Shown here piece by piece: positions 1-64,000 of a DNA stretch of 64,000 nt. How positions within the stretch are numbered: the first letter of the stretch is position 1; every line of letters starts with the position of its first letter. Source of the DNA: Desulfosoma sp. (lineage in GTDB: Bacteria; Desulfobacterota; Syntrophobacteria; Syntrophobacterales; DSM-9756); the NCBI GenBank assembly GCA_037481835.1, contig JBBFKW010000004.1, forward strand, positions 142,569 through 206,568. Direction: 5' to 3'. The notes under the pieces are model-generated. The model worked only from the letters and a program-made list of their open reading frames with translations, was not told the origin of the DNA and ran no database searches. Both the position numbers and the translations under genes were made by a program.

Positions 1-491
1 CACACCGCCACCGGCAGGTCTTGGGCGGAAAGCTTCAGGGCCAGCCGATCCCGAAAAGGGGATTTTTCCCCAGGATAGATGGCCACCACCAGGTCTTCGT
101 CGCCCGCGGCGTAACAGTCTCCACCGTTTTCGACGATCACGGACCGGGTCCACGGTTTGAGCCCTTCGGCCACGGCCTGGGCGATGGCTCCGGCCACGGC
201 GGCCATGGGGCCCACCTGGGCCTTTTGGGCGGCATGCAGCATGCGCCGGACGATATCCGGCGCCAGAGGATCGTCGGGCAAGGGGGTCAGGGCCGTGAGG
301 AACGCGGGCACGGTGCGGCTGTATTGGAGGATTTGGCGCCGATAGGTCAGGACCAGGTCGTGGGTGCGGTGTGTGAGATCGCTGTCGGCGCGCACCCACA
401 AATCCGTTTGTTCCACCTGCACTCGAAAGGTGTGCCAGGGCCCGCGCTTGTGTCGGTCTCGATAGAACCTGTGGACCGGCCGGGCGTCCAT
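1..491 (-). CDS. UPF0280 family (ApbE-like) protein, 3' end truncated by window edge
   Basis: Not in the ORF track; translated by hand from ATG at 491: MDARPVHRFYRDR...VEQTDLWV...VGPMAAVAGAIA...VIVENGGDCY...SPFRDRLALKL. GPMAAVAGAIA and ENGGD are UPF0280 motifs. Starts immediately after the guaA stop. Confidence 0.85.
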   Translation of the reverse strand, partial: MDARPVHRFYRDRHKRGPWHTFRVQVEQTDLWVRADSDLTHRTHDLVLTYRRQILQYSRTVPAFLTALTPLPDDPLAPDIVRRMLHAAQKAQVGPMAAVAGAIAQAVAEGLKPWTRSVIVENGGDCYAAGDEDLVVAIYPGEKSPFRDRLALKLSAQDLPVAV

Positions 492-492
492 G

Positions 493-2049
493 TCATTCCC
501 ATTCGATGGTGCTCGGCGGCTTGGACGAAATGTCGTACACGACTCGGTTGACGCCGGGCACTTCGTTGATGATCCGGTTGGAAAGGCGCGCCAGAAGGTC
601 GTAGGGCATCCGCGCCCAATCGGCGGTCATGGCGTCCACACTTTCCACCGCGCGTATGGCCACCACCTGTTCATAGGTGCGCTCGTCCCCCATGACGCCC
701 ACGGAACGAACCGGCAGCAGGACGGCAAAAGCCTGCCACACGCGATCGTACCAATTTTCAGCCTCCAACTCTTCCAAGACGATGGCGTCAGCATGGCGCA
801 AGATCTTCAGACTCTCGGGCGTCACTTCCCCGATGATGCGGATGGCCAATCCCGGCCCCGGAAAGGGATGCCGCATGATGATGCGCTCGGGAAGGCCCAA
901 TTCCCGGCCCAATTGGCGCACCTCGTCTTTAAAGAGCTCCCGCAACGGCTCGATGAGTTCCAGGTTCATGCGTTCGGGAAGGCCGCCCACGTTGTGGTGC
1001 GTTTTGATGGTCGCCGACGGCCCTTTGAACGAGACGCTTTCGATGACGTCGGGATAAAGGGTTCCTTGGGCCAAGTAGCGCGTCCCGTGGAGTTTTGCCG
1101 CTTCTTTTTCAAAAACTTCGATAAAGAGGTTCCCGATGATTTTTCGTTTTTGTTCGGGATCGGTCACGCCTTTGAGCCGACCGAGGAAGAGGTCCGTGGC
1201 GTTGACCGAAACCAGGTTGATTTCAAAATGGTCCCGAAAGACCCGTTCCACCGTTTCGGCTTCCCCTTTGCGCAGAAGACCGTTGTTGACGAAGATGCAC
1301 TGGAGCTGATCCCCGATGGCCTTGTGGAGCAAGACGGCCACAACGGAGGAATCCACGCCGCCGCTGAGGGCGCACAGGACTCGATCGGAACCGACCTTTT
1401 GGCGCACCGCCGAAACGGCCGAATCCACGAAGCTTTTCATGGTCCACGTGGGCTTGCAGCCGCAGATGTGAAAGAGGAAGTTGTCCAGGAGCGTGCGGCC
1501 GCAGGGTGTGTGGGCCACTTCCGGATGAAACTGGACCCCGAAAAGTTTTCGCTGAATGTCGGCCATGGCCGCCACCGGCGAATTGGCGCTGTGGGCAAGG
1601 ATGCCAAAGCCCGGAGGCAGAGCCGCGATGCGATCCCCATGGCTCATCCAGACCCTCACATCCTGACGGTCGATATCCTGGAAAAGGACGGCGGGCTCGT
1701 CCACTTCCAGCAGGGCCGGGCCGTATTCGCGATGTTCGGCCCGTTCCACGTGACCGCCCATAAGGTGCGCCATGAGCTGCATGCCGTAGCAGATGCCGAG
1801 AATGGGGATGCCCATGTGGAAGAGTTCCGGCGGGGCAAGCGGTGCATGGGCGTCATGCACGCTGGAAGGCCCTCCGGAGAGAATAATCCCTTTGGGGGCG
1901 TAGGACCGAATCGCCTCCAAGGCCATGGTGCACGGGTGGATTTCGCAATACACGTGGCTTTCCCGCACTCTTCGGGCGATGAGTTGTGTGTATTGGGATC
2001 CGAAATCCAGGATGAGGACTCGGTCCGGATGCAAGGCATGCCAGTCCAT
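493..2049 (-). CDS. guaA: GMP synthase (glutamine-hydrolysing)
   Basis: [47 protein letters not shown] and C-terminal KPPSTIEWE. Confidence 0.98.
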
Positions 2050-2064
2050 AAGGGCTCCGTTTCT

Positions 2065-4639
<2,575 letters not shown>

Positions 4640-4755
4640 CGTTGTCTTTTTTCTCCCTTTGTGTTTACTTAATTTTTAAGGGGGATCGGCCGGGGCGGCC
4701 GAATTCCGCCATAGGGCTTCCAGAGCACTTCACCACAAGAAGGAGAGGGACGCCT

Positions 4756-5373
4756 ATGATCTTGGAAATCAACCCCCGCAATCCCGAACCGCGTAAGATC
4801 AAACAGGTGGCCGAAATTCTCGCCAAAGGAGGAGTCATCGCTTATCCCACGGACACGTATTACGGGATCGGATGCGACCTGTTCAACAAGCCGTCCATCG
4901 AAAAGATCTACAAGCTCAAACGCCGCTCCCCCCAACAGCCCTTCAGCATCATCTGCAGTGACCTGAAAAGCATCAGCGAATACGCTCAGGTGACCAACTA
5001 CGCCTACAAGACCATGAAGCGGCTTCTGCCCGGGCCTTACACCTTCATTTTGGAAGGCTCCCGGCTTGTCCCGAGAATCATGCTCACCAAGCGCAAAGCG
5101 GTAGGGATCCGCGTTCCGGACCACCCCATCTGTACCGCCATCGTCAAGGAACTGGGCCACCCCATCATCAGCACCAGCGCCACGGACCCGGAAAACGGAC
5201 GCATCCTGGAATCCCCTCAAGAAATCCGGGACGTGCTCGGCCATTCCCTGGATCTCATCGTGGACGGGGGCCCCGTGCCGGGACGTCCTTCCAGCGTTAT
5301 TTCCCTCATTGAAGACGTTCCCGAAGTGATTCGCGTCGGCAGCGGGAACGTGGAAATTTTCCAAACGCCGTAG
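4756..5373 (+). CDS. Sua5/YciO/YrdC family protein (threonylcarbamoyl-AMP synthase-like)
   Basis: MILEINPRNPEPR, YPTDTYYGIGC, LLPGPYTFIL, GIRVPD, STSA. AGGAG RBS precedes ATG 4756; the N-terminus is YciO-like. Confidence 0.9.
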   Translation: MILEINPRNPEPRKIKQVAEILAKGGVIAYPTDTYYGIGCDLFNKPSIEKIYKLKRRSPQQPFSIICSDLKSISEYAQVTNYAYKTMKRLLPGPYTFILEGSRLVPRIMLTKRKAVGIRVPDHPICTAIVKELGHPIISTSATDPENGRILESPQEIRDVLGHSLDLIVDGGPVPGRPSSVISLIEDVPEVIRVGSGNVEIFQTP

Positions 5374-5374
5374 T

Positions 5375-6259
5375 TCAGCGCCCCAACACAAGTTCATAGC
5401 GCACCGGGCTCAAGGCCGGATCGATCACCTGGTCCAAGGCCGTGAGCCCGGTGGCTCCGAGAATCTGCCGAAGCAGGCTCTTTCGGTCCTTGTCCGCGTA
5501 AACCACATGGGGTTCCCCCGCAATCCCGCCCAATTCCTTGGCCTTGGCCAGCGCATCCTGAAAATTGCCCAAGGCGTCCACGAGCTTGAGCTCCAGGGCC
5601 TTTTCACCCGAAAGAACCCGGCCGTCGGCGATGGGCTGGACTTGTTCCGGTGAAAGCCGTCGGCCTGCAGCCACGTCTTTGACGAACTGGGCGTGCATGC
5701 TTTCGATGGTTTCCTGCAAGAGCGCCCTTTCCGATTCGGTCATTTCCCGGCCGGGGTTGCCCACGTCCTTGAATTGGCCGCTCTTGATGGTCACGGTGCG
5801 ATAGCCCACCTTGTCAAAGAGCCCTTGGAGGTTGGGCAAATGGGCCACCACGCCGATACTGCCGGTGAGGGTTCCCGGGTTGGCCACGATGTACGAGGCT
5901 GCCGCCGAGGCATAATAGCCCCCGGAAGCCGCCACCCCTCCGAAAGAAGCCACCACGGGCTTTTCTGCGGCCGTCCTTTGGACCTCCCGGTACACTTCCT
6001 GGCTCGCCCCGACGCCGCCTCCCGGAGATTCCACCCGCACCACGACGGCCCTCACGTTGGGATCCTTTCTAAATTCCGTCAAGGCTTCCAGGACCGGACG
6101 GGCGTCACTCAAGAGCCCTTCAATTTCCACCACGCCGATTCGGTTGGGTTCCTTCTTCCAGTCCCATTGCGGGGCCACGAGCCACAGGTACAAGCCCACA
6201 AAGGGCACGAGCACCACAAAGGCGATCATGAGAAGGATTTTTAAGGTCTTCTTGAACAT
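5375..6259 (-). CDS. sppA: Signal peptide peptidase SppA (36K type)
   Basis: N-terminal TM helix, VESPGG, AASGGYY, TGSIGV, KSGQFKD, ADGRV. Confidence 0.93.
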   Translation of the reverse strand: MFKKTLKILLMIAFVVLVPFVGLYLWLVAPQWDWKKEPNRIGVVEIEGLLSDARPVLEALTEFRKDPNVRAVVVRVESPGGGVGASQEVYREVQRTAAEKPVVASFGGVAASGGYYASAAASYIVANPGTLTGSIGVVAHLPNLQGLFDKVGYRTVTIKSGQFKDVGNPGREMTESERALLQETIESMHAQFVKDVAAGRRLSPEQVQPIADGRVLSGEKALELKLVDALGNFQDALAKAKELGGIAGEPHVVYADKDRKSLLRQILGATGLTALDQVIDPALSPVRYELVLGR

Positions 6260-6360
6260 GGGCGTTTCCTCAAAAGCGAACACCCGGCGTTGCACAAAGC
6301 CGGGTGTCCAGCAGCCCTAAGAAAAGAACATGAACTTACGCCTCGGAAGACGTCCGAAGG

Positions 6361-8136
6361 CTACTCCTCTTGGGAATTTTCCGCGTTCTGGAGCGCCGCC
6401 CCTTTGAGCAGTTCGCCCAAATTGGAGGTGGCCGCCTTCGGGCTGTTCATGTATTCCTTGTAGTCGGTGCGCTCGTCGTGCTCTTCGGCCTTCTTGATGG
6501 ACAAGCCGATCTTTCGCTCTTTGGGCGAAATATTGATGACCTTGGCCGTCACCCGATCCCCGACCTTGTACTCGTCGGGAGCGCCCTTGGCCTTTTCCTT
6601 GCCGATTTCGGAGACGTGAACCAGCCCTTCGATGCCTTCTTCCAGTTCCACAAAAAGGCCGAAATCGGTGACGTTGGTCACGGGCCCCGTGATGACGCTG
6701 CCCACAGGGTAGCGCTGGGCCACACTTTCCCAGGGGTCGGGTTCCAGCTGCTTGATTCCCAGGGAAAACCTCTCGTTGTCCTTATCGATATTGAGCACGA
6801 TGGCCTGGACTTCCTGGCCCTTCTTGTAAATTTCAGAAGGGTGGCGAATCCGCTTCGTCCAGGAAATGTCGGAGATGTGCACCAGACCGTCGATCCCTTC
6901 ATCGATCCCGATAAAGATGCCGAAGTCGGTGATGTTCTTGATTTTGCCGGAAATAACCGTTCCCACGGGGTATTTTTCCGAAATCACGCTCCACGGGTTC
7001 GGTTCCAGTTGCTTCATGCCCAAGGAAATGCGCTTGCGGTCGGGATCGATGCTGAGGATGACGGCTTCCACCTGATCGCCCACGCTCAGGATCTTGGACG
7101 GGTGGCGGATCTTGCGCGTCCAGGACATTTCCGACACGTGGATGAGCCCTTCGATCCCTTCCTCGATTTCCACGAAGGCCCCGTAATCCGTCAGGCTCAC
7201 CACCTTGCCCCGAATCTTGGTCCCCACGGGGTACTTTTCGGCGGCATTGGTCCACGGATCCGGCTGGAGCTGTTTGAGGCCCAAGGAGACGCGTTCGTTT
7301 TCCCGGTCGAAATGGAGCACCTTGACCTTGATGGTGTCGCCGATCTGGCACAGTTCGGACGGATGCCCCACACGGCCCCAGCTCATGTCGGTGATGTGCA
7401 GCAACCCGTCGATACCTCCCAGGTCCACAAAGACCCCGTAGTCCGTGATATTCTTGACCACACCTTCCATGACCTTGCCTTCTTCCAGCATGGCCAGGGT
7501 CTGACCTTTTTGGCGCTCCCGTTCTTTCTCCAGCAAGACGCGGCGCGAGAGGACCACGTTGCGGCGCTTCTTATTGTATTTGAGGATCTTGAAATCGAAG
7601 GTCTTGCCGATGAGGGCGTCCAGGTTGCGCACGGGGCGCAAATCCACTTGGGATCCCGGCACAAAGGCCTGGATGCCGATATCCACGGCCAACCCGCCCT
7701 TGACCCGCGAAACCACCTTGCCTTGGATGACGCCGTCTTCGTTGTAGATGCGGCTGATGTCGTCCCACACTTTTATCTTTTCCGCCTTTTCTTTGGAAAG
7801 GAAGACGGTCCCTTCGTCGTCGTCGTGGTATTCCAAAAGCACGTCCACCTCATCGCCGATGGCCACCTCCAGGTTGCCCTTCTCGTCCCGGAATTCGGCG
7901 ATGGGAATTTCCCCTTCGGACTTATAGCCAATATCGACCATGACATAATCGTCCGAAATCTGGACCACCCTCCCACGAACCACTTCACCTTCCTGAATGT
8001 TGCCGAAGCTCTGTTCGTAAAGCTTCTCGAAGGTGTCGCCGTCCACGTCGTCCGTGTCGGCTTCGCGTTCCGTAACGGACCCTTGCGTTTGTTGATGCTG
8101 CAGTTCTAAGTTTTCCGTTGTCTCTTTCGTGATCAT
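6361..8136 (-). CDS. rpsA: 30S ribosomal protein S1
   Basis: Six S1 repeats (DIGYKSEG; KNITDYGVFVDLGGIDGLLHITDMSW etc.). Start may be GTG 8145. Confidence 0.97.
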   Translation of the reverse strand: MITKETTENLELQHQQTQGSVTEREADTDDVDGDTFEKLYEQSFGNIQEGEVVRGRVVQISDDYVMVDIGYKSEGEIPIAEFRDEKGNLEVAIGDEVDVLLEYHDDDEGTVFLSKEKAEKIKVWDDISRIYNEDGVIQGKVVSRVKGGLAVDIGIQAFVPGSQVDLRPVRNLDALIGKTFDFKILKYNKKRRNVVLSRRVLLEKERERQKGQTLAMLEEGKVMEGVVKNITDYGVFVDLGGIDGLLHITDMSWGRVGHPSELCQIGDTIKVKVLHFDRENERVSLGLKQLQPDPWTNAAEKYPVGTKIRGKVVSLTDYGAFVEIEEGIEGLIHVSEMSWTRKIRHPSKILSVGDQVEAVILSIDPDRKRISLGMKQLEPNPWSVISEKYPVGTVISGKIKNITDFGIFIGIDEGIDGLVHISDISWTKRIRHPSEIYKKGQEVQAIVLNIDKDNERFSLGIKQLEPDPWESVAQRYPVGSVITGPVTNVTDFGLFVELEEGIEGLVHVSEIGKEKAKGAPDEYKVGDRVTAKVINISPKERKIGLSIKKAEEHDERTDYKEYMNSPKAATSNLGELLKGAALQNAENSQEE

Positions 8137-8192
8137 TGAACTCACTACCCCCTTGTCCGGATTTCGGCTGACGCCGTTTTTGCTGGGTGCGC

Positions 8193-8221
8193 ACTCTAGC
8201 AGACACCCCAACCCTTGACAA
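8193..8221 (-). promoter_or_regulatory. Putative sigma-70 promoter for rpsA
   Basis: Minus strand TTGTCA-N17-TAGAGT with an extended -10 (TGn), between the cmk stop and the rpsA start. Confidence 0.55.
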
Positions 8222-8223
8222 TC

Positions 8224-8922
8224 CTAATCTGCATGAGACCTTCCATGCCGTGTCTGTTTTTTCGCCGCATTCTCCACAAGATTCATCAACACCTGCACCA
8301 CTTCGGCAATGGCAAGACGGGATGTGTCCACCAGAACAGCACCTTGAGCGGGTTTGAGCGGGGCGATGGAACGGCGGGAATCGGCGTCGTCCCTCTCCTG
8401 AAGACTTCGCAGCACGTCCTGGACATCGACCTCGATGCCCTGATCGCGATACTGGGCCGCACGGCGGCGGGCTCTTTCCTCAGGGCTGGCTGTAAGAAAA
8501 ACCTTGACCTCGGCGTCGGGAAACACCACGCTGCCCATATCCCGCCCTTCGGCCACCACGACGCCGCCCTGGTGCGCCGCCTGCCTCTGTTTTTCGAGGA
8601 GAAACCGGCGGACAGGTTCCCGTTGGGCCATGGCGGAAGCCGCTTGGGTCACTTCCGGCGACCGAATTTCCGGACCCAACGGAACCCCGTTCCAGGAGAT
8701 GTGGACCCGCCCGTCACGGACGGCGAATTCCAAGGGCAAGGAGGGCAATAGGCGTTCCAGGACGGTGTCTTGGGCGTCGAGCGCACGCTTCTGTGCCAGG
8801 GCCCAAGCCACGGCCCGGTACATGGCCCCGGAGTCCACATAAACACCCCCGAGCCGCTCGGCCAGGAGGCGGCTGATGGTGCTCTTTCCGGAGCCTGCGG
8901 GCCCGTCAATGGCGATGATCAT
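8224..8922 (-). CDS. cmk: Cytidylate kinase
   Basis: IAIDGPAGSGKST, DSGAMYRA, EGRDMGSVVFP, RDDADSRR; lies upstream of rpsA. Confidence 0.96.
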   Translation of the reverse strand: MIIAIDGPAGSGKSTISRLLAERLGGVYVDSGAMYRAVAWALAQKRALDAQDTVLERLLPSLPLEFAVRDGRVHISWNGVPLGPEIRSPEVTQAASAMAQREPVRRFLLEKQRQAAHQGGVVVAEGRDMGSVVFPDAEVKVFLTASPEERARRRAAQYRDQGIEVDVQDVLRSLQERDDADSRRSIAPLKPAQGAVLVDTSRLAIAEVVQVLMNLVENAAKKQTRHGRSHAD

Positions 8923-10025
8923 TGGTCCAATTGTTCCAAAACCTTGGCAAAAGCCTTGAGAAACCGCTCGTTCTCCTCGGGCAGCCCCACGTTGACCCGA
9001 ATGTGGCGGTCCAGCCCGTAAGCGTTCATGGCTCGAAGAATCACCCCTTCGCGCAGCATGGCCTCGTAGATCTTTTTCGCGTCCACGGGAACGGTGATGA
9101 GAAAGAAATTGGTATGGGTGCGAAGATAGTGCACTCCCAAGGCATCCAGGCCACGATAGAGGTATTCCAGGCCTTCGCGGATCACCCGGCGGCTCTTTTC
9201 CAGGAAATCGTCGTCGTCCAAAGCCGCCAGGGCCGCCGCCTGGGCCGGCGTGCTCACATTGAAAGGCTGGCGCACCCGGTGCAAAAAAGCCGCCACGGCG
9301 GGATCCATGACCCCGTAGCCAACCCGAAGCCCCGCCAGACCGTAGGCCTTAGAAAAGGTCCGGGCCGTGACGACCCAGGGCCCTTGAGAACTCACGAAGT
9401 CCAGCCCGTTGAAGGTCGATCCCTGGGGAGCGAATTCGATGTAGGCTTCGTCGATGACCACCACCATATCGGCAGGCAGGGCACGGAAAAAGTCCTTGAA
9501 AGCCGACTCGCTCAGCACGGTGCCGGTGGGATTGTTGGGGTTGTTGATGAAAATCAGGCGCGTGCGGTCCGTTACCGCCCGAAGAACCCCGTCCAAGTCG
9601 ATGGTGAAATCTTTCAGGGGAACAGAAACCACGGTGCCGCCCACGGTCTGCACGGCCAGACGGTACACGAGAAAGGACGGGTTGGGGATGATCACTTCCA
9701 AGCCAGGCCGGACAAACGTGCGAATGACCAGCTCGAGAATTTCGTTGGACCCGTTACCGATGACCACCGCCTCCATGGGCACACCCAGCTTTTCGGCGAT
9801 CCTCCGGCGCAGGTAATAACCGCTGCCGTCGGGATAACGGTGCAACCCGTCGAGTTTTTCCCGAATGGCCGCCACGGCCTTCGGGGACGGCCCCAACGGG
9901 TTCTCGTTGCTGGCCAACTTGATGGAATTCTTGATTCCGAGTTCCCGCTCCAGTTCTTCGATGGGCTTTCCGGGAGGGTACGGATCAATGGCGGCAATGT
10001 GGGGGGGCACCAGCCGGGAGATCAA
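8919..10025 (-). CDS. hisC: Histidinol-phosphate aminotransferase
   Basis: KLASNENPLG, GNGSNE, NPNNPTG, DEAY, RTFSKAYGLAGLRVGY. Confidence 0.93.
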   Translation of the reverse strand: MISRLVPPHIAAIDPYPPGKPIEELERELGIKNSIKLASNENPLGPSPKAVAAIREKLDGLHRYPDGSGYYLRRRIAEKLGVPMEAVVIGNGSNEILELVIRTFVRPGLEVIIPNPSFLVYRLAVQTVGGTVVSVPLKDFTIDLDGVLRAVTDRTRLIFINNPNNPTGTVLSESAFKDFFRALPADMVVVIDEAYIEFAPQGSTFNGLDFVSSQGPWVVTARTFSKAYGLAGLRVGYGVMDPAVAAFLHRVRQPFNVSTPAQAAALAALDDDDFLEKSRRVIREGLEYLYRGLDALGVHYLRTHTNFFLITVPVDAKKIYEAMLREGVILRAMNAYGLDRHIRVNVGLPEENERFLKAFAKVLEQLDQ

Positions 10026-10235
10026 CGGGTCGGGCTCCTTTCACGCTCTGTGGGCTTCATACCGGTCCACGCACAGGCTTATAGAAAAGAGCCGGCCAAA
10101 ACGCAAGCTTTTGTGGCGTCTTGAACCAATTATGGTAATATGTTTTAAACGATGCCCGGACGGCAATGCCGACGCTTGGCCCCGCACGGCAACGCGGCAC
10201 CGCGAACCGGCTAAGGAGGGAGGCGGTTAGACGCG

Positions 10236-11249
10236 ATGGTCAAGAAAAAGGAACGCTCGCAGCCTATTTTCGAACACGAGGCCTCGCCTGAAATCGTCTT
10301 GGACGAGGCGCCCATTTCCGAGGCGGAAGAGGTTTTCGACCAGGACATTCCGGCTTTGGAAGCCCCGAACAAGGACTGGCCCCAGGTTTACGACCCACTG
10401 AGGGCCTATCTGGAGGAAATCAAGAGGTACCCGTTGCTCAGCCGCGAAGAGGAAACCCAGCTGGCCATTCGCTACAAGGAAAAGGGTGACTTGGAGGCGG
10501 CCTACAAGCTGGTCACGTCCAACCTGCGGCTCGTGGTGAAAATCGCCATGGATTTCCAACGCCACTGGATGCAAAACCTCATGGACCTCATCCAGGAAGG
10601 CAACATCGGCCTCATGCAGGCCGTGAAGAAATTCGACCCGTATCGAGGCTACAAGTTTTCCTACTACGCTTCTTTCTGGATTAAGGCCTACATCATCAAG
10701 TTCATCATGGACAACTGGAAGTTGGTCAAGATCGGCACGACCCAAGCGCAGAGAAAGCTCTTTTTCAACCTGCGCAAGGAAAAGGAGCGGTTGGAAGCCC
10801 AAGGCATAGAGGCCAGCCCCAAACTCCTCAGCCAACGTTTGGATGTCAAAGAATCCGAAGTGACCGAGATGGACATGCGTCTGGCCAGCGGTGAAATCTC
10901 CCTGGACGCTCCCCTCGATCACGATTCCACGGACACGCACAAAGCCTTCCTGCCGTCCCGAGACATTCCCGTGGACGACATGCTGGCCGATGCCGAAGCC
11001 AAAGCCATCCTCCACGAGAAGCTCAAGCGGTTCCGAGAGGGGCTTAAAGACAAAGAAGCCGTCATTTTTGATCATCGGCTCCTGACCGACGAACCCATGA
11101 CGCTCCAGGAAATCGGCGATCAATTCGGCATCAGCCGGGAAAGGATCCGCCAGATCGAAAGCCGCTTGAAGAAAAAGCTCAAAGCCTACTTGGAAGAAGA
11201 GGTGGAGGATTTGGAACTCCTGCAGGAGAGCCTGACCGACGCGTCCTGA
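10236..11249 (+). CDS. rpoH: RNA polymerase sigma-32 factor
   Basis: Sigma-70 family regions (NLRLVVKIA, DLIQEGNIGL, TLQEIG..ISRERIRQIE) plus the RpoH box QRKLFFNLR. Confidence 0.9.
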   Translation: MVKKKERSQPIFEHEASPEIVLDEAPISEAEEVFDQDIPALEAPNKDWPQVYDPLRAYLEEIKRYPLLSREEETQLAIRYKEKGDLEAAYKLVTSNLRLVVKIAMDFQRHWMQNLMDLIQEGNIGLMQAVKKFDPYRGYKFSYYASFWIKAYIIKFIMDNWKLVKIGTTQAQRKLFFNLRKEKERLEAQGIEASPKLLSQRLDVKESEVTEMDMRLASGEISLDAPLDHDSTDTHKAFLPSRDIPVDDMLADAEAKAILHEKLKRFREGLKDKEAVIFDHRLLTDEPMTLQEIGDQFGISRERIRQIESRLKKKLKAYLEEEVEDLELLQESLTDAS

Positions 11250-11271
11250 GCTGCAGGCCGTCCCCTCCGGA

Positions 11272-12132
11272 TCACGGGATGGCGTCTCCCAATCCCAACA
11301 GGCGGGCTGCATTGCCGCCCATAATCGCCGCCTTATCTTCGAGACTCAGGCCCGCTTCGTCCATTTCCTTTTCATACCGGGCGGGGGGCAGGAGAGGATA
11401 ATCGCTTCCGAAAAGGATGCGCTCCCTCCCCACGATATCGAGGGCCTGTCGATAAACGGCGCTTCGATAAAGGAAAGGGGAAGCGGCGGTGTCGTAGAAC
11501 ACTCGGGCGAGCCTTTCCGGCGCTTCCTTCCTTAAGAGTTCATAGAAAAAGAGCCCTCCGCCCCAGTGGGCAAGGACGAGGGGGACATCCCGGCTCATTG
11601 TGGCGAGTTCGTAATAAAACCGTAACCCCATGGGAGCTTTGCCGGGGTAGAGGTGCCCGACGGGCTCGTTGGCATGAATGAGAACGAGCCGATTCTTCTC
11701 ACGGCACAATTCCAGCAACGGCCGGTAAGCCTCCAAAGCCGCGCCTTCGTCTCCTCCTTCGTAAACGGCCAACTCCCCAAGCCCCGCCGCCCCCTGGTCC
11801 AGGCACCGAGCGGCCTCGTCCATCGCCCAGGCCGCCGTCGGATCGAAACACGCCAAAGGTCGGAATCTCTCGGGCCGTCGCCCGGCCGATTCTAGCACGT
11901 AGTCGTTGTGGCGCCGCGCCTTTTCCTTGTCTTTCCAAGGGAACCCGAAGATCACGGCCACGTCCACGCCGCTTTGGTCCATGGCCTCAAGGACCGTTTC
12001 CGTATCGGCCAAGCGCGCCTTGGGATGCCCGTAGAGGCTGAGAAAAGCCGGCTCTCCGTCAAAGAACCGTTCTCGGTCGGCCACCACGGCCGGCGGAAAC
12101 GTGTGAACATGAAAATCTATTTTCATCCTCAT
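11272..12132 (-). CDS. Amidohydrolase family (amidohydro_2) metal-dependent hydrolase
   Basis: IDFHVH, GLGEL, LAHWGGG, YDTAA, ILFGSDYP. Confidence 0.85.
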   Translation of the reverse strand: MRMKIDFHVHTFPPAVVADRERFFDGEPAFLSLYGHPKARLADTETVLEAMDQSGVDVAVIFGFPWKDKEKARRHNDYVLESAGRRPERFRPLACFDPTAAWAMDEAARCLDQGAAGLGELAVYEGGDEGAALEAYRPLLELCREKNRLVLIHANEPVGHLYPGKAPMGLRFYYELATMSRDVPLVLAHWGGGLFFYELLRKEAPERLARVFYDTAASPFLYRSAVYRQALDIVGRERILFGSDYPLLPPARYEKEMDEAGLSLEDKAAIMGGNAARLLGLGDAIP

Positions 12133-12203
12133 CCCCCTGATGATAAGGAAACGCCGACGACGACGGCCGCTACCTTAACTCAAAGGTTTTCCAGGGGGCA
12201 ACG

Positions 12204-13064
12204 GTGAAAGAGAGCAGGCGGGCAGGCGCAGACCCTTTTCTTCAGCCGCAGGAAGCCGAGCTGGCGCGCGCGACGGCGCGATTGGCGATCTTCGAAGCGG
12301 GGGCCTTCATCCGGGAAAAGTTTCAGTCCCGAGGGCCGCTCGCCGTCGAAAGCAAAGGGACTTTCGACTTCGTGACGGACGTGGACCGGTTTTGCGAAGA
12401 CCTGATCTTGGACCGAATCCGGAAGGCCTTTCCAGACCATACCCTCATGTCGGAAGAACGCCCCATCGAAAACCATTCGCCGTCCCACGTGTGGATCGTG
12501 GACCCCTTGGACGGCACCACCAACTTCATCCACGGCTTTCCCATGATCGCCGTCTCCATCGCCTTGGCGGTCCGAGGCAGGGTCGTCATGGGATGGGTGT
12601 TCGACCCATTGCGGCACGAGCTGTTCGAAGCCCGGCAGGGGCACGGCGCTTCGTGCAACGGCCGGCCCTTGGCGCCTCTTCGGGAAGGCCCCCTGGAACA
12701 AGCCCTTCTCGCCACCGGATTCCCATTTCGATCCAAAGATGTGCTGGAGCCCTACCTTCGGGTTTTCAAGGATGTCTTTGTCCAGGTCAGCGGAATTCGG
12801 CGGGCCGGTTCCGCCGCCTTGGACCTCGCCTACACGGCGGCAGGCCGAGTCCAAGGCTTTTGGGAAATCGGCCTCAAGCCATGGGATATCGCCGCCGGAG
12901 CGCTGCTGATCCGGGAAGTGGGAGGAACGGTCACCGACTTTTGGGCAACCGAAAACTACTTGGAAAACGGGCACATCGTGGCGGGATCCACTCAGGTGCA
13001 CCGTTTCCTCATGGAAAAAATCGAACCCTTGAGAGGACCGCTCCAGGCACGGTGCGGCTCATAG
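12204..13064 (+). CDS. suhB: Inositol monophosphatase family protein
   Basis: DFVTDVD, SEE, WIVDPLDGTTNF, RRAGSAALDL, LKPWDIAAG. Confidence 0.9.
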   Translation: MKESRRAGADPFLQPQEAELARATARLAIFEAGAFIREKFQSRGPLAVESKGTFDFVTDVDRFCEDLILDRIRKAFPDHTLMSEERPIENHSPSHVWIVDPLDGTTNFIHGFPMIAVSIALAVRGRVVMGWVFDPLRHELFEARQGHGASCNGRPLAPLREGPLEQALLATGFPFRSKDVLEPYLRVFKDVFVQVSGIRRAGSAALDLAYTAAGRVQGFWEIGLKPWDIAAGALLIREVGGTVTDFWATENYLENGHIVAGSTQVHRFLMEKIEPLRGPLQARCGS

Positions 13065-13134
13065 CCGGTTGCGCCCCAACGAACCGCCGCCGTTCGCGGC
13101 AAGCCCCTTGGAACGCACACTCCGGCATGTCATT

Positions 13135-13530
13135 TCAGGAGGCCTTGGGCGGGGGAGGCGTGACGTTCATCGCCATGAGTTTCTTGCTGGTCTCGTAGAC
13201 GACTTCCATCTTTTTCGGGGTGATGACGTTGCTCACCACTCCCAACCCGAAGACGGGATGCCAAATGAGATCGCCTTCTTTGTACGAATCCGACATGTTG
13301 TATTCGGGAACCCCTTCACGGCTGGCTTCCATAAGGCGCACGCGCCAGTCTTCTTCCGTTTTGGGCTTGGGGCTTCCCTTCAAGAGGACGGACGGGATCA
13401 TGTCGTCTTCGTCTTCGATGAGGATTTCTTCCTCTTCGTCCTCGAAGTCCAAGTCCCCGCCGCCTTCGAAGTCCAGGCTGTCGTCTTCGTAGTCTTCCAT
13501 GAGCTGATCTTTGTCCATGTCTTTGGCCAT
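13135..13530 (-). CDS. Hypothetical protein: acidic N-terminus plus C-terminal Tudor/SH3-like domain
   Basis: D/E-rich first ~45 aa; C-terminal YKEGDLIWHPVFGLGVV; GGAG RBS. Confidence 0.75.
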   Translation of the reverse strand: MAKDMDKDQLMEDYEDDSLDFEGGGDLDFEDEEEEILIEDEDDMIPSVLLKGSPKPKTEEDWRVRLMEASREGVPEYNMSDSYKEGDLIWHPVFGLGVVSNVITPKKMEVVYETSKKLMAMNVTPPPPKAS

Positions 13531-13658
13531 CGGTGCTCTCCATGTGGATTCTTGGCTTTACCCCGTAAGGTCCCGAGTCTATTAAAGCCGAGACCGGTCA
13601 AGGTCAAGCCTTTTCACGGCGCGTGCCCGAAACCTTTCCCTTGCAGTGGAGGCGGCGG

Positions 13659-14600
13659 ATGCTGAACGTTTTCATCACCCACATTCTTCCCGTCTTTTCC
13701 ATTATCGGCCTGGGTTACGTGCTCATGCACCGGCACTTCGTCGGGGAGGCTTTTATCGCGGCGGCCAACCGCCTCGTCTATTACGTGGCCGTCCCGGCCA
13801 TGCTCTTCCATGAAGTCGCCCGCTCGTCATTTTCCGAAAACTTCCATGGGGGTGCGGTGCTTTCCATGCTGGCGGGCCTCGGCCTGATCACCGCCTCAGC
13901 GCTCCTGTGCGCCCGCTTCAGTGCAAAGCCCGCCTCATTCAAGGCCACTTTCGTCCACAGCGCCTTTCACGGCAACCTGGGATACATGGCTTACGCCATC
14001 GCGTTCTATGCCTTGGGAGACAAGTTCTTCGCCCAAACCGCCCTCTTGAGCAGTTTTCTCATCATCGCGCAAAATTTTCTCGCCGTCTGCGTCTTCGCCA
14101 CTTTCCGACCCGGCGATGTGTCTCCCGCCGGCCCTCGAGGCATCGATGCAGCCGCGACCCTTAAACGGATCCTGACCAACCCCATCATTGTTTCGGTGAT
14201 GGTCGGAACGGGTTTCTCTTATCTTTCCATTTCGCTGCATCCCGCCGTTTCGCAGTCCCTCAAAATCCTTTCCGGCATGGCCCTGCCCTTGGCCCTGCTC
14301 CTCATCGGCACCTCCCTTTCCTTTCGGGCGTTGGGAAAGCTCATCCCGGCCATAAGCGTCATCGGGTTCCTGAAATTGATCCTTTTTCCCATACTCGTCT
14401 ACGGGCTGATGCGCTGGGCATCCGTGCCCCGCTCCTTCCACGTGCCGGTCTTGATCCTGACGGCAGCCCCACCGGCGACCGTCACCTACATCATGGCTTC
14501 GGAACTGGGCGGCGACACCGAACTGGCCGCCGCGGCCACGTCGCTTCTGACCTTGATCTCCGGCTGCACGTATGCGGTTTTGCTTTCGGTGCCCTGGTAA
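13659..14600 (+). CDS. AEC family (auxin efflux carrier-like) membrane transporter
   Basis: About 10 hydrophobic helices; ILPVFSII, YYVAVPAMLF, GNLGYM, NPIIVS, LALLLIG, PPAT..Y..A; GGAGG RBS. Confidence 0.88.
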   Translation: MLNVFITHILPVFSIIGLGYVLMHRHFVGEAFIAAANRLVYYVAVPAMLFHEVARSSFSENFHGGAVLSMLAGLGLITASALLCARFSAKPASFKATFVHSAFHGNLGYMAYAIAFYALGDKFFAQTALLSSFLIIAQNFLAVCVFATFRPGDVSPAGPRGIDAAATLKRILTNPIIVSVMVGTGFSYLSISLHPAVSQSLKILSGMALPLALLLIGTSLSFRALGKLIPAISVIGFLKLILFPILVYGLMRWASVPRSFHVPVLILTAAPPATVTYIMASELGGDTELAAAATSLLTLISGCTYAVLLSVPW

Positions 14601-14607
14601 AATCCCG

Positions 14608-16035
14608 TCAAAAGGATCTCTGCGGGCTCTGCGTGCCGGGGTCTTCTTCATCGTCTTCAGTGGTGAGGCCGTGTTTGAGGAGCCTGTAGCGGAAGGATCG
14701 GAAGGTGAGTCCCAGGAGCCGGGCGGCTTTTTGCTTGGACCCGCCGGACCGTTCCAGAGCCTGGAGGAGGAGGCTTTTTTCCAAATCCGCGAGGAACTTG
14801 GGAAGGTCCATGCCTTCAGGAGGCAGCACGGGTCGAAGGGTTTCTTTGTCGTCCTGGCGTTTCTTTCTATATGCGGCAATGGTCAAACTCTCGGGGAGAA
14901 TGATGCTCGACGATTCCAGGGCCACCCCTCGTTCGATGATGTTTTCCAGCTCCCGGACGTTTCCCGGAAAATCGTAGCTTTTGAGAATATCCATGGCGTA
15001 GGAGGAAATCTTTTGAATGTCCTTGCCGAAGGCCTTGGAAAATTTGGCGAGGAAGTAATCGGCGAGCAGCGGAATGTCTTCGCGTCTTTCCCTCAAAGGA
15101 GGCATCCGCAGCTGGATGACATTCAGGCGAAAGTAAAGGTCCTCCCGGAACTGTCGGTCGATGATCATTTGTTCGAGGTCTCGGTTGGTGGCGGAGATGA
15201 TGCGCACATCCACGGGGATATCCACCGTGTCCCCCACCATGCGGATGGTCTTTTCCTGCACCACGCGGAGCAATTTTACCTGAAGGCTCGGCGACAGTTC
15301 GCCGATTTCGTCCAAGAACAACGTGCCGCCCTGCGCCGCCTCCACCAGCCCTTTTCGATCCGCGGCGGCGCCCGTAAAAGCCCCTTTTCGGGAACCGAAA
15401 AGCTCGCTTTCCATGAGGGATTCGGGCACCCCGGCGCAGTTGACGGCAACGAAAGGTTTGTCCGCCCGGGGGCTCCGACGGTGTATGGCCTTGGCGACCA
15501 GTTCCTTGCCCGTGCCGCTTTCGCCCGTGATGAGCACGTTGCTCGTGGTGGCCGAAACCCGTTCGATGAGTTCGTAGATCTTTTTCATGGCCGGGCTTTC
15601 GCCGATCATGCACCCGAAATACAAGGGACCTTGGCGGGCATGCGGCGGCAGCTCCCGACCTCGGGTCTTCAGGGCGTTCTGAATGACCCGGCGCATCTCA
15701 TCGATCTTGAACGGCTTGGGCAAGTAGTCGTAGGCGCCTTCGCGCATGGCGGCCACGGCGGTTTCCGTGCTGGCGTAGGCCGAAATGATGATGACGACGG
15801 TTGAGGGGCACAACTGCTTGCACTGCCTGAGGACTTCCAAGCCATCCACGGGCTTCATGCGGATGTCGGTGATCACCAGGTCGAAGGCTTGCTGCTTGAG
15901 GATTTCCAAGGCTTCCACGCCGCTTGCCGCGCAGCGCACCGCATAGCCGTCCTTTTGGAGCATGATCTCAAGAAATTCCCGCATGCTCCGTTCATCGTCC
16001 ACCACGAGGATCCGACCGTCGGCGTGCTGCACCAT
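14608..16035 (-). CDS. Sigma-54-dependent response regulator (NtrC/PilR-like)
   Basis: REC domain (VVDDE, TDIRM, KPF), GESGTGKE, GAFTGA, FLDEIGE, PGNVRELEN, Fis-type HTH. Confidence 0.93.
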   Translation of the reverse strand: MVQHADGRILVVDDERSMREFLEIMLQKDGYAVRCAASGVEALEILKQQAFDLVITDIRMKPVDGLEVLRQCKQLCPSTVVIIISAYASTETAVAAMREGAYDYLPKPFKIDEMRRVIQNALKTRGRELPPHARQGPLYFGCMIGESPAMKKIYELIERVSATTSNVLITGESGTGKELVAKAIHRRSPRADKPFVAVNCAGVPESLMESELFGSRKGAFTGAAADRKGLVEAAQGGTLFLDEIGELSPSLQVKLLRVVQEKTIRMVGDTVDIPVDVRIISATNRDLEQMIIDRQFREDLYFRLNVIQLRMPPLRERREDIPLLADYFLAKFSKAFGKDIQKISSYAMDILKSYDFPGNVRELENIIERGVALESSSIILPESLTIAAYRKKRQDDKETLRPVLPPEGMDLPKFLADLEKSLLLQALERSGGSKQKAARLLGLTFRSFRYRLLKHGLTTEDDEEDPGTQSPQRSF

Positions 16036-16050
16036 GCGACTTCGAGCCCC

Positions 16051-17352
16051 CTAGCGGAACGGATAGCGCACGAGTCCATCGACCAGGGTCATGACAACAC
16101 GGCCCCGCCCGGACCATCCCCGGAAAGGACAGTTGCGCCCTTTGGATTGGAACCCTTCCGGGTCGATGACGACCTCCGCTTCGGGGTCGATAACCGTCAC
16201 ATGGGCCGGGAATCCCGGCTGGAGGGACCCCATGGGAATCCCGAGGATTCTTGAAGGGTTGCAGGTTACTTTGGCGAGGATGTCCAAGGGGTCCCCCACG
16301 CCGTCACGAATGAGGCTCAAAACGAGGGGCAGGGCCGATTCGAGGCCGATCATGCCGTTGGCGGCATCCTGAAACTCCGTGTCTTTTTCCAGGACGCTGT
16401 GAGGGGCGTGATCGGTGGCGATGGCATCGATGGTCCCATCCGCCAGGCCCTCCTTGACCGCTTCCACATCGCGGCGGGTGCGCAACGGCGGATTGACCTT
16501 GAAGACGGTGTCGAAACCCTCCACGCACTCGTCGGTCAGCGTAAAGTAGTGGGGCGCCGTTTCGCACGTGACGGCAATGCCGCGCCGCTTAGCCTCCCGA
16601 AGGATCCACACCGACGCCTCCGTGCTCACATGGGCGATATGGAGGCGGCCTCCCGTGAGTTCGGCCAGGAGCACGTCGCGGGCGATCATGGTCGCTTCCG
16701 CGGCCGCGGGAATGCCCTGCAGTCCCAGCCGCGTGGACACAAGCCCTTCATGCATGTGGCCGCCACGGGACAAGGCCTCGTCCTCGGCATGGCTGATGAC
16801 CACGAGGTCGAAGGCCCTGGCGTATTCCAAAGCCCGCCGCATGAGCGCGGCGTTTGTCACGGGGCGGCCGTCGTCGGAGACGGCCACCGCACCCGCTTCA
16901 CGAAGCTCTCCGAACTCCGAAAGCTCCTGTCCCTTGAGCCCCTTGCTGATGGCCGCCACGGGATAGACCCGGCAGAATCCTTGTTCCTGGGCGCGGCGCC
17001 GGATGAATTCCGTCACCGCCGCACAATCGTTTACAGGATGGGTGTTGGGCATGCAGGCGACGGCGCCGAATCCGCCCGCCACAGCGGCGGCCGTTCCCGT
17101 GGCGATGGTCTCCTTGTATTCTTCGCCGGGTTCCCTCAAGTGGACATGCATGTCCACCCACGCGGGCACAACCCACTTGCCCGTCACATCGATCACGCGG
17201 GCTTGCGGCGACGGCACGATGTCTTTGGGGTCCCAGACGACGGCCTGGATATGACCGTCTCGGATCACCACGTCGCCGACCCTGTCGATCCGCCGTTCCG
17301 GATCCAGGATGCGGCCGCCCCTAAGAATCATCTCCACGGCTTCCTCCCTCAT
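16051..17352 (-). CDS. pyrC: Dihydroorotase
   Basis: DMHVHLREPG, CMPNT, HIAHVST, CETAPHY, KVNPPLR, IATDHAPH. Start uncertain (17331-17388). Confidence 0.95.
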   Translation of the reverse strand: MREEAVEMILRGGRILDPERRIDRVGDVVIRDGHIQAVVWDPKDIVPSPQARVIDVTGKWVVPAWVDMHVHLREPGEEYKETIATGTAAAVAGGFGAVACMPNTHPVNDCAAVTEFIRRRAQEQGFCRVYPVAAISKGLKGQELSEFGELREAGAVAVSDDGRPVTNAALMRRALEYARAFDLVVISHAEDEALSRGGHMHEGLVSTRLGLQGIPAAAEATMIARDVLLAELTGGRLHIAHVSTEASVWILREAKRRGIAVTCETAPHYFTLTDECVEGFDTVFKVNPPLRTRRDVEAVKEGLADGTIDAIATDHAPHSVLEKDTEFQDAANGMIGLESALPLVLSLIRDGVGDPLDILAKVTCNPSRILGIPMGSLQPGFPAHVTVIDPEAEVVIDPEGFQSKGRNCPFRGWSGRGRVVMTLVDGLVRYPFR

Positions 17353-17384
17353 CGTCCCAGGGCTCCCTTTCGGGAAGCGCGCCT

Positions 17385-18317
17385 TCAACCCGCCGACTCG
17401 TCCCGCTGCACCAGCAGGTAAAGCAGCGCCATGCGCACGGCCACACCGTTGGTCACCTGATCCAAGATCACGGAATGGGGCCCGTCGGCCACATCGGGAC
17501 TGATTTCCACGCCGCGATTCATGGGCCCCGGATGCATGATCAGGACATCGGGCTTGGCGTGAGCCAGTTTCCTGCGATCGATCCCGTAGTAGGCGGCGTA
17601 TTCCCGCAAAGAAGGCAACAACCCCTGTCCTTGCCTTTCCTTTTGGAGGCGCAGGACCATGATGACGTCCGCTGAAGGAATCACGGGTTCCAACTGCAGG
17701 GAGACTGTCACCGGAAGCTGGTCCATATGGGACGGCACAAGCGTGGGCGGGCCGCAGACCACGACCCGGGCCCCCATCTTGGTCAGGCCCCAGATGTTGG
17801 ATCGAGCCACCCGGCTGTGGGCAATGTCGCCTACGATGAGCACGGTCAGCCCCTCCAGGCGCCCCTTGCGTTCCCGGATGGTCAGCATGTCCAAGAGGGC
17901 CTGGGACGGATGCTCATGCATGCCGTCGCCGGCGTTGATCACCGAGGCCGTCGTGCGCTGCGCGACGCGATGCGGGGTTCCCGAAGCCGAATGGCGGATG
18001 ATGAAGACATCCGGGCGCATGGCTTCCAAGTTCTTGATCGTATCCAGAAAGGTTTCGCCCTTGACCATGGAACTGGTGGTCGTGGCGATGCTGTAGGTGT
18101 CCGCGCTGAGTCGCTTGGCCGCAATGTCAAAGGATGTGCGCGTTCGAGTGCTCGGTTCGTAAAAGAGATGCACAACGGTTTTGCCCCGAAGGGTGGGGAC
18201 TTTCTTGATGGAGCGGGTGTTGATTTCTTTGAGGGATTCGGCGGTATCGAGAATGGTTTCGATTTCATGGACCTCCAAATCCCGCATACCCAGAAGGTCT
18301 TTCCTCGTAAAGGCCAT
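17385..18317 (-). CDS. pyrB: Aspartate carbamoyltransferase catalytic subunit
   Basis: [43 protein letters not shown]. Confidence 0.97.
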
Positions 18318-18433
18318 GAGTGCGTCCTCGATGTGTGTTCCAAGACCCCAGGAGACCTCTTTTCGAGAAAATTACCATGTTTCGAACGGAAAAGTGAGGG
18401 AAAAATCGGACGCCGGGACGTCCTACAGGGTTC

Positions 18434-18462
18434 TTGACACCCCAACCCAATCCCGATAAATG
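18434..18462 (+). promoter_or_regulatory. Putative sigma-70 promoter upstream of greA leader
   Basis: Perfect TTGACA at 18434, then 17 nt, then a weak -10 (TAAATG). Confidence 0.45.
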
Positions 18463-18468
18463 AATCTG

Positions 18469-18605
18469 CACCTCAAAGCCGTTCCCTTTTCCTGCGATTT
18501 CGGCCTTTGGGACCCGCACCGGCATCGCCCCCAGACCGTTTCGGCTCGTTCGATCCGAAACGTTTCGGGCCGTGTCGGCGCCGCTATGGGACGGTTTTGA
18601 CGGTG
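18469..18605 (+). ncRNA. Candidate structured RNA / greA 5' leader (rod-like)
   Basis: Nested helices read by eye: 18469-18485 with 18588-18605; 18519-18525 with 18572-18578; 18537-18544 with 18555-18562. Confidence 0.4.
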
Positions 18606-18630
18606 AATTCAACGGATCTGGAGGCAGACC

Positions 18631-19101
18631 ATGGAAAGGGTTCCCATTACTCGGGAAGGGTACGAAAGACTGCGCCAGGAACTGCAGCGGCTCCAAAAGG
18701 AAGAACGCCCCAAGGTCATCAAGGCCATCGAAGAAGCCCGCGGCCACGGCGATCTTTCGGAAAACGCCGAATATGAAGCCGCCAAGGAAAAACAGGCCCT
18801 CATCGAAGGGCGCATCGCCGATATCCAGGAAAAGCTGGCCTGCTGCGAAATCGTGGAAACCAACGGCTCCGACGGCGGCAAGGCCATGTTCGGCCTGACC
18901 GTCGTCCTGGAAGATTTGGACAGCGGCGAAGAACACACGTACCGCCTCGTCGGGCCTTACGAAGCGGACATTCAGTCGGGGACGCTGTCGGTGACCTCGC
19001 CCCTGGGCAAGGCCTTAATCGGCAAAGAAGAAGGAGATACCGTTTCTGTCCGCACTCCCAAGGGCATCCGGCAGCTGGAAATCGTGGAAGTGCGCCCGTA
19101 G
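18631..19101 (+). CDS. greA: Transcription elongation factor GreA
   Basis: PITREG, ARGHGDLSENAEYEAAKE, SPLGKALIGK. Confidence 0.97.
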   Translation: MERVPITREGYERLRQELQRLQKEERPKVIKAIEEARGHGDLSENAEYEAAKEKQALIEGRIADIQEKLACCEIVETNGSDGGKAMFGLTVVLEDLDSGEEHTYRLVGPYEADIQSGTLSVTSPLGKALIGKEEGDTVSVRTPKGIRQLEIVEVRP

Positions 19102-19139
19102 CGGGCCCTGCAGAGCTCGGGCGCCGGGTGGAAAGCTTC

Positions 19140-19168
19140 TTGACAGGTGGCCGATGGGCCGGTAAAAA
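19140..19168 (+). promoter_or_regulatory. Putative sigma-70 promoter for rpsT
   Basis: TTGACA-N17-TAAAAA, followed by the hairpin GGTCCCT-AAA-AGGGACC (19173-19189). Confidence 0.5.
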
Positions 19169-19241
19169 GCAAGGTCCCTAAAAGGGACCCAGCGCCTTGT
19201 CCGGGCATGATGACGGTGAGAAACTGAAGGAGGGAGAGGTT

Positions 19242-19520
19242 TTGGCCAATCACAAGTCTGCGATCAAGAGAGCCAAGCAAAGTGAGGCCCGCCGCATGCG
19301 CAACCGCATGCGCAAGAGCCGCATGAAGACCGCCATTCGAAAACTGGAAGAAGCCATTCGCAACAACGCCGTGGACGAGGCCGTCGAGCGTCTTCGGGAA
19401 GCGACTTCCATTATTGCGAAAACCGCTTCCAAGGGCACCATCCATCGCAATACGGCGTCGCGCAAAATTTCCAGGCTGACCCGAAAGGTAAACGGACTCA
19501 AGGCGGCGCGAAGCGCCTGA
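19242..19520 (+). CDS. rpsT: 30S ribosomal protein S20
   Basis: TTG start; ANHKSAIKRAKQSE, KGTIHRNTASRKISRL. Confidence 0.96.
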   Translation: MANHKSAIKRAKQSEARRMRNRMRKSRMKTAIRKLEEAIRNNAVDEAVERLREATSIIAKTASKGTIHRNTASRKISRLTRKVNGLKAARSA

Positions 19521-19579
19521 TCCATTTTCCCCCGTCACGGCACTGCCTTCGCGCAGCGCCGCTCTCTGCGTCCCGTCGC

Positions 19580-20629
19580 TCAGCCCACAGGGATCGTGCG
19601 AGGCGGGCCCTTCACCGGGTCCGCCTCTTTTTGTGCCCTCACGGCGCACATTTGGTAGATCACCGCCTCCAAGGCCCGATCGGGACTGAGGGCGGTGGTC
19701 TTCAGGGCCAAGTCCACGGCCGTCAAGGTTCCATGGAGGTGTTCCAGCGCCTCCGCGGAAAAACGCGGCGCATGCCGAGCGGTTTTTTCCACAACGAAGG
19801 CGGGAAGATGCAGTTTCCGGCCCATGGCCGCCACGGTCTCTCCACGGGCCAGGCCGTCCTTGATTTGCCACATGAGGCGCACGTGACGGGCCAGAAGAGC
19901 CATCAGGGCCAGCGGGGAATCGCCTTTGAGAAGCACCTGCCGAAGCGCTTCGAAGGCGGCCTCGGGCCGCCTTTCCGCCACATGGTCCATGAGCTTGAAG
20001 ATGTGTTCCGATCGAACCCGGCTGCAGGCGGCGTCCACGTCTTCCGCCGTGATGCGCGGCGCATCCCCCACATAAAGGCAAAGTTTTTCGATTTCCCTTT
20101 CCAGGGCGTAAAGATCCGGTCCCACCGCATCCACGAGCTGCGCCGCCACGGCCGGCTTCATGGTCTTGCCGTACCCCGCCGCCTTTTCTTGAACCCAGGC
20201 GGGCAGTTGACGTTCCGGAATCGGCGTGAAATCGACGATGAGGCCCCGGCCTTCCACGGCCTTTTCCAGAGCCTTCCAGCTCTTCTTGCTCCCCACCGTG
20301 AGCACCAGATGAGCGCGCGGGTTGGGATCGGCTGCGTATCGTTCCAGCAGTTCCCGCTGCTCTTTGGGCCACTGGTCCACATCCCGAACGCGAAGCACCC
20401 GTCGCGGGGCAAACATGGGAACCGTGCGGACTCTGCCCACCACCTCGTGGGCCGTCACGTCCCTTGCGTCCATCTGTTCGCCTTTGACCGGCTTTTCTTC
20501 GAGGGACGCCACCGCATGAACCAGGGCCTCCCAGGCCTTGTCCATGAGGGCGGTCTCATCGCCTCGGAAAAGATAGACGCTTGCGGGGGGGGCTTCGCGC
20601 AGGTGTTTGAAAAAGAGGCGGCTGTCCAT
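19580..20629 (-). CDS. holA: DNA polymerase III delta subunit
   Basis: VYLFRGDE, PMFAPRR, LEREIEKLCLY, DLALKT; leuS-lptE-holA-rpsT synteny. Confidence 0.88.
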   Translation of the reverse strand: MDSRLFFKHLREAPPASVYLFRGDETALMDKAWEALVHAVASLEEKPVKGEQMDARDVTAHEVVGRVRTVPMFAPRRVLRVRDVDQWPKEQRELLERYAADPNPRAHLVLTVGSKKSWKALEKAVEGRGLIVDFTPIPERQLPAWVQEKAAGYGKTMKPAVAAQLVDAVGPDLYALEREIEKLCLYVGDAPRITAEDVDAACSRVRSEHIFKLMDHVAERRPEAAFEALRQVLLKGDSPLALMALLARHVRLMWQIKDGLARGETVAAMGRKLHLPAFVVEKTARHAPRFSAEALEHLHGTLTAVDLALKTTALSPDRALEAVIYQMCAVRAQKEADPVKGPPRTIPVG

Positions 20630-20637
20630 GGTCTTCG

Positions 20638-21156
20638 TCAAAACCGACTCATGAACCGGTCGAAAATCCTGGCGGCCGTCTCTCGGGCCGCCCTTTTCAG
20701 CGCGTCCTGCCGATTCTGAAACGCAACCGTGGATTCCGGGTTTTGCAGGTAGTCTTCGAAATAGGTCAGCGCCCGGTCCTGCCACAGGATCGCTCCCGAT
20801 TCTCGCTCGACGCATCGCACATCCAAGGTGACCGTAAGCCGTGTGAGCACGGTATCCTGGGCCTTGCGGTGCGCCACATCGGTGGTGGAAAGGCGCCGAA
20901 TCTGGCCGATGAAAACGGCGTCCGCCTGGGACTCCGGAACCAGCCGAAGCCGGCTCTTCATGAGGAACTCCTGGCGCAAGGCTCCGGTAAAGACGGCTTC
21001 GATGCCGGGTTCCGCCGTGAGGTTTTCGAAGACGGGAACGGCCACGGTGCGGATGCGCGGGTCCAGGTTCGTGCCGTCCCCGGCGAACCGATAGCCGCAG
21101 GAGACGGCACACAAGAGGAGGGCCATTGTCAGAACGCCCCATCGGCTTGGGCCCAT
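20638..21156 (-). CDS. lptE: LptE-like LPS assembly lipoprotein
   Basis: Lipobox AVSC followed by GYRF, VAVPVFEN; located between leuS and holA. Confidence 0.8.
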   Translation of the reverse strand: MGPSRWGVLTMALLLCAVSCGYRFAGDGTNLDPRIRTVAVPVFENLTAEPGIEAVFTGALRQEFLMKSRLRLVPESQADAVFIGQIRRLSTTDVAHRKAQDTVLTRLTVTLDVRCVERESGAILWQDRALTYFEDYLQNPESTVAFQNRQDALKRAARETAARIFDRFMSRF

Positions 21157-21184
21157 GAGTCCCTCCTCTTCCGTGTATGCCTTA

Positions 21185-23680
21185 CTAGAGGACGATGTTG
21201 ATCAATTTTTTCGGGACGACGATGACCTTGCGGACGGGTTTTCCGCCGAGAAAGCTTTGAATCTTGGGATCGGCCAAGGCCATCTCCTTCAGGCGCTCTT
21301 CCGAGGTGTCCGCCGGAACCGTGAGGCGGCTGCGCAGTTTCCCGTTCACCTGGACCACCACGAGGACCGTATCCGCCGCCAGGGCCTCTTCGCGATACGT
21401 GGGCCACGGTCTCTTGGCCACACTGGGAGCCATCCCCAGCTCGACCCACAGCTCTTCGGCGATGTGCGGGGCCATGGGCGAGAGCATGAGAACGACCGCC
21501 TCCACGGCCTCTCGAAGCACCGGCCAACACTGCGGCTCTTCCTTGGCCTTCTCGAGGACGGCGTAGATCTCGTTCACCAGTTCCATGATGGCGGCAATGG
21601 CCGTGTTGAAATGGAACCGCTGCTCGATATCTTCAGTGACCTTCTTGATGGTCTGATGGGTTTTGCGGTGCAGACTTTGGAGCTCTTGGGGCAAGGGCGC
21701 CGAGCCGTCATAGGGGCGTGCGCCCTTGAGTGTCTCCAGATTTTCGGCCACAAGGCGCCACACACGTCCCAGAAAGCGGGACGCCCCTTCCACACCCTGA
21801 TCGCTCCATTCCAGCTCTTTTTCCGGGGGAGCGGCGAAAAGGCAGAACAGGCGGACCGTATCCGCCCCGTAAGCGCGGATCATGTCGTCGGGATCCACCA
21901 CGTTCCCCTTGGATTTGCTCATCTTGGCGCCGTCTTTGATCACCATGCCCTGGGTGAGCAGATTGGTGAAGGGCTCGTCCACCTGCAGATAGCCCATGTC
22001 TCGAAGCACCTTGGTGAAAAACCGGGAATAGAGCAAGTGGAGCACGGCGTGTTCGATCCCGCCGATGTACTGATCCACGGGCATCCAATAGTGGACTCGG
22101 GAACCGTCCAGCGGGCCCTGGTCGTAGTCGGCGCAGGCGAATCGAGCGAAATACCACGACGATTCCACGAAAGTGTCCATGGTGTCCGTCTCTCGCCGAC
22201 CGGGCCCTCCGCACCGGGGACATTGCGTCTTGACAAAGGCTTCGCTGAACGGCAGGGGAGAGGCCCCGTTTTCGGGCATCTCCAGGTCCAGAGGCAGAAG
22301 AACGGGAAGATCCTTTTCGTTCACGGGCACAGTGCCGCATTGATCGCAATAGACGATGGGAATGGGGGCGCCCCAGTAGCGCTGGCGGGATATCCCCCAA
22401 TCCCGAAGCCGGTATTGGACCGTGAGGCTCCCTTGCCCCTTGGCCTCCAAATCCCGCGTGATGGCCTCCCGGGCCTGGGCCGAACTCATGCCGGTGTACG
22501 GGCCGGAGTTGACCAGCACGCCGTCCTCTTCGAAGGCGTGGGTCAAGGCGTCGGGTTCCGGTGTCGCGGCGGTTTCGTTTTCCTTGATGACCACTTTAAG
22601 GGGGAGGCCGTATTTTCGGGCGAACTCGAAATCCCTCTGGTCGTGGGCCGGTACCGCCATCACGGCCCCTGTGCCGTATTCCATGACCACGAAATTCGCC
22701 ACAAAAATGGGCATCCGTTCTCCGGTCATGGGATTGATGCAGTAGGAGCCGGTAAAGATTCCCTCTTTTTCCAGCAAATCGGCGACGCGGTCGCTGCGTT
22801 TGGCTTGTTTGGCCTTCTCCACAAAGGCCAGCACGGCGTCTTCATGCTCGGATCCCCGGCACAGCTCGGCGACCATGGGGTGCTCCGGAGCCAGGCTCAT
22901 GAAAGTGGCCCCGAAGAGGGTATCGGATCGGGTCGTGAACACTTCGATAAAGCCTTGGCCTGAGGCCAGAGGAAATCGGATGGTGCTGCCGAAGCTCTTG
23001 CCGATCCAGTTGCGCTGCATGGTCAAAACACGCTCGGGCCAGCCGGGGAGCTTGTCCAGGTAGTCCAAGAGCTCTTCCACGTAAGCCGTGATCTTGAAAA
23101 ACCATTGCTCCATTTCCTTTTGGATCACCGGCTGATCGCAGCGCCAGCATGCGCCGTCTTCAACCTGCTCGTTGGCGAGCACCGTCTGACACGTGTTGCA
23201 CCAGTTGACGTAGGATTTTTTCTTGTAGGCCAAACCCCGTTCGAACATTTTGATGAAGAAGAGCTGTTCCCACCGATAATAGGACGGATCGCACGTGGCC
23301 AATTCCCTGGACCAGTCGTAGGAAAAGCCCAGCTGTTTGAGCTGGCTGCGCATGTAGTCGATGTTGTCGTAGGTCCATTTGGCGGGATGGGTTTTGGCTT
23401 TGATGGCCGCGTTTTCCGCCGGCATGCCGAAGGCGTCCCATCCCATGGGGTGGAGCACGTTATAGCCGCGCATGGACAAGAACCTGGCCACCACGTCCCC
23501 GATGGAATAGTTGCGCACGTGGCCCATGTGGATGCGGCCCGAAGGGTAGGGAAACATTTCCAGAAGGTAAAATTTCTTCTTCCCCGGATCTTCCGAGGCC
23601 CTAAAGAGCTGCTCCCGCTCCCAGTAATCCTGCCATTTCTTTTCAATGCTCTTCGGGTTGTATCGACTTTCCATCACCAA
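21185..23680 (-). CDS. leuS: Leucine--tRNA ligase
   Basis: [42 protein letters not shown]. Confidence 0.98.
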
Positions 23681-23859
23681 CGTCCTCGTTCAGTGTCTTT
23701 CCGGCGCACGCCGGGATCACCAGCCGACCGACAAAAGCGCTTGCCTTGTAACACAGGCGCCTGCCGTGCGCAACGGAAGACACGGAAAAGAGGCCGTCAG
23801 GCGAGGGCGTGTGACGACGCCGACCAAGAATCGGCCTGGAAGGAAAAGGACCGGCGGGC

Positions 23860-24807
23860 TCAGCTCAAAAGCTCGTCGTTTCCCGCCACGCGGCGGACAA
23901 GATCCCGATAATCCTTGGCTCCCGGAGACCCCGGGGCATATTCGTAGATGGTCTTGCCGTAGCCCGGTGCTTCGGAGAGGCGGACATTGTAGCGGATCGG
24001 CGGGCACATCCGGCTGTTGTAGTAAGATGTCAACTGCTGCAGGATTTCTTCCGACTGCTTGACGCGTTTGTCCAGAAATGTGGGCACCACGTATTTCAGC
24101 GTGAGATCTTTATGATAGTTCTGGACGGAGGCGAGACTTCGGCAGAATTCCAGCAGTCCCTGAATGGCCATCACTTCGAGGCTCACCGGGATGAGCACTT
24201 CCTGCACGTAGAAAAGGACGTTGATCGTCAAGACGTCCCACCCCGGGGAGGTATCCACAATGACGTAATCGAATTGGCCGTCCAAAGGAGTGAGCGCCTC
24301 CGTCAGGGTCATTTCGCCCCGAAAATCCTTGCGTGCGATGAGCCGCTTGACGCCGGCCAAAGACCGCCCGCCCGCCAAGAGCCACAGCCGTTCCCGGGCT
24401 TGCATCAAGCATTCTTGCGGGATGAGTTCGCCCGTCATGAGTTCCGTCAGCCCCGCTTTCGGCTTGATGCCCAGCATGTAGGACGCCTGCCCCTGGGTGT
24501 CGGTATCCACCAAAAGTACGTTGAAGCCGGCCAGGGCCAAACCGGCAGCCAAGTTCACCGCCGTGGTCGTTTTCCCCACGCCTCCTTTGCTCAGCGACAC
24601 GGCGATGCGCCGCATGGAGGAAGTCGGGCTTTGCGGGGACGCGGCAGGTTCGGGCGGGGCCGCGGGCGGCTCCGCATCGGGAACGCTGGGCCTGGGAATG
24701 GGGAACTTATGGCCGCAGAAGACGCATTTTGCCGCCTTGACCTTGTCCGAAAGGCGGGTTTCATCGACTTTATGCTGCCTTTTGCAGCTGGGGCAAACGA
24801 TGATCAT
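23860..24807 (-). CDS. ParA/Soj-family ATPase with N-terminal MJ0042-type zinc ribbon
   Basis: MIIVCPSC...KCVFCGHKF, Pro-rich linker, deviant Walker A KGGVGKTT, DTDTQG, IVDTSP, IRYNVRLSEAP; ATGA overlap with the upstream gene. Confidence 0.88.
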   Translation of the reverse strand: MIIVCPSCKRQHKVDETRLSDKVKAAKCVFCGHKFPIPRPSVPDAEPPAAPPEPAASPQSPTSSMRRIAVSLSKGGVGKTTTAVNLAAGLALAGFNVLLVDTDTQGQASYMLGIKPKAGLTELMTGELIPQECLMQARERLWLLAGGRSLAGVKRLIARKDFRGEMTLTEALTPLDGQFDYVIVDTSPGWDVLTINVLFYVQEVLIPVSLEVMAIQGLLEFCRSLASVQNYHKDLTLKYVVPTFLDKRVKQSEEILQQLTSYYNSRMCPPIRYNVRLSEAPGYGKTIYEYAPGSPGAKDYRDLVRRVAGNDELLS

Positions 24808-25268
24808 GTGACTTCTTCTCCCGGTTTGGTCCTCGCGATGGGCCGCTCTTCCTTCGCTCTTCGACACACGTCCTGAAGCATCCGAAACAATCGGCTCTTC
24901 GGCCCTTTGGTGTCCAGTTCCTGAAGGGCCGCCCGCAGGGCCGTTTCCACGATCACGGACTTGGAAACCTTCGGCCTGAGCCCCTCGGATTCGGCCTCCG
25001 TGAGCTTTTCCTGGGCCTTTTCCAAATGTTGAATGATGAGCTTGGTCAGGTAGTAAGTGACCTTCTTCTTGGGGCGTGCATCCTTGGGTTGGGCGGTGTA
25101 CGCCTGCCGCGCTTGGGCCGTCTCGGAACCGTTACGGTGTTCCAGGCGCCTCAGGTAGAAGGCCAGCCTTTCAATGATGTCGTTTTCTTCCGTGGTGATT
25201 TTGGGCGCTTCTCCATTGAGTAAGGCTCCCATGATATCCATCGGTTCCTTCTGACGAGACGGCGCCAC
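24804..25268 (-). CDS. Hypothetical protein with ribbon-helix-helix-like C-terminal half (probable ParA partner)
   Basis: GTG start at 25268 with AGGAGG RBS; KKKVTYYLT strand, helix, then VSKSVIVETALRAAL helix. Confidence 0.65.
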   Translation of the reverse strand: MAPSRQKEPMDIMGALLNGEAPKITTEENDIIERLAFYLRRLEHRNGSETAQARQAYTAQPKDARPKKKVTYYLTKLIIQHLEKAQEKLTEAESEGLRPKVSKSVIVETALRAALQELDTKGPKSRLFRMLQDVCRRAKEERPIARTKPGEEVT

Positions 25269-25384
25269 CGGAAATCCTCCTATGCCCCCCAATGTTTCCA
25301 AGCCCCAGAACGGCTCACCCATGTTCACGCATCCTTCGGCAACGCGAGGGCATGGAGCCCTCGGGTCCTTCACGGTTGACCGCC

Positions 25385-25804
25385 TCACCCTTGGGCAAAA
25401 AAACGCTCCCGCGCCTTGTGCACAAAATCCACCATGAAGGCTCGGGCGTCCTCGTCCACGTCCAGGGAAAGCCCGTACAGATAGCCGCCGTACTCCAACG
25501 GGGTCACGTGGCGCACCGTGCCTTCACCGCGGATATCCCTTCCGTCACATCGAAGATGCACGGAAACCATCCTCTGGCCGACCTCTGCAAGATCGGCGGA
25601 GTCCGCTAAAAATCCCACGCCGCCTTCGCTAATGTTGGCCACCTGATAGGAAACACCGGAAATGCGCAACTCCACAGGGGTCTGCTCGTTGACCGGCACC
25701 CGGAACGTTTTACGAACCACGGTCTCGCTCCCCAGAGCGCTGCTCAATTCCAGGGTCTCCTCCAAATCTTTCAAGCTTTCCAGAAGGCTTTCCTGTTTCG
25801 TCAT
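25385..25804 (-). CDS. Stand-alone PilZ-domain protein
   Basis: RKTFR (RxxxR) and NISEGG (D/NxSxxG) c-di-GMP-binding motifs; GGAGG RBS. Confidence 0.8.
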   Translation of the reverse strand: MTKQESLLESLKDLEETLELSSALGSETVVRKTFRVPVNEQTPVELRISGVSYQVANISEGGVGFLADSADLAEVGQRMVSVHLRCDGRDIRGEGTVRHVTPLEYGGYLYGLSLDVDEDARAFMVDFVHKARERFFAQG

Positions 25805-25912
25805 CGAGTCTTCCTCCGCAGCCGTGACGCACACACCCCGTCTCGAACCCTAAATAAGCGGGGCCGCCTCTGCTCGTCGGTCCACATCCTCTTTTAGGCC
25901 GTTCATTTTTAT

Positions 25913-25939
25913 ATTTCGGCATTCCATTGTTCGGCCTTA
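25913..25939 (-). promoter_or_regulatory. Putative sigma-28 (FliA-type) promoter
   Basis: Minus strand TAAG-N15-GCCGAAAT versus consensus TAAA-N15-GCCGATAA, about 110 nt upstream of the PilZ gene. Confidence 0.55.
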
Positions 25940-26071
25940 AACACTTTTCCCGTCTTTGTTCTCCCTTGAAGCCCGGGGAGAGCCGACGCGCCGCCGGGGC
26001 CTTATCGGGAGCGGCAGATCCCTCCCGCCGCGGAGCCCGTCCCGGCCCGAAGTCGGGTTCCCGGGCCTTTC

Positions 26072-26100
26072 TTGAAAAAGAGGCGCTCCGCGCTTATAGT
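26072..26100 (+). promoter_or_regulatory. Putative sigma-70 promoter for the ClpX-like/ahb operon
   Basis: TTGAAA-N17-TATAGT. Confidence 0.6.
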
Positions 26101-26155
26101 GATGGAGCATGCAGCAAAACTTTCTCCTTCGGAGAAGCCGAAAGCCAGGTGCCCT

Positions 26156-27949
26156 ATGGACGATCTATGCCAAAAATTTCCCGATCAAGAACAATTGGAA
26201 AAAGAGCTCAGCGAGTTTCTTTCCAAGAAATACGGACGCCCGATCCGGGTGATTTCCCCCATGATGGTCGCCCAGCCCAAAAGCGCCGAATCCAAGAAAT
26301 CCGGCTCGGAAAACGTGCGCAAAATCCAGTTCGACATGAAACCTGAAGAGCTGGAAGCTTACTTGGATCAATACGTCGTCAAACAAGACCAGGCCAAAGC
26401 CATCTTGGCCACAAAGATCTGCACCCATTACAACCGGATCAAATGGCGCATGGAGCGGGGACAGCGAAACGCGGATCCCGTCGGGCGCATCAAGAATAAC
26501 ATCATCCTCATGGGGCCGACCGGCGTCGGGAAGACCTACCTCATCAAGCTCATCGCTCAAAAAATCGGTGTGCCCTTCGTCAAGGGGGACGCCACCAAGT
26601 TCAGCGAAACCGGCTATGTGGGCGGAGACGTGGAAGACCTGGTACGAGACCTGGTGCGCGCCGCCGACGACGACTTGGAACTGGCCCAGTACGGCATCAT
26701 CTACATCGACGAAATCGACAAGATCGCCTCTTCGTCCCACATCCTCGGGCCCGATGTATCCCGCACCGGGGTTCAGCGGGCTCTTTTGAAACCCATGGAA
26801 GAAACAGAGGTGGATCTCCGCGTTCCCCACGATCCCATCTCCCAGCTGCAGGCCATCGAACAATACCGTCGAACCGGAAAACGCGACAAACAAACCATCA
26901 ACACCAAGAACATCCTGTTCATCGTCAGCGGCGCATTCAACGGGCTGGCCGACATCGTCAAAAAGCGCCTCCAACAGCAGGGCGTGGGCTTCAAGGCCGC
27001 CGTGCACAGCCGCGGCGACGACTCCAAGTTCCTCCAGCACGTCAAGGCGGAAGATCTCATCGAGTTTGGCTTCGAAAGCGAATTCGTGGGGCGCCTTCCC
27101 GTGATCGCCGTCCTGGAACCCTTGGAAGTGGAAGACCTCTATCAGATCCTCAAAAATCCCCACAGCCCGGTCATCCAAGGCAAGAAGGAAGACTTCCGCT
27201 GCTACGGCATCGACCTCAAGTTCGAAGACGAGGCGTTCTGGACACTGGCGGAAATGGCTTTCCAGGAAAAGACAGGGGCACGGGGGCTGGTCAGCGTCAT
27301 CGAGCGGGTTCTGCTCGGTTTCGAAAAGCGGCTTCCCTCGACCAACATCCGCTCTCTGGTGGTGACCAGAGAACTCGTCCTGCATCCTCAGGAAACTTTA
27401 GAGGCCATTCTGAAGGATCCCGAATCGCCCGAACGGCGCAGCCTCTACGAGCGCATCGTCCGGGAGGAAAAGGAAGCCGTTCGTGACCAGGTGCTTAAGA
27501 AGAAAAAGCACTACGTGCAGAATTACCCGTTCGTCTTCACCCCGGGGCGCCTCGAATTGCTGGTGGACCAGCACGTGAAAACCGGCGAACCCATTGAGGG
27601 CCTCTTCGACGTCCTGATCACCTTGTACAACCAGATCAAGGTCTTCGAGGATGAGTTCCACGACAATCAAGGGTTCAAGATCCACTTCGACGACCACGCC
27701 ATCACGGCCATCATGTTCAAGGCGCTGGCGGAAGACAAGACGGCCACGGCCGTGTGCCGAGAAATTTCACGGGACTACGACTATGCGTTCCGCCTTGTCG
27801 CCGAAAGGAGCGGGCAGATCCAGTTCATTCTGCCCAAGGAGGCTGTGGATGCTCCGGAAAGCTACCTGGATCAGCTCATCCGCGATACGTACCGAAAGCA
27901 TCCCCTGCCCGGCGACGCCGCTTCGTCCGAGAAAGGATCCTCCCAATGA
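26156..27949 (+). CDS. ClpX-like AAA+ ATPase lacking the N-terminal zinc finger, with C-terminal extension
   Basis: GPTGVGKT, DATKFSETGYVG, IIYIDEIDKI, DVSRTGVQRALLK, VGF loop, EFVGRLP, TGARGL. Confidence 0.85.
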   Translation: MDDLCQKFPDQEQLEKELSEFLSKKYGRPIRVISPMMVAQPKSAESKKSGSENVRKIQFDMKPEELEAYLDQYVVKQDQAKAILATKICTHYNRIKWRMERGQRNADPVGRIKNNIILMGPTGVGKTYLIKLIAQKIGVPFVKGDATKFSETGYVGGDVEDLVRDLVRAADDDLELAQYGIIYIDEIDKIASSSHILGPDVSRTGVQRALLKPMEETEVDLRVPHDPISQLQAIEQYRRTGKRDKQTINTKNILFIVSGAFNGLADIVKKRLQQQGVGFKAAVHSRGDDSKFLQHVKAEDLIEFGFESEFVGRLPVIAVLEPLEVEDLYQILKNPHSPVIQGKKEDFRCYGIDLKFEDEAFWTLAEMAFQEKTGARGLVSVIERVLLGFEKRLPSTNIRSLVVTRELVLHPQETLEAILKDPESPERRSLYERIVREEKEAVRDQVLKKKKHYVQNYPFVFTPGRLELLVDQHVKTGEPIEGLFDVLITLYNQIKVFEDEFHDNQGFKIHFDDHAITAIMFKALAEDKTATAVCREISRDYDYAFRLVAERSGQIQFILPKEAVDAPESYLDQLIRDTYRKHPLPGDAASSEKGSSQ

Positions 27950-29136
27950 TCGGTATCTCCAAACTCTACTGCGGCACGGTGGAACCGTCCGACGCCCTGC
28001 GCTATGGACGGCACAGCGGCCGGCTCCCTTCCCATCTCCTGCAGTTTTCCCAGGACAAGAAACCCGTCGTGGTCTGGAACATGACCCGCCGATGCAACCT
28101 GAAATGCGTCCACTGTTATGCGCAGGCTTTGGATCGCGATTTTCCCGATGAACTGACCACGGCGGAAGGCAAGGCGCTCTTGGACGACCTGGCCGCCTTC
28201 GGCTGCCCTGTGGTGCTCTTTTCCGGCGGCGAACCGCTCCTCAGGCCGGATCTGGTGGAACTGGCGGCCTACGCCGTGGCCAAGGGCATGCGCGCGGTGA
28301 TTTCCACCAACGGGACCCTCATCACCCCCCAGGTGGCGCGTCAACTCAAAGACATCGGTCTGTCCTACGTGGGGATCAGTCTGGACGGCATGGAGGAGGT
28401 CAACGACCGGTTCCGGGGCGTCAAGGGCGCTTTTCGCCGGGCTTTGGACGGCATTGCGGCCTGCCAGGAAGCCGGCATCAAGGTGGGGCTGCGGTTTACC
28501 ATGAATCGAAGAAACGCCGCCGAAATCCCTGCGATCTTCGATCTTCTGGAATCCCACGACATCCCCAGGGTCTGTTTCTATCACCTCGTCTATGCCGGCC
28601 GCGGCTCCAAGCTCATGGAAGACGATCTCAGCCACGAAGAAACCCGCCGCGCCGTCGACCTCATCATCGACCGCACCGCCGATCTGCACCGTCGGGGAAA
28701 GCCCAAGGAAGTGCTCACCGTGGACAACCATGCCGACGGCCCCTACGTGTACCTGCGCATGGTGCGGGAAGGTTCGCCGCGAGCCCCGGACGTGCTGAGG
28801 CTCTTGGAAATGAACGAAGGGAACAATTCCGGCCGTGGGATCGGCTGCGTGAGCTGGGACGGCCAGGTCCATGCCGACCAGTTCTGGCGCCATTACACGT
28901 TCGGAAATATCCGGCAACGCCCGTTCAGCACCATTTGGACGGATCTGTCCAACCCCTTGATGGCCCGCCTGAAAGACAAGAAACGCTACGTCGCCGGCCG
29001 ATGCGCCCGGTGCCGGTGGCTTTCCGTGTGCGGAGGCAACTTCCGCGTGCGCGCGGAAGCCGCAACGGGCGATCTGTGGGCCCCCGATCCGGCCTGCTAC
29101 CTCACCGATGAAGAAATCGGCCTCGAGCCCATGTGA
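27946..29136 (+). CDS. ahbC: 12,18-didecarboxysiroheme deacetylase (Fe-coproporphyrin III synthase), radical SAM
   Basis: MIGISKLYCGTVEPSDALRYGR N-terminus, CNLKCVHC, TVDNHADG, SPASM cysteines; adjacent to hemB. Confidence 0.9.
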   Translation: MIGISKLYCGTVEPSDALRYGRHSGRLPSHLLQFSQDKKPVVVWNMTRRCNLKCVHCYAQALDRDFPDELTTAEGKALLDDLAAFGCPVVLFSGGEPLLRPDLVELAAYAVAKGMRAVISTNGTLITPQVARQLKDIGLSYVGISLDGMEEVNDRFRGVKGAFRRALDGIAACQEAGIKVGLRFTMNRRNAAEIPAIFDLLESHDIPRVCFYHLVYAGRGSKLMEDDLSHEETRRAVDLIIDRTADLHRRGKPKEVLTVDNHADGPYVYLRMVREGSPRAPDVLRLLEMNEGNNSGRGIGCVSWDGQVHADQFWRHYTFGNIRQRPFSTIWTDLSNPLMARLKDKKRYVAGRCARCRWLSVCGGNFRVRAEAATGDLWAPDPACYLTDEEIGLEPM

Positions 29137-29154
29137 GCGAAGGAGGTTCCCCCA

Positions 29155-30132
29155 ATGTGGTTTCCCGAGTACCGCCCGAGGCGTTTGCGACGGACGGAAA
29201 ATCTGCGGCGCATGGTGCGAGAAACCCGGCTCAGCCCGGACATGTTCATTTACCCGCTTTTCGTCCGCGCGGGACGCGGGATCCGGCAGGCCGTGCCGTC
29301 CATGCCCGGAGTGTTCCAGCTTTCGCGGGACACCGCAGCCACCGAAGCTCAGGAGGCCAAGGATCTGGGCATTCCCGCGGTCATTCTCTTCGGGCTTCCG
29401 GAAAAAAAGGACGATAGAGGCTCCGAAGCCTATGCTCCCGACGGGGTGGTCCAAGAAGCCGTGCGCTCCATCAAGGACCGGTGCCCGGACCTGGTGGTCA
29501 TCACCGACGTGTGCCTGTGCGAATACACCAGCCACGGTCATTGCGGCGTGCTTCGAGGCCGTGAAGTGGACAACGACCCCACGCTGGAGATCCTGGCCCG
29601 CATTGCAGTGTCCCACGCCCAGGCGGGGGCCGACATGGTGGCCCCGTCGGATATGATGGACGGACGCGTCGGCGCCATTCGCGAAGGACTCGACGCCGAA
29701 GGCTTCTCCCAGACGGCCGTGATGGCCTATTCGGCCAAGTACTGCTCCGCCTTTTACGGACCCTTTCGGGAAGCGGCGGAATCGGCCCCTCAATTCGGGG
29801 ATCGGCGCGCCTACCAGATGGACCCGCCCAACGCTCGGGAGGCCCTTCGAGAAATCCAGCTGGATATCGAAGAAGGGGCGGACATTATCATGGTCAAGCC
29901 CGCCTTGGCTTACTTGGATATCATCCGGCGCGTGCGCGAAGAATTCGACTGGCCCTTGGCGGCCTACAACGTGAGCGGCGAATACGCCATGATCAAGGCC
30001 GCAGCGGCCAACGGCTGGCTCGACGAACAGCGGGCCATGATGGAGGTCCTGACCGCCATCCACAGGGCCGGAGCGGATCAGATCATCACCTATTTCGCCA
30101 AGGACGCCGCCAGGCTTCTGGCCTCAGCGTGA
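29155..30132 (+). CDS. hemB: Porphobilinogen synthase (Zn-type)
   Basis: [45 protein letters not shown]. Confidence 0.98.
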
Positions 30133-30157
30133 AAGGCGCACCTGCCGAGGAACCTCT

Positions 30158-31282
30158 ATGCCATCCGATGAACCAACCAAAGACACCGCTTCCCACCCGG
30201 CAACGGCCCCGTCCGCCCACGGGCACGGGTGGACCCTCCGCCTGGTCGCGTGGGAAGTCACCCGCACGTGCAATCTCTCCTGCGTGCATTGCCGCGCCGC
30301 CGCCATGGACAAACCCTACGCCGACGAACTCACCACCGAGGAATGTTTGCGCCTCCTGGACGACATCGCACGCGTCGGCACCCCCATCGTCATCCTCACC
30401 GGCGGAGAACCCCTTCTGCGTCCGGACATTTTCGAACTGGCCGCTTACGGCCATGAAAAAGGGCTTCGGATGACCATGGCGCCCAACGGCACCCTGGTCA
30501 CCCCTGAAGCGGCGCGCCGCATGAAAGAAGTGGGCATCCAGAGAATCAGCATCAGTCTGGATGGAGCCGACGCCGAAAGCCACGACAGTTTTCGTCGAAT
30601 GCCCGGCGCCTTTCAAGGGGCGCTGCGCGGCATCCGCAACGCCAAGGAAGCCGCCCTGCCTTTTCAGATCAACACCACCATCACGGGGGCCAACCTTCAC
30701 GAACTGCCGAAAATCCAGGAACTCGCCGTGTCCCTGGGCGCCGCGGCACATCACATCTTCCTTCTCGTGCCCGTCGGGCGGGGCAAGAACCTGGAAGAGC
30801 AGACAATCAACGCCGAACAGTATGAAAAAATTCTCCATTGGTTCTACGAACAACGCGACAAGGTTCCGCTGCAGCTCAAGGCCACCTGCGCCCCGCACTA
30901 TTACCGGATCCTGAGACAACGGGCCCGGATGGAAGGGCGCCCGGTGGATCAGAAAACTTTCGGGCTGGACGCCATGACGCGAGGGTGTTTGGGCGGGACC
31001 GGCTTTTGCTTTATCTCCCATGTGGGCACCGTCCAGCCCTGTGGCTACCTGGAAGTGGATTGCGGCAACGTGCGACATCGGACGTTTCAGGACATCTGGG
31101 AGAACTCGGACGTCTTCCGGCGCCTCAGGAATTTCAAGGCGCTGGAAGGCAAGTGCGGTCGATGCGAATTCGTGAGAGTCTGCGGGGGATGTCGCGCTCG
31201 AGCCTATGAAGCCACCGGCAATTACATGGCCGAAGAGCCTTTGTGTTTGTACGAACCGGGACGCGTCTCCTCCGGCCCGTGA
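30158..31282 (+). CDS. ahbD: Heme b synthase, radical SAM/SPASM
   Basis: LRLVAWEVTRTCNLSCVHC, KATCAPHYYR, TRGCLGG, SPASM cysteines. Confidence 0.9.
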   Translation: MPSDEPTKDTASHPATAPSAHGHGWTLRLVAWEVTRTCNLSCVHCRAAAMDKPYADELTTEECLRLLDDIARVGTPIVILTGGEPLLRPDIFELAAYGHEKGLRMTMAPNGTLVTPEAARRMKEVGIQRISISLDGADAESHDSFRRMPGAFQGALRGIRNAKEAALPFQINTTITGANLHELPKIQELAVSLGAAAHHIFLLVPVGRGKNLEEQTINAEQYEKILHWFYEQRDKVPLQLKATCAPHYYRILRQRARMEGRPVDQKTFGLDAMTRGCLGGTGFCFISHVGTVQPCGYLEVDCGNVRHRTFQDIWENSDVFRRLRNFKALEGKCGRCEFVRVCGGCRARAYEATGNYMAEEPLCLYEPGRVSSGP

Positions 31283-31336
31283 CGGGATGCCCCTTCGCTC
31301 CCGAAACGGCCCTCCAGGGCCCCGGGCCCTTGCCGT

Positions 31337-32404
31337 TCAGGGACTGACCACGAAAACCTCGACGGCGAGCCACTCCTCCGGCTGGGCATCGGTTTGGACT
31401 TTCAGGGTCGTGCGTTTCCGCGACCCGGCAGGAACGGCTTCCAGCTTGGCAGAGACATCCAACACATAGCCCGGGGGAGCCTCTTGGGGCGTTGCGACCA
31501 CGTCCAAAAGCTCCCGATCATAGTCCACCTTGGTGATGCGGAACGCCGCGCCGGTATGGCTCACCACCAGCACTCTGCCCACCCGGTTCGCCATGTCCCC
31601 CTTTACCTTGCCGACAAGGAGACTCGTGGGCCGAATGCCGATGGGCCCTTCCACCATGCCTCGAACGGAAATCAACACCTCGGGTTTTTGCGGATGATCC
31701 GTGACCAATCGAATGAACCCCGAATAGGTTCCGCGCTCGGCCTGGTTCGTTACCACGACGCGGTATCGCGCACCTTCCGCCAGGGGTTCGACCTTGACCG
31801 AGACCTCCTTTTTCAGGTCGCTCTCCACTCGGAGAATATGCATGGGCGTCTTGGTGCTTTCCACTTCCAGGTCCTGAGGCTTCAAGGCCGCCGCCGGCCC
31901 TCGAAAGACCACCGTATCGCTCGGGCGAATGTCCACGAAGGGGACGACCTTGGCACTGACCGACAGGGACACCCGCGGGGTTTGGGGGTCGTTGCAATAA
32001 ACCGTCGCACTCTTGTTCACCGTGCCTCGGTATCCTGCGAGGTTGACTGACAGGGTCACTTTTCCCTCCCCGCCCGGAGGGATCTCCCGGTCAAACCGGG
32101 CCACGCTGCAGCCTCAGCCAGGGCGGACTTGTTCGATGGTCAAGGGGGCGTTGCCTTCGTTGCGGACCACGAAGTCGTGGGAAATGATCCCGTTTTCCAT
32201 GACTTCGCCGAGATTTGCATGGGGGCTTTCCACGAGGATCTTGGGAGTAGGTTGCGTCTTCGGGGCTTCCGATGCCAGAGCTGCCGAAGGTGGGCAAACG
32301 TTGGCGCCCCATGGAAGGAACAAGACAAGGACACATATGGCTCCCCAGACCTTAAGCCGATGTCTTGCCCCGTGTCTTCCGACCTCGCAACTCCCTTGCC
32401 GCAT
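31337..32404 (-). CDS. Exported DUF1573-like Ig-domain protein, probable selenoprotein (UGA read-through at codon 97)
   Basis: ORFs 32114-32404 and 31337-32104 are in frame and joined by TGA-GGC-TGC-AGC: HDFVVRNEGNAPLTIEQVRPG-U-GCSVARFDREIPPGGEGKV. This matches the DUF1573 pattern F.N.G..PL.I..V..sCGCt.......i.PG. Signal peptide present. Confidence 0.78.
32086..32100 (-). promoter_or_regulatory. SECIS-like hairpin
   Basis: CCCGGU-UUG-ACCGGG, a 6-bp stem with G in the loop, starting 14 nt after the in-frame UGA. Confidence 0.55.
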
Positions 32405-32572
32405 GGGCCTTATCCTTATTCGTTTTCGTTTAAGGAAGCCGTTTCCAGCTTACTGTTCGCGTTCGTTGGACTCACCCCAACCTACGTATAAAAATCCAGG
32501 GTTTGCCCGATCGGCCCCCATGCCCCGACCGACGGATCGGCCGGCGTCAGGGAGGCTCCAGCACCGTCGCCA

Positions 32573-33712
32573 TTAGGCCCCCGCCTTGGCCCCGTTTTCC
32601 GCCGGAGCCCCCTCCAGCAGTTTTTTCAAGGGGACAATCTGGATTCCTTCTTTTTCGAAAGTCTCGGCTTCCTGCTCCAAAACCTTCAACGTGATCGGGT
32701 GGGGATGGCCGATGGCCACGGCCTCCCCTTCCACCTTGGCCCGCCGAATCAACTCTTGCACTTGACGCCGGACGAAGGGTTCCGTCGGCTCGTGGTCCAG
32801 GAAAATATCTCTTTTCCTACAGGGCATGCCCAGCTCTTGGGCCACCGACAGCCCGACGCTGTGGGCGCTCGTGTAGCTGTCCAGGTAGTAAAAACCCCGG
32901 TCTTTCAAGTGCCGCAAGACAACCTTCATGGCTTGGGGGTCTTCGGTGAATTTTGAGCCCATGTGGTTGTTGATCCCGCTGGCGTAAGGGTTTTCCTTCA
33001 AAGCTTTGTCGATTTCGCTGACGATCTGCTGGGGCGTCATGGCGACGAGCAAAGCCCCTCGACCCGGATCGGTCTTGGGGTATCCACGGGGTTCCATGGG
33101 CATGTGGAGCATCACTTCGTGGCCGTGGGCGGCGGCAAGAGCCGCCACCTCTTCCGTGTGGGGCAGATGGGGAAGCACGGAAAAGGTCATGGCCAACGGA
33201 AGATTGATGAATTTTCGGGCGATTCTCACGTCGTGACCGAAGTCGTCGATCACGAGGGCGACTCGGGCCACAGGAGGTTTTTCCGGGGGTACCGGCGGTA
33301 CCGGAGGCCCCGGAGGCACTTTAGGTACCGAAGCCACCACGGTGTTCCCTTTGGGCCTATCCTCGTCACGGGACCCTTCCTCAGGGGGTTCGGCGGCGGA
33401 ATGCTTCGAAGACGAAGGCTTTTGCAAAGGCGCCTGTCCTTCGGCAGGGCGGGGAACCGCCATGGAAGCCGTTTCCTTTGGTTTCAATCCTGAAGCCGAC
33501 GTTTTGAAAGGATTCCCTTTCGTCCAGTAAAGGAGCGTCACCAGCAAAAAGAGGACCACAATCCACACGGTGACGAGCGGCAGGAACACAGTGTCCTTGC
33601 GCTGCTTCTTGGGGGCTCCACCCGACCCGGCGGCGCTCCGGCGGGACCTTTGCGCCGATGCCCCTCGCACGGGCGCCCCCGCCGGACGCTTTTTCCCCTG
33701 CGTTGAAGCCAT
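32573..33712 (-). CDS. Divergent polysaccharide deacetylase family protein
   Basis: TM helix and Pro-rich linker, LVIDDFG, MLHMPMEP, NNHMGS, LDSYT, DIFLD, IGHP; follows ctpA. Confidence 0.9.
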   Translation of the reverse strand: MASTQGKKRPAGAPVRGASAQRSRRSAAGSGGAPKKQRKDTVFLPLVTVWIVVLFLLVTLLYWTKGNPFKTSASGLKPKETASMAVPRPAEGQAPLQKPSSSKHSAAEPPEEGSRDEDRPKGNTVVASVPKVPPGPPVPPVPPEKPPVARVALVIDDFGHDVRIARKFINLPLAMTFSVLPHLPHTEEVAALAAAHGHEVMLHMPMEPRGYPKTDPGRGALLVAMTPQQIVSEIDKALKENPYASGINNHMGSKFTEDPQAMKVVLRHLKDRGFYYLDSYTSAHSVGLSVAQELGMPCRKRDIFLDHEPTEPFVRRQVQELIRRAKVEGEAVAIGHPHPITLKVLEQEAETFEKEGIQIVPLKKLLEGAPAENGAKAGA

Positions 33713-33735
33713 AGGGACGGAAATCCTTCCTCCGG

Positions 33736-35058
33736 CTACTTGTAGCGCGTCTCCGCCATGATCCGATAGCTCTTGAGCAATTCCAGGGCGTGGCGCAGCT
33801 GATTGTCCGCATCAAGCCATTTTTCCGTATCCGACGGCTCCGCGACCGGCGCTGCCTTTTCTTCTTCCTCGGTTTTTCCCGGCGGGGCATCCATGTGCCG
33901 TGGCAAATCCTTTTCCCTCAAACGTCGCATGGCCTCTTCGCCGCCGTTTTCAGGGTTCGGCACAACGCGCTTGACCACGATGTCCGGCGTGATGCCCTTG
34001 GCCTGGATGGATCGGCCGCTCGGCGTATAATAGAGCGAGGTCGTCAAACGCACCGCCGATCCATCATTGAGCGGGATAACGGTTTGGACCGAGCCCTTTC
34101 CGAAAGTCGGCTCGCCCACGACCACCGCTCTTCGGTGGTCTTGGAGGGCCCCGGCGACGATTTCCGATGCACTGGCACTGCCGCCGTTGACCAAAACAAT
34201 GATGGGATAAGAATGGGGAGAAGCATTCTTGGTCGCTTCAAAGCGCATCTGCTGGTTTTCCCGACGTCCGCCGGTGTAGACGATGAGTCCTGAATCCAGG
34301 AATTCATCGGCGACGGCCACCGCCTGATCCAAGAGCCCGCCCGGGTTGTTGCGCAGGTCGAGAATCAAGCCTTGAAGGGGTTTGTCCTCCGCTTCCAGCT
34401 TTTCCAACACCTTGCGCAAATCCCGTCCCGTACCACTCTGGAAACTGGAAATGCGCACATACCCATAGCCCTTCTCCAAAGGACGGGTCCGCACACTCTG
34501 GATGGAAATGATGTCCCGGGTCAGTTCGAATTCCAGCGGCTTGCGCTGCCCCTCCCGCATAATGGTCAGTTTCACCTTGGTCCCCTTGGGCCCACGCATT
34601 TTTTGGACGGCCTCCATCAGGCTCATTTCCTGGGTGGGAGCCCCGTCGATCTTGACGATCTGGTCGTTGGCCTGAATGCCCGCCTTGTCCGCCGGGGTTC
34701 CCTCCAGCGGGGCCACCACCGTCAAGACCCCGTTGCGGATGGTGATTTCGATGCCAATCCCGCCGAACTTGCCCTTGGTCTCGATCTCCAACTCCTTGTA
34801 GTCTTCGGGGCGCAGAAAGGACGAGTGCGGATCCAGCTCGCGAAGCATCCCGCTGATGGCCCCGTAGATGAGCTTCTGGGAATCGACCTGCTCCACGTAG
34901 TGTTCCTGGACCAAGTTCATCACGTCACTGAACAGTTTGAGCTGCTCATAAACCCCTTTTTCGGCCCCCGTCGCCATGGCCCTCAACCCCATCCATCCGG
35001 CAAAGGCCACACACGCGGTCATGATCACCAAACGGGTTTTTCGGCTCCCTTTTCGCAT
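33736..35058 (-). CDS. ctpA: S41 family carboxyl-terminal processing protease
   Basis: LDPHS, PDZ GIGI, LDLRNNPGGLL, SASASEIVAGALQD, TFGKGSVQ. Confidence 0.95.
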   Translation of the reverse strand: MRKGSRKTRLVIMTACVAFAGWMGLRAMATGAEKGVYEQLKLFSDVMNLVQEHYVEQVDSQKLIYGAISGMLRELDPHSSFLRPEDYKELEIETKGKFGGIGIEITIRNGVLTVVAPLEGTPADKAGIQANDQIVKIDGAPTQEMSLMEAVQKMRGPKGTKVKLTIMREGQRKPLEFELTRDIISIQSVRTRPLEKGYGYVRISSFQSGTGRDLRKVLEKLEAEDKPLQGLILDLRNNPGGLLDQAVAVADEFLDSGLIVYTGGRRENQQMRFEATKNASPHSYPIIVLVNGGSASASEIVAGALQDHRRAVVVGEPTFGKGSVQTVIPLNDGSAVRLTTSLYYTPSGRSIQAKGITPDIVVKRVVPNPENGGEEAMRRLREKDLPRHMDAPPGKTEEEEKAAPVAEPSDTEKWLDADNQLRHALELLKSYRIMAETRYK

Positions 35059-35369
35059 CTTTCTTTCCTTTGAGTCTCAGGAAGTTGATCCACGCCACAC
35101 CTTACGAGGGCCTTGAAGAGCTGAGCCCAATTTCTTTTTTATTATAGAAAAAGCGGGGATCGGAAGAATGATTTTTTCACGACGATTATCCTTCTGATAT
35201 CGCTAAAAGAACCCGCTTCTCATAAGGGATTGCCCTTTGTGTGTCAAGCGGCTATAAAGGCGACCGGCATGCGTCGCGACCCGGCACGTGTGTCCGAGAC
35301 CGCGCCGAACTTTGGGCATTCGGCCGGCGAAGACTTGGCGGCGATCCGCGAGGGGAATGAGGAGGCGGT

Positions 35370-35933
35370 ATGGCCGAAATCAAGAGCACCTTGGACATCG
35401 TCCTGGAAAAGACCAAGCACCTCGTTCTCACTCCCGAAGAACGGCACGCCATGGAACGCCGAGAGCATCTGGAGAAGGTGCCCGGCATCGTGCAGAGGTT
35501 CTTGGACGACGCCTGGACCGTCGACCACATGGCGGAGGCCTGGCAGGCCATCCCCGAAGTTTTTCGAGAAGAGGCCCGCAGGGAGATCGTCCGGAAACTC
35601 CTGGACGCTTTGAGCCCCGAAGAAACCGGGGGAAAGATCGCCACCGCCCTGAAGGCCTTCGCCGCGCCCGCCGACATCCCTTATCTCGAACGTTTGGGCC
35701 GTCTCGTCACGCCCGGTCCCCAATCCCAGTCTTCCTGGGAAGGGCGGCGGCAGCGCCTTCTGGACAAACTTGCCGAAAGAGGCATCGGCGGGGACGCCGT
35801 TCATGTGACGCCCGACGTGGATCCCCTCTGGCATGAAACCCGCCAAAGCTTGGCCCGGGACATCGCCGCGTTGAAAGCCGAGTGGCTCACGGCCCTGGCC
35901 GCAGAAAACCCGGCGCGCCCTCACGGGCGCTAG
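35370..35933 (+). CDS. Conserved hypothetical protein
   Basis: GGAGG RBS; MAEIKSTLDIVLEKTK start, helical composition, fills the gap between known genes. Confidence 0.7.
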   Translation: MAEIKSTLDIVLEKTKHLVLTPEERHAMERREHLEKVPGIVQRFLDDAWTVDHMAEAWQAIPEVFREEARREIVRKLLDALSPEETGGKIATALKAFAAPADIPYLERLGRLVTPGPQSQSSWEGRRQRLLDKLAERGIGGDAVHVTPDVDPLWHETRQSLARDIAALKAEWLTALAAENPARPHGR

Positions 35934-35956
35934 ACGGCGCAAAGTATCCTGTCTTC

Positions 35957-36625
35957 TCAAACCTGAGGCCCGAAGAAATACTGGCGGATCAGGTAAAAAT
36001 TCTCCTTTACCGCACCCCGGCCTTCCAGCATGGGGCCGTGGCCCGGGCACAGCAGCCTGACATCCAGGCCCATGAGCTTTTCAAGGCTTCGAGCCAGGAG
36101 GGCGGCGTTGCCGCCCGGAAGGTCCACACGGCCCACGCTCTGGACGAAAACCACGTCTCCGGAAAAAAGCACCCCTTCCTTTTCCCAGTAGAAACACACC
36201 GATCCCGGAGCGTGCCCCGGCGTTTCCAGCACGCGGAAAACCTCCGGCCCCAATGTCAACCGGCCTTCCTTCACGAAAAAATCCACGGGGAACTCGGGCA
36301 TTTTTCGACCGGTCACATGTTCCCATTGCGCGCTGAAGCTCTTGATGAACGTCTGAGCCTCCTCGTGCATGGCGATGAGCGCCCCCAGTTCCTTGAGTCT
36401 CAGCAACCCTTCGCAATGGTCCGGGTGAGGATGGGTCGATAAAGCCAGTTGCACGTCTTCCAGGGTGAAACCGTCTTGCGCCATCCGCGCTTCCAGATGA
36501 TGGAGCAGATGGGCGTGGCCGGGATCGATGAGAGTCTTGACGGGACCGTCGATAAAGTAGCTGTTGCAGTTGTTTTCCGTGTAGCTTTCCCAAGGGTAGA
36601 CGTAAAGTCCTTCAGGTAGAGACAT
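35957..36625 (-). CDS. MBL-fold metallo-hydrolase
   Basis: LIDPG, THPHPDH, TPGHAPG, FSGD, PGHG. Confidence 0.9.
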   Translation of the reverse strand: MSLPEGLYVYPWESYTENNCNSYFIDGPVKTLIDPGHAHLLHHLEARMAQDGFTLEDVQLALSTHPHPDHCEGLLRLKELGALIAMHEEAQTFIKSFSAQWEHVTGRKMPEFPVDFFVKEGRLTLGPEVFRVLETPGHAPGSVCFYWEKEGVLFSGDVVFVQSVGRVDLPGGNAALLARSLEKLMGLDVRLLCPGHGPMLEGRGAVKENFYLIRQYFFGPQV

Positions 36626-36700
36626 CGTTGTGCGAACCTCCGGGTTTTTCTTCACGGGTGCCCATATCGGACCGCGGGGGTTTTTAGCGAATCGGCGCTC

Positions 36701-37621
36701 TTACAGTCCCGAGGCATGCCGGCTTTCCTCATGGCCCGGAAACCGTCCCGGCATGGGATGCCATCGGAAGGCATCACGCAAACACACGCGGATGTTGCTG
36801 TAAATGCCTCTCCGGCTGTTGATGAGATAAAGGCGATGGTTGACGTGAAACAACTCGTGAACCAGCCGATTCACCTCTATGCTTTCTTCCTTCCCCGATT
36901 CGGCCAGAGCCTCTTGGAAAAGGAGGGCGATTTTGTCACGCATGCGCAGTTCCGTATCCACCAAGAAGACAGCCACATCCGGCTGCACCTCCCCGAGCCG
37001 GTTCAAGAAAGCCTTGACGGCGGGCATCTCCACACCCCTAGGGGGCGAGGATTTCACTTCCACGACCACAAGGCGGTGATTCACGAGAGCGATCACGTCG
37101 TAGTCGCCCCCATGCCGGGTGCGATCGAGCCGAACGTTGAAAATGGCAGGAGCCAGGAATTCACGCTGAAAGATCTGCCACACGAACCATTCCAGCGTGG
37201 GGCCGAAACTGGGCACGGGCCCGCGGACCCACTGCCAGCGCCCCTGGGCCTCCAGGGATATGACGCCAATGTGCTCAAGTTCCCTGAGATAGCTTCTCAC
37301 GGTCTTCAGGGAACAGTACCTGGTGAGGGATTCCAGGGAAGGCGCTCCCGAGCTGTGGATCAAATCCCGCACGAACAATCGAAAGGAATACCGCCGCAGC
37401 AGCTCGTAGAGGCGATCTGCGGCCCACTGGGGCGCCTCGGGCGGCAGCATGACGTGCGTCATGTCTCCGTGAGTCGCCACGGGGAAGCCCCTTTGGCTCA
37501 AGGCGCTCTCCACGGGATGGGCCCAAGCCCCTTGCGAGGCCTTGAGCGCCCACAGCTCCTGCTGCAAGCGGTCGAGCCGTTCCGAAAGCCGGCGAATGGC
37601 CTCCCACTCCTTATCCCCCAT
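36701..37621 (-). CDS. wHTH plus PD-(D/E)XK nuclease-like protein
   Basis: LESLTRYCSLKTVRSYLRELEHIGVI (wHTH-like); FGPTLEWF...DYDVIAL...VVEVKS; TGATG overlap with the upstream gene. Confidence 0.65.
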   Translation of the reverse strand: MGDKEWEAIRRLSERLDRLQQELWALKASQGAWAHPVESALSQRGFPVATHGDMTHVMLPPEAPQWAADRLYELLRRYSFRLFVRDLIHSSGAPSLESLTRYCSLKTVRSYLRELEHIGVISLEAQGRWQWVRGPVPSFGPTLEWFVWQIFQREFLAPAIFNVRLDRTRHGGDYDVIALVNHRLVVVEVKSSPPRGVEMPAVKAFLNRLGEVQPDVAVFLVDTELRMRDKIALLFQEALAESGKEESIEVNRLVHELFHVNHRLYLINSRRGIYSNIRVCLRDAFRWHPMPGRFPGHEESRHASGL

Positions 37622-39552
37622 CAGGACGAGACCTCGGTCAGGCAAATGTCCACGGGTTTGTCGAAATGGACCCGGATTTCGTAGAAGCCTTCCATGAAGG
37701 AACTATCCACAAGATAGCCCAGTTTCTGGAATACACCGAAGACTCTTTCGTTCCCCGGGCGGATGTAGGCCCGAAATTGGCGGATGCCGTTCTTTATGGC
37801 GATTTCGGCGAGATACTGGATCATAAAGGAGGCGATGCCGCGTCGGCCGTAGTCGGGATGGACCGCAAAATCCACTTCCGCTCCAACGGATTCTTCGTCG
37901 GCGATAAAACGCCCAACGGCGACGACCCGCTCCTCGTCGATATCCCCCACCAATCCCAGCAGGGTCATTTCCTTTTCGTAATCGATATTCACCAATCGGT
38001 TCACGTCCACTTGGGGATATACTTTCATGGTGGACAAAAACCGGATGTAAGCCTCGTCTTTCGGCAGCGCATAGAAAAACTCCCTGAGAAACCGCTCGTC
38101 GGTGGGCTTGGCGGGCCGGAAAAAAACTTCCGTCTCATCGTCGAAAACCTGAGTGACCTCCAGCTCCTCAGGATAAATGGCCTTGGCGGCTCTGATGGCG
38201 AACTGCTCCTTTTTCAGCAACTGGATCCGGTACGCATGACGGGTGAGCTCCTCGCGAAACTCGGGATGGGCGATGCCGATGAGGGCCTGGGCCCTTTCCC
38301 GAAGGCTCTTGCCCTGAAGTTGGGCGATGCCGTATTCCGTCACCACGTACTGGACACCCCCCCGCGTGGTCACCACGCCGCCGCCGGGCGTCAGCGTGGG
38401 GACGATGCGCGAACGCCCGTCTTCCGTCAAGGACGGCAGGACCGTGATCGTTTTGCCCCCTTTGGAATTGCGGGCGCCTCGCAGAAAATCCACAGCCCCT
38501 CCCACACCGCTGTAGATTTGGTAACCCATGGAATCGGAACACACCTGGCCGGTGAGATCGATCTCCAAAGCGGAATTGACGGTGACCATCTTGTCGTTTT
38601 GAGAAATGACCAGATAGTTGTTCGTGTATTCTACCGGGAAAAGGGCCACCATGGGATTGTTGTGGACGAAATCGTAGAGTGCCCGCGTGCCGATGCAGAA
38701 ACTGGCGACGATCTTTCCTGGATGGAGCGTCTTTTTCGCGTTGGTGATCACCCCCTGTTCCACGAGGTGAAGATAGGGGTCGGTCAGCATGTCCGTATGG
38801 ACGCCGATGTCTTTTTTTTCTTCCAAGGCGTAGAGAACGGCGCTGGGAATGGATCCCACGCCGACCCGGATGGTGGACCCGTCCTCGATGAGCTTGGCCG
38901 CTTGGGCGCCGATGGCCGAAGCGACGGGGCCCACCGGGGTCGGTGGCATTTCCAACAAGGGCTCGTCCCAGGCGATGATGGTGTCCAATTCGTCGATGTG
39001 AATAAAGGAATCCCCAAGGGTTCGAGGCATGTGGCTGTTGATTTGGGCAATGACCGTTTTGGCGCTTTCTGCGGCCGCCTTGACGATATCCACGGAAATG
39101 CCGAGAGAGCAGAATCCGTGGTCATCGGGCGGTGAAACCTGGATCAGGGCCACGTCAATAGGTAGAGCGCCGCTTCGAAAAAGTCCGGGAACATCCCCCA
39201 GGTTAATGGGCGTGTAATCGGCCCGGCCTTCGGCTACCGCCTTGCGGGACGCCGCCGCCACGAAGAAGGATTTCAAGCGGCACTTGTCATGGTAGCTTTC
39301 CTCCAGGAAGGTGTGCGTCCCGAGGCTCAAAATGTGAAGGATTTCAATATCTGCCAGCTTGGGTAGCGTCTCTTCCAAAGCGCGCACCAGATGCTGGGGT
39401 TCCCCGCACCCCGACCCGATGAAGACTCTCTGGCCCCGCTTCAGCGCCTTGAAAGCACGGCGGGTGTCCGTAAGCTTCTTTTCGAACCGTTCCCGCCATG
39501 CATCCACGGCAGGTGGCCCCGTTTCCCGGGAACTGTTTCGGGTTTCGCTCAT
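37621..39552 (-). CDS. Acetyl-CoA hydrolase/CoA-transferase fused to a C-terminal GNAT domain
   Basis: GSGCGEP, QVSPPDDHG, NSALEIDLTGQV, SGVGGAVDF, YVVTEYG, IAHPEFR, then GNAT (AEVDFAV..YGRRGIA); ATGA overlap with lgt. Confidence 0.9.
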   Translation of the reverse strand: MSETRNSSRETGPPAVDAWRERFEKKLTDTRRAFKALKRGQRVFIGSGCGEPQHLVRALEETLPKLADIEILHILSLGTHTFLEESYHDKCRLKSFFVAAASRKAVAEGRADYTPINLGDVPGLFRSGALPIDVALIQVSPPDDHGFCSLGISVDIVKAAAESAKTVIAQINSHMPRTLGDSFIHIDELDTIIAWDEPLLEMPPTPVGPVASAIGAQAAKLIEDGSTIRVGVGSIPSAVLYALEEKKDIGVHTDMLTDPYLHLVEQGVITNAKKTLHPGKIVASFCIGTRALYDFVHNNPMVALFPVEYTNNYLVISQNDKMVTVNSALEIDLTGQVCSDSMGYQIYSGVGGAVDFLRGARNSKGGKTITVLPSLTEDGRSRIVPTLTPGGGVVTTRGGVQYVVTEYGIAQLQGKSLRERAQALIGIAHPEFREELTRHAYRIQLLKKEQFAIRAAKAIYPEELEVTQVFDDETEVFFRPAKPTDERFLREFFYALPKDEAYIRFLSTMKVYPQVDVNRLVNIDYEKEMTLLGLVGDIDEERVVAVGRFIADEESVGAEVDFAVHPDYGRRGIASFMIQYLAEIAIKNGIRQFRAYIRPGNERVFGVFQKLGYLVDSSFMEGFYEIRVHFDKPVDICLTEVSS

Positions 39553-40367
39553 GCGCTCCGTTTCCTCATGTTTTCCGACGGCGCACGGTTTTGGCGTCGC
39601 CAAAGATAAAGGATCGCCGCCGCGGCCATCATGGCCGCGCACAGCACCTGTCCCATGGTCCAATGCCCCCAAAGAAACCCTAGGTTTTCGTCGGGCTCTC
39701 GAAAGAACTCGAGGAAAAACCGGATGAAGCCGTAAAAGAAAAGGAAAGCCGTGGCGATCACTCCATGCGGGAGCTCCTTTCTCGATAGAACCCACAGGAT
39801 GGCGAAAAGAAGAGCCCCTTCGCCAAAAGCTTCATAGATCTGGGACGGGTGCCGTGGCACCGGGCCGCCGTCGGGAAAGACCATGGCCCAGGGCACATCG
39901 CTGGGCCTGCCGAAAAGTTCCCCGTTGATGAAATTGCCGATCCGTCCCAGGCCCAATCCGATGGGCGCCGTCACGGCCACGCAGTCCGCTGTGCCCCAAA
40001 ACGGCAGGCGGGAGCGCCGGCAAAAGAGCCATCCCGCACACAAAGCCCCGAGAAATCCCCCGTGAAACGACATGCCTCCATGCCACGTGGCAATGATCTC
40101 CAGGGGATGGCTCCAGTAGTATGCCCAGTTGTCATACTGATAGAAAAGGAGAAACCCCAGGCGCGCCCCAACGACCAAGCCCACGGCCAGATAGAGGATC
40201 ATGTCCTGCATTCGCTCGGAAGTGAGGCCGATCTCCTTGGCCTTTGGAAGCCTGGGGGCGATAAAATAGGTGGCGAGAAATCCGAGGACGTACATCAGGC
40301 CGTACCATCGAATGCGGATCGGCCCGACGGCGATGATTTCCGGTCGAATCTCAGGATAAGGAATCAT
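39549..40367 (-). CDS. lgt: Prolipoprotein diacylglyceryl transferase
   Basis: RWYGLMY, GARL, GGMSFHGG, GRIGNFINGELFGR, HPSQIYE, EFFREPD. Confidence 0.97.
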   Translation of the reverse strand: MIPYPEIRPEIIAVGPIRIRWYGLMYVLGFLATYFIAPRLPKAKEIGLTSERMQDMILYLAVGLVVGARLGFLLFYQYDNWAYYWSHPLEIIATWHGGMSFHGGFLGALCAGWLFCRRSRLPFWGTADCVAVTAPIGLGLGRIGNFINGELFGRPSDVPWAMVFPDGGPVPRHPSQIYEAFGEGALLFAILWVLSRKELPHGVIATAFLFFYGFIRFFLEFFREPDENLGFLWGHWTMGQVLCAAMMAAAAILYLWRRQNRAPSENMRKRSA

Positions 40368-40489
40368 GCGGTTTCAACCTCCCGTTCAGGCGCATATAAA
40401 CACACGCACGCCGAAACCGTCAACGCCGCCGGGAATCCGTTCCCCCGAAGGCCAACCGTCAGCATTCTCGGAAGACCGGCGGGAGATGG

Positions 40490-40670
40490 CTCATGAGCAT
40501 CGACCGCGTAGAAGACATCGTTCGGAGGCTCCTTTCCAGCGAGGCGGCGATCGAGCGATGGGCTTCCAGGCTCATGTCCTGGGCCTCGTCCACGACCCCC
40601 AGCTGGGAAAACAGGACGTCCCCGTTGCTTTGCAGGACAAAGCGCACCCCCGCAAGATCTCTTCGCGTTC
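40490..40670 (-). pseudogene. Decayed fragment of a UvrD/SF1 helicase-like gene
   Basis: VVDEAQDMSLEA (motif II, VVDEAQDM at 40596-40573), then NDVFYAVDAHE in a shifted frame (40522-40490), resembling motif III NDLFxVGDxHQ. Confidence 0.6.
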
Positions 40671-40869
40671 CTTCAGGCTGTGTTCCTGCGGCTGAACGCA
40701 CTATTCCTCCAACACAGGCCAGACGGCGGCATGCTCAAGCCGATTCAGATGGCCGATGCAAAGGGGTTCAGCCTGAGGCTGCAGGCATCAGAGCCGGCTT
40801 TCCCGAGCACGGCCTGGGAAGGCCCCACGGCGTCCACCGTCCATGAGTGCCGCCTGAAAGGGGAGGCGA

Positions 40870-40900
40870 TTGACCTTGATGCCATGATGCGATAGCATCA
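40870..40900 (+). promoter_or_regulatory. vapBC promoter and autoregulatory operator
   Basis: TTGACC-N17-TAGCAT overlapped by TGATGC (40877, 40885) and inverted GCATCA (40895). Confidence 0.7.
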
Positions 40901-40980
40901 CAACGTAAAGACGGAAACCGGCGCCCGGGTTGCGGGCCGATAAAGGATGAGACGCTGCCATTCCAAAGGAGGCGATCGCC

Positions 40981-41226
40981 ATGCGCACCACACTGGATAT
41001 TGACGACGATGTATTGGCGGCGGTCAAGGAATTGGCCCGTCGGGAACGCGCGGCCGTGGGACGGGTCCTTTCCAGATTGGCACGCCAGGCTCTGATCGGA
41101 GAAACGGCCGGAGCCCGGACCGATGATGCCCAGGAGGTCGTGGCCGGCTTCCGACCCTTTCCCCCCCGGGGCGTTGTCGTCACCAATGAGCTCATCGATC
41201 AGCTTCGAGACCGGGAAGGGCTGTAA
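40981..41226 (+). CDS. vapB: CopG/RHH-type antitoxin (VapB-like)
   Basis: MRTTLDIDDDVLAAVKELARRE...VVTNELIDQLRD; TAATG coupling to a PIN toxin. Confidence 0.88.
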   Translation: MRTTLDIDDDVLAAVKELARRERAAVGRVLSRLARQALIGETAGARTDDAQEVVAGFRPFPPRGVVVTNELIDQLRDREGL

Positions 41227-41657
41227 TGCGTTCTCTGCTGGATGTGAACGTGCTGATCGCCCTCCTGGATGCCGCCCATGTCCACCATCGGCGTGCCGTT
41301 TCTTGGCTTCAGCAGGAAGTCCGCCACGGCTGGGCATCCTGCCCGATCACCCAGAATGGGTGCATCCGAATCATGTCCCATCCCGCCTATCCCAATCCCC
41401 TGCCTGCCGCGCAAGTGGTGCGCCGGCTTCGGGAAGCCTCGGAAAATCCGGCCCATGAATTTTGGCCGGATGACATCAATCTCTTGAGTTCTCCTGTTTT
41501 CGACTGGTCGAGGCTCTTCAGTCATCGCCAGATCACCGATACGTATCTTCTGGCCATGGCAGTCCGCCACAAAGGCAGACTGGTCACGTTTGACCAATGT
41601 ATTGCGCACGACGCCGTGAAAGGGGCGCGAGAGAGGAATCTCGTGGTCTTAAGGTAA
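41226..41657 (+). CDS. vapC: PIN-domain ribonuclease toxin (VapC-like)
   Basis: LLDVNVLIALLD..HVHH, CPITQNG, QITDTYLLA, LVTFD. Confidence 0.9.
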   Translation: MRSLLDVNVLIALLDAAHVHHRRAVSWLQQEVRHGWASCPITQNGCIRIMSHPAYPNPLPAAQVVRRLREASENPAHEFWPDDINLLSSPVFDWSRLFSHRQITDTYLLAMAVRHKGRLVTFDQCIAHDAVKGARERNLVVLR

Positions 41658-41742
41658 TGGGTTCCCGACAAGTCGGACATCGGACAAAAGGTATCACTTC
41701 GCGCGACAATATAACGGAAAGATCTTCGAAGTTGCAGAGATC

Positions 41743-41790
41743 AAGCTTCCTCTCATTGCCTGAACGGGAGCCAATCCAGAACCAGATCAA
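41743..41790 (-). pseudogene. Possible remnant of a RelE/ParE-like toxin C-terminus
   Basis: LIWFWIGSRSGNERKL resembles the WFWIGsHxxY(D/E) tail of small RelE/ParE-like toxins; locally lower GC. Confidence 0.35.
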
Positions 41791-42017
41791 AGGTCTTTCG
41801 AAAATCATAAAGTGCCTTCAAGGGGAACCGCCTCGCCTGCTTTGTCTTCCGCGACGGCCCCATCGGGCGTCGCCATGCCGTTTCCCGGCAGCCCGTTGGA
41901 AGACAGCCCCAAGTGTTTGATCATCCATGGCGGACCGGGATGCCGCCGTCCCGGCAAAAATCCGCAAAACTCATGGCACAAACGCCCCTGCCCAATATCC
42001 GCCATGGGCTCCATGCG

Positions 42018-42046
42018 TTGACACTGCGGGGGCCCTATGGCATAGT
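42018..42046 (+). promoter_or_regulatory. Putative sigma-70 promoter for the aldehyde dehydrogenase-mob operon
   Basis: TTGACA-N17-CATAGT with a TGn extension. Confidence 0.55.
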
Positions 42047-42135
42047 CTGAGCCCCGTTGCCGGACCTTTTTTCGAGGATCCGGCTGTCACGACAATCCTT
42101 CGGCTCTCGGACTTTTTCAACACGTGCAGGCGGTA

Positions 42136-43605
42136 ATGAGGAGCGCACTCTTGGGGCACAGCGTGGGAGAAGAACCGCCCGGGAAAAGGCTTGGGTGCTG
42201 GATCGACGGCACCGAGCGGTTCGCGGAACCGTGGATGGCCGTCTGCGACCCGGCGACCGAGGACCCTCTCGCCCATGTTCCCGTCTGTGACGCCTCCTGG
42301 GTTCATCGGGCCGTGACCGGGGCCGTCCAAGCCCAAAAGGCGTGGGCGAAAGAACCGCCCCACCGCCGCCGCGATGTCCTGCGTTCCTTGGCTTGTCTCG
42401 TTCGCACCCGCAAAGACGACCTCTCGGGCCTGCTCAGCCGAGAAACCGGCAAACCCCGGAGCGCGGCCGCCTCCGAGGTCGACAATACGGCTCAATTGAT
42501 CGAGTATTTTGCAGAAGAAGCCTATCGCCTCTCGGGCCTGCTGCCTCTCTTGGGGGATCCGGGACGACACACCCTGGTCGTCCGCGAACCCGTGGGCGTG
42601 GTGGCGGCCATCACCCCCTTCAACTATCCGCTGAGCACCCTCATCTGCAAGGCGGCGCCCGCCTTGGCCGTGGGATGCGCCGTGGTGGCCAAGCCCGATG
42701 AACATACCCCTCTTGCGTCCTTGGCCCTTGCAAAGCTTTCCGCGGAAGCGGGTCTTCCGCCGGGCCTCTTCCAGGTGGTCACCGGGCCGGGGCCTTTAAC
42801 CGGCGCCATGCTGGTGGACCACCCCGCCATCCGTTGCATTTCCTTTACGGGCAGCACCGAAGTGGGTAAGGAGATCCAGAGGCGGGCCGCCTCGGGCGTC
42901 AAGCGCCTCATCCTGGAACTGGGCGGCACCTGCCCCGCCGTGATCTGCGAAGATGCGGATTGGCACTCCCATCTTCCTTCCATGATCGCCCAGGCCTACA
43001 AAAACTCCGGCCAGTATTGCTACCGCATCACGCGCTTCTACGTAGCCCAGTCCCTGTGGGAGGCATTCGTCACGGAATTCACGAAGCGCGTGATGGACCT
43101 CCGCGTGGGTCCCCCGGAGGAACCCGGCGTGGTCCTGGGGCCGCTCAACCACCGGGACATCCTCCGGCGCGTCGAGGAACAGGTGTCCCGGGCCCGGCAA
43201 GCGGGCGCCACGGTCCGCCAACCCCCCTTGCCCGGTCGGCTCACCCGTGGTTTCTACTATCCCCCGACCGTCATCACGGATCTCCCGGCCCACTCGCCCC
43301 TCCTTGAGGAAGAAATCTTCGGGCCCGTGACCTTTCTCATCCCCTTTGACGGCGAAGAGGAAGCCGTGGCCGAGGCCAACCGCTCCCCATACGGCCTTGC
43401 CGCATACGTCTTTACGCGCGATCTGGGAAAAGGTCTGCGCTTGGCCCACGATCTGGAAGCAGGCAGTGTGTGGATCAACGGCATTCACCAGGCCTTGCCG
43501 GACGCTCCCTTTGGGGGAATGAAACAAAGCGGCCTCGGCCGCGAAAAGTCCCGCTTCGGCGTCGAAGCCTTCACCGAGTTGAAGACGATCTACATGGCCT
43601 ACTGA
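42136..43605 (+). CDS. NAD(P)-dependent aldehyde dehydrogenase (SSADH-like)
   Basis: ITPFNYP, FTGSTEVG, LELGG, NSGQYC, EEIFGP, PFGGMKQSGLGRE. Confidence 0.92.
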   Translation: MRSALLGHSVGEEPPGKRLGCWIDGTERFAEPWMAVCDPATEDPLAHVPVCDASWVHRAVTGAVQAQKAWAKEPPHRRRDVLRSLACLVRTRKDDLSGLLSRETGKPRSAAASEVDNTAQLIEYFAEEAYRLSGLLPLLGDPGRHTLVVREPVGVVAAITPFNYPLSTLICKAAPALAVGCAVVAKPDEHTPLASLALAKLSAEAGLPPGLFQVVTGPGPLTGAMLVDHPAIRCISFTGSTEVGKEIQRRAASGVKRLILELGGTCPAVICEDADWHSHLPSMIAQAYKNSGQYCYRITRFYVAQSLWEAFVTEFTKRVMDLRVGPPEEPGVVLGPLNHRDILRRVEEQVSRARQAGATVRQPPLPGRLTRGFYYPPTVITDLPAHSPLLEEEIFGPVTFLIPFDGEEEAVAEANRSPYGLAAYVFTRDLGKGLRLAHDLEAGSVWINGIHQALPDAPFGGMKQSGLGREKSRFGVEAFTELKTIYMAY

Positions 43606-43618
43606 AAGGGGGCGGAAC

Positions 43619-44278
43619 ATGGTTCCCATTGTGTGCATCGTGGGCGCATCTAACGTGGGAAAGACAACCTTTCTCGAAAAGCTCATTCCCTCCTTGGTGC
43701 GCCGGGGCTACCGGGTCGGTACGGTCAAACACGACGTCCACGGCTTTCAAATGGACCGGGAAGGCAAGGACACATGGCGCCACGCTCAGGCGGGAGCCCA
43801 AACCATCGCCATTTCCTCGCCTGTGCGTGTCGCTTCCATCCGAAGCGTCCCCGTGGAATTGCCCTTGGAAGAGGTTGTCTCGCGATATTTTTGGGACGAA
43901 GATATCGTGCTCGCTGAAGGGTTCAAGAGGTCCGTCTTTCCCAAAATCGAGCTTTTCCGACCGGAAATCGAGCCTCGGCCTTTGTGCTCGCCCTCGGACA
44001 ACCTCATCGCCCTGGTCTCCGACGCGGCCGTGGAAACGGAGGTGCCCCGCTTTGCTTTCTCCGATGTGGACGGCCTGACCGACCTCATCCAATCCCGCTA
44101 CCTCGAGAGCCGAAAACGGCCCCGCGTGCTGGTCCAGTTGGACGGCAAAAAGCTTCCCATGAAAGACTTTGTGCAGGATTTTATCGCGGGCGGGGTCCTG
44201 GGGATGGTTTCCCAGCTGCGAGGCTGGAAGAGACCGAGGCAACTGCGCGTCACCATCACGCTGGGAGACGAAGCGTGA
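43619..44278 (+). CDS. mobB: Molybdopterin-guanine dinucleotide biosynthesis protein B
   Basis: VGASNVGKTT, VKHDVH, GKDTWRH, EGFK; C-terminal extension. Confidence 0.92.
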   Translation: MVPIVCIVGASNVGKTTFLEKLIPSLVRRGYRVGTVKHDVHGFQMDREGKDTWRHAQAGAQTIAISSPVRVASIRSVPVELPLEEVVSRYFWDEDIVLAEGFKRSVFPKIELFRPEIEPRPLCSPSDNLIALVSDAAVETEVPRFAFSDVDGLTDLIQSRYLESRKRPRVLVQLDGKKLPMKDFVQDFIAGGVLGMVSQLRGWKRPRQLRVTITLGDEA

Positions 44279-44904
44279 TCGCCGGAGCCGTCTTGGCCGG
44301 CGGAGAAAGCCGCCGTTTCGGGCGCAACAAGGCTCTGGAAAACCTCAAGGGCGTGCGCCTCATCGATCGCGCCGTAGCCCACCTTGCCGCCTTGTGCGAT
44401 CCCGTCATGATTGTGGCTAACGATCTTTCGCCCTACATGGATCTCGACGTTTTGCTCGTGCGCGATGTCGTCCCTCGGTTCGGGCCTCTCGGCGGCATCT
44501 ATACCGCTTTGTATTTTTCTCCACATCCCTGGGTGCTCGTGCGGGCCACGGACATGCCTTTTCTGGAACCATCCCTGGCCCAGGCCCTCATTGCGCTCAC
44601 CCAGACCCCCCACGTGGATGTGATCGTGCTCAAAAAAGACAACGCCTTCGAACCGCTCATGGCCCTCTACCACGTGCGATGCCTGCCGTATATCCGTCGT
44701 TGCATGGAAGCGGATCGCCGGCAGGTGATCAGTTTCTATCGCAGTGTGAAAGTACACGCCGTCGAAGAATCCCAATGGCGCGTGTACGATCCCGAGGGCG
44801 TGAGCTTGTGGAACATCAACACGCCCGAGGACTGGCAGCGTATTGTTGAACGGTCTTCTGAGGAAGTTGGCCGCACAGGTCCCCCGCACCCCGAGGACGC
44901 CTAA
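44275..44904 (+). CDS. mobA: Molybdenum cofactor guanylyltransferase
   Basis: GTG start overlapping the mobB stop; LAGGESRRFGRNKA, GPLGGI, DMPF, EPL.ALY, NINTPED. Confidence 0.92.
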   Translation: MIAGAVLAGGESRRFGRNKALENLKGVRLIDRAVAHLAALCDPVMIVANDLSPYMDLDVLLVRDVVPRFGPLGGIYTALYFSPHPWVLVRATDMPFLEPSLAQALIALTQTPHVDVIVLKKDNAFEPLMALYHVRCLPYIRRCMEADRRQVISFYRSVKVHAVEESQWRVYDPEGVSLWNINTPEDWQRIVERSSEEVGRTGPPHPEDA

Positions 44905-44905
44905 G

Positions 44906-46150
44906 ATGCCGACGCGGCCGGAGCCCATCTCTCTGGAACAAGCCGCCGCTTTGGCGGCCGGAGCCGTAACCCAGGCGCCCGTTCGATGGGTTCCCGTGGA
45001 TGCGGCCCTTCACCGGATTTCGGCCCGGGATCTTGTTTGTCCGTTTCCCATTCCCGCAGAAGCCCGATCCCGCATGGACGGGTACGCCGTGCGAGCCCAG
45101 GATACGCGCGGGGCGTCTCGGGCCGATCCTCGGATGCTTCGTTGTCTCGACCAAACCCTAGCCGCGGGAACAGTGCCGGCCGTGCCCCTGGAACGGGGAA
45201 CGGCATGCCGCATCCTCACAGGAGCCGTTCTGCCCGACGGGGCCGATGCCGTCGTTGCCGATGAGGACGCCGAACGCTCTGGGGACACCATCCGTGTTTT
45301 TGCGGAGGCGTTTCCAGGCCAATGGATATCCCCTGCGGGCGAAGGCATGGAGCGTGGAGCCGTCGGCGTTCGTGCCGGAACCCGCCTGACGGCCCCTCGT
45401 CTCGCCGCGGCCGTAGCCATGGGCTACGCTCACGTTCCCGTCTTTACCCGCTGCCGCGTGGCCGTCATGAGCACGGGAAGCGAAATCCTCGAACCGGGCT
45501 CAGCGTGGCGCCCGGGGGCTTCCTACGCCGACACACGCTATCTGTTGGCCGGATGGCTGCGTTCCGTGGGAGCCGTCCCTATCCATCTGGGATGTGCCGC
45601 CGACGACCCGTCGGCCATTGCGGCCCTTCTCGACAAAGCCCCGGGGCCGGTGGCGGTGACCACGGGAGGGACGGGGCGCGGCGACAAGGATTTCGTTTTC
45701 CGCGTCTGGGATGATCTGGGAATCACCCCGATTTTTCACGGTGTGGCCATGAAACCCGGTGGCGGCACAGCTCTCGGCCGCCGGGAAGGCCGTCTTTTTT
45801 GGGCCGTTCCAGGAACGCCGTGGGCCGCCACGGTGGTTTTCCACGAACTTTTCCTCCCCATGCTGGAAACCTGGTACGGGTCCACGGAACCTTTCATCCG
45901 GACCTACACGGCGCATCTCGAACGCGGGCTAACATGGGAAAACCGTGGGGTTCGAGCCGTCCCTGGAAGGCTTTTCACGCGGGAAAACCAACTCTGGTTC
46001 GACCCGCTCCCTCCACACTCGTCCCATTCCGTGTTCGATCTTGCGGAAATCAACGCTTATGCCCTGGTTCCCACCGGGCGCGGAAGGCTCGATGCGGAAT
46101 CCCCCATCACGGCCAGACTCCTTACGGGACACGGGATCGCACCCCAATGA
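44906..46150 (+). CDS. moeA: Molybdopterin molybdotransferase, divergent
   Basis: SRMDGYAV, ILTGAVLPDGADAVV, STGSEI, TTGGTG.G..D, MKPG. Confidence 0.85.
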   Translation: MPTRPEPISLEQAAALAAGAVTQAPVRWVPVDAALHRISARDLVCPFPIPAEARSRMDGYAVRAQDTRGASRADPRMLRCLDQTLAAGTVPAVPLERGTACRILTGAVLPDGADAVVADEDAERSGDTIRVFAEAFPGQWISPAGEGMERGAVGVRAGTRLTAPRLAAAVAMGYAHVPVFTRCRVAVMSTGSEILEPGSAWRPGASYADTRYLLAGWLRSVGAVPIHLGCAADDPSAIAALLDKAPGPVAVTTGGTGRGDKDFVFRVWDDLGITPIFHGVAMKPGGGTALGRREGRLFWAVPGTPWAATVVFHELFLPMLETWYGSTEPFIRTYTAHLERGLTWENRGVRAVPGRLFTRENQLWFDPLPPHSSHSVFDLAEINAYALVPTGRGRLDAESPITARLLTGHGIAPQ

Positions 46151-46268
46151 TCCCTGAGGCCGCCACAGGTCTGACCGAGGCCGGGGAAGGCGATTCTTCG
46201 CACGAACCCCTATTCAAGAGAGTGCAGAGTGTGTATAGTGCGGGCTCGACTTTTCAAGCGCACAGAGG

Positions 46269-46955
46269 ATGCTATCCATGCTCAAAGGGACATATATCGA
46301 AACGCAATATTACAAGGTTTTGCAAACCTATCTCGTTCCGGTGCTCGTCCGGCTGAGACTTCGTCCCAACCACGTCTCCATTCTCGGCCTTGGGATAAGC
46401 GCGGCGGCAGGGCTGGGGTTCCTCTTCCAGCCCCTCTGGGGCGGTATCCTCACCCTGGTGGCAGGCCTCGTGGATACTCTGGACGGCAGTTTGGCTCGAA
46501 GCACCGGCCAAGCGCGAAATTCCGGCGCGTTCCTGGATTCCGTCCTGGACCGCTATTCCGAGTTTTTCATCTACCTCGGCATCTGGGGCTATTTTTATCG
46601 AAAGGGCGCCTCGGAACCCGCGCTTTCCGTGATCATCCTGTGCATTCTGTTCGGATCCCTCATGGTGAGTTATACCCGGGCGCGCGCCGAGGGGCTGGGG
46701 CAAAAATGCATGGTCGGCTTCCTGCAGCGGGGAGAACGCGTGATCTTGTTGGGACTGGGCGGCATCGTCAACCCCGCCTTCAACAAGCTTTCCCGACTTC
46801 CCCTGAGCTCCTCCCCCGAAGATGCCTTCCTCACGGTCATTCTTTTCATTCTGGCCGTTGGCACAAACCTTACGGCCTTATGGCGCTTTCAGCACGTGCT
46901 CAAGAATCTGCACCACGATCGCCCTTCGAAGCCCGCCACCGACACCGAAGGCTGA
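46269..46955 (+). CDS. CDP-alcohol phosphatidyltransferase family protein
   Basis: DTLDGSLAR...GAFLDSVLDRYSE, SYTRARAE, QRGER. Confidence 0.9.
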   Translation: MLSMLKGTYIETQYYKVLQTYLVPVLVRLRLRPNHVSILGLGISAAAGLGFLFQPLWGGILTLVAGLVDTLDGSLARSTGQARNSGAFLDSVLDRYSEFFIYLGIWGYFYRKGASEPALSVIILCILFGSLMVSYTRARAEGLGQKCMVGFLQRGERVILLGLGGIVNPAFNKLSRLPLSSSPEDAFLTVILFILAVGTNLTALWRFQHVLKNLHHDRPSKPATDTEG

Positions 46956-46983
46956 TCCGCCGCGGGACGCTTCCCCGTCCTGC

Positions 46984-47481
46984 CTAGAGGATGGGCTCCG
47001 GAAGTTTTCGCAAAATGACCCGGTCGTCTTCCCGGTAGATTTCAAAAGAGTCCCCCACGGAAAACCCCAACTGGTCGATCAAGAGCGCCTTGTTCAGGGT
47101 GATGCTGCCGCTTTGACCGATGGTGCGATGATTGGTCGTCTTGATCACCACGGACGGCACCGGCGCCGTCGCCGGCTTCGGGCGGCGTCGCACAACGACC
47201 TTAGAAGCCATTGCCGCCTCGGCCTCCTCCTGCTCTTTGCTGACGACCTGGGGTTGGGACACGACGCGATGGTGCCGGTGCGGGGTGGGTTCCGCCGCGC
47301 GGTGCCGGCCGAAGCCCATCTGGGGAATTTCGCCCAGTTCCATGAGCCCCTTGAGATACAGGTCCTGAACTTCGCTTTTAAATCGAAGCCCGAACAGCTT
47401 TTGGACCGCTTCCAAAGAGCGGCCGTTACGGATTTCGTTGACGATCAGTTTGGGATCAATGTTTTTGTATTCCACATCCAT
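46984..47481 (-). CDS. Hypothetical protein with C-terminal AbrB/SpoVT-like domain
   Basis: RTIGQSGSITLNKALLIDQLGFSVGDSFEIYREDDRVILRKL fits a swapped-hairpin pattern; AAGGA RBS. Confidence 0.7.
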   Translation of the reverse strand: MDVEYKNIDPKLIVNEIRNGRSLEAVQKLFGLRFKSEVQDLYLKGLMELGEIPQMGFGRHRAAEPTPHRHHRVVSQPQVVSKEQEEAEAAMASKVVVRRRPKPATAPVPSVVIKTTNHRTIGQSGSITLNKALLIDQLGFSVGDSFEIYREDDRVILRKLPEPIL

Positions 47482-47987
47482 CGTGCGTTCCTTTCGTGTA
47501 AACATCCAAGGCACCTCTTCGCAGAAAAATTTTTAGACAAAAGCCTTGTCGTTTGCCGTGACGGTTTGGCCTTGACGCACACCTCAGCGGACCGAAAGAA
47601 GGGGGACAGGCGATCCGGACTCCCCCGAGCGATGATGCGCTCCACCGTCTGCAACGCCTGAGACGGGGAAAACTTCACCGGCAGGGGGAACTTGTCCGAG
47701 TATGTTGTCGACTCACAAAATTCGGGATTTTTTCGAGATGCGACGACGAAGCCTCAACGGCACTCTTTTCCTAACAAAGTCTCATCACAGAATCAACCTT
47801 CTTTGCACTCGGAAATTTTTTTGACGAAACCAAGGCTTGCAGCCGCAATGCACCCTTGCGAAAGCCCGCTGCGGCGGGCGTCTTTATAAGGGAGACGTGG
47901 GGGCAGGTCAATGGCAAAAATGCACGGCAAAATCTTTTTTCGCAACGCCTTCTTTTGATCCCTTCCGCGCGGGCTCACCCCTTTAGC

Positions 47988-49046
47988 TCACGTCCCTCGA
48001 AGGATCTCAGAAAGGTCCCGGGTCAAAACGGCGACTCGCTCCGCATGCCGCTCGCTCAAGGTGCCGCAGCCGCAACTGGGCGTAAAAAGGCTTTGCGCCA
48101 GCACGGCATCCACGGATCTTTCCCCACCCAAGAACCCTCTGACCTGATCGGTCCACCTTTTCGCCAGATCCTCAGCGGACACGGCATCAATCAAGGCTTC
48201 CTCCGCCGTGGGCACCATCCCCCACGCCACTATACCGCCTCGGTCCAAGAACCCCACGCATGGATTTCGATACAAGGCGAAACGGTCAAAGAATTGGTAA
48301 GCATCCAGATTGATAATATCCAGGGGGCATTCGAAAATGAGGCCCCAGTCCGTGTTGGCGCAGACGTGAACGCCCACCAAAGCCCCCGCCTTTCTTATGG
48401 GCTCGGCCACTTCCCTCAGCAGGGCTTTGACATCCTCGGCGGACACGGTGATAAAGGCCGAAGTCCCGAAGCCGGCCAAAGCCGGCTCATCGAGAAAGAG
48501 GATCACGGGCTTTGCCCATTGGGAGAGCCGGCGAACCTGCCAGAGCGCTTTCATGGCGAGATGCTTGACCACCACATCGCGCATCCTTTCATCGAAAAGG
48601 AGCGCGCGCCGCTTTTGATCCGTCAAGCCGCTCAATAGCGTGAACGGCCCGACGATCTGCCCTTTGACGGCGTTCCAGCGGGCAGGGCGCTCGGCCAACC
48701 GATCCAAGAAGAGCCGAAACGTTCGGCCCGACTCTTCGCCCATGGCGAACCGGGACTGATCCAGCAGAGACGGGGAGCCGTCAACGGCCAGATAATCTTC
48801 ATAAAAAGACAAGATTTCCTGATCCGCGCCTTCCGTATCCACCCACACGCGCCCGGCGTCCCACCTCACGCCCGGGAGCCCTTCCAGGTATTGCACCATC
48901 ATCTGTTCGGCGGGGTATTTGGGCAGCTGGGGCCATACGGGAATGTGGGTCATGATGTCCAAAATGACGGAGACGGCGCGTTCCGGATCGGTGTGGGGCA
49001 TGCTGCCCACAAGAGTCGCCTGTCCTGCGGCTTCGAAGAGTCCCAT
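47988..49046 (-). CDS. Core (single-barrel) methionine synthase-like protein
   Basis: TLVGSMPH, WPQLP, KGQIVGPFTL, FLDEP, GVHVC, VAWGMVP, TPSCG. Confidence 0.8.
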   Translation of the reverse strand: MGLFEAAGQATLVGSMPHTDPERAVSVILDIMTHIPVWPQLPKYPAEQMMVQYLEGLPGVRWDAGRVWVDTEGADQEILSFYEDYLAVDGSPSLLDQSRFAMGEESGRTFRLFLDRLAERPARWNAVKGQIVGPFTLLSGLTDQKRRALLFDERMRDVVVKHLAMKALWQVRRLSQWAKPVILFLDEPALAGFGTSAFITVSAEDVKALLREVAEPIRKAGALVGVHVCANTDWGLIFECPLDIINLDAYQFFDRFALYRNPCVGFLDRGGIVAWGMVPTAEEALIDAVSAEDLAKRWTDQVRGFLGGERSVDAVLAQSLFTPSCGCGTLSERHAERVAVLTRDLSEILRGT

Positions 49047-49242
49047 TGCAAAATCGCTCCAGCAAAGGTATGGTTTTATGTCACGTATATCTTTAGGGAA
49101 TTGGGGCTGCGGAAACGTTCGTCCTCGTTCCCCGCACCGTCTATCACAGTGCGGCTGCCTCGTCAAATGGAGCTCCGGAAGGGACGGTTCGGTTGCGCCG
49201 GATCTTCCGATTCGGCCCACATGGTCTTACGTGGAGAGCGGC

Positions 49243-50217
49243 ATGGCGACAAGAGCTCATGGTCCCCGGGACCGCGACCCCCAAGACAAGAAATTCCTCT
49301 ATATCCTCTTCGTCGTGCTCCTGCTCCTCACAACGGGCGCTCTTTTCCTTCTCATGAAAACGGGAAAACGGCCTTTCGCACCGGAAGTCCCGCCGTCTGA
49401 AAAGCCGGAAAACCTCGCTAGAGTTCCCAAGGACGTGGGTCCTGAACAAGTTCGAAGGCCCGTTCCCACCCCGGAACCGGCGCCGCAGCCCGCACCGCCC
49501 CCTTTGGCAGCCTCGCCTCCGCCCTATCCCGACGTTCCGCCCCAGGCGTCCCAGGACCAACGCAAGGAGGCTTTCGGGCTCAAATCCAGCGTGGATCATG
49601 TTGTCCAAAGCCGGGAACCCTTCAACGCCCACGGCCGCCAATGGACTGTGGAGGAGATCCAAAGGCGACTGGCCGGCCGGGCGGGTCAAGGCCCCTCAAG
49701 AACCGCTGAACCGAACACCCTGGGGGACTTTGTCCGAAAGCCTGCTCCAGGCGAATCGACCCAAGGGGAACAGAAGCGGCCGACGCTCTACTACGGGGTC
49801 CGTTCGGTCCGTCCCGGGGAAAACCTCTGGAGAATCCACTACGGTGTGGTGCGGGAATATTTCGCCCGCCGCGGGATCGAGCTGCCGAATCGAGCGGACC
49901 AGCCCCGAGCCGACGGCCGCAGCAGCGGTGTCGGGCGAATTTTAAAATTCCTGGAAGGCATCGTCTACGTCTACAACACGCGGGAAAATCGGCTGGTGGA
50001 GGACCTGGATCTCCTCTACCCCAACGATCTCATCGTGTTTTTCAAGATTTCAGAGGTCTTCCAGGCCTTGGACCAGGTGAATGCCGAAGAATTGGATGCT
50101 GTGCGATACCTGGGGCCCACCCTCCAGGTGAAAGCCCCTTCCAAATCTCGTGTTCTTTTGAATCAAAAGGACCTCAAGGACCAACCACCCCCACCCGTGC
50201 CGGAAAAGGGGCGTTGA
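49243..50217 (+). CDS. Membrane-anchored protein with Pro-rich linker and split LysM-like motif
   Basis: TM FLYILFVVLLLLTTGALFLLM; VRPGENLWRI and later DLDLLYPNDLI. Confidence 0.65.
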   Translation: MATRAHGPRDRDPQDKKFLYILFVVLLLLTTGALFLLMKTGKRPFAPEVPPSEKPENLARVPKDVGPEQVRRPVPTPEPAPQPAPPPLAASPPPYPDVPPQASQDQRKEAFGLKSSVDHVVQSREPFNAHGRQWTVEEIQRRLAGRAGQGPSRTAEPNTLGDFVRKPAPGESTQGEQKRPTLYYGVRSVRPGENLWRIHYGVVREYFARRGIELPNRADQPRADGRSSGVGRILKFLEGIVYVYNTRENRLVEDLDLLYPNDLIVFFKISEVFQALDQVNAEELDAVRYLGPTLQVKAPSKSRVLLNQKDLKDQPPPPVPEKGR

Positions 50218-50256
50218 CAGCCGGCACGGGGCACGCCCCGGACAAGGAGGAGATGC

Positions 50257-51546
50257 ATGGCGCAGGATCTGAAAAAGATGTACCGCACGGTCATGGACGA
50301 CCATTTCCCGGAGGACCTGACGATCCGATTCGGCGATCAAGAACTCGTCTATCGCAAGCGCACATGGAAATTTCCCGATGAAAAAACAGGCGAACTCATT
50401 GAAAAAGGCCTCCGCTACGGGGAAAACCCGGGCCAGGAAGCGGCCCTTTACGAACTGGTTGCGGGAAACCTCACCCTGGGAGACTGCCGCTTTATCGAAC
50501 CGGGCCGGGGCTTGGTCAGCGCCGTGTCCGAAGAGGACATGGTTCAGGCGGGCAAACATCCCGGGAAAATCAACCTCACGGACTTGGACAACGGCCTTAA
50601 TATCATCAAATATCTTATGGATCGCCCCTGCGCCGTGATCCTCAAGCACAACAACCCCTGCGGGGCCGCCCATGGGCAGACCCTGGCGGAAGCGTACTTT
50701 CGGGCGAACCGGGCGGACCGGATCGCCGCCTTCGGCGGCTGCCTCGTGCTCAACCGCCCTCTGGACAAGGACACGGCGGAATTGGCCGCCCAAAACTACT
50801 TGGAAGTCCTGGCGGCTCCCGACTTTGAAGAAGGCGCATTGGATATCGTCAAAAAAAGAGCGAACCTTCGCATCATTCAAGTGCGGCGCATGGACCGACT
50901 CTCTGAATACCGCGACCTGCGCTTTGTCGACTTCAAGTCCCTCATGGACGGGGGACTCATCGTGCAGCAATCCGCCCTCTGCGCCGTGAAAGGGCCTCAG
51001 GATCTCAAACTTGCCGAAACGGTCCACGAAGGCAAAACGTATCGGATTCAGAGGGCTCCCACCCAAAAGGAAATGGAGGATCTCCTTTTCGGCTGGTACG
51101 TCGAACAGGGCGTGACGTCCAATTCGGTGCTCTACGTCAAGGACCTGTGCACGGTGGCCATCGGCACCGGCGAACAGGACCGGGTCGGGGTGGCGGAATT
51201 GGCCGTCTACAAGGCCTACCGCAACTACGGGGACGCGCTGTGCTTCGAAAAGTACGGGTTGTCCTACAAAGAACTGGAGCGGGCCGTGGAAACGGGCCGG
51301 CGGCCCCGGGAAGACCGGGAAGCCATCGATGCGGCCGTGCGGGAAGTGCGCGCCGGCCTGGTGGGCTCCACCATGGTTTCCGACGCCTTCTTCCCCTTTC
51401 GGGATGGCGTGGATGTGGGCATTCGCCAGGGAATCACCGCGGTGGTCCAACCCGGAGGATCCCTCAGGGATTGGGAAGTCATCGAAGCCTGCAATGAAGC
51501 GGGCGTGACCATGGTCTTCACCGGCCAGAGGGCCTTCAAGCACTAG
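50257..51546 (+). CDS. purH: AICAR transformylase-domain protein (PurH lacking the N-terminal IMP cyclohydrolase domain)
   Basis: LRYGENP, KHNNPCG, AFGG, SNSV, SDAFFPFRD, QPGGS.RD, terminal FKH. Confidence 0.85.
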   Translation: MAQDLKKMYRTVMDDHFPEDLTIRFGDQELVYRKRTWKFPDEKTGELIEKGLRYGENPGQEAALYELVAGNLTLGDCRFIEPGRGLVSAVSEEDMVQAGKHPGKINLTDLDNGLNIIKYLMDRPCAVILKHNNPCGAAHGQTLAEAYFRANRADRIAAFGGCLVLNRPLDKDTAELAAQNYLEVLAAPDFEEGALDIVKKRANLRIIQVRRMDRLSEYRDLRFVDFKSLMDGGLIVQQSALCAVKGPQDLKLAETVHEGKTYRIQRAPTQKEMEDLLFGWYVEQGVTSNSVLYVKDLCTVAIGTGEQDRVGVAELAVYKAYRNYGDALCFEKYGLSYKELERAVETGRRPREDREAIDAAVREVRAGLVGSTMVSDAFFPFRDGVDVGIRQGITAVVQPGGSLRDWEVIEACNEAGVTMVFTGQRAFKH

Positions 51547-52109
51547 AGCCCGTGCCAGGGTGGTACGAGATCGTGGGCAATCCCCAGATGATCCAGGATG
51601 CGCCCGACGATGAAATCCACGAGATCGTCCACGGTGCGGGGTTGGTGATAGAAGCCGGGAGCCGGCGGCAACACGACGGCGCCGGCTTCGGTGAGGGCCA
51701 ACATGTTTTTCAGATGGACGGCGCTCAGCGGCGTCTCCCGCGGGACCACAATGAGAGGCCGTCGTTCCTTGAGGCACACGTCGGCGGCTCGGTGGATGAG
51801 GTTATTGGCCAATCCGTTGGCGACAGCCGCCAGTGTGCCCATGGTGCACGGGACGATGACCATGCCGCGAGTGCGAAAGGAGCCGCTGGCGATGGGGGCG
51901 GTGAAGGCGTCTTCGGCGTAAAGAGGGATCCCCGGCGGGAGATCTTCTTCCAGGGTCCTGCCGGTTTCCAGCCGATAGACGAGCCGGCCGGCCGATGACA
52001 CCACCCCGTGGGTGGGAACGCCTCGGTGCGCCAAGAACCGGAAAAGACGCCGCGCGTAAGGCGCGCCGCTGGCCCCCGTTACGGCGACGATGACCGGGAG
52101 AGCATCCAC
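51543..52109 (-). CDS. ubiX: Flavin prenyltransferase UbiX
   Basis: VTGASGAPY, IASGSF, PCTMGTL, RAADVCLKERR, PRETP, PGFY. Start inferred at GTG 52109. Confidence 0.92.
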   Translation of the reverse strand: MDALPVIVAVTGASGAPYARRLFRFLAHRGVPTHGVVSSAGRLVYRLETGRTLEEDLPPGIPLYAEDAFTAPIASGSFRTRGMVIVPCTMGTLAAVANGLANNLIHRAADVCLKERRPLIVVPRETPLSAVHLKNMLALTEAGAVVLPPAPGFYHQPRTVDDLVDFIVGRILDHLGIAHDLVPPWHGL

Positions 52110-52891
52110 GCGTCCCACACCTCCTCCACACTGCGTCCTTCGTGCACCAAGCTGACGATGGCCGAGAGAAAACGATCCGGGCATGCGTGCTGAAAGACGT
52201 TTCGACCCACGGCCACCCCGGCCAAGCCCGCTTCGAGTCCCATGCGAATCCTTGTGAGGAAAGCCCGCTCATCGGGTTCTTTGGTCCCGCCGGCCATGAC
52301 CACCGGCACAGGGACACTTTGCGCAATCCGCTCCACGGTCTCGAGACGCTGAGGCGCGGGAATCTTGATGATATCCGCACCCAGTTCGGCCGCCACGCGG
52401 GCGGCATGTTCCACGAACTCGTCCGTGACGGGCTTGGGCGCATGCACCCCCCGCACGTAGATCATCGCCAACAAAGGCATATTCCACTGGGCACACGCCT
52501 CCCCCACACGGCCCAAATCCACGAGCATCTGCGGCTCGGCCTCATCCCCCAGGTTGACATGCACGGAAACACCATCGGCCCCCCGCCGGACGGCTTCCTC
52601 CACGGACCCGACCAACACCTTGCGATGAAAAGAGGGCCCGATCTGCGTGCTGGCCGAAAGGTGCATGAAAACCCCCGGAAGGCGACCCGGAATCCGCTCC
52701 ACATAGGCCATCATGCCTTTATGCAGCACGAAACCGTCGGCTCCCGCGGCGGCTCCGTATCGAAGGACGGCTTCCATCTGTGCAATGCCGTGCACGGGAC
52801 CGCAACTGACGCCGTGGTCCAAGGGAAAGAGCACCAGGCGTCCATCCCCCCTGAAAAAAAAACGACGCAACCTCAAGTTCTTGCCGCTCAT
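52079..52891 (-). CDS. DhnA-type class I aldolase / 2-amino-3,7-dideoxy-D-threo-hept-6-ulosonate synthase-like
   Basis: PLDHGVS.GP, LHKG, HLSAST, SVHVNLG, ELGADIIK, AGG, GRNVFQH. Confidence 0.85.
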   Translation of the reverse strand: MSGKNLRLRRFFFRGDGRLVLFPLDHGVSCGPVHGIAQMEAVLRYGAAAGADGFVLHKGMMAYVERIPGRLPGVFMHLSASTQIGPSFHRKVLVGSVEEAVRRGADGVSVHVNLGDEAEPQMLVDLGRVGEACAQWNMPLLAMIYVRGVHAPKPVTDEFVEHAARVAAELGADIIKIPAPQRLETVERIAQSVPVPVVMAGGTKEPDERAFLTRIRMGLEAGLAGVAVGRNVFQHACPDRFLSAIVSLVHEGRSVEEVWDAWMLSRSSSP

Positions 52892-53772
52892 CTCCCGTTT
52901 TCCCCCCCCGAGTGTCCCTTGAGCGCGCCGTCCCTATCGGTTTCGGAATCCGCCCACAGTTCCAACTGCGGGCACGCGGCGATGTCCCCGATGACCACCA
53001 TCTGCCGATAGAACAGGCTCAGCCCTTCAAGGGCTTTCTCATCCAGGTCGAAGCGGAACGTTTGGTAGTAGCGCCGTAAACCATCCAGATCCAGGATCCC
53101 CAAGCGAGCGGCCTCCCGGCACAAGACGTCCAGGTGACGCGCCCCCCACGCCTTGGATTCCCACAGGCAGCGCACCACCTCATGGACCCGCAGCGGCTCG
53201 TGGGCCGCCACATCCCGGCGCACGACCCATAGGGCAAACACGAAGGGAAGGCCCGTCCACCGATTCCACACTTCCGCCAAGTCCCACCGGTGAGGATACT
53301 CCGGATGGCGTCCCCACACCAAGGCCTCATCACCGATGGCGAGAAACGCCGTCGGGGAGGATCCGTTGGCAAGGGCCGTGCTGAGAGCCCCTCGGTGATA
53401 GCGCACCCCTTGCACGCGCCAGTACCGCTCCATCAGGACCTTCAGGAGCACCACAGAAGTGTCCGAATGGCTCGTGAGGAGGATGTCCTCCCCTTCGAGC
53501 GCCTCCATGGGTTTTTTGCTCAAAAGCAACACACTGTGCACCGGCCCGGCGCATGCGATGGCCAATCCGGGAACGATTTTGAAGAGCTGCGGGTACCGTG
53601 CGTACATCACCGAAGAAACGGCGCTGATGTCCAAATCCCCGCGGCACACCATGGCGTTCAATTCCGATGGGCATCGAGCCGTGATGCGACACGGATTGCC
53701 CGTGAAACCGTGTTCCATGGCATAGTAGACAGGCCACACATTGAGGTAGTCGATTTTGCCGAGCTTCAGCAT
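52888..53772 (-). CDS. mqnA: Chorismate dehydratase (futalosine pathway)
   Basis: LGKIDYLNVWP, PSELN, GPVHSV, TS, IGDEAL, TGLPFVFALW. Confidence 0.88.
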   Translation of the reverse strand: MLKLGKIDYLNVWPVYYAMEHGFTGNPCRITARCPSELNAMVCRGDLDISAVSSVMYARYPQLFKIVPGLAIACAGPVHSVLLLSKKPMEALEGEDILLTSHSDTSVVLLKVLMERYWRVQGVRYHRGALSTALANGSSPTAFLAIGDEALVWGRHPEYPHRWDLAEVWNRWTGLPFVFALWVVRRDVAAHEPLRVHEVVRCLWESKAWGARHLDVLCREAARLGILDLDGLRRYYQTFRFDLDEKALEGLSLFYRQMVVIGDIAACPQLELWADSETDRDGALKGHSGGENGR

Positions 53773-54995
53773 GACGTTTCTCCACGGATCCATGTCCCAC
53801 GGCCCAAAGAGGCCTCTTGGATGATCGCTTCCGCCAGATCGTTTTCCGACGCCGGATGTCCTGAAACAGGGACGGCCAAGAAGGGCGTCCCGGCCCCGGG
53901 TCCCAGGACCCCCCAGGATCCTTCCAAACCGAGGGCGCGCGCGCCGCCAAGCGTCATCATGCGGAGCACCACCGCAGGTTCCAGCCCCGGGTACGCGTCC
54001 AAAACGGCGGCCGCTTCCCGAAAAAGATTCAGGTCTTCATTGCTGGCACGGCTGTCCGTGCCCAAGGCGCAGGGGATCTTCCTGCGAATGGCCTCTTCTA
54101 TCTTGGGCAAAGTCCCCTCAATCCACAGGTTGCTTCGAGGGCAAAAACACACGCAGGCGCCCCGCCGCGCCGTGATGTCCCAATCTTCGGAATCGACGTG
54201 GACCATGTGGACGAGTAGGGTCTGAGGGTCGAGAACCCCTAAAGCCTCCAGAGTCCGGACGGGGGAAGTTCCGGAAGGGCGCCATGCATCGTCCCATCGG
54301 CCGAGAAAGGCCAGAAGGTCGCGGCAGAAACCCGTGCCGTCTCGCACGAATGTCGTTTCTTCTCGGTGTTCGGCCGCATGGATGGAAAAGGGCAAACCGC
54401 GGGTCCGTGTCCATTCCTTGGCCTGACGGATCACGTCCCACGATGTCCCGTAGAGCGAGTGGGCGGCAAGAGGCCAGGACATCGTCTCCACATCGTGGGC
54501 CGCAGGCAGAACCTCCTGGAGACTCTTGGCGCAAAATCCCAAAACCTCCACAAAGCGCCGCTCGTACGGAATACCGCGGGCCTCCTCCACTCCGTCCAGC
54601 GGCGCATTGATGACGTCGCCCAGCCAGATCGTTCCCGTTGCGGCGGCTTCGGCACGGCCCTTGCCGCGCGCGTCCCTGCGCTCAGCGGGGCTCTGGCCCC
54701 CCTTGGCCTCAAAAACCGAGAAAACCCAACGAGCGAAACCCGGCGGCTCCCCCGGCCTCGGAAAGGAAAGGCCGCTGAAATCCAAATGGATATGCGCGTT
54801 GATTGCTGCAGGTAAAAGGGCCGTTGCCTCGTGGTCCCAAAGGCGTGTCGCGCCGCCGCCGTAACGACTCACGAGGTCTGGGGCTTTCCCCACATCCACA
54901 ATGTGATCCCCGCGCACCGCTACGGCACCGTCGGCAATGGCCGGGCCGATTCCGGGAAACACCCAAGGCGCCCGGTGGATGTGAACCGGTTCCAT
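53766..54995 (-). CDS. Amidohydrolase, probable aminofutalosine deaminase
   Basis: NAHIHL, HSLY, HAAE, CPRSN, LGTDS..SN; embedded in the mqn operon. Confidence 0.75.
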   Translation of the reverse strand: MEPVHIHRAPWVFPGIGPAIADGAVAVRGDHIVDVGKAPDLVSRYGGGATRLWDHEATALLPAAINAHIHLDFSGLSFPRPGEPPGFARWVFSVFEAKGGQSPAERRDARGKGRAEAAATGTIWLGDVINAPLDGVEEARGIPYERRFVEVLGFCAKSLQEVLPAAHDVETMSWPLAAHSLYGTSWDVIRQAKEWTRTRGLPFSIHAAEHREETTFVRDGTGFCRDLLAFLGRWDDAWRPSGTSPVRTLEALGVLDPQTLLVHMVHVDSEDWDITARRGACVCFCPRSNLWIEGTLPKIEEAIRRKIPCALGTDSRASNEDLNLFREAAAVLDAYPGLEPAVVLRMMTLGGARALGLEGSWGVLGPGAGTPFLAVPVSGHPASENDLAEAIIQEASLGRGTWIRGETSC

Positions 54996-55005
54996 GGGGC
55001 CTGCT

Positions 55006-56079
55006 CTAAGAGCCTTCGATCCATTCATAGGCCATGGTCCGCTGCTTGGGCACGAACCCCGCGTCCTCGATGATTCGGCGAATTTCTTCCAGAGACAGCC
55101 GAAAATGCACCCCCGCCGCCGCCACCACGTTTTCTTCAATCATGGTGGACCCGAAATCGTTGGCGCCGAAAAAGAGGGCCGCCTGGGCCACCTTGGGGCC
55201 CATGGTGACCCAAGACGCTTGGATGTTGTCGAAATTGTCCAAGACGAGACGAGAGAGGGCCAGAAGGCGGAGGTACCCCACGGCCGTTTCCGGACGTCTC
55301 TCAAGGGCCGTATGCCCCGGCTGGAAGGTCCACGGGATAAAGGCCGTAAAGCCGCCCGTTCGGTCCTGCAGGTCGCGCAACGCGAAAAGATGCGCCAGCC
55401 GGTCGTCCAAGGACTCTTCGTGGCCGAACATCATGGTGGCCGTCGTGCGCAGTCCCTGGCGATGCGCTTCTTCCATGACACCGAGCCATTCGGCGGCCGA
55501 ACACTTGTTGGGGGATACTTTGCGGCGGACCGCATCCACGAGGATTTCAGCCCCGCCACCGGGAATGGAATCCAAGCCGGCTTCCTTCAGGCGGGCGATG
55601 ACCGCGGCCGTATCAAGCCTTTCGCGCCTGGCGAAGAAAACGATTTCCGGCGGGGAAAAGGCATGGATGTGCACGGGATAGCGATCCTTGATGAAGCGCA
55701 GCATGTCCTCGTAAAAACTCAAGGGGAGATCCGGGTGATGGCCTCCCTGAAGGAGGATTTGCGTGCCGCCCAGTACCAGGGTTTCTTCGATTTTGCGGGC
55801 CAGGGCGCTTCTTTCGAGAACGTAGCCTTCGGGATGACCGGGAGGCCGATAAAAGGCGCAAAACCGACACCCACAAACACAGATGTTGGAATAGTTGATA
55901 TTGCGGTCCACCACATAGGTGACCACGTCGTCCGGATGCTTTCTGCGCCGGATCGTATGGGCGGCGTATCCCAGCCAGTGGAAGTCGGCCTCGCGATAAA
56001 TCCTTCGCGCCTCATCCCAGCTCACACGCCGTCCCTCGTTGAGGACCTCGTTGAAAAAGATCTCCTTCCCTTTTTCCAT
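55006..56079 (-). CDS. mqnC: Cyclic dehypoxanthine futalosine synthase
   Basis: DRNINYSNICVCGCRFCAF, LQGGHHP, PGGGAEIL, QASWVT, DFGSTMIEENVV. Confidence 0.93.
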   Translation of the reverse strand: MEKGKEIFFNEVLNEGRRVSWDEARRIYREADFHWLGYAAHTIRRRKHPDDVVTYVVDRNINYSNICVCGCRFCAFYRPPGHPEGYVLERSALARKIEETLVLGGTQILLQGGHHPDLPLSFYEDMLRFIKDRYPVHIHAFSPPEIVFFARRERLDTAAVIARLKEAGLDSIPGGGAEILVDAVRRKVSPNKCSAAEWLGVMEEAHRQGLRTTATMMFGHEESLDDRLAHLFALRDLQDRTGGFTAFIPWTFQPGHTALERRPETAVGYLRLLALSRLVLDNFDNIQASWVTMGPKVAQAALFFGANDFGSTMIEENVVAAAGVHFRLSLEEIRRIIEDAGFVPKQRTMAYEWIEGS

Positions 56080-56158
56080 CGTTTTCCTCTGAGCCATCCA
56101 CGCCGTCCCGCCGATCCTCTTCTCCTCCTCGGCCGGATCGACCCGAAGGCTCTCTTTT

Positions 56159-57271
56159 TCAGCCCGCTTGGACCGATGCCTGAGCGGCTTCGAAAAAGCA
56201 GTTTCGTTCCACGGGATGGAATCCCGCTTCCCGAATGAGATTTTCCAAGGCCTCCCGGGTGAGAAAATCTTCCGATTCGGCTCCTGCCATGTGCCCGATC
56301 TTTTCTTCCACCACGGTGCCGTCCAGATCGTCTGCGCCGAAATGGAGCGCCACCTGGGCCAGTTTGACCCCAAGCATGACCCAGTAGGCCTTGATGTGCG
56401 GGATGTTATCCAGCATGAGGCGCGAGACGGCGATGGTCTTCAGGATGTCGACACCGCTCGGCCCACGGGCGCCGTCCACTTCCGTGTTCAGCGGCTGGAA
56501 CGGCAGCGGGATGAAACACACGAACCCTCCCGTTTCATCCTGAAGGCGGCGCAAAGCGTCCAGGTGCTCCAGTCGTTCCTCCAGGGTTTCCCTGTGGCCG
56601 AAAAGCATGGTGGCGTTGCTCTTGATTCCCAGTTCGTGGGCTTCCCGCATCACGCGCAGCCAGCCCTCGCCGTCCAACTTGTTCGGGCAAAGGAGCCGCC
56701 TCACCCGAGGACTGAAGACTTCCGCCCCCCCGCCGGGCAACATCTCCAAGCCCGCCGCCCGAAGCCTCAGGAGCACCTCGCGGGTGGGGAGTCCCTCCAG
56801 GTGTGCGAAATGGGCGATTTCCACCGCCGTGAAGGCCTTGAGGTGCACCTGGGGCCGAACCCGCCGGATCGCCCGAAGCATCGCCTCAAAGGTTTCCAGG
56901 CGCAGCTCAGGGTGACAGCCTCCCACAATGTGAATTTCCGTGATGGGATCCTGAAAGCGTTCCTGGACCTTGGCCACGACGTCCGAAACGGTGAGCTCGA
57001 ACGATCCGGGTTCTCCCTTGCGGCGTCGAAAGGCACAAAAGAGGCACCCGTTCACGCACACGTTGGAATAGTTGATGTGCTGGTTGACGACGTAAAAGGT
57101 CGTGCGCCCGTGCCGACGGAGCCGCACCTGATGGGCCAAAGCCCCCACGGCGACGAGATCCCGACACTGAAAAAGACGCAGCCCGTCCTCCACGTCCAGG
57201 CGGTCCCCGGCAATGACCTTGTGGAAGATCCCATCAAGACCCAGGGACTTGTAAACCGCAGCCGGAATCAT
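56159..57271 (-). CDS. mqnE: Aminofutalosine synthase
   Basis: HINYSNVCVNGCLFCAF, KAFTAVEI, HIKAYW, DLDGTVVEEKI.HMAG. Confidence 0.93.
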   Translation of the reverse strand: MIPAAVYKSLGLDGIFHKVIAGDRLDVEDGLRLFQCRDLVAVGALAHQVRLRRHGRTTFYVVNQHINYSNVCVNGCLFCAFRRRKGEPGSFELTVSDVVAKVQERFQDPITEIHIVGGCHPELRLETFEAMLRAIRRVRPQVHLKAFTAVEIAHFAHLEGLPTREVLLRLRAAGLEMLPGGGAEVFSPRVRRLLCPNKLDGEGWLRVMREAHELGIKSNATMLFGHRETLEERLEHLDALRRLQDETGGFVCFIPLPFQPLNTEVDGARGPSGVDILKTIAVSRLMLDNIPHIKAYWVMLGVKLAQVALHFGADDLDGTVVEEKIGHMAGAESEDFLTREALENLIREAGFHPVERNCFFEAAQASVQAG

Positions 57272-57953
57272 CCTGTGCCCTTTCTGTTCGTTGGCTTTCG
57301 GCATGCCCAACGCTGTCGCCGGCCAATCCATTGTGCAAGACTTTGACAAATTCCCCTATCAGACGGTCCGTCACTTGGGGACTCCCTTCGTACAGGCCGG
57401 TGCCTCCATCCAGGAAGGAGACACAATGGGCCTGAAGGAATCGATCCATGACGGCGTCCAGGAAAAAGACAACGAAATCGGGATCCAGGTCCGAACGCAC
57501 CTCGCCCCGGGCCATCCCCTTGAGCACCATGGGGCGCAGGTATTCGGCGGAAAAGAAACGCACCCGCTGGAGGAGTTCGGTCCTCAGGGGAAAATCTTCC
57601 TGAAAGAGCATCTTGAGATAAATGCGGTAGACGCGGGGATGCCGCCGGATGAAATCCACACCCGCCGCAAGGCTGCGGCGGATTTTTTCGTAAAAATCCT
57701 TTTCCGCCGTCTCTTCCTTGACCTGGGCCAAGCGCTTTCGCACCAAGGCGACGGCATGGTCGAAAATGAAAAGAAAGAGGCCTTCCTTGTTGCCGAAATA
57801 CTGAAAGAGCGAGCCTTTGGAAATGCCCAGGGTTTGGGCCAAACGGTTGAGGCTCGCCTGCCGAAACCCATAGCGGGAAAATTCTTCCACGGCGCCTTCC
57901 AAAATCTTTTCCCGCTTGGGCTCCCTGAGCCTCATAAAGCGATCGATCCCCAT
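57234..57953 (-). CDS. TetR/AcrR family transcriptional regulator
   Basis: EEFSRYGFRQASLNRLAQTLGISKGSLFQYFGNKEGLF. Confidence 0.92.
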   Translation of the reverse strand: MGIDRFMRLREPKREKILEGAVEEFSRYGFRQASLNRLAQTLGISKGSLFQYFGNKEGLFLFIFDHAVALVRKRLAQVKEETAEKDFYEKIRRSLAAGVDFIRRHPRVYRIYLKMLFQEDFPLRTELLQRVRFFSAEYLRPMVLKGMARGEVRSDLDPDFVVFFLDAVMDRFLQAHCVSFLDGGTGLYEGSPQVTDRLIGEFVKVLHNGLAGDSVGHAESQRTERAQDDSGCGLQVPGS

Positions 57954-57985
57954 GGGTCCCTTTTCCTTCAATGGCCGGGCTATCG

Positions 57986-58031
57986 AAATGACCAGGTGGT
58001 CATTTTTATCGAACCCCCTGAACCTTGTCAA
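57986..58031 (-). promoter_or_regulatory. TetR-type operator and sigma-70 promoter of the tetR-mqn operon
   Basis: Perfect palindrome AAATGACCA-GG-TGGTCATTT (57986-58005) overlapping minus-strand TTGACA-N17-TAAAAA (58031-58003). Confidence 0.7.
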
Positions 58032-58099
58032 CCGATCCCTTGATGGCACACCCAGCTGCGGGTATAGAACGGGGAAAACGCCAACCGAGGAGGCACGGC

Positions 58100-59425
58100 A
58101 TGCGTCGACCCGTCATTCACGGGCCTCTTCCCGGCCCCAAGGCCCGGGAACTCACAGCCAAGGACCACCGGTACGTGTCCCCGTCCTACACGCGCGTCTA
58201 TCCGCTGGTGGCGGAAAAGGGTCAAGGGGTGTGGGTGGAAGACGTGGACGGCAACGAATTCCTGGATTTTACGGCGGGCATCGCCGTGTGCGCCACGGGG
58301 CACTGTCATCCCCGGGTGGTGCGGGCCGTGCAGGATCAGGCGGAGCGGCTGCTGCACATGTCCGGAACGGATTTTTACTACACACCGCAGATCCGGTTGG
58401 CGGAAAAGCTCTCGTCCCTCGTCCCCGGAGACGACATCTACAAGGTCTATTTCGGCAATTCGGGGGCGGAGGCCGTGGAGGCGGCTTTTAAGCTCGCGCG
58501 CTGGCACACCCGACGGGAACTGAACATCGCCTTTTTCGGGGCTTTTCACGGCCGCACCATGGGCGCCCTGTCCCTGACGGCCAGCAAGACCATCCAAAAA
58601 CGCCATTACAACCCCTTCGTACCCGGCATTACCCACATTCCGTACGCGTATTGCTACCGATGCCCCTACAATCTGGCCTACCCGTCCTGCGACGTGGAAT
58701 GCGCCCGCTGGGTCGAAGAAACCCTGTTCCGCACCACTGTGCCGCCCGACGAAGTGGCGGCCATCTTCGTGGAACCCATCCAAGGGGAAGGGGGCTACAT
58801 CGTGCCGCCGCCGGAATTCCACAAGCGCCTCCAGGGCATCGCCCGAAAGTACGGCATTCTCTACGTGGCCGACGAGGTTCAGACGGGGATCGGCCGCACG
58901 GGAAAGATGTTCGCCATGGAGCATTTCGGCGTCGTACCGGACATCATCGCCTTGGCCAAAGGCATCGCTTCGGGGCTGCCCCTCGGGGCCATGATGGCCC
59001 CGGCCCGCATCATGGACTGGGAAGCGGGCTCCCACGCCTCCACCTTCGGCGGGAACCCCCTGTCCTGCCAAGCGGCCTTGGAAACCCTGGCCTTGGTGGA
59101 ATCCGAGCTTATGGTCAACGCGGCCGCCATGGGGGATCGGCTCCTTGCGGGGCTACGGCGGCTCCAGCAGGAATGGGAATGCATGGGCGATGTGCGCGGC
59201 CTCGGCCTCATGGTCGGCGTGGAACTGGTCAGGGACCGGCACACCAAGGAACGGGCCACCGAGTGGCGAAACGCCCTCATCCAGGAGGCGTTTCAGCGGG
59301 GATTGCTGCTCCTCGGGTGCGGCGAAAACACCGTGCGGTTTTGTCCGGCCCTGAGCGTCAGCGCCGAGGAAGTGGACTGCTGTTTGGACATCTTTTCCCA
59401 GGCCCTGGCCGCCCTGTTCCGGTAA
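58100..59425 (+). CDS. Class III PLP aminotransferase (GabT/ArgD-like)
   Basis: DVDGNEFLDF, NSGAEAVEAA, AFHGRT, EPIQGEGG, DEVQTGIGRTG, AKG, TFGGNP. Confidence 0.92.
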   Translation: MRRPVIHGPLPGPKARELTAKDHRYVSPSYTRVYPLVAEKGQGVWVEDVDGNEFLDFTAGIAVCATGHCHPRVVRAVQDQAERLLHMSGTDFYYTPQIRLAEKLSSLVPGDDIYKVYFGNSGAEAVEAAFKLARWHTRRELNIAFFGAFHGRTMGALSLTASKTIQKRHYNPFVPGITHIPYAYCYRCPYNLAYPSCDVECARWVEETLFRTTVPPDEVAAIFVEPIQGEGGYIVPPPEFHKRLQGIARKYGILYVADEVQTGIGRTGKMFAMEHFGVVPDIIALAKGIASGLPLGAMMAPARIMDWEAGSHASTFGGNPLSCQAALETLALVESELMVNAAAMGDRLLAGLRRLQQEWECMGDVRGLGLMVGVELVRDRHTKERATEWRNALIQEAFQRGLLLLGCGENTVRFCPALSVSAEEVDCCLDIFSQALAALFR

Positions 59426-59496
59426 AAGGCCGGATGAAGGCTCCGGTCACTTCGCGCCTTCTTTCACATCCCTGGGGGACCCGGCTTTGAAAAGGC

Positions 59497-59526
59497 TTGA
59501 CCCTGGGAAAAGGCCGTTTCTATAAT
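59497..59526 (+). promoter_or_regulatory. Putative distal sigma-70 promoter of dsrT-MKJO
   Basis: TTGACC-N18-TATAAT. Confidence 0.6.
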
Positions 59527-59618
59527 CGCTCTGAGCCCTTGCGTCGCTGGATTTCAGATGTCCCTGGAGCGGGGTGAAGAGGGCGGCGCAAAAGCCTTTT
59601 GCTTTGGCTCTCAAAGGC

Positions 59619-59661
59619 TTGACACGTTTTTTTTGGCCATCTATAGTGAGATACTTCACAA
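59619..59661 (+). promoter_or_regulatory. Proximal sigma-70 promoter with overlapping Rex box
   Basis: TTGACA-N17-TATAGT; TAGTGAGATACTTCACAA (59644-59661) versus Rex consensus TTGTGAAnnnnTTCACAA. Confidence 0.72.
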
Positions 59662-59745
59662 GATAAGCGCCGACGCCCTCCTTTGTCCTTTTGACAGGGC
59701 GGGGTGGATGTCGGCCGAACCGGCCTCGGGCACAACGGTGAGATC

Positions 59746-60285
59746 ATGAGCCTCACGGAATACCTGCAGCGCAACCAAAAACCGATCCTCAAAGAATGGT
59801 TCCAGGCGGTGGTGGAAACCTACCCGGAAGAAACCGCCAAGTTTCTCAAGAAAGAAAAAGACCCTTTCGCCAATCCCGTGGGCAGCTCCATCCTGGAAGG
59901 CATACAGGGCATTTACGCGCAGATCCTGGGGGGATTGGCGTCCGATGACGTCATGCCTTTTCTGGATCGCATCGTGCGGGTTCGGGCCGTTCAGGACTTC
60001 ACCCCAGCCCAAGCGGTGTCTTTCATGTTTTCATTAAAAGACGTCGTGCGGTCCCAGATGGAAAAGGACGGTCTGTTGAGCCGCTACGCGGCCGATTTGG
60101 CGGGTTTTGACCGGACGGTGGATCGTGCGGCCTTGATGGCTTTCAACATTTACATGGAATGCCGCGAAAAAATCTATCAACTGCGCGTCGACGAAATCAA
60201 GAACCGAACCGGGCGACTCCTGGAACGGGCCAATGCCATATGGGAGAGCCGCCGTGCGGAGGACGGCTCCCGGGAGGAATCATAA
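59746..60285 (+). CDS. dsrT: DsrT (RsbRD N-terminal domain protein)
   Basis: KDPFANPVG, RVRAVQDFTP.QA, AFNIYMECRE; immediately upstream of dsrM. Confidence 0.85.
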   Translation: MSLTEYLQRNQKPILKEWFQAVVETYPEETAKFLKKEKDPFANPVGSSILEGIQGIYAQILGGLASDDVMPFLDRIVRVRAVQDFTPAQAVSFMFSLKDVVRSQMEKDGLLSRYAADLAGFDRTVDRAALMAFNIYMECREKIYQLRVDEIKNRTGRLLERANAIWESRRAEDGSREES

Positions 60286-60318
60286 AACTTTTATTAACCA
60301 AAACGAGGTGGGGTGGTT

Positions 60319-61323
60319 ATGAATGCATCACAATCCATGGTTTTTTCCCTTGTCGCCGTCGGGATCCTCGTGTGCCTCCCACTGATCGGCGTGACGGCCG
60401 GGATGACGTCCCTTTTCGGCGTGATCATCCCCTATGCGGCCGTCGTCGTGTTCTTCGTGGGGGTTGTGGCACGGGTGGTGCGATGGGCCCGGTCTCCGGT
60501 GCCGTTCCGCATCCCGACCACCTGCGGGCAGCAGAAGAGCTTTCCGTGGATCAAGGCGGACAATCTGGACAACCCCTCGGACACCAAAGGAGTGGCCCTG
60601 CGCATGATCCTCGAAGTGTTGCTCTTCCGGTCCCTCTTTCGCAACACGCGCCTGGAATTCTACGACGGCCCCAAGATCCGTTACGCCTCCGCCAAGTGGT
60701 TGTGGCTCGGGGCCATCGTCTTTCATTACAGCTTCCTCGTCGTGTTCCTGAGGCACCTGCGCTTTTTCACCGAACCGGTCACGCCTCTGGTCACCCTCTT
60801 GGAAAGCGTGGACGGCTTTCTCGAAGTGGGCCTGCCGAGGCTCTACATTTCCGGACTGGCCTTGCTGGCCGGCGTGACGTATCTTTTCCTTCGCCGGGTG
60901 ACCATCCCGCAGCTCAAGTATATTTCCCTGCCGTCGGACTATTTCCCTCTGTTTCTCATCTTCGCCATCGCCGCCACGGGCCTTCTCATGCGCTACATCT
61001 TCAAAGTGGACATCGTAGGCGTGAAAGAGCTCACCTTCGGCCTGGCCACCTTCCACCCCGTGGTTCCGGAAGGGATCGGCGTCCTCTTTTATATCCACCT
61101 CTTCCTGGTCAGCGTGCTGTTCGCCTATTTCCCGTTCAGCAAGCTGGTGCACATGGCGGGAGTGTTCCTGAGCCCCACGCGGAATCTGCCCAACAACAGC
61201 CGCATGGTGCGTCACATCAATCCGTGGAACTACCCCGTCAAGGTTCATACCTACGAAGAATATGAAGACGAATTCAGGGAAAAGATGATCGAAGCTGGTC
61301 TCCCAGTGGAAAAGAAGGAGTAG
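60319..61323 (+). CDS. dsrM: DsrMKJOP complex cytochrome b subunit
   Basis: PFRIPTTCGQQKS, FHYSF..RHLR, YFPFSKLVH, PTRN. Confidence 0.93.
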   Translation: MNASQSMVFSLVAVGILVCLPLIGVTAGMTSLFGVIIPYAAVVVFFVGVVARVVRWARSPVPFRIPTTCGQQKSFPWIKADNLDNPSDTKGVALRMILEVLLFRSLFRNTRLEFYDGPKIRYASAKWLWLGAIVFHYSFLVVFLRHLRFFTEPVTPLVTLLESVDGFLEVGLPRLYISGLALLAGVTYLFLRRVTIPQLKYISLPSDYFPLFLIFAIAATGLLMRYIFKVDIVGVKELTFGLATFHPVVPEGIGVLFYIHLFLVSVLFAYFPFSKLVHMAGVFLSPTRNLPNNSRMVRHINPWNYPVKVHTYEEYEDEFREKMIEAGLPVEKKE

Positions 61324-61325
61324 AC

Positions 61326-62951
61326 ATGGCTACCGTCCCGAAACCCAGCGAACTTGGAAAGGTGGACCATCGGCCGCCGCAGAGGCCGTGGACCGAAACG
61401 ACCCCCGAGTTTCGGCCCGGCACGTTCTGCTACGGTGCCAAGCCGAAGAACCTGGAGGTTGTGGGGCTGCCCAACCCGCGCGAATGGAACCCCGCGGACG
61501 AAGATTGGAAGCTGCCCGATGACTGGAAAGACATCACCCTTAAGGGTATGGAGGACCGGCTCAACAAGTTCCGCTCTTTCAAACTCTTCATGGATATTTG
61601 CGTCCGATGCGGGGCCTGCGCCGACAAATGCCATTACTTCATCGGCTCGGGGGATCCGAAAAACATGCCCGTGTTGCGGGCGGAATTGATCCGATCCATC
61701 TACCGCAAGTACTTTACCGGAAGCGGCAAGATTTTCAGCAAGTACGCCGGCGCCCGGGCTTTGACCGAACAGATCATCAAAGAATGGTTCTACTACTACT
61801 ATCAATGCACCGAATGTCGGCGCTGCTCGGTGTTTTGCCCTTACGGCATTGACACGGCCGAAATCACCATGATGGGCCGTGAACTGTTGAACGAGCTGGG
61901 CTGCGGCATCGACTGGATCATGGGACCCGTGGCCAATTGCTACATGAACGGCAACCACCTGGGCATCCAGCCTCACGCCTTCAAAGACATGATCATGTTC
62001 TTCGTGGACGAGATCGAGGCGGTGACGGGGGTTAGGGTGGAACCCACTTTCAACCGCAAGGGCGCCGAAGTGCTTTTCATCACGCCGTCGGGGGACGTGT
62101 TCGCCGATCCCGGCACCTACACCCTCATGGGCTACATGATGCTCTTCCACGAAATCGGCCTGGACTACACGTGGAGCACGTACGCTTCGGAAGGCGGCAA
62201 TTTCGGACTCTTCACGTCCCACGAAATGATGAAGCGCCTCAACGCCAAGATGTACGCCGAGGCCAAGCGCCTCAAAGTGAAATGGATCCTGGGCGGCGAA
62301 TGCGGCCACATGTGGCGCGTCATCAACCAGTACATGGACACGATGAACGGCCCGGCGGATTTCCTGGAAGTGCCCAAGTCGCCCATCACCGGCACCGTGT
62401 TCGAGAATGCCAAGAGCACCAAAATGGTGCACATCGCCGAATTCACGGCAGACCTCATCCGACACGGCAAGCTCAATCTGGACCCCAGCCGAAACGACAA
62501 CAAGATCGTGACCTTCCACGATTCGTGCAACCCTGCCCGGGCCATGGGTTTGTTCGAAGAACCGCGATACGTCCTCAAGGCCGTCTGCAACCACTTCTAC
62601 GACATGCCGGAAAACACCATCCGGGAAAAGACGTTCTGCTGCGGGTCGGGATCGGGCCTGAACACCGACGAATTCATGGAAATGCGCATGCGCGGCGGGC
62701 TGCCTCGAGCCAACGCCGTCCGCTACGTCCATGAAAAGTACGGCGTCAACATGCTCGCGTGCATCTGCGCCATCGACCGCGCCGTTCTGCCGCCCCTCAT
62801 GAAGTACTGGGTCCCCGGCGTCGATGTCACCGGACTTCACGAATTGGTCGCCAACGCTCTTGTCATGAAAGGCGAAAAGAAACGCACCACCGACCTCCGT
62901 TATGAACCCCTGCCGGGTATGGAAGAAGAGGAGGAGGCTGACGATGTATGA
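61326..62951 (+). CDS. dsrK: DsrMKJOP complex Fe-S/CCG subunit
   Basis: CVRCGACADKC, CTECRRCSVFCP, GECGH, HDSC, CCGSG. Confidence 0.95.
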   Translation: MATVPKPSELGKVDHRPPQRPWTETTPEFRPGTFCYGAKPKNLEVVGLPNPREWNPADEDWKLPDDWKDITLKGMEDRLNKFRSFKLFMDICVRCGACADKCHYFIGSGDPKNMPVLRAELIRSIYRKYFTGSGKIFSKYAGARALTEQIIKEWFYYYYQCTECRRCSVFCPYGIDTAEITMMGRELLNELGCGIDWIMGPVANCYMNGNHLGIQPHAFKDMIMFFVDEIEAVTGVRVEPTFNRKGAEVLFITPSGDVFADPGTYTLMGYMMLFHEIGLDYTWSTYASEGGNFGLFTSHEMMKRLNAKMYAEAKRLKVKWILGGECGHMWRVINQYMDTMNGPADFLEVPKSPITGTVFENAKSTKMVHIAEFTADLIRHGKLNLDPSRNDNKIVTFHDSCNPARAMGLFEEPRYVLKAVCNHFYDMPENTIREKTFCCGSGSGLNTDEFMEMRMRGGLPRANAVRYVHEKYGVNMLACICAIDRAVLPPLMKYWVPGVDVTGLHELVANALVMKGEKKRTTDLRYEPLPGMEEEEEADDV

Positions 62952-63321
62952 CGCCAAGAAGATCGTCCCGGGAATCATCATCTTTGTCGTCCTGTTCACC
63001 TTTCCCCTGTGGTCCAACATGGGAAAGGCGGCGCCGGCGCCCAAGCCCGAGCTGCCCAAGACCGAAAAGGTCTGTGTGATGGACACGGCGTATATGAAAA
63101 CCGAGCACATGGTGCTCCTGAACCAATGGCGGGATCTGGTGGTGCGGGACGCCAACAGGCTGTGGGTGGGACCCGACGGCAAGGAACACCTCATGAGCCT
63201 CCAGAATTCCTGCATGAAATGCCATTCCAGCAAGGTCAAATTCTGCGACCAGTGCCACAACTACGCCGGGGTAAAGCCTTATTGCTGGCAGTGTCATCTC
63301 GAGCCTAAGGAGAACATGTGA
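62944..63321 (+). CDS. dsrJ: DsrMKJOP triheme cytochrome c
   Basis: N-terminal TM; three CxxCH (CMKCH, CDQCH, CWQCH); HM..L..WRD.VVR. Confidence 0.93.
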   Translation: MYDAKKIVPGIIIFVVLFTFPLWSNMGKAAPAPKPELPKTEKVCVMDTAYMKTEHMVLLNQWRDLVVRDANRLWVGPDGKEHLMSLQNSCMKCHSSKVKFCDQCHNYAGVKPYCWQCHLEPKENM

Positions 63322-64000
63322 TGGAAAAGGATCGCCGTGAATTCCTGAAGATAGGCGGAATATCCGTCTTGGGGCTGAGTGCTCTGCCTGTCTTCGAGGT
63401 GCTCGCCCAAGAAAAGGGTCCCCGATATAAACCCGACCCCAAGGCCCTGAAAGGCACGCAGTGGGCCATGATCGTGGACATGAAAAAATGCTGGGAGCAG
63501 CAGGACAAGCGGCAGTGCAAGGACTGCATCCTGGCGTGCCACAAGATCCACAACGTGCCGGACATCCCGGACGTGAAGCGGGAAATCAAGTGGATCTGGA
63601 TGGAAGAATACAAGCATGCCTTTCCGGACCAAGCCCACGAGTATGCCCCGGAGAAGGTCAAAGAAAATCCCTTTATGCTGCTGTGCAACCACTGCACGAA
63701 CCCGCCGTGCGTGCGGGTCTGCCCCACCAAGGCGACCTTCAAGCGCACGCAGGACGGCATCGTCATGATGGACTTCCACCGCTGCATCGGGTGCCGCTAC
63801 TGCATGGCCGGCTGTCCTTACGGGGCGAGAAGTTTCAACTGGGGGGATCCTCGGCCCTACCTCAAGCCGGAAGACATCAACATGACCTACCCGACGCGGC
63901 GCAAGGGTGTGGTGGAAAAGTGCACCTTCTGCTACGAGCGCATCGACGAAGGCCTGCAGCCGGCCTGTGTGGAAGCCTGCAAGGTCAAGGCCCTCATTTT
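63321..64000 (+). CDS. dsrO: DsrMKJOP periplasmic ferredoxin-like subunit, truncated by window edge
   Basis: Not in the ORF track; MEKDRREFLK Tat signal, CNHCTNPPCVRVCP, CIGCRYCMAGCPY, KCTFC. Confidence 0.92.
   Translation, partial: MEKDRREFLKIGGISVLGLSALPVFEVLAQEKGPRYKPDPKALKGTQWAMIVDMKKCWEQQDKRQCKDCILACHKIHNVPDIPDVKREIKWIWMEEYKHAFPDQAHEYAPEKVKENPFMLLCNHCTNPPCVRVCPTKATFKRTQDGIVMMDFHRCIGCRYCMAGCPYGARSFNWGDPRPYLKPEDINMTYPTRRKGVVEKCTFCYERIDEGLQPACVEACKVKALI

Follow-up and report, generated by a model that had tools for sequence, protein, structure and literature searches.

An OS_HP2/DUF1573 selenoprotein gene, very probably encoding an exported protein of three Ig-like domains, in Desulfosoma sp.

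The name OS_HP2 was given to a then new selenoprotein family in a study of the metagenome of Olavius symbionts (Zhang and Gladyshev 2007, PMC1976440), in which the legend of Figure 5 mentions apical-loop guanosines that are conserved. The family returns in the GOS paper as the table row 'OS_HP2, pfam07610, UxC', where 2 homologues have Sec and 354 have Cys (PMC2398784), and two reviews, from 2022 and 2026, list it as 'DUF1573, UGC' (PMC9312934, PMC13188914). As these tables present it, OS_HP2 is a set of family-level rows, given without architecture, genomic context or a drawing of the SECIS. In the DUF1573/OS_HP2 literature retrieved by full-text search, the text and tables (figures and supplements aside) assign no function to these proteins and do not describe a three-domain form. 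A solved structure within the domain family is the Porphyromonas gingivalis protein 2qsv, from the Cys-form DUF1573 group, which has the same fold as the protein considered here and likewise consists of tandem Ig-like domains; unlike that protein, it has no Cys at the U/C-G-C position of its aligned domain. As a recoding signal, the fdhF-type SECIS of Escherichia coli is a close comparison, being likewise a stem-loop within the coding region that starts some 10 nt past the UGA and has a G in its apical loop.

Here, we focus on a gene within a window of 64,000 nucleotides (the whole stretch of DNA analysed) from Desulfosoma sp., contig JBBFKW010000004.1. Positions 31337-32404 of the minus strand form a single reading frame, which starts at ATG 32404-32402, ends at a terminal TGA at 31339-31337 and is interrupted by one internal TGA at 32116-32114. 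Read through, the frame encodes 355 residues, with the sequence ...PLTIEQVRPG-U-GCSVARFDREIPPGGEGKV... around the internal TGA; the extent of the whole gene (31337-32404, minus strand) is given by the frame and its translation, by the match to NF041425 and by an alignment that is unbroken across the TGA in 30 orthologues. A preliminary description of this DNA had proposed that two apparently separate ORFs are one frame with a single TGA and a 355-aa read-through product, and translation bears out both points. The locus is almost certainly a real selenoprotein gene. It belongs to the OS_HP2/DUF1573 family, very probably with Sec inserted by way of a stem-loop into an exported protein of three Ig-like domains. 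In common with OS_HP2 as recorded in PMC1976440, PMC2398784 and NF041425, it has the Pfam domain, the U-G-C motif, a host among the deltaproteobacteria and a stem-loop that follows the UGA; it differs from the published rows in its two extra Ig-like domains (355 aa in all) and in its place beside yibQ-like and ctpA genes in Syntrophobacterales. Because the OS_HP2/DUF1573 selenoprotein family has been known since 2007, the result is an annotation correction and not a discovery. The novelty implied by the preliminary description is not supported, since a DUF1573 protein with U-x-C is OS_HP2, described in 2007, and the protein passes the NCBI model for that family.

With C substituted for U in the query, residues 64-153 of the read-through protein match NCBIfam NF041425, 'OS_HP2 family (seleno)protein', at 112.3 bits (curated cut-off 100 bits). 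Pfam DUF1573 (PF07610) matches residues 59-153 with an E value of 9e-22 and 77.4 bits, against a cut-off of 26.1, and a HYDIN/VesB-like Ig domain of Pfam is also matched (E 2.3e-10). The DUF1573 match spans residue 97, so that a stop at the TGA would halve a beta-sandwich. The U-x-C that characterizes OS_HP2 is found here as PG-U-G-C and in the Cys homologues as PG-C-G-C, which agrees with the earlier proposal of a DUF1573-like domain at the TGA, with C-G-C at this position in other members. The AlphaFold model (mean pLDDT 85.8, residues 1-46 disordered) comprises three beta domains at about residues 55-154, 158-252 and 255-354, in line with the two further beta-sandwich-like domains that had been claimed, and places U97-G98-C99 on a turn between strands 88-95 and 100-104. 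Domain 1 (residues 59-153; 31946-32230, minus strand), which carries U97-G98-C99, is a DUF1573/OS_HP2 Ig-like domain of PapD/ASH-like type, as assigned by PF07610, NF041425 and VIA-align. Domain 2 (residues 158-252; 31649-31933, minus strand) is Ig-like, is modelled with pLDDT above 90 and lacks the U/C motif; domain 3 (residues 255-354; 31343-31642, minus strand) is again Ig-like in the model. Alignment with hhalign links domain 1 to domain 2 with a probability of 81% and domain 2 to domain 3 with 64%, and finds no match between domains 1 and 3; on this sequence comparison, domain 2 is a distant relative both of domain 1 and of domain 3.

The best single-domain fold matches to domain 1 are PapD-like/ASH/MSP Ig domains, a group that includes the C-terminal domains of Vibrio cholerae VesB and VesC, HYDIN, the MSP domain of VAP and pilus chaperones. 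In VIA-align, the VesB Ig domain reaches Z 11.8 (rmsd 2.0 over 96 residues), VesC Z 11.4 and HYDIN Z 10.8, while 2qsv reaches Z 10.8 over two domains; in a sequence search of the PDB, 2qsv was the sole match, and a weak one (profile E 0.0031). The domains of VesB, VesC, HYDIN, VAP and the pilus chaperones serve protein interaction or anchoring and are without the Sec/Cys motif, and the fold that they have in common with domain 1 says nothing on function. Foldseek against the PDB and a wide VIA-align search returned generic tandem Ig/PapD-like folds, none of them with a known redox role. At the N-terminus, residues 1-44 (32273-32404, minus strand) form a predicted Sec-type signal peptide, as judged from the sequence, the low-confidence N-terminus of the model and the orthologues. 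It has a basic n-region and a hydrophobic core, followed by A-L-A and then S at residues 42-45, the probable cleavage site; neither a twin-arginine motif nor a lipobox occurs in the N-terminal sequence. A comparable signal-peptide-like N-terminus was seen in 59/59 syntenic orthologues examined, and the signal peptide that the preliminary description had placed on the upstream part of the frame is thus upheld.

When 41 related genomes, among them that of the window, were searched in six frames, the protein turned up in 34 (by family, 8/8, 0/6 and 25/26). At the codon that aligns with U97, the best 30 orthologous loci have TGA in 23 cases, TGC or TGT in six and ACA in one. The same genomes contain short single-domain paralogues, in which the codon at this site is TGA in 33/40 and TGY in 7/40. 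Among 80 named public loci, mostly from Syntrophobacterales with some from Desulfobacterales and other Thermodesulfobacteriota, it is TGA in 75, TGY in four and ACA in one; the best of these, from a Desulfacinum MAG, has 51% identity. Several genomes are common to the 30-locus and 80-locus sets, which are therefore not independent. The protein alignment of the 30 orthologues is gap-free across the TGA and has its conservation peak at VRPG[U/C]GC.VA.FDR.IPPGGEGK. On the tree of these orthologues the non-Sec forms are scattered, with six changes on the best tree, at least two of them forced by well-supported branches; the window's own clade has seven members, all with Sec. A 98%-identical variant in contigs of an independent hot-spring metagenome study has the TGA intact and differs from the window gene in 19 codons, with 11 synonymous and eight nonsynonymous changes, five of the eight in the signal peptide and linker. 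Among the sequencing runs listed as containing the gene region, none is an RNA run. Judged from these sequences, the frame is under purifying selection on both sides of the TGA, and a single-TGA frame with its hairpin is more than chance. The alternation of TGA and TGY among orthologues and the intact codon in the independent contigs point to the UGA at 32114-32116 (minus strand) being read as selenocysteine (U97). With regard to other residues, all 30 three-domain orthologues keep C99, the alignment of the 30 sequences shows H76 and D105 to be invariant or nearly so, N82 too is conserved, and the second Cys is replaced, mostly by Ser or Thr, in 27/33 short Sec paralogues.

The genes around the locus are also conserved. 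Directly upstream on the same strand lies a yibQ-like divergent polysaccharide deacetylase gene (32573-33712, minus strand; Pfam PF04748, E 5e-82), followed further upstream by a gene for an S41 carboxy-terminal processing protease of CtpA type that contains a PDZ domain (33736-35058, minus strand; Pfam PF03572, PDZ and CtpB_N-like). The yibQ-like gene is directly upstream on the same strand in 26/30 orthologous loci and 34/80 named loci, and ctpA was found upstream in both sets wherever the flank extended far enough. From downstream, hemB and a radical-SAM/SPASM gene converge on the window gene; within flanks of 1.5 kb, the radical-SAM gene is downstream in 18/30 loci. Tight operon coupling with the yibQ-like gene was considered and is not supported, the gap between the two genes having a median of 133 nt and being 60 nt or less in 10/59 cases. 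The stretch that separates the yibQ-like gene from the window gene contains one terminator-like hairpin, and a promoter scan at the locus found no promoter-like site. Given the wide median gap and the terminator-like hairpin, the arrangement is a conserved neighbourhood and not a demonstrated operon. The neighbours of the short paralogues are heterogeneous: among 119 flanking ORFs of 20 paralogues, Pfam identifies DUF72 at three loci, APS kinase at two and DUF5661 at two, and MauE, MsrA, SOD and a thioredoxin-domain flavoprotein once each, and no consistent partner emerges for the 20. No gene for metal transport or resistance recurs among the neighbours at the window locus, at the 30 loci or beside the short paralogues.

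Among selenoproteins whose function is known, almost all employ Sec for redox catalysis. On balance we favour a periplasmic redox-active site at U97/C99 over a metal site, a preference held with modest confidence. The U-x-C pair would cycle between the selenol/thiol and selenylsulfide states. Precedent for such chemistry exists: the N-terminal domain of DsbD is a periplasmic Ig-fold with redox-active Cys, and the one-residue-spaced Cys pairs of Erv2 (CGC) and Mia40 (CPC) shuttle disulfides. By analogy these three would lend the proposed chemistry precedent and nothing further. In the short Sec paralogues, Ser or Thr in place of the second Cys follows the pattern of redox families tabulated as UxxC, UxxS and UxxT in review tables and those of the GOS paper (PMC2398784), and was counted for a redox role; the nearest solved folds, being generic Ig/PapD-like domains without a redox role, were counted against one. 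Since the second Cys is absent from most short paralogues, a U-C couple cannot be the general mechanism of the family.

The strongest rival accepts Sec insertion and differs in what the site does: U97 and C99, perhaps with H76 or D105, would bind a thiophilic metal (Cu, Hg, Zn, Ni or Cd), and the protein would act as a periplasmic metal chaperone, buffer or sensor. We consider this possible, if rather unlikely. Ig-like periplasmic metal binders exist, which speaks for it, as does the near or full invariance of H76 and D105. In published tables of deltaproteobacterial selenoproteins, several of the newly found ones are metal-related; the families include MerP/MerT-like, YHS and CobW-like proteins and a cation ATPase (PMC9312934, PMC13188914, PMC2398784), and these too can be set on its side. 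A two-ligand chelate is, however, a poor fit to the loss of the second Cys in most short Sec paralogues, and the lack of a conserved metal transporter or resistance gene nearby also weighs against a metal site. The probability left over by the redox and metal readings falls to some other role. To return to the redox reading, a more far-reaching proposal joins several parts: the three-domain OS_HP2 proteins would be a distinct, undescribed subfamily, working as a periplasmic Ig-fold selenol redox module in envelope maintenance and recoded by a two-hairpin SECIS. As a whole this is improbable. If true, the place of the gene after ctpA and the yibQ-like gene across Syntrophobacterales would reflect cell-envelope maintenance, for example by keeping envelope proteins, or substrates of CtpA or YibQ, in the right thiol state.

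The candidate recoding signal lies immediately 3′ of the UGA. Hairpin 1 (32082-32104, minus strand), the SECIS on comparative evidence, has a perfect inner stem at 32100-32086, CCCGGU-UUG-ACCGGG, two outer pairs and a G in the apical loop. The inner stem starts 14 nt after the TGA and belongs to the centroid structure of the local fold; a 6-bp hairpin at this distance had been noted in the preliminary description and was located at these positions. The family consensus places the start of the hairpin 1 stem 10 nt past the UGA; the window gene has mismatches at consensus pairs 24-42 and 25-41, which leaves six inner and two outer pairs. Hairpin 2 (32064-32081, minus strand), CCCUCC-N6-GGAGGG, covers the codons of I-P-P-G-G-E-G and is drawn from the RNAalifold consensus and from frozen synonymous sites. 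In comparison with the fdhF-type SECIS described above, the window hairpins have no sequence similarity to it, their register and loop size vary among orthologues, and a second conserved hairpin follows directly. Across the 23 Sec orthologues, normalized synonymous-site entropy is 0.56 in codons 90-99 and 0.52 in codons 100-109; the mean for the gene, taken over 150 columns, is 0.79. Frozen synonymous choices among these orthologues include GCC for A102 (21/22), ATC for I108 (22/22), CCT for P109 (21/23) and GAG for E113 (23/23).

Dinucleotide shuffles are as stable as the plain fold of the 76 nt that surround the TGA (z -0.11). Because the plain fold is uninformative in GC-rich coding sequence, stability was instead compared with a null made by synonymous-codon resampling, for hairpin 1 at +10 to +33 and for hairpin 2 at +31 to +54. 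By this measure hairpin 1 of the window gene has a dG of -9.9 kcal/mol and a z of -2.88. Mean values for hairpin 1 are -9.6 kcal/mol (z -2.06) in full-length Sec sequences (n=23) and -8.6 (z -1.88) in short Sec sequences (n=33), compared with -6.4 (z -0.76) in full-length non-Sec (n=7) and -3.2 (z -0.22) in short non-Sec sequences (n=7). For hairpin 2 the corresponding means, with the same numbers of sequences, are -10.7 kcal/mol (z -1.44), -10.1 (z -1.37), -7.9 (z -0.33) and -6.5 (z -0.32).

RNAalifold on the 23 Sec orthologues chose other small helices and did not recover hairpin 1, because its register varies between sequences; pairs were therefore counted in a fixed register. The pair counts used 45 of the 56 Sec sequences, leaving out four near-duplicates (L025, L040, L061 and L088) and seven with a one-codon deletion. 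The one-codon-deletion sequences, and divergent ones such as L081 and L086, still have a hairpin at the matching distance. With both hairpins taken together, 80.1% of cells pair and changes on both sides occur in 7/16 pairs; in hairpin 1 alone, they occur in 6/10. The covariation score for both hairpins is 0.138, a value that none of 500 shuffles reached, and slid controls scored 0.050-0.113. Pair 24-42 is CG in 11 of the 45 sequences, GC in 10, UA in nine, GU in three, UG in three and other combinations in nine. As this pair joins two third-codon positions, its covariation is at the level of the RNA and not of the protein. Hairpin 2 has almost no covariation and overlaps strongly conserved residues. 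Being nearly invariant, it draws on conservation only and is less well supported than hairpin 1; it may serve as a further element of the recoding signal. A permissive Rfam scan of 31200-32700 gave six unrelated matches, all far below their gathering scores. From the compensatory changes at synonymous positions and the greater stability in TGA than in Cys forms, a SECIS kept by selection is indicated just 3′ of the UGA, and the conservation of the hairpin that the preliminary description had anticipated is borne out.

The genome that contains the window (3.63 Mb in 38 contigs, 99.4% complete) has selA, selB, selC and selD. Profile scores are 626.9 bits for selA, 411.3 bits for selB and 377 bits for selD, all above curated cut-offs, and a tRNA-Sec (selC) with anticodon UCA scores 74.5 bits, also above its cut-off; selD of this genome itself contains an in-frame TGA. 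The mechanism of Sec insertion would be the standard bacterial one, in keeping with the covariation. Translation would start at ATG 32404; ahead of the hydrophobic stretch, the open frame has no other start codon. By direct reading, an SD-like AAGGA at 32413-32417 (minus strand) precedes this ATG by 8 nt. At UGA 32116-32114, SelB with Sec-tRNA(Sec) would be recruited by a stem-loop about 10-14 nt downstream, which it presumably binds; this stem-loop would be hairpin 1, perhaps aided by hairpin 2. Insertion of Sec would yield one precursor of 355 aa, which would be exported by the Sec pathway and probably cut after A-L-A at residue 44. The mature periplasmic protein would be a string of three Ig-like domains of PapD/ASH type, with Sec97-Gly-Cys99 in the first, on the turn between two strands.

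Translation table 11 divides the gene into ORFs of 96 aa (32114-32404) and of 255 aa from GTG 32104, both on the minus strand, as the preliminary description expected of annotation pipelines, and public sets do carry 255-aa relatives. The UGA might accordingly be a real stop, ending an exported 96-aa peptide, with a separate 255-aa protein initiated at GTG 32104 through the GAGG at 32115-32112. Table 11 yields exactly these two ORFs, the SD-like GAGG stands 7 nt before the GTG, and 255-aa versions exist in public databases; we nevertheless hold this reading to be very improbable. The split would cut one beta-sandwich domain mid-way and leave the 255-aa product without a signal peptide, and homologues with a Cys codon at the site are one continuous protein. 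The GAGG is present because the codons UGA-GGC create it, as UGA-GGN would in general, and with its 7-nt spacer it is probably what leads gene callers to the 255-aa start; the earlier statement that the downstream part lacks an evident RBS was too strong, since this GAGG precedes GTG 32104. Finally, the hairpin covaries and is weaker where TGA becomes TGY, which also counts against a real stop.

The UGA could also be decoded as Cys, or by near-cognate read-through, for example through a second SelB (276.7 bits) that is encoded about 1.1 kb from a Sec-like 92-nt tRNA. This tRNA scores 53 bits with the tRNA-Sec model and is called as tRNA-Cys with anticodon GCA. Both this pair of genes and the reported recoding of UGA as Cys by a non-canonical tRNA-Cys with SelB count in its favour. 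The anticodon GCA, however, reads UGY and not UGA, and the canonical Sec pathway is complete, so we attach very little probability to Cys decoding. The TGA might instead mark a pseudogene or stem from a mistake in assembly or sequencing; a lone in-frame stop, the expected look of such an event, is the sole point in favour of this reading, which is effectively refuted by TGA at the same codon in the 30-locus and 80-locus sets (75 of the 80), by its intact state in contigs from an independent study and by the mostly synonymous changes in the folded domains.

With selenocysteine insertion as the preferred reading, what the locus adds to the OS_HP2 record is modest: a three-Ig-domain subfamily beside yibQ-like and ctpA genes, covariation support for the SECIS, and the finding that public relatives are truncated. 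Knowledge of selenocysteine decoding is unchanged by the window gene, and its main value is correct annotation, since public 255-aa entries from this lineage, labelled 'hypothetical' or 'DUF1573', lack the signal peptide and the active-site half-domain. An exported selenoprotein is thereby hidden behind truncated entries, as the preliminary description had suspected. The three-domain architecture, the conserved neighbourhood and the covariation-defined SECIS provide starting points for experiments. All 12 public protein matches with at least 68% identity are 240-285 aa long and cover about 70% of the query. Among the truncated relatives is EDC27_2357 of Desulfosoma caldarium, which starts MARFDR..., just after the motif, and the full-length matches P0014-P0019, of 330-382 aa, are Cys forms and one Thr form.

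Nineteen differences are listed between the selenoprotein gene and its 98%-identical population variant, and window 32037–32230, a stretch of 194 nt that holds the TGA and its hairpins, contains none of them. An even spread would place approximately 3.5 there, so their absence is only a weak hint. Among close relatives, the gene is represented in public databases by 12 short proteins of 240–285 aa (mostly 255 aa), including P0012 (Desulfosoma caldarium EDC27_2357), which starts immediately after the U-G-C motif. Neither the signal peptide nor the whole of domain 1, of which half is missing, is present in these 12 entries.

At the Sec position, one orthologue (locus L046 on G030:C93; locus L114 on PXBG01000036.1) carries ACA (Thr), a two-base difference from TGA, and the database protein P0018 reads ...VTTG-T-GC... 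at the motif. Hairpin 1, the SECIS stem-loop just 3′ of the codon, is still very stable in this orthologue (dG −16.0); Sec may have been lost here only recently. Short single-domain OS_HP2 paralogues of about 155–200 aa are numerous in Syntrophobacteraceae genomes (G012–G040, loci L050–L089), with up to eight OS_HP2 matches per genome when full-length and short forms are counted together. A TGA is found in 33 of the 40 short paralogues examined, and 27 of these 33 have U-G-S/T (or U-A-S, U-G-L, U-G-V) instead of U-G-C. The Desulfosoma genome itself has the three-domain OS_HP2 gene only.

The selenophosphate synthetase of this genome is probably itself a selenoprotein, as judged from the single in-frame TGA within selD (contig C9:80257–81183, locus L009). 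Profile and tRNA searches also place a second SelB paralogue and a 92-nt tRNA on another contig (C21:4209–7326, loci L003 and L013). The SelB paralogue is 630 aa long and scores 276.7 bits with TIGR00475 (cut-off 242). The tRNA, approximately 1.1 kb away, scores 53 bits with the Rfam tRNA-Sec model and is called by ARAGORN as a tRNA-Cys whose anticodon is GCA and which has a long variable arm and an encoded CCA. No ORF lying between this tRNA and the SelB paralogue has a match in NCBIfam. The pair resembles the Sec-like tRNA-Cys and SelB paralogue reported from deltaproteobacteria.

Within the window, hemB (29155–30132, plus strand) is flanked by two radical-SAM genes on the same strand, one at 27754–29136 and the other, with a SPASM domain, at 30158–31282; the three (27754–31282) may belong to a cluster for alternative haem biosynthesis. 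In 18 of 30 loci, the SPASM gene and the selenoprotein gene run toward each other. Upstream, 168 nt separate the selenoprotein gene from the yibQ-like gene (32573–33712, minus strand), and this spacer contains a terminator-like hairpin with a T-run (32496–32510, minus strand), which suggests that in this genome the selenoprotein gene is transcribed separately from its yibQ-like neighbour.
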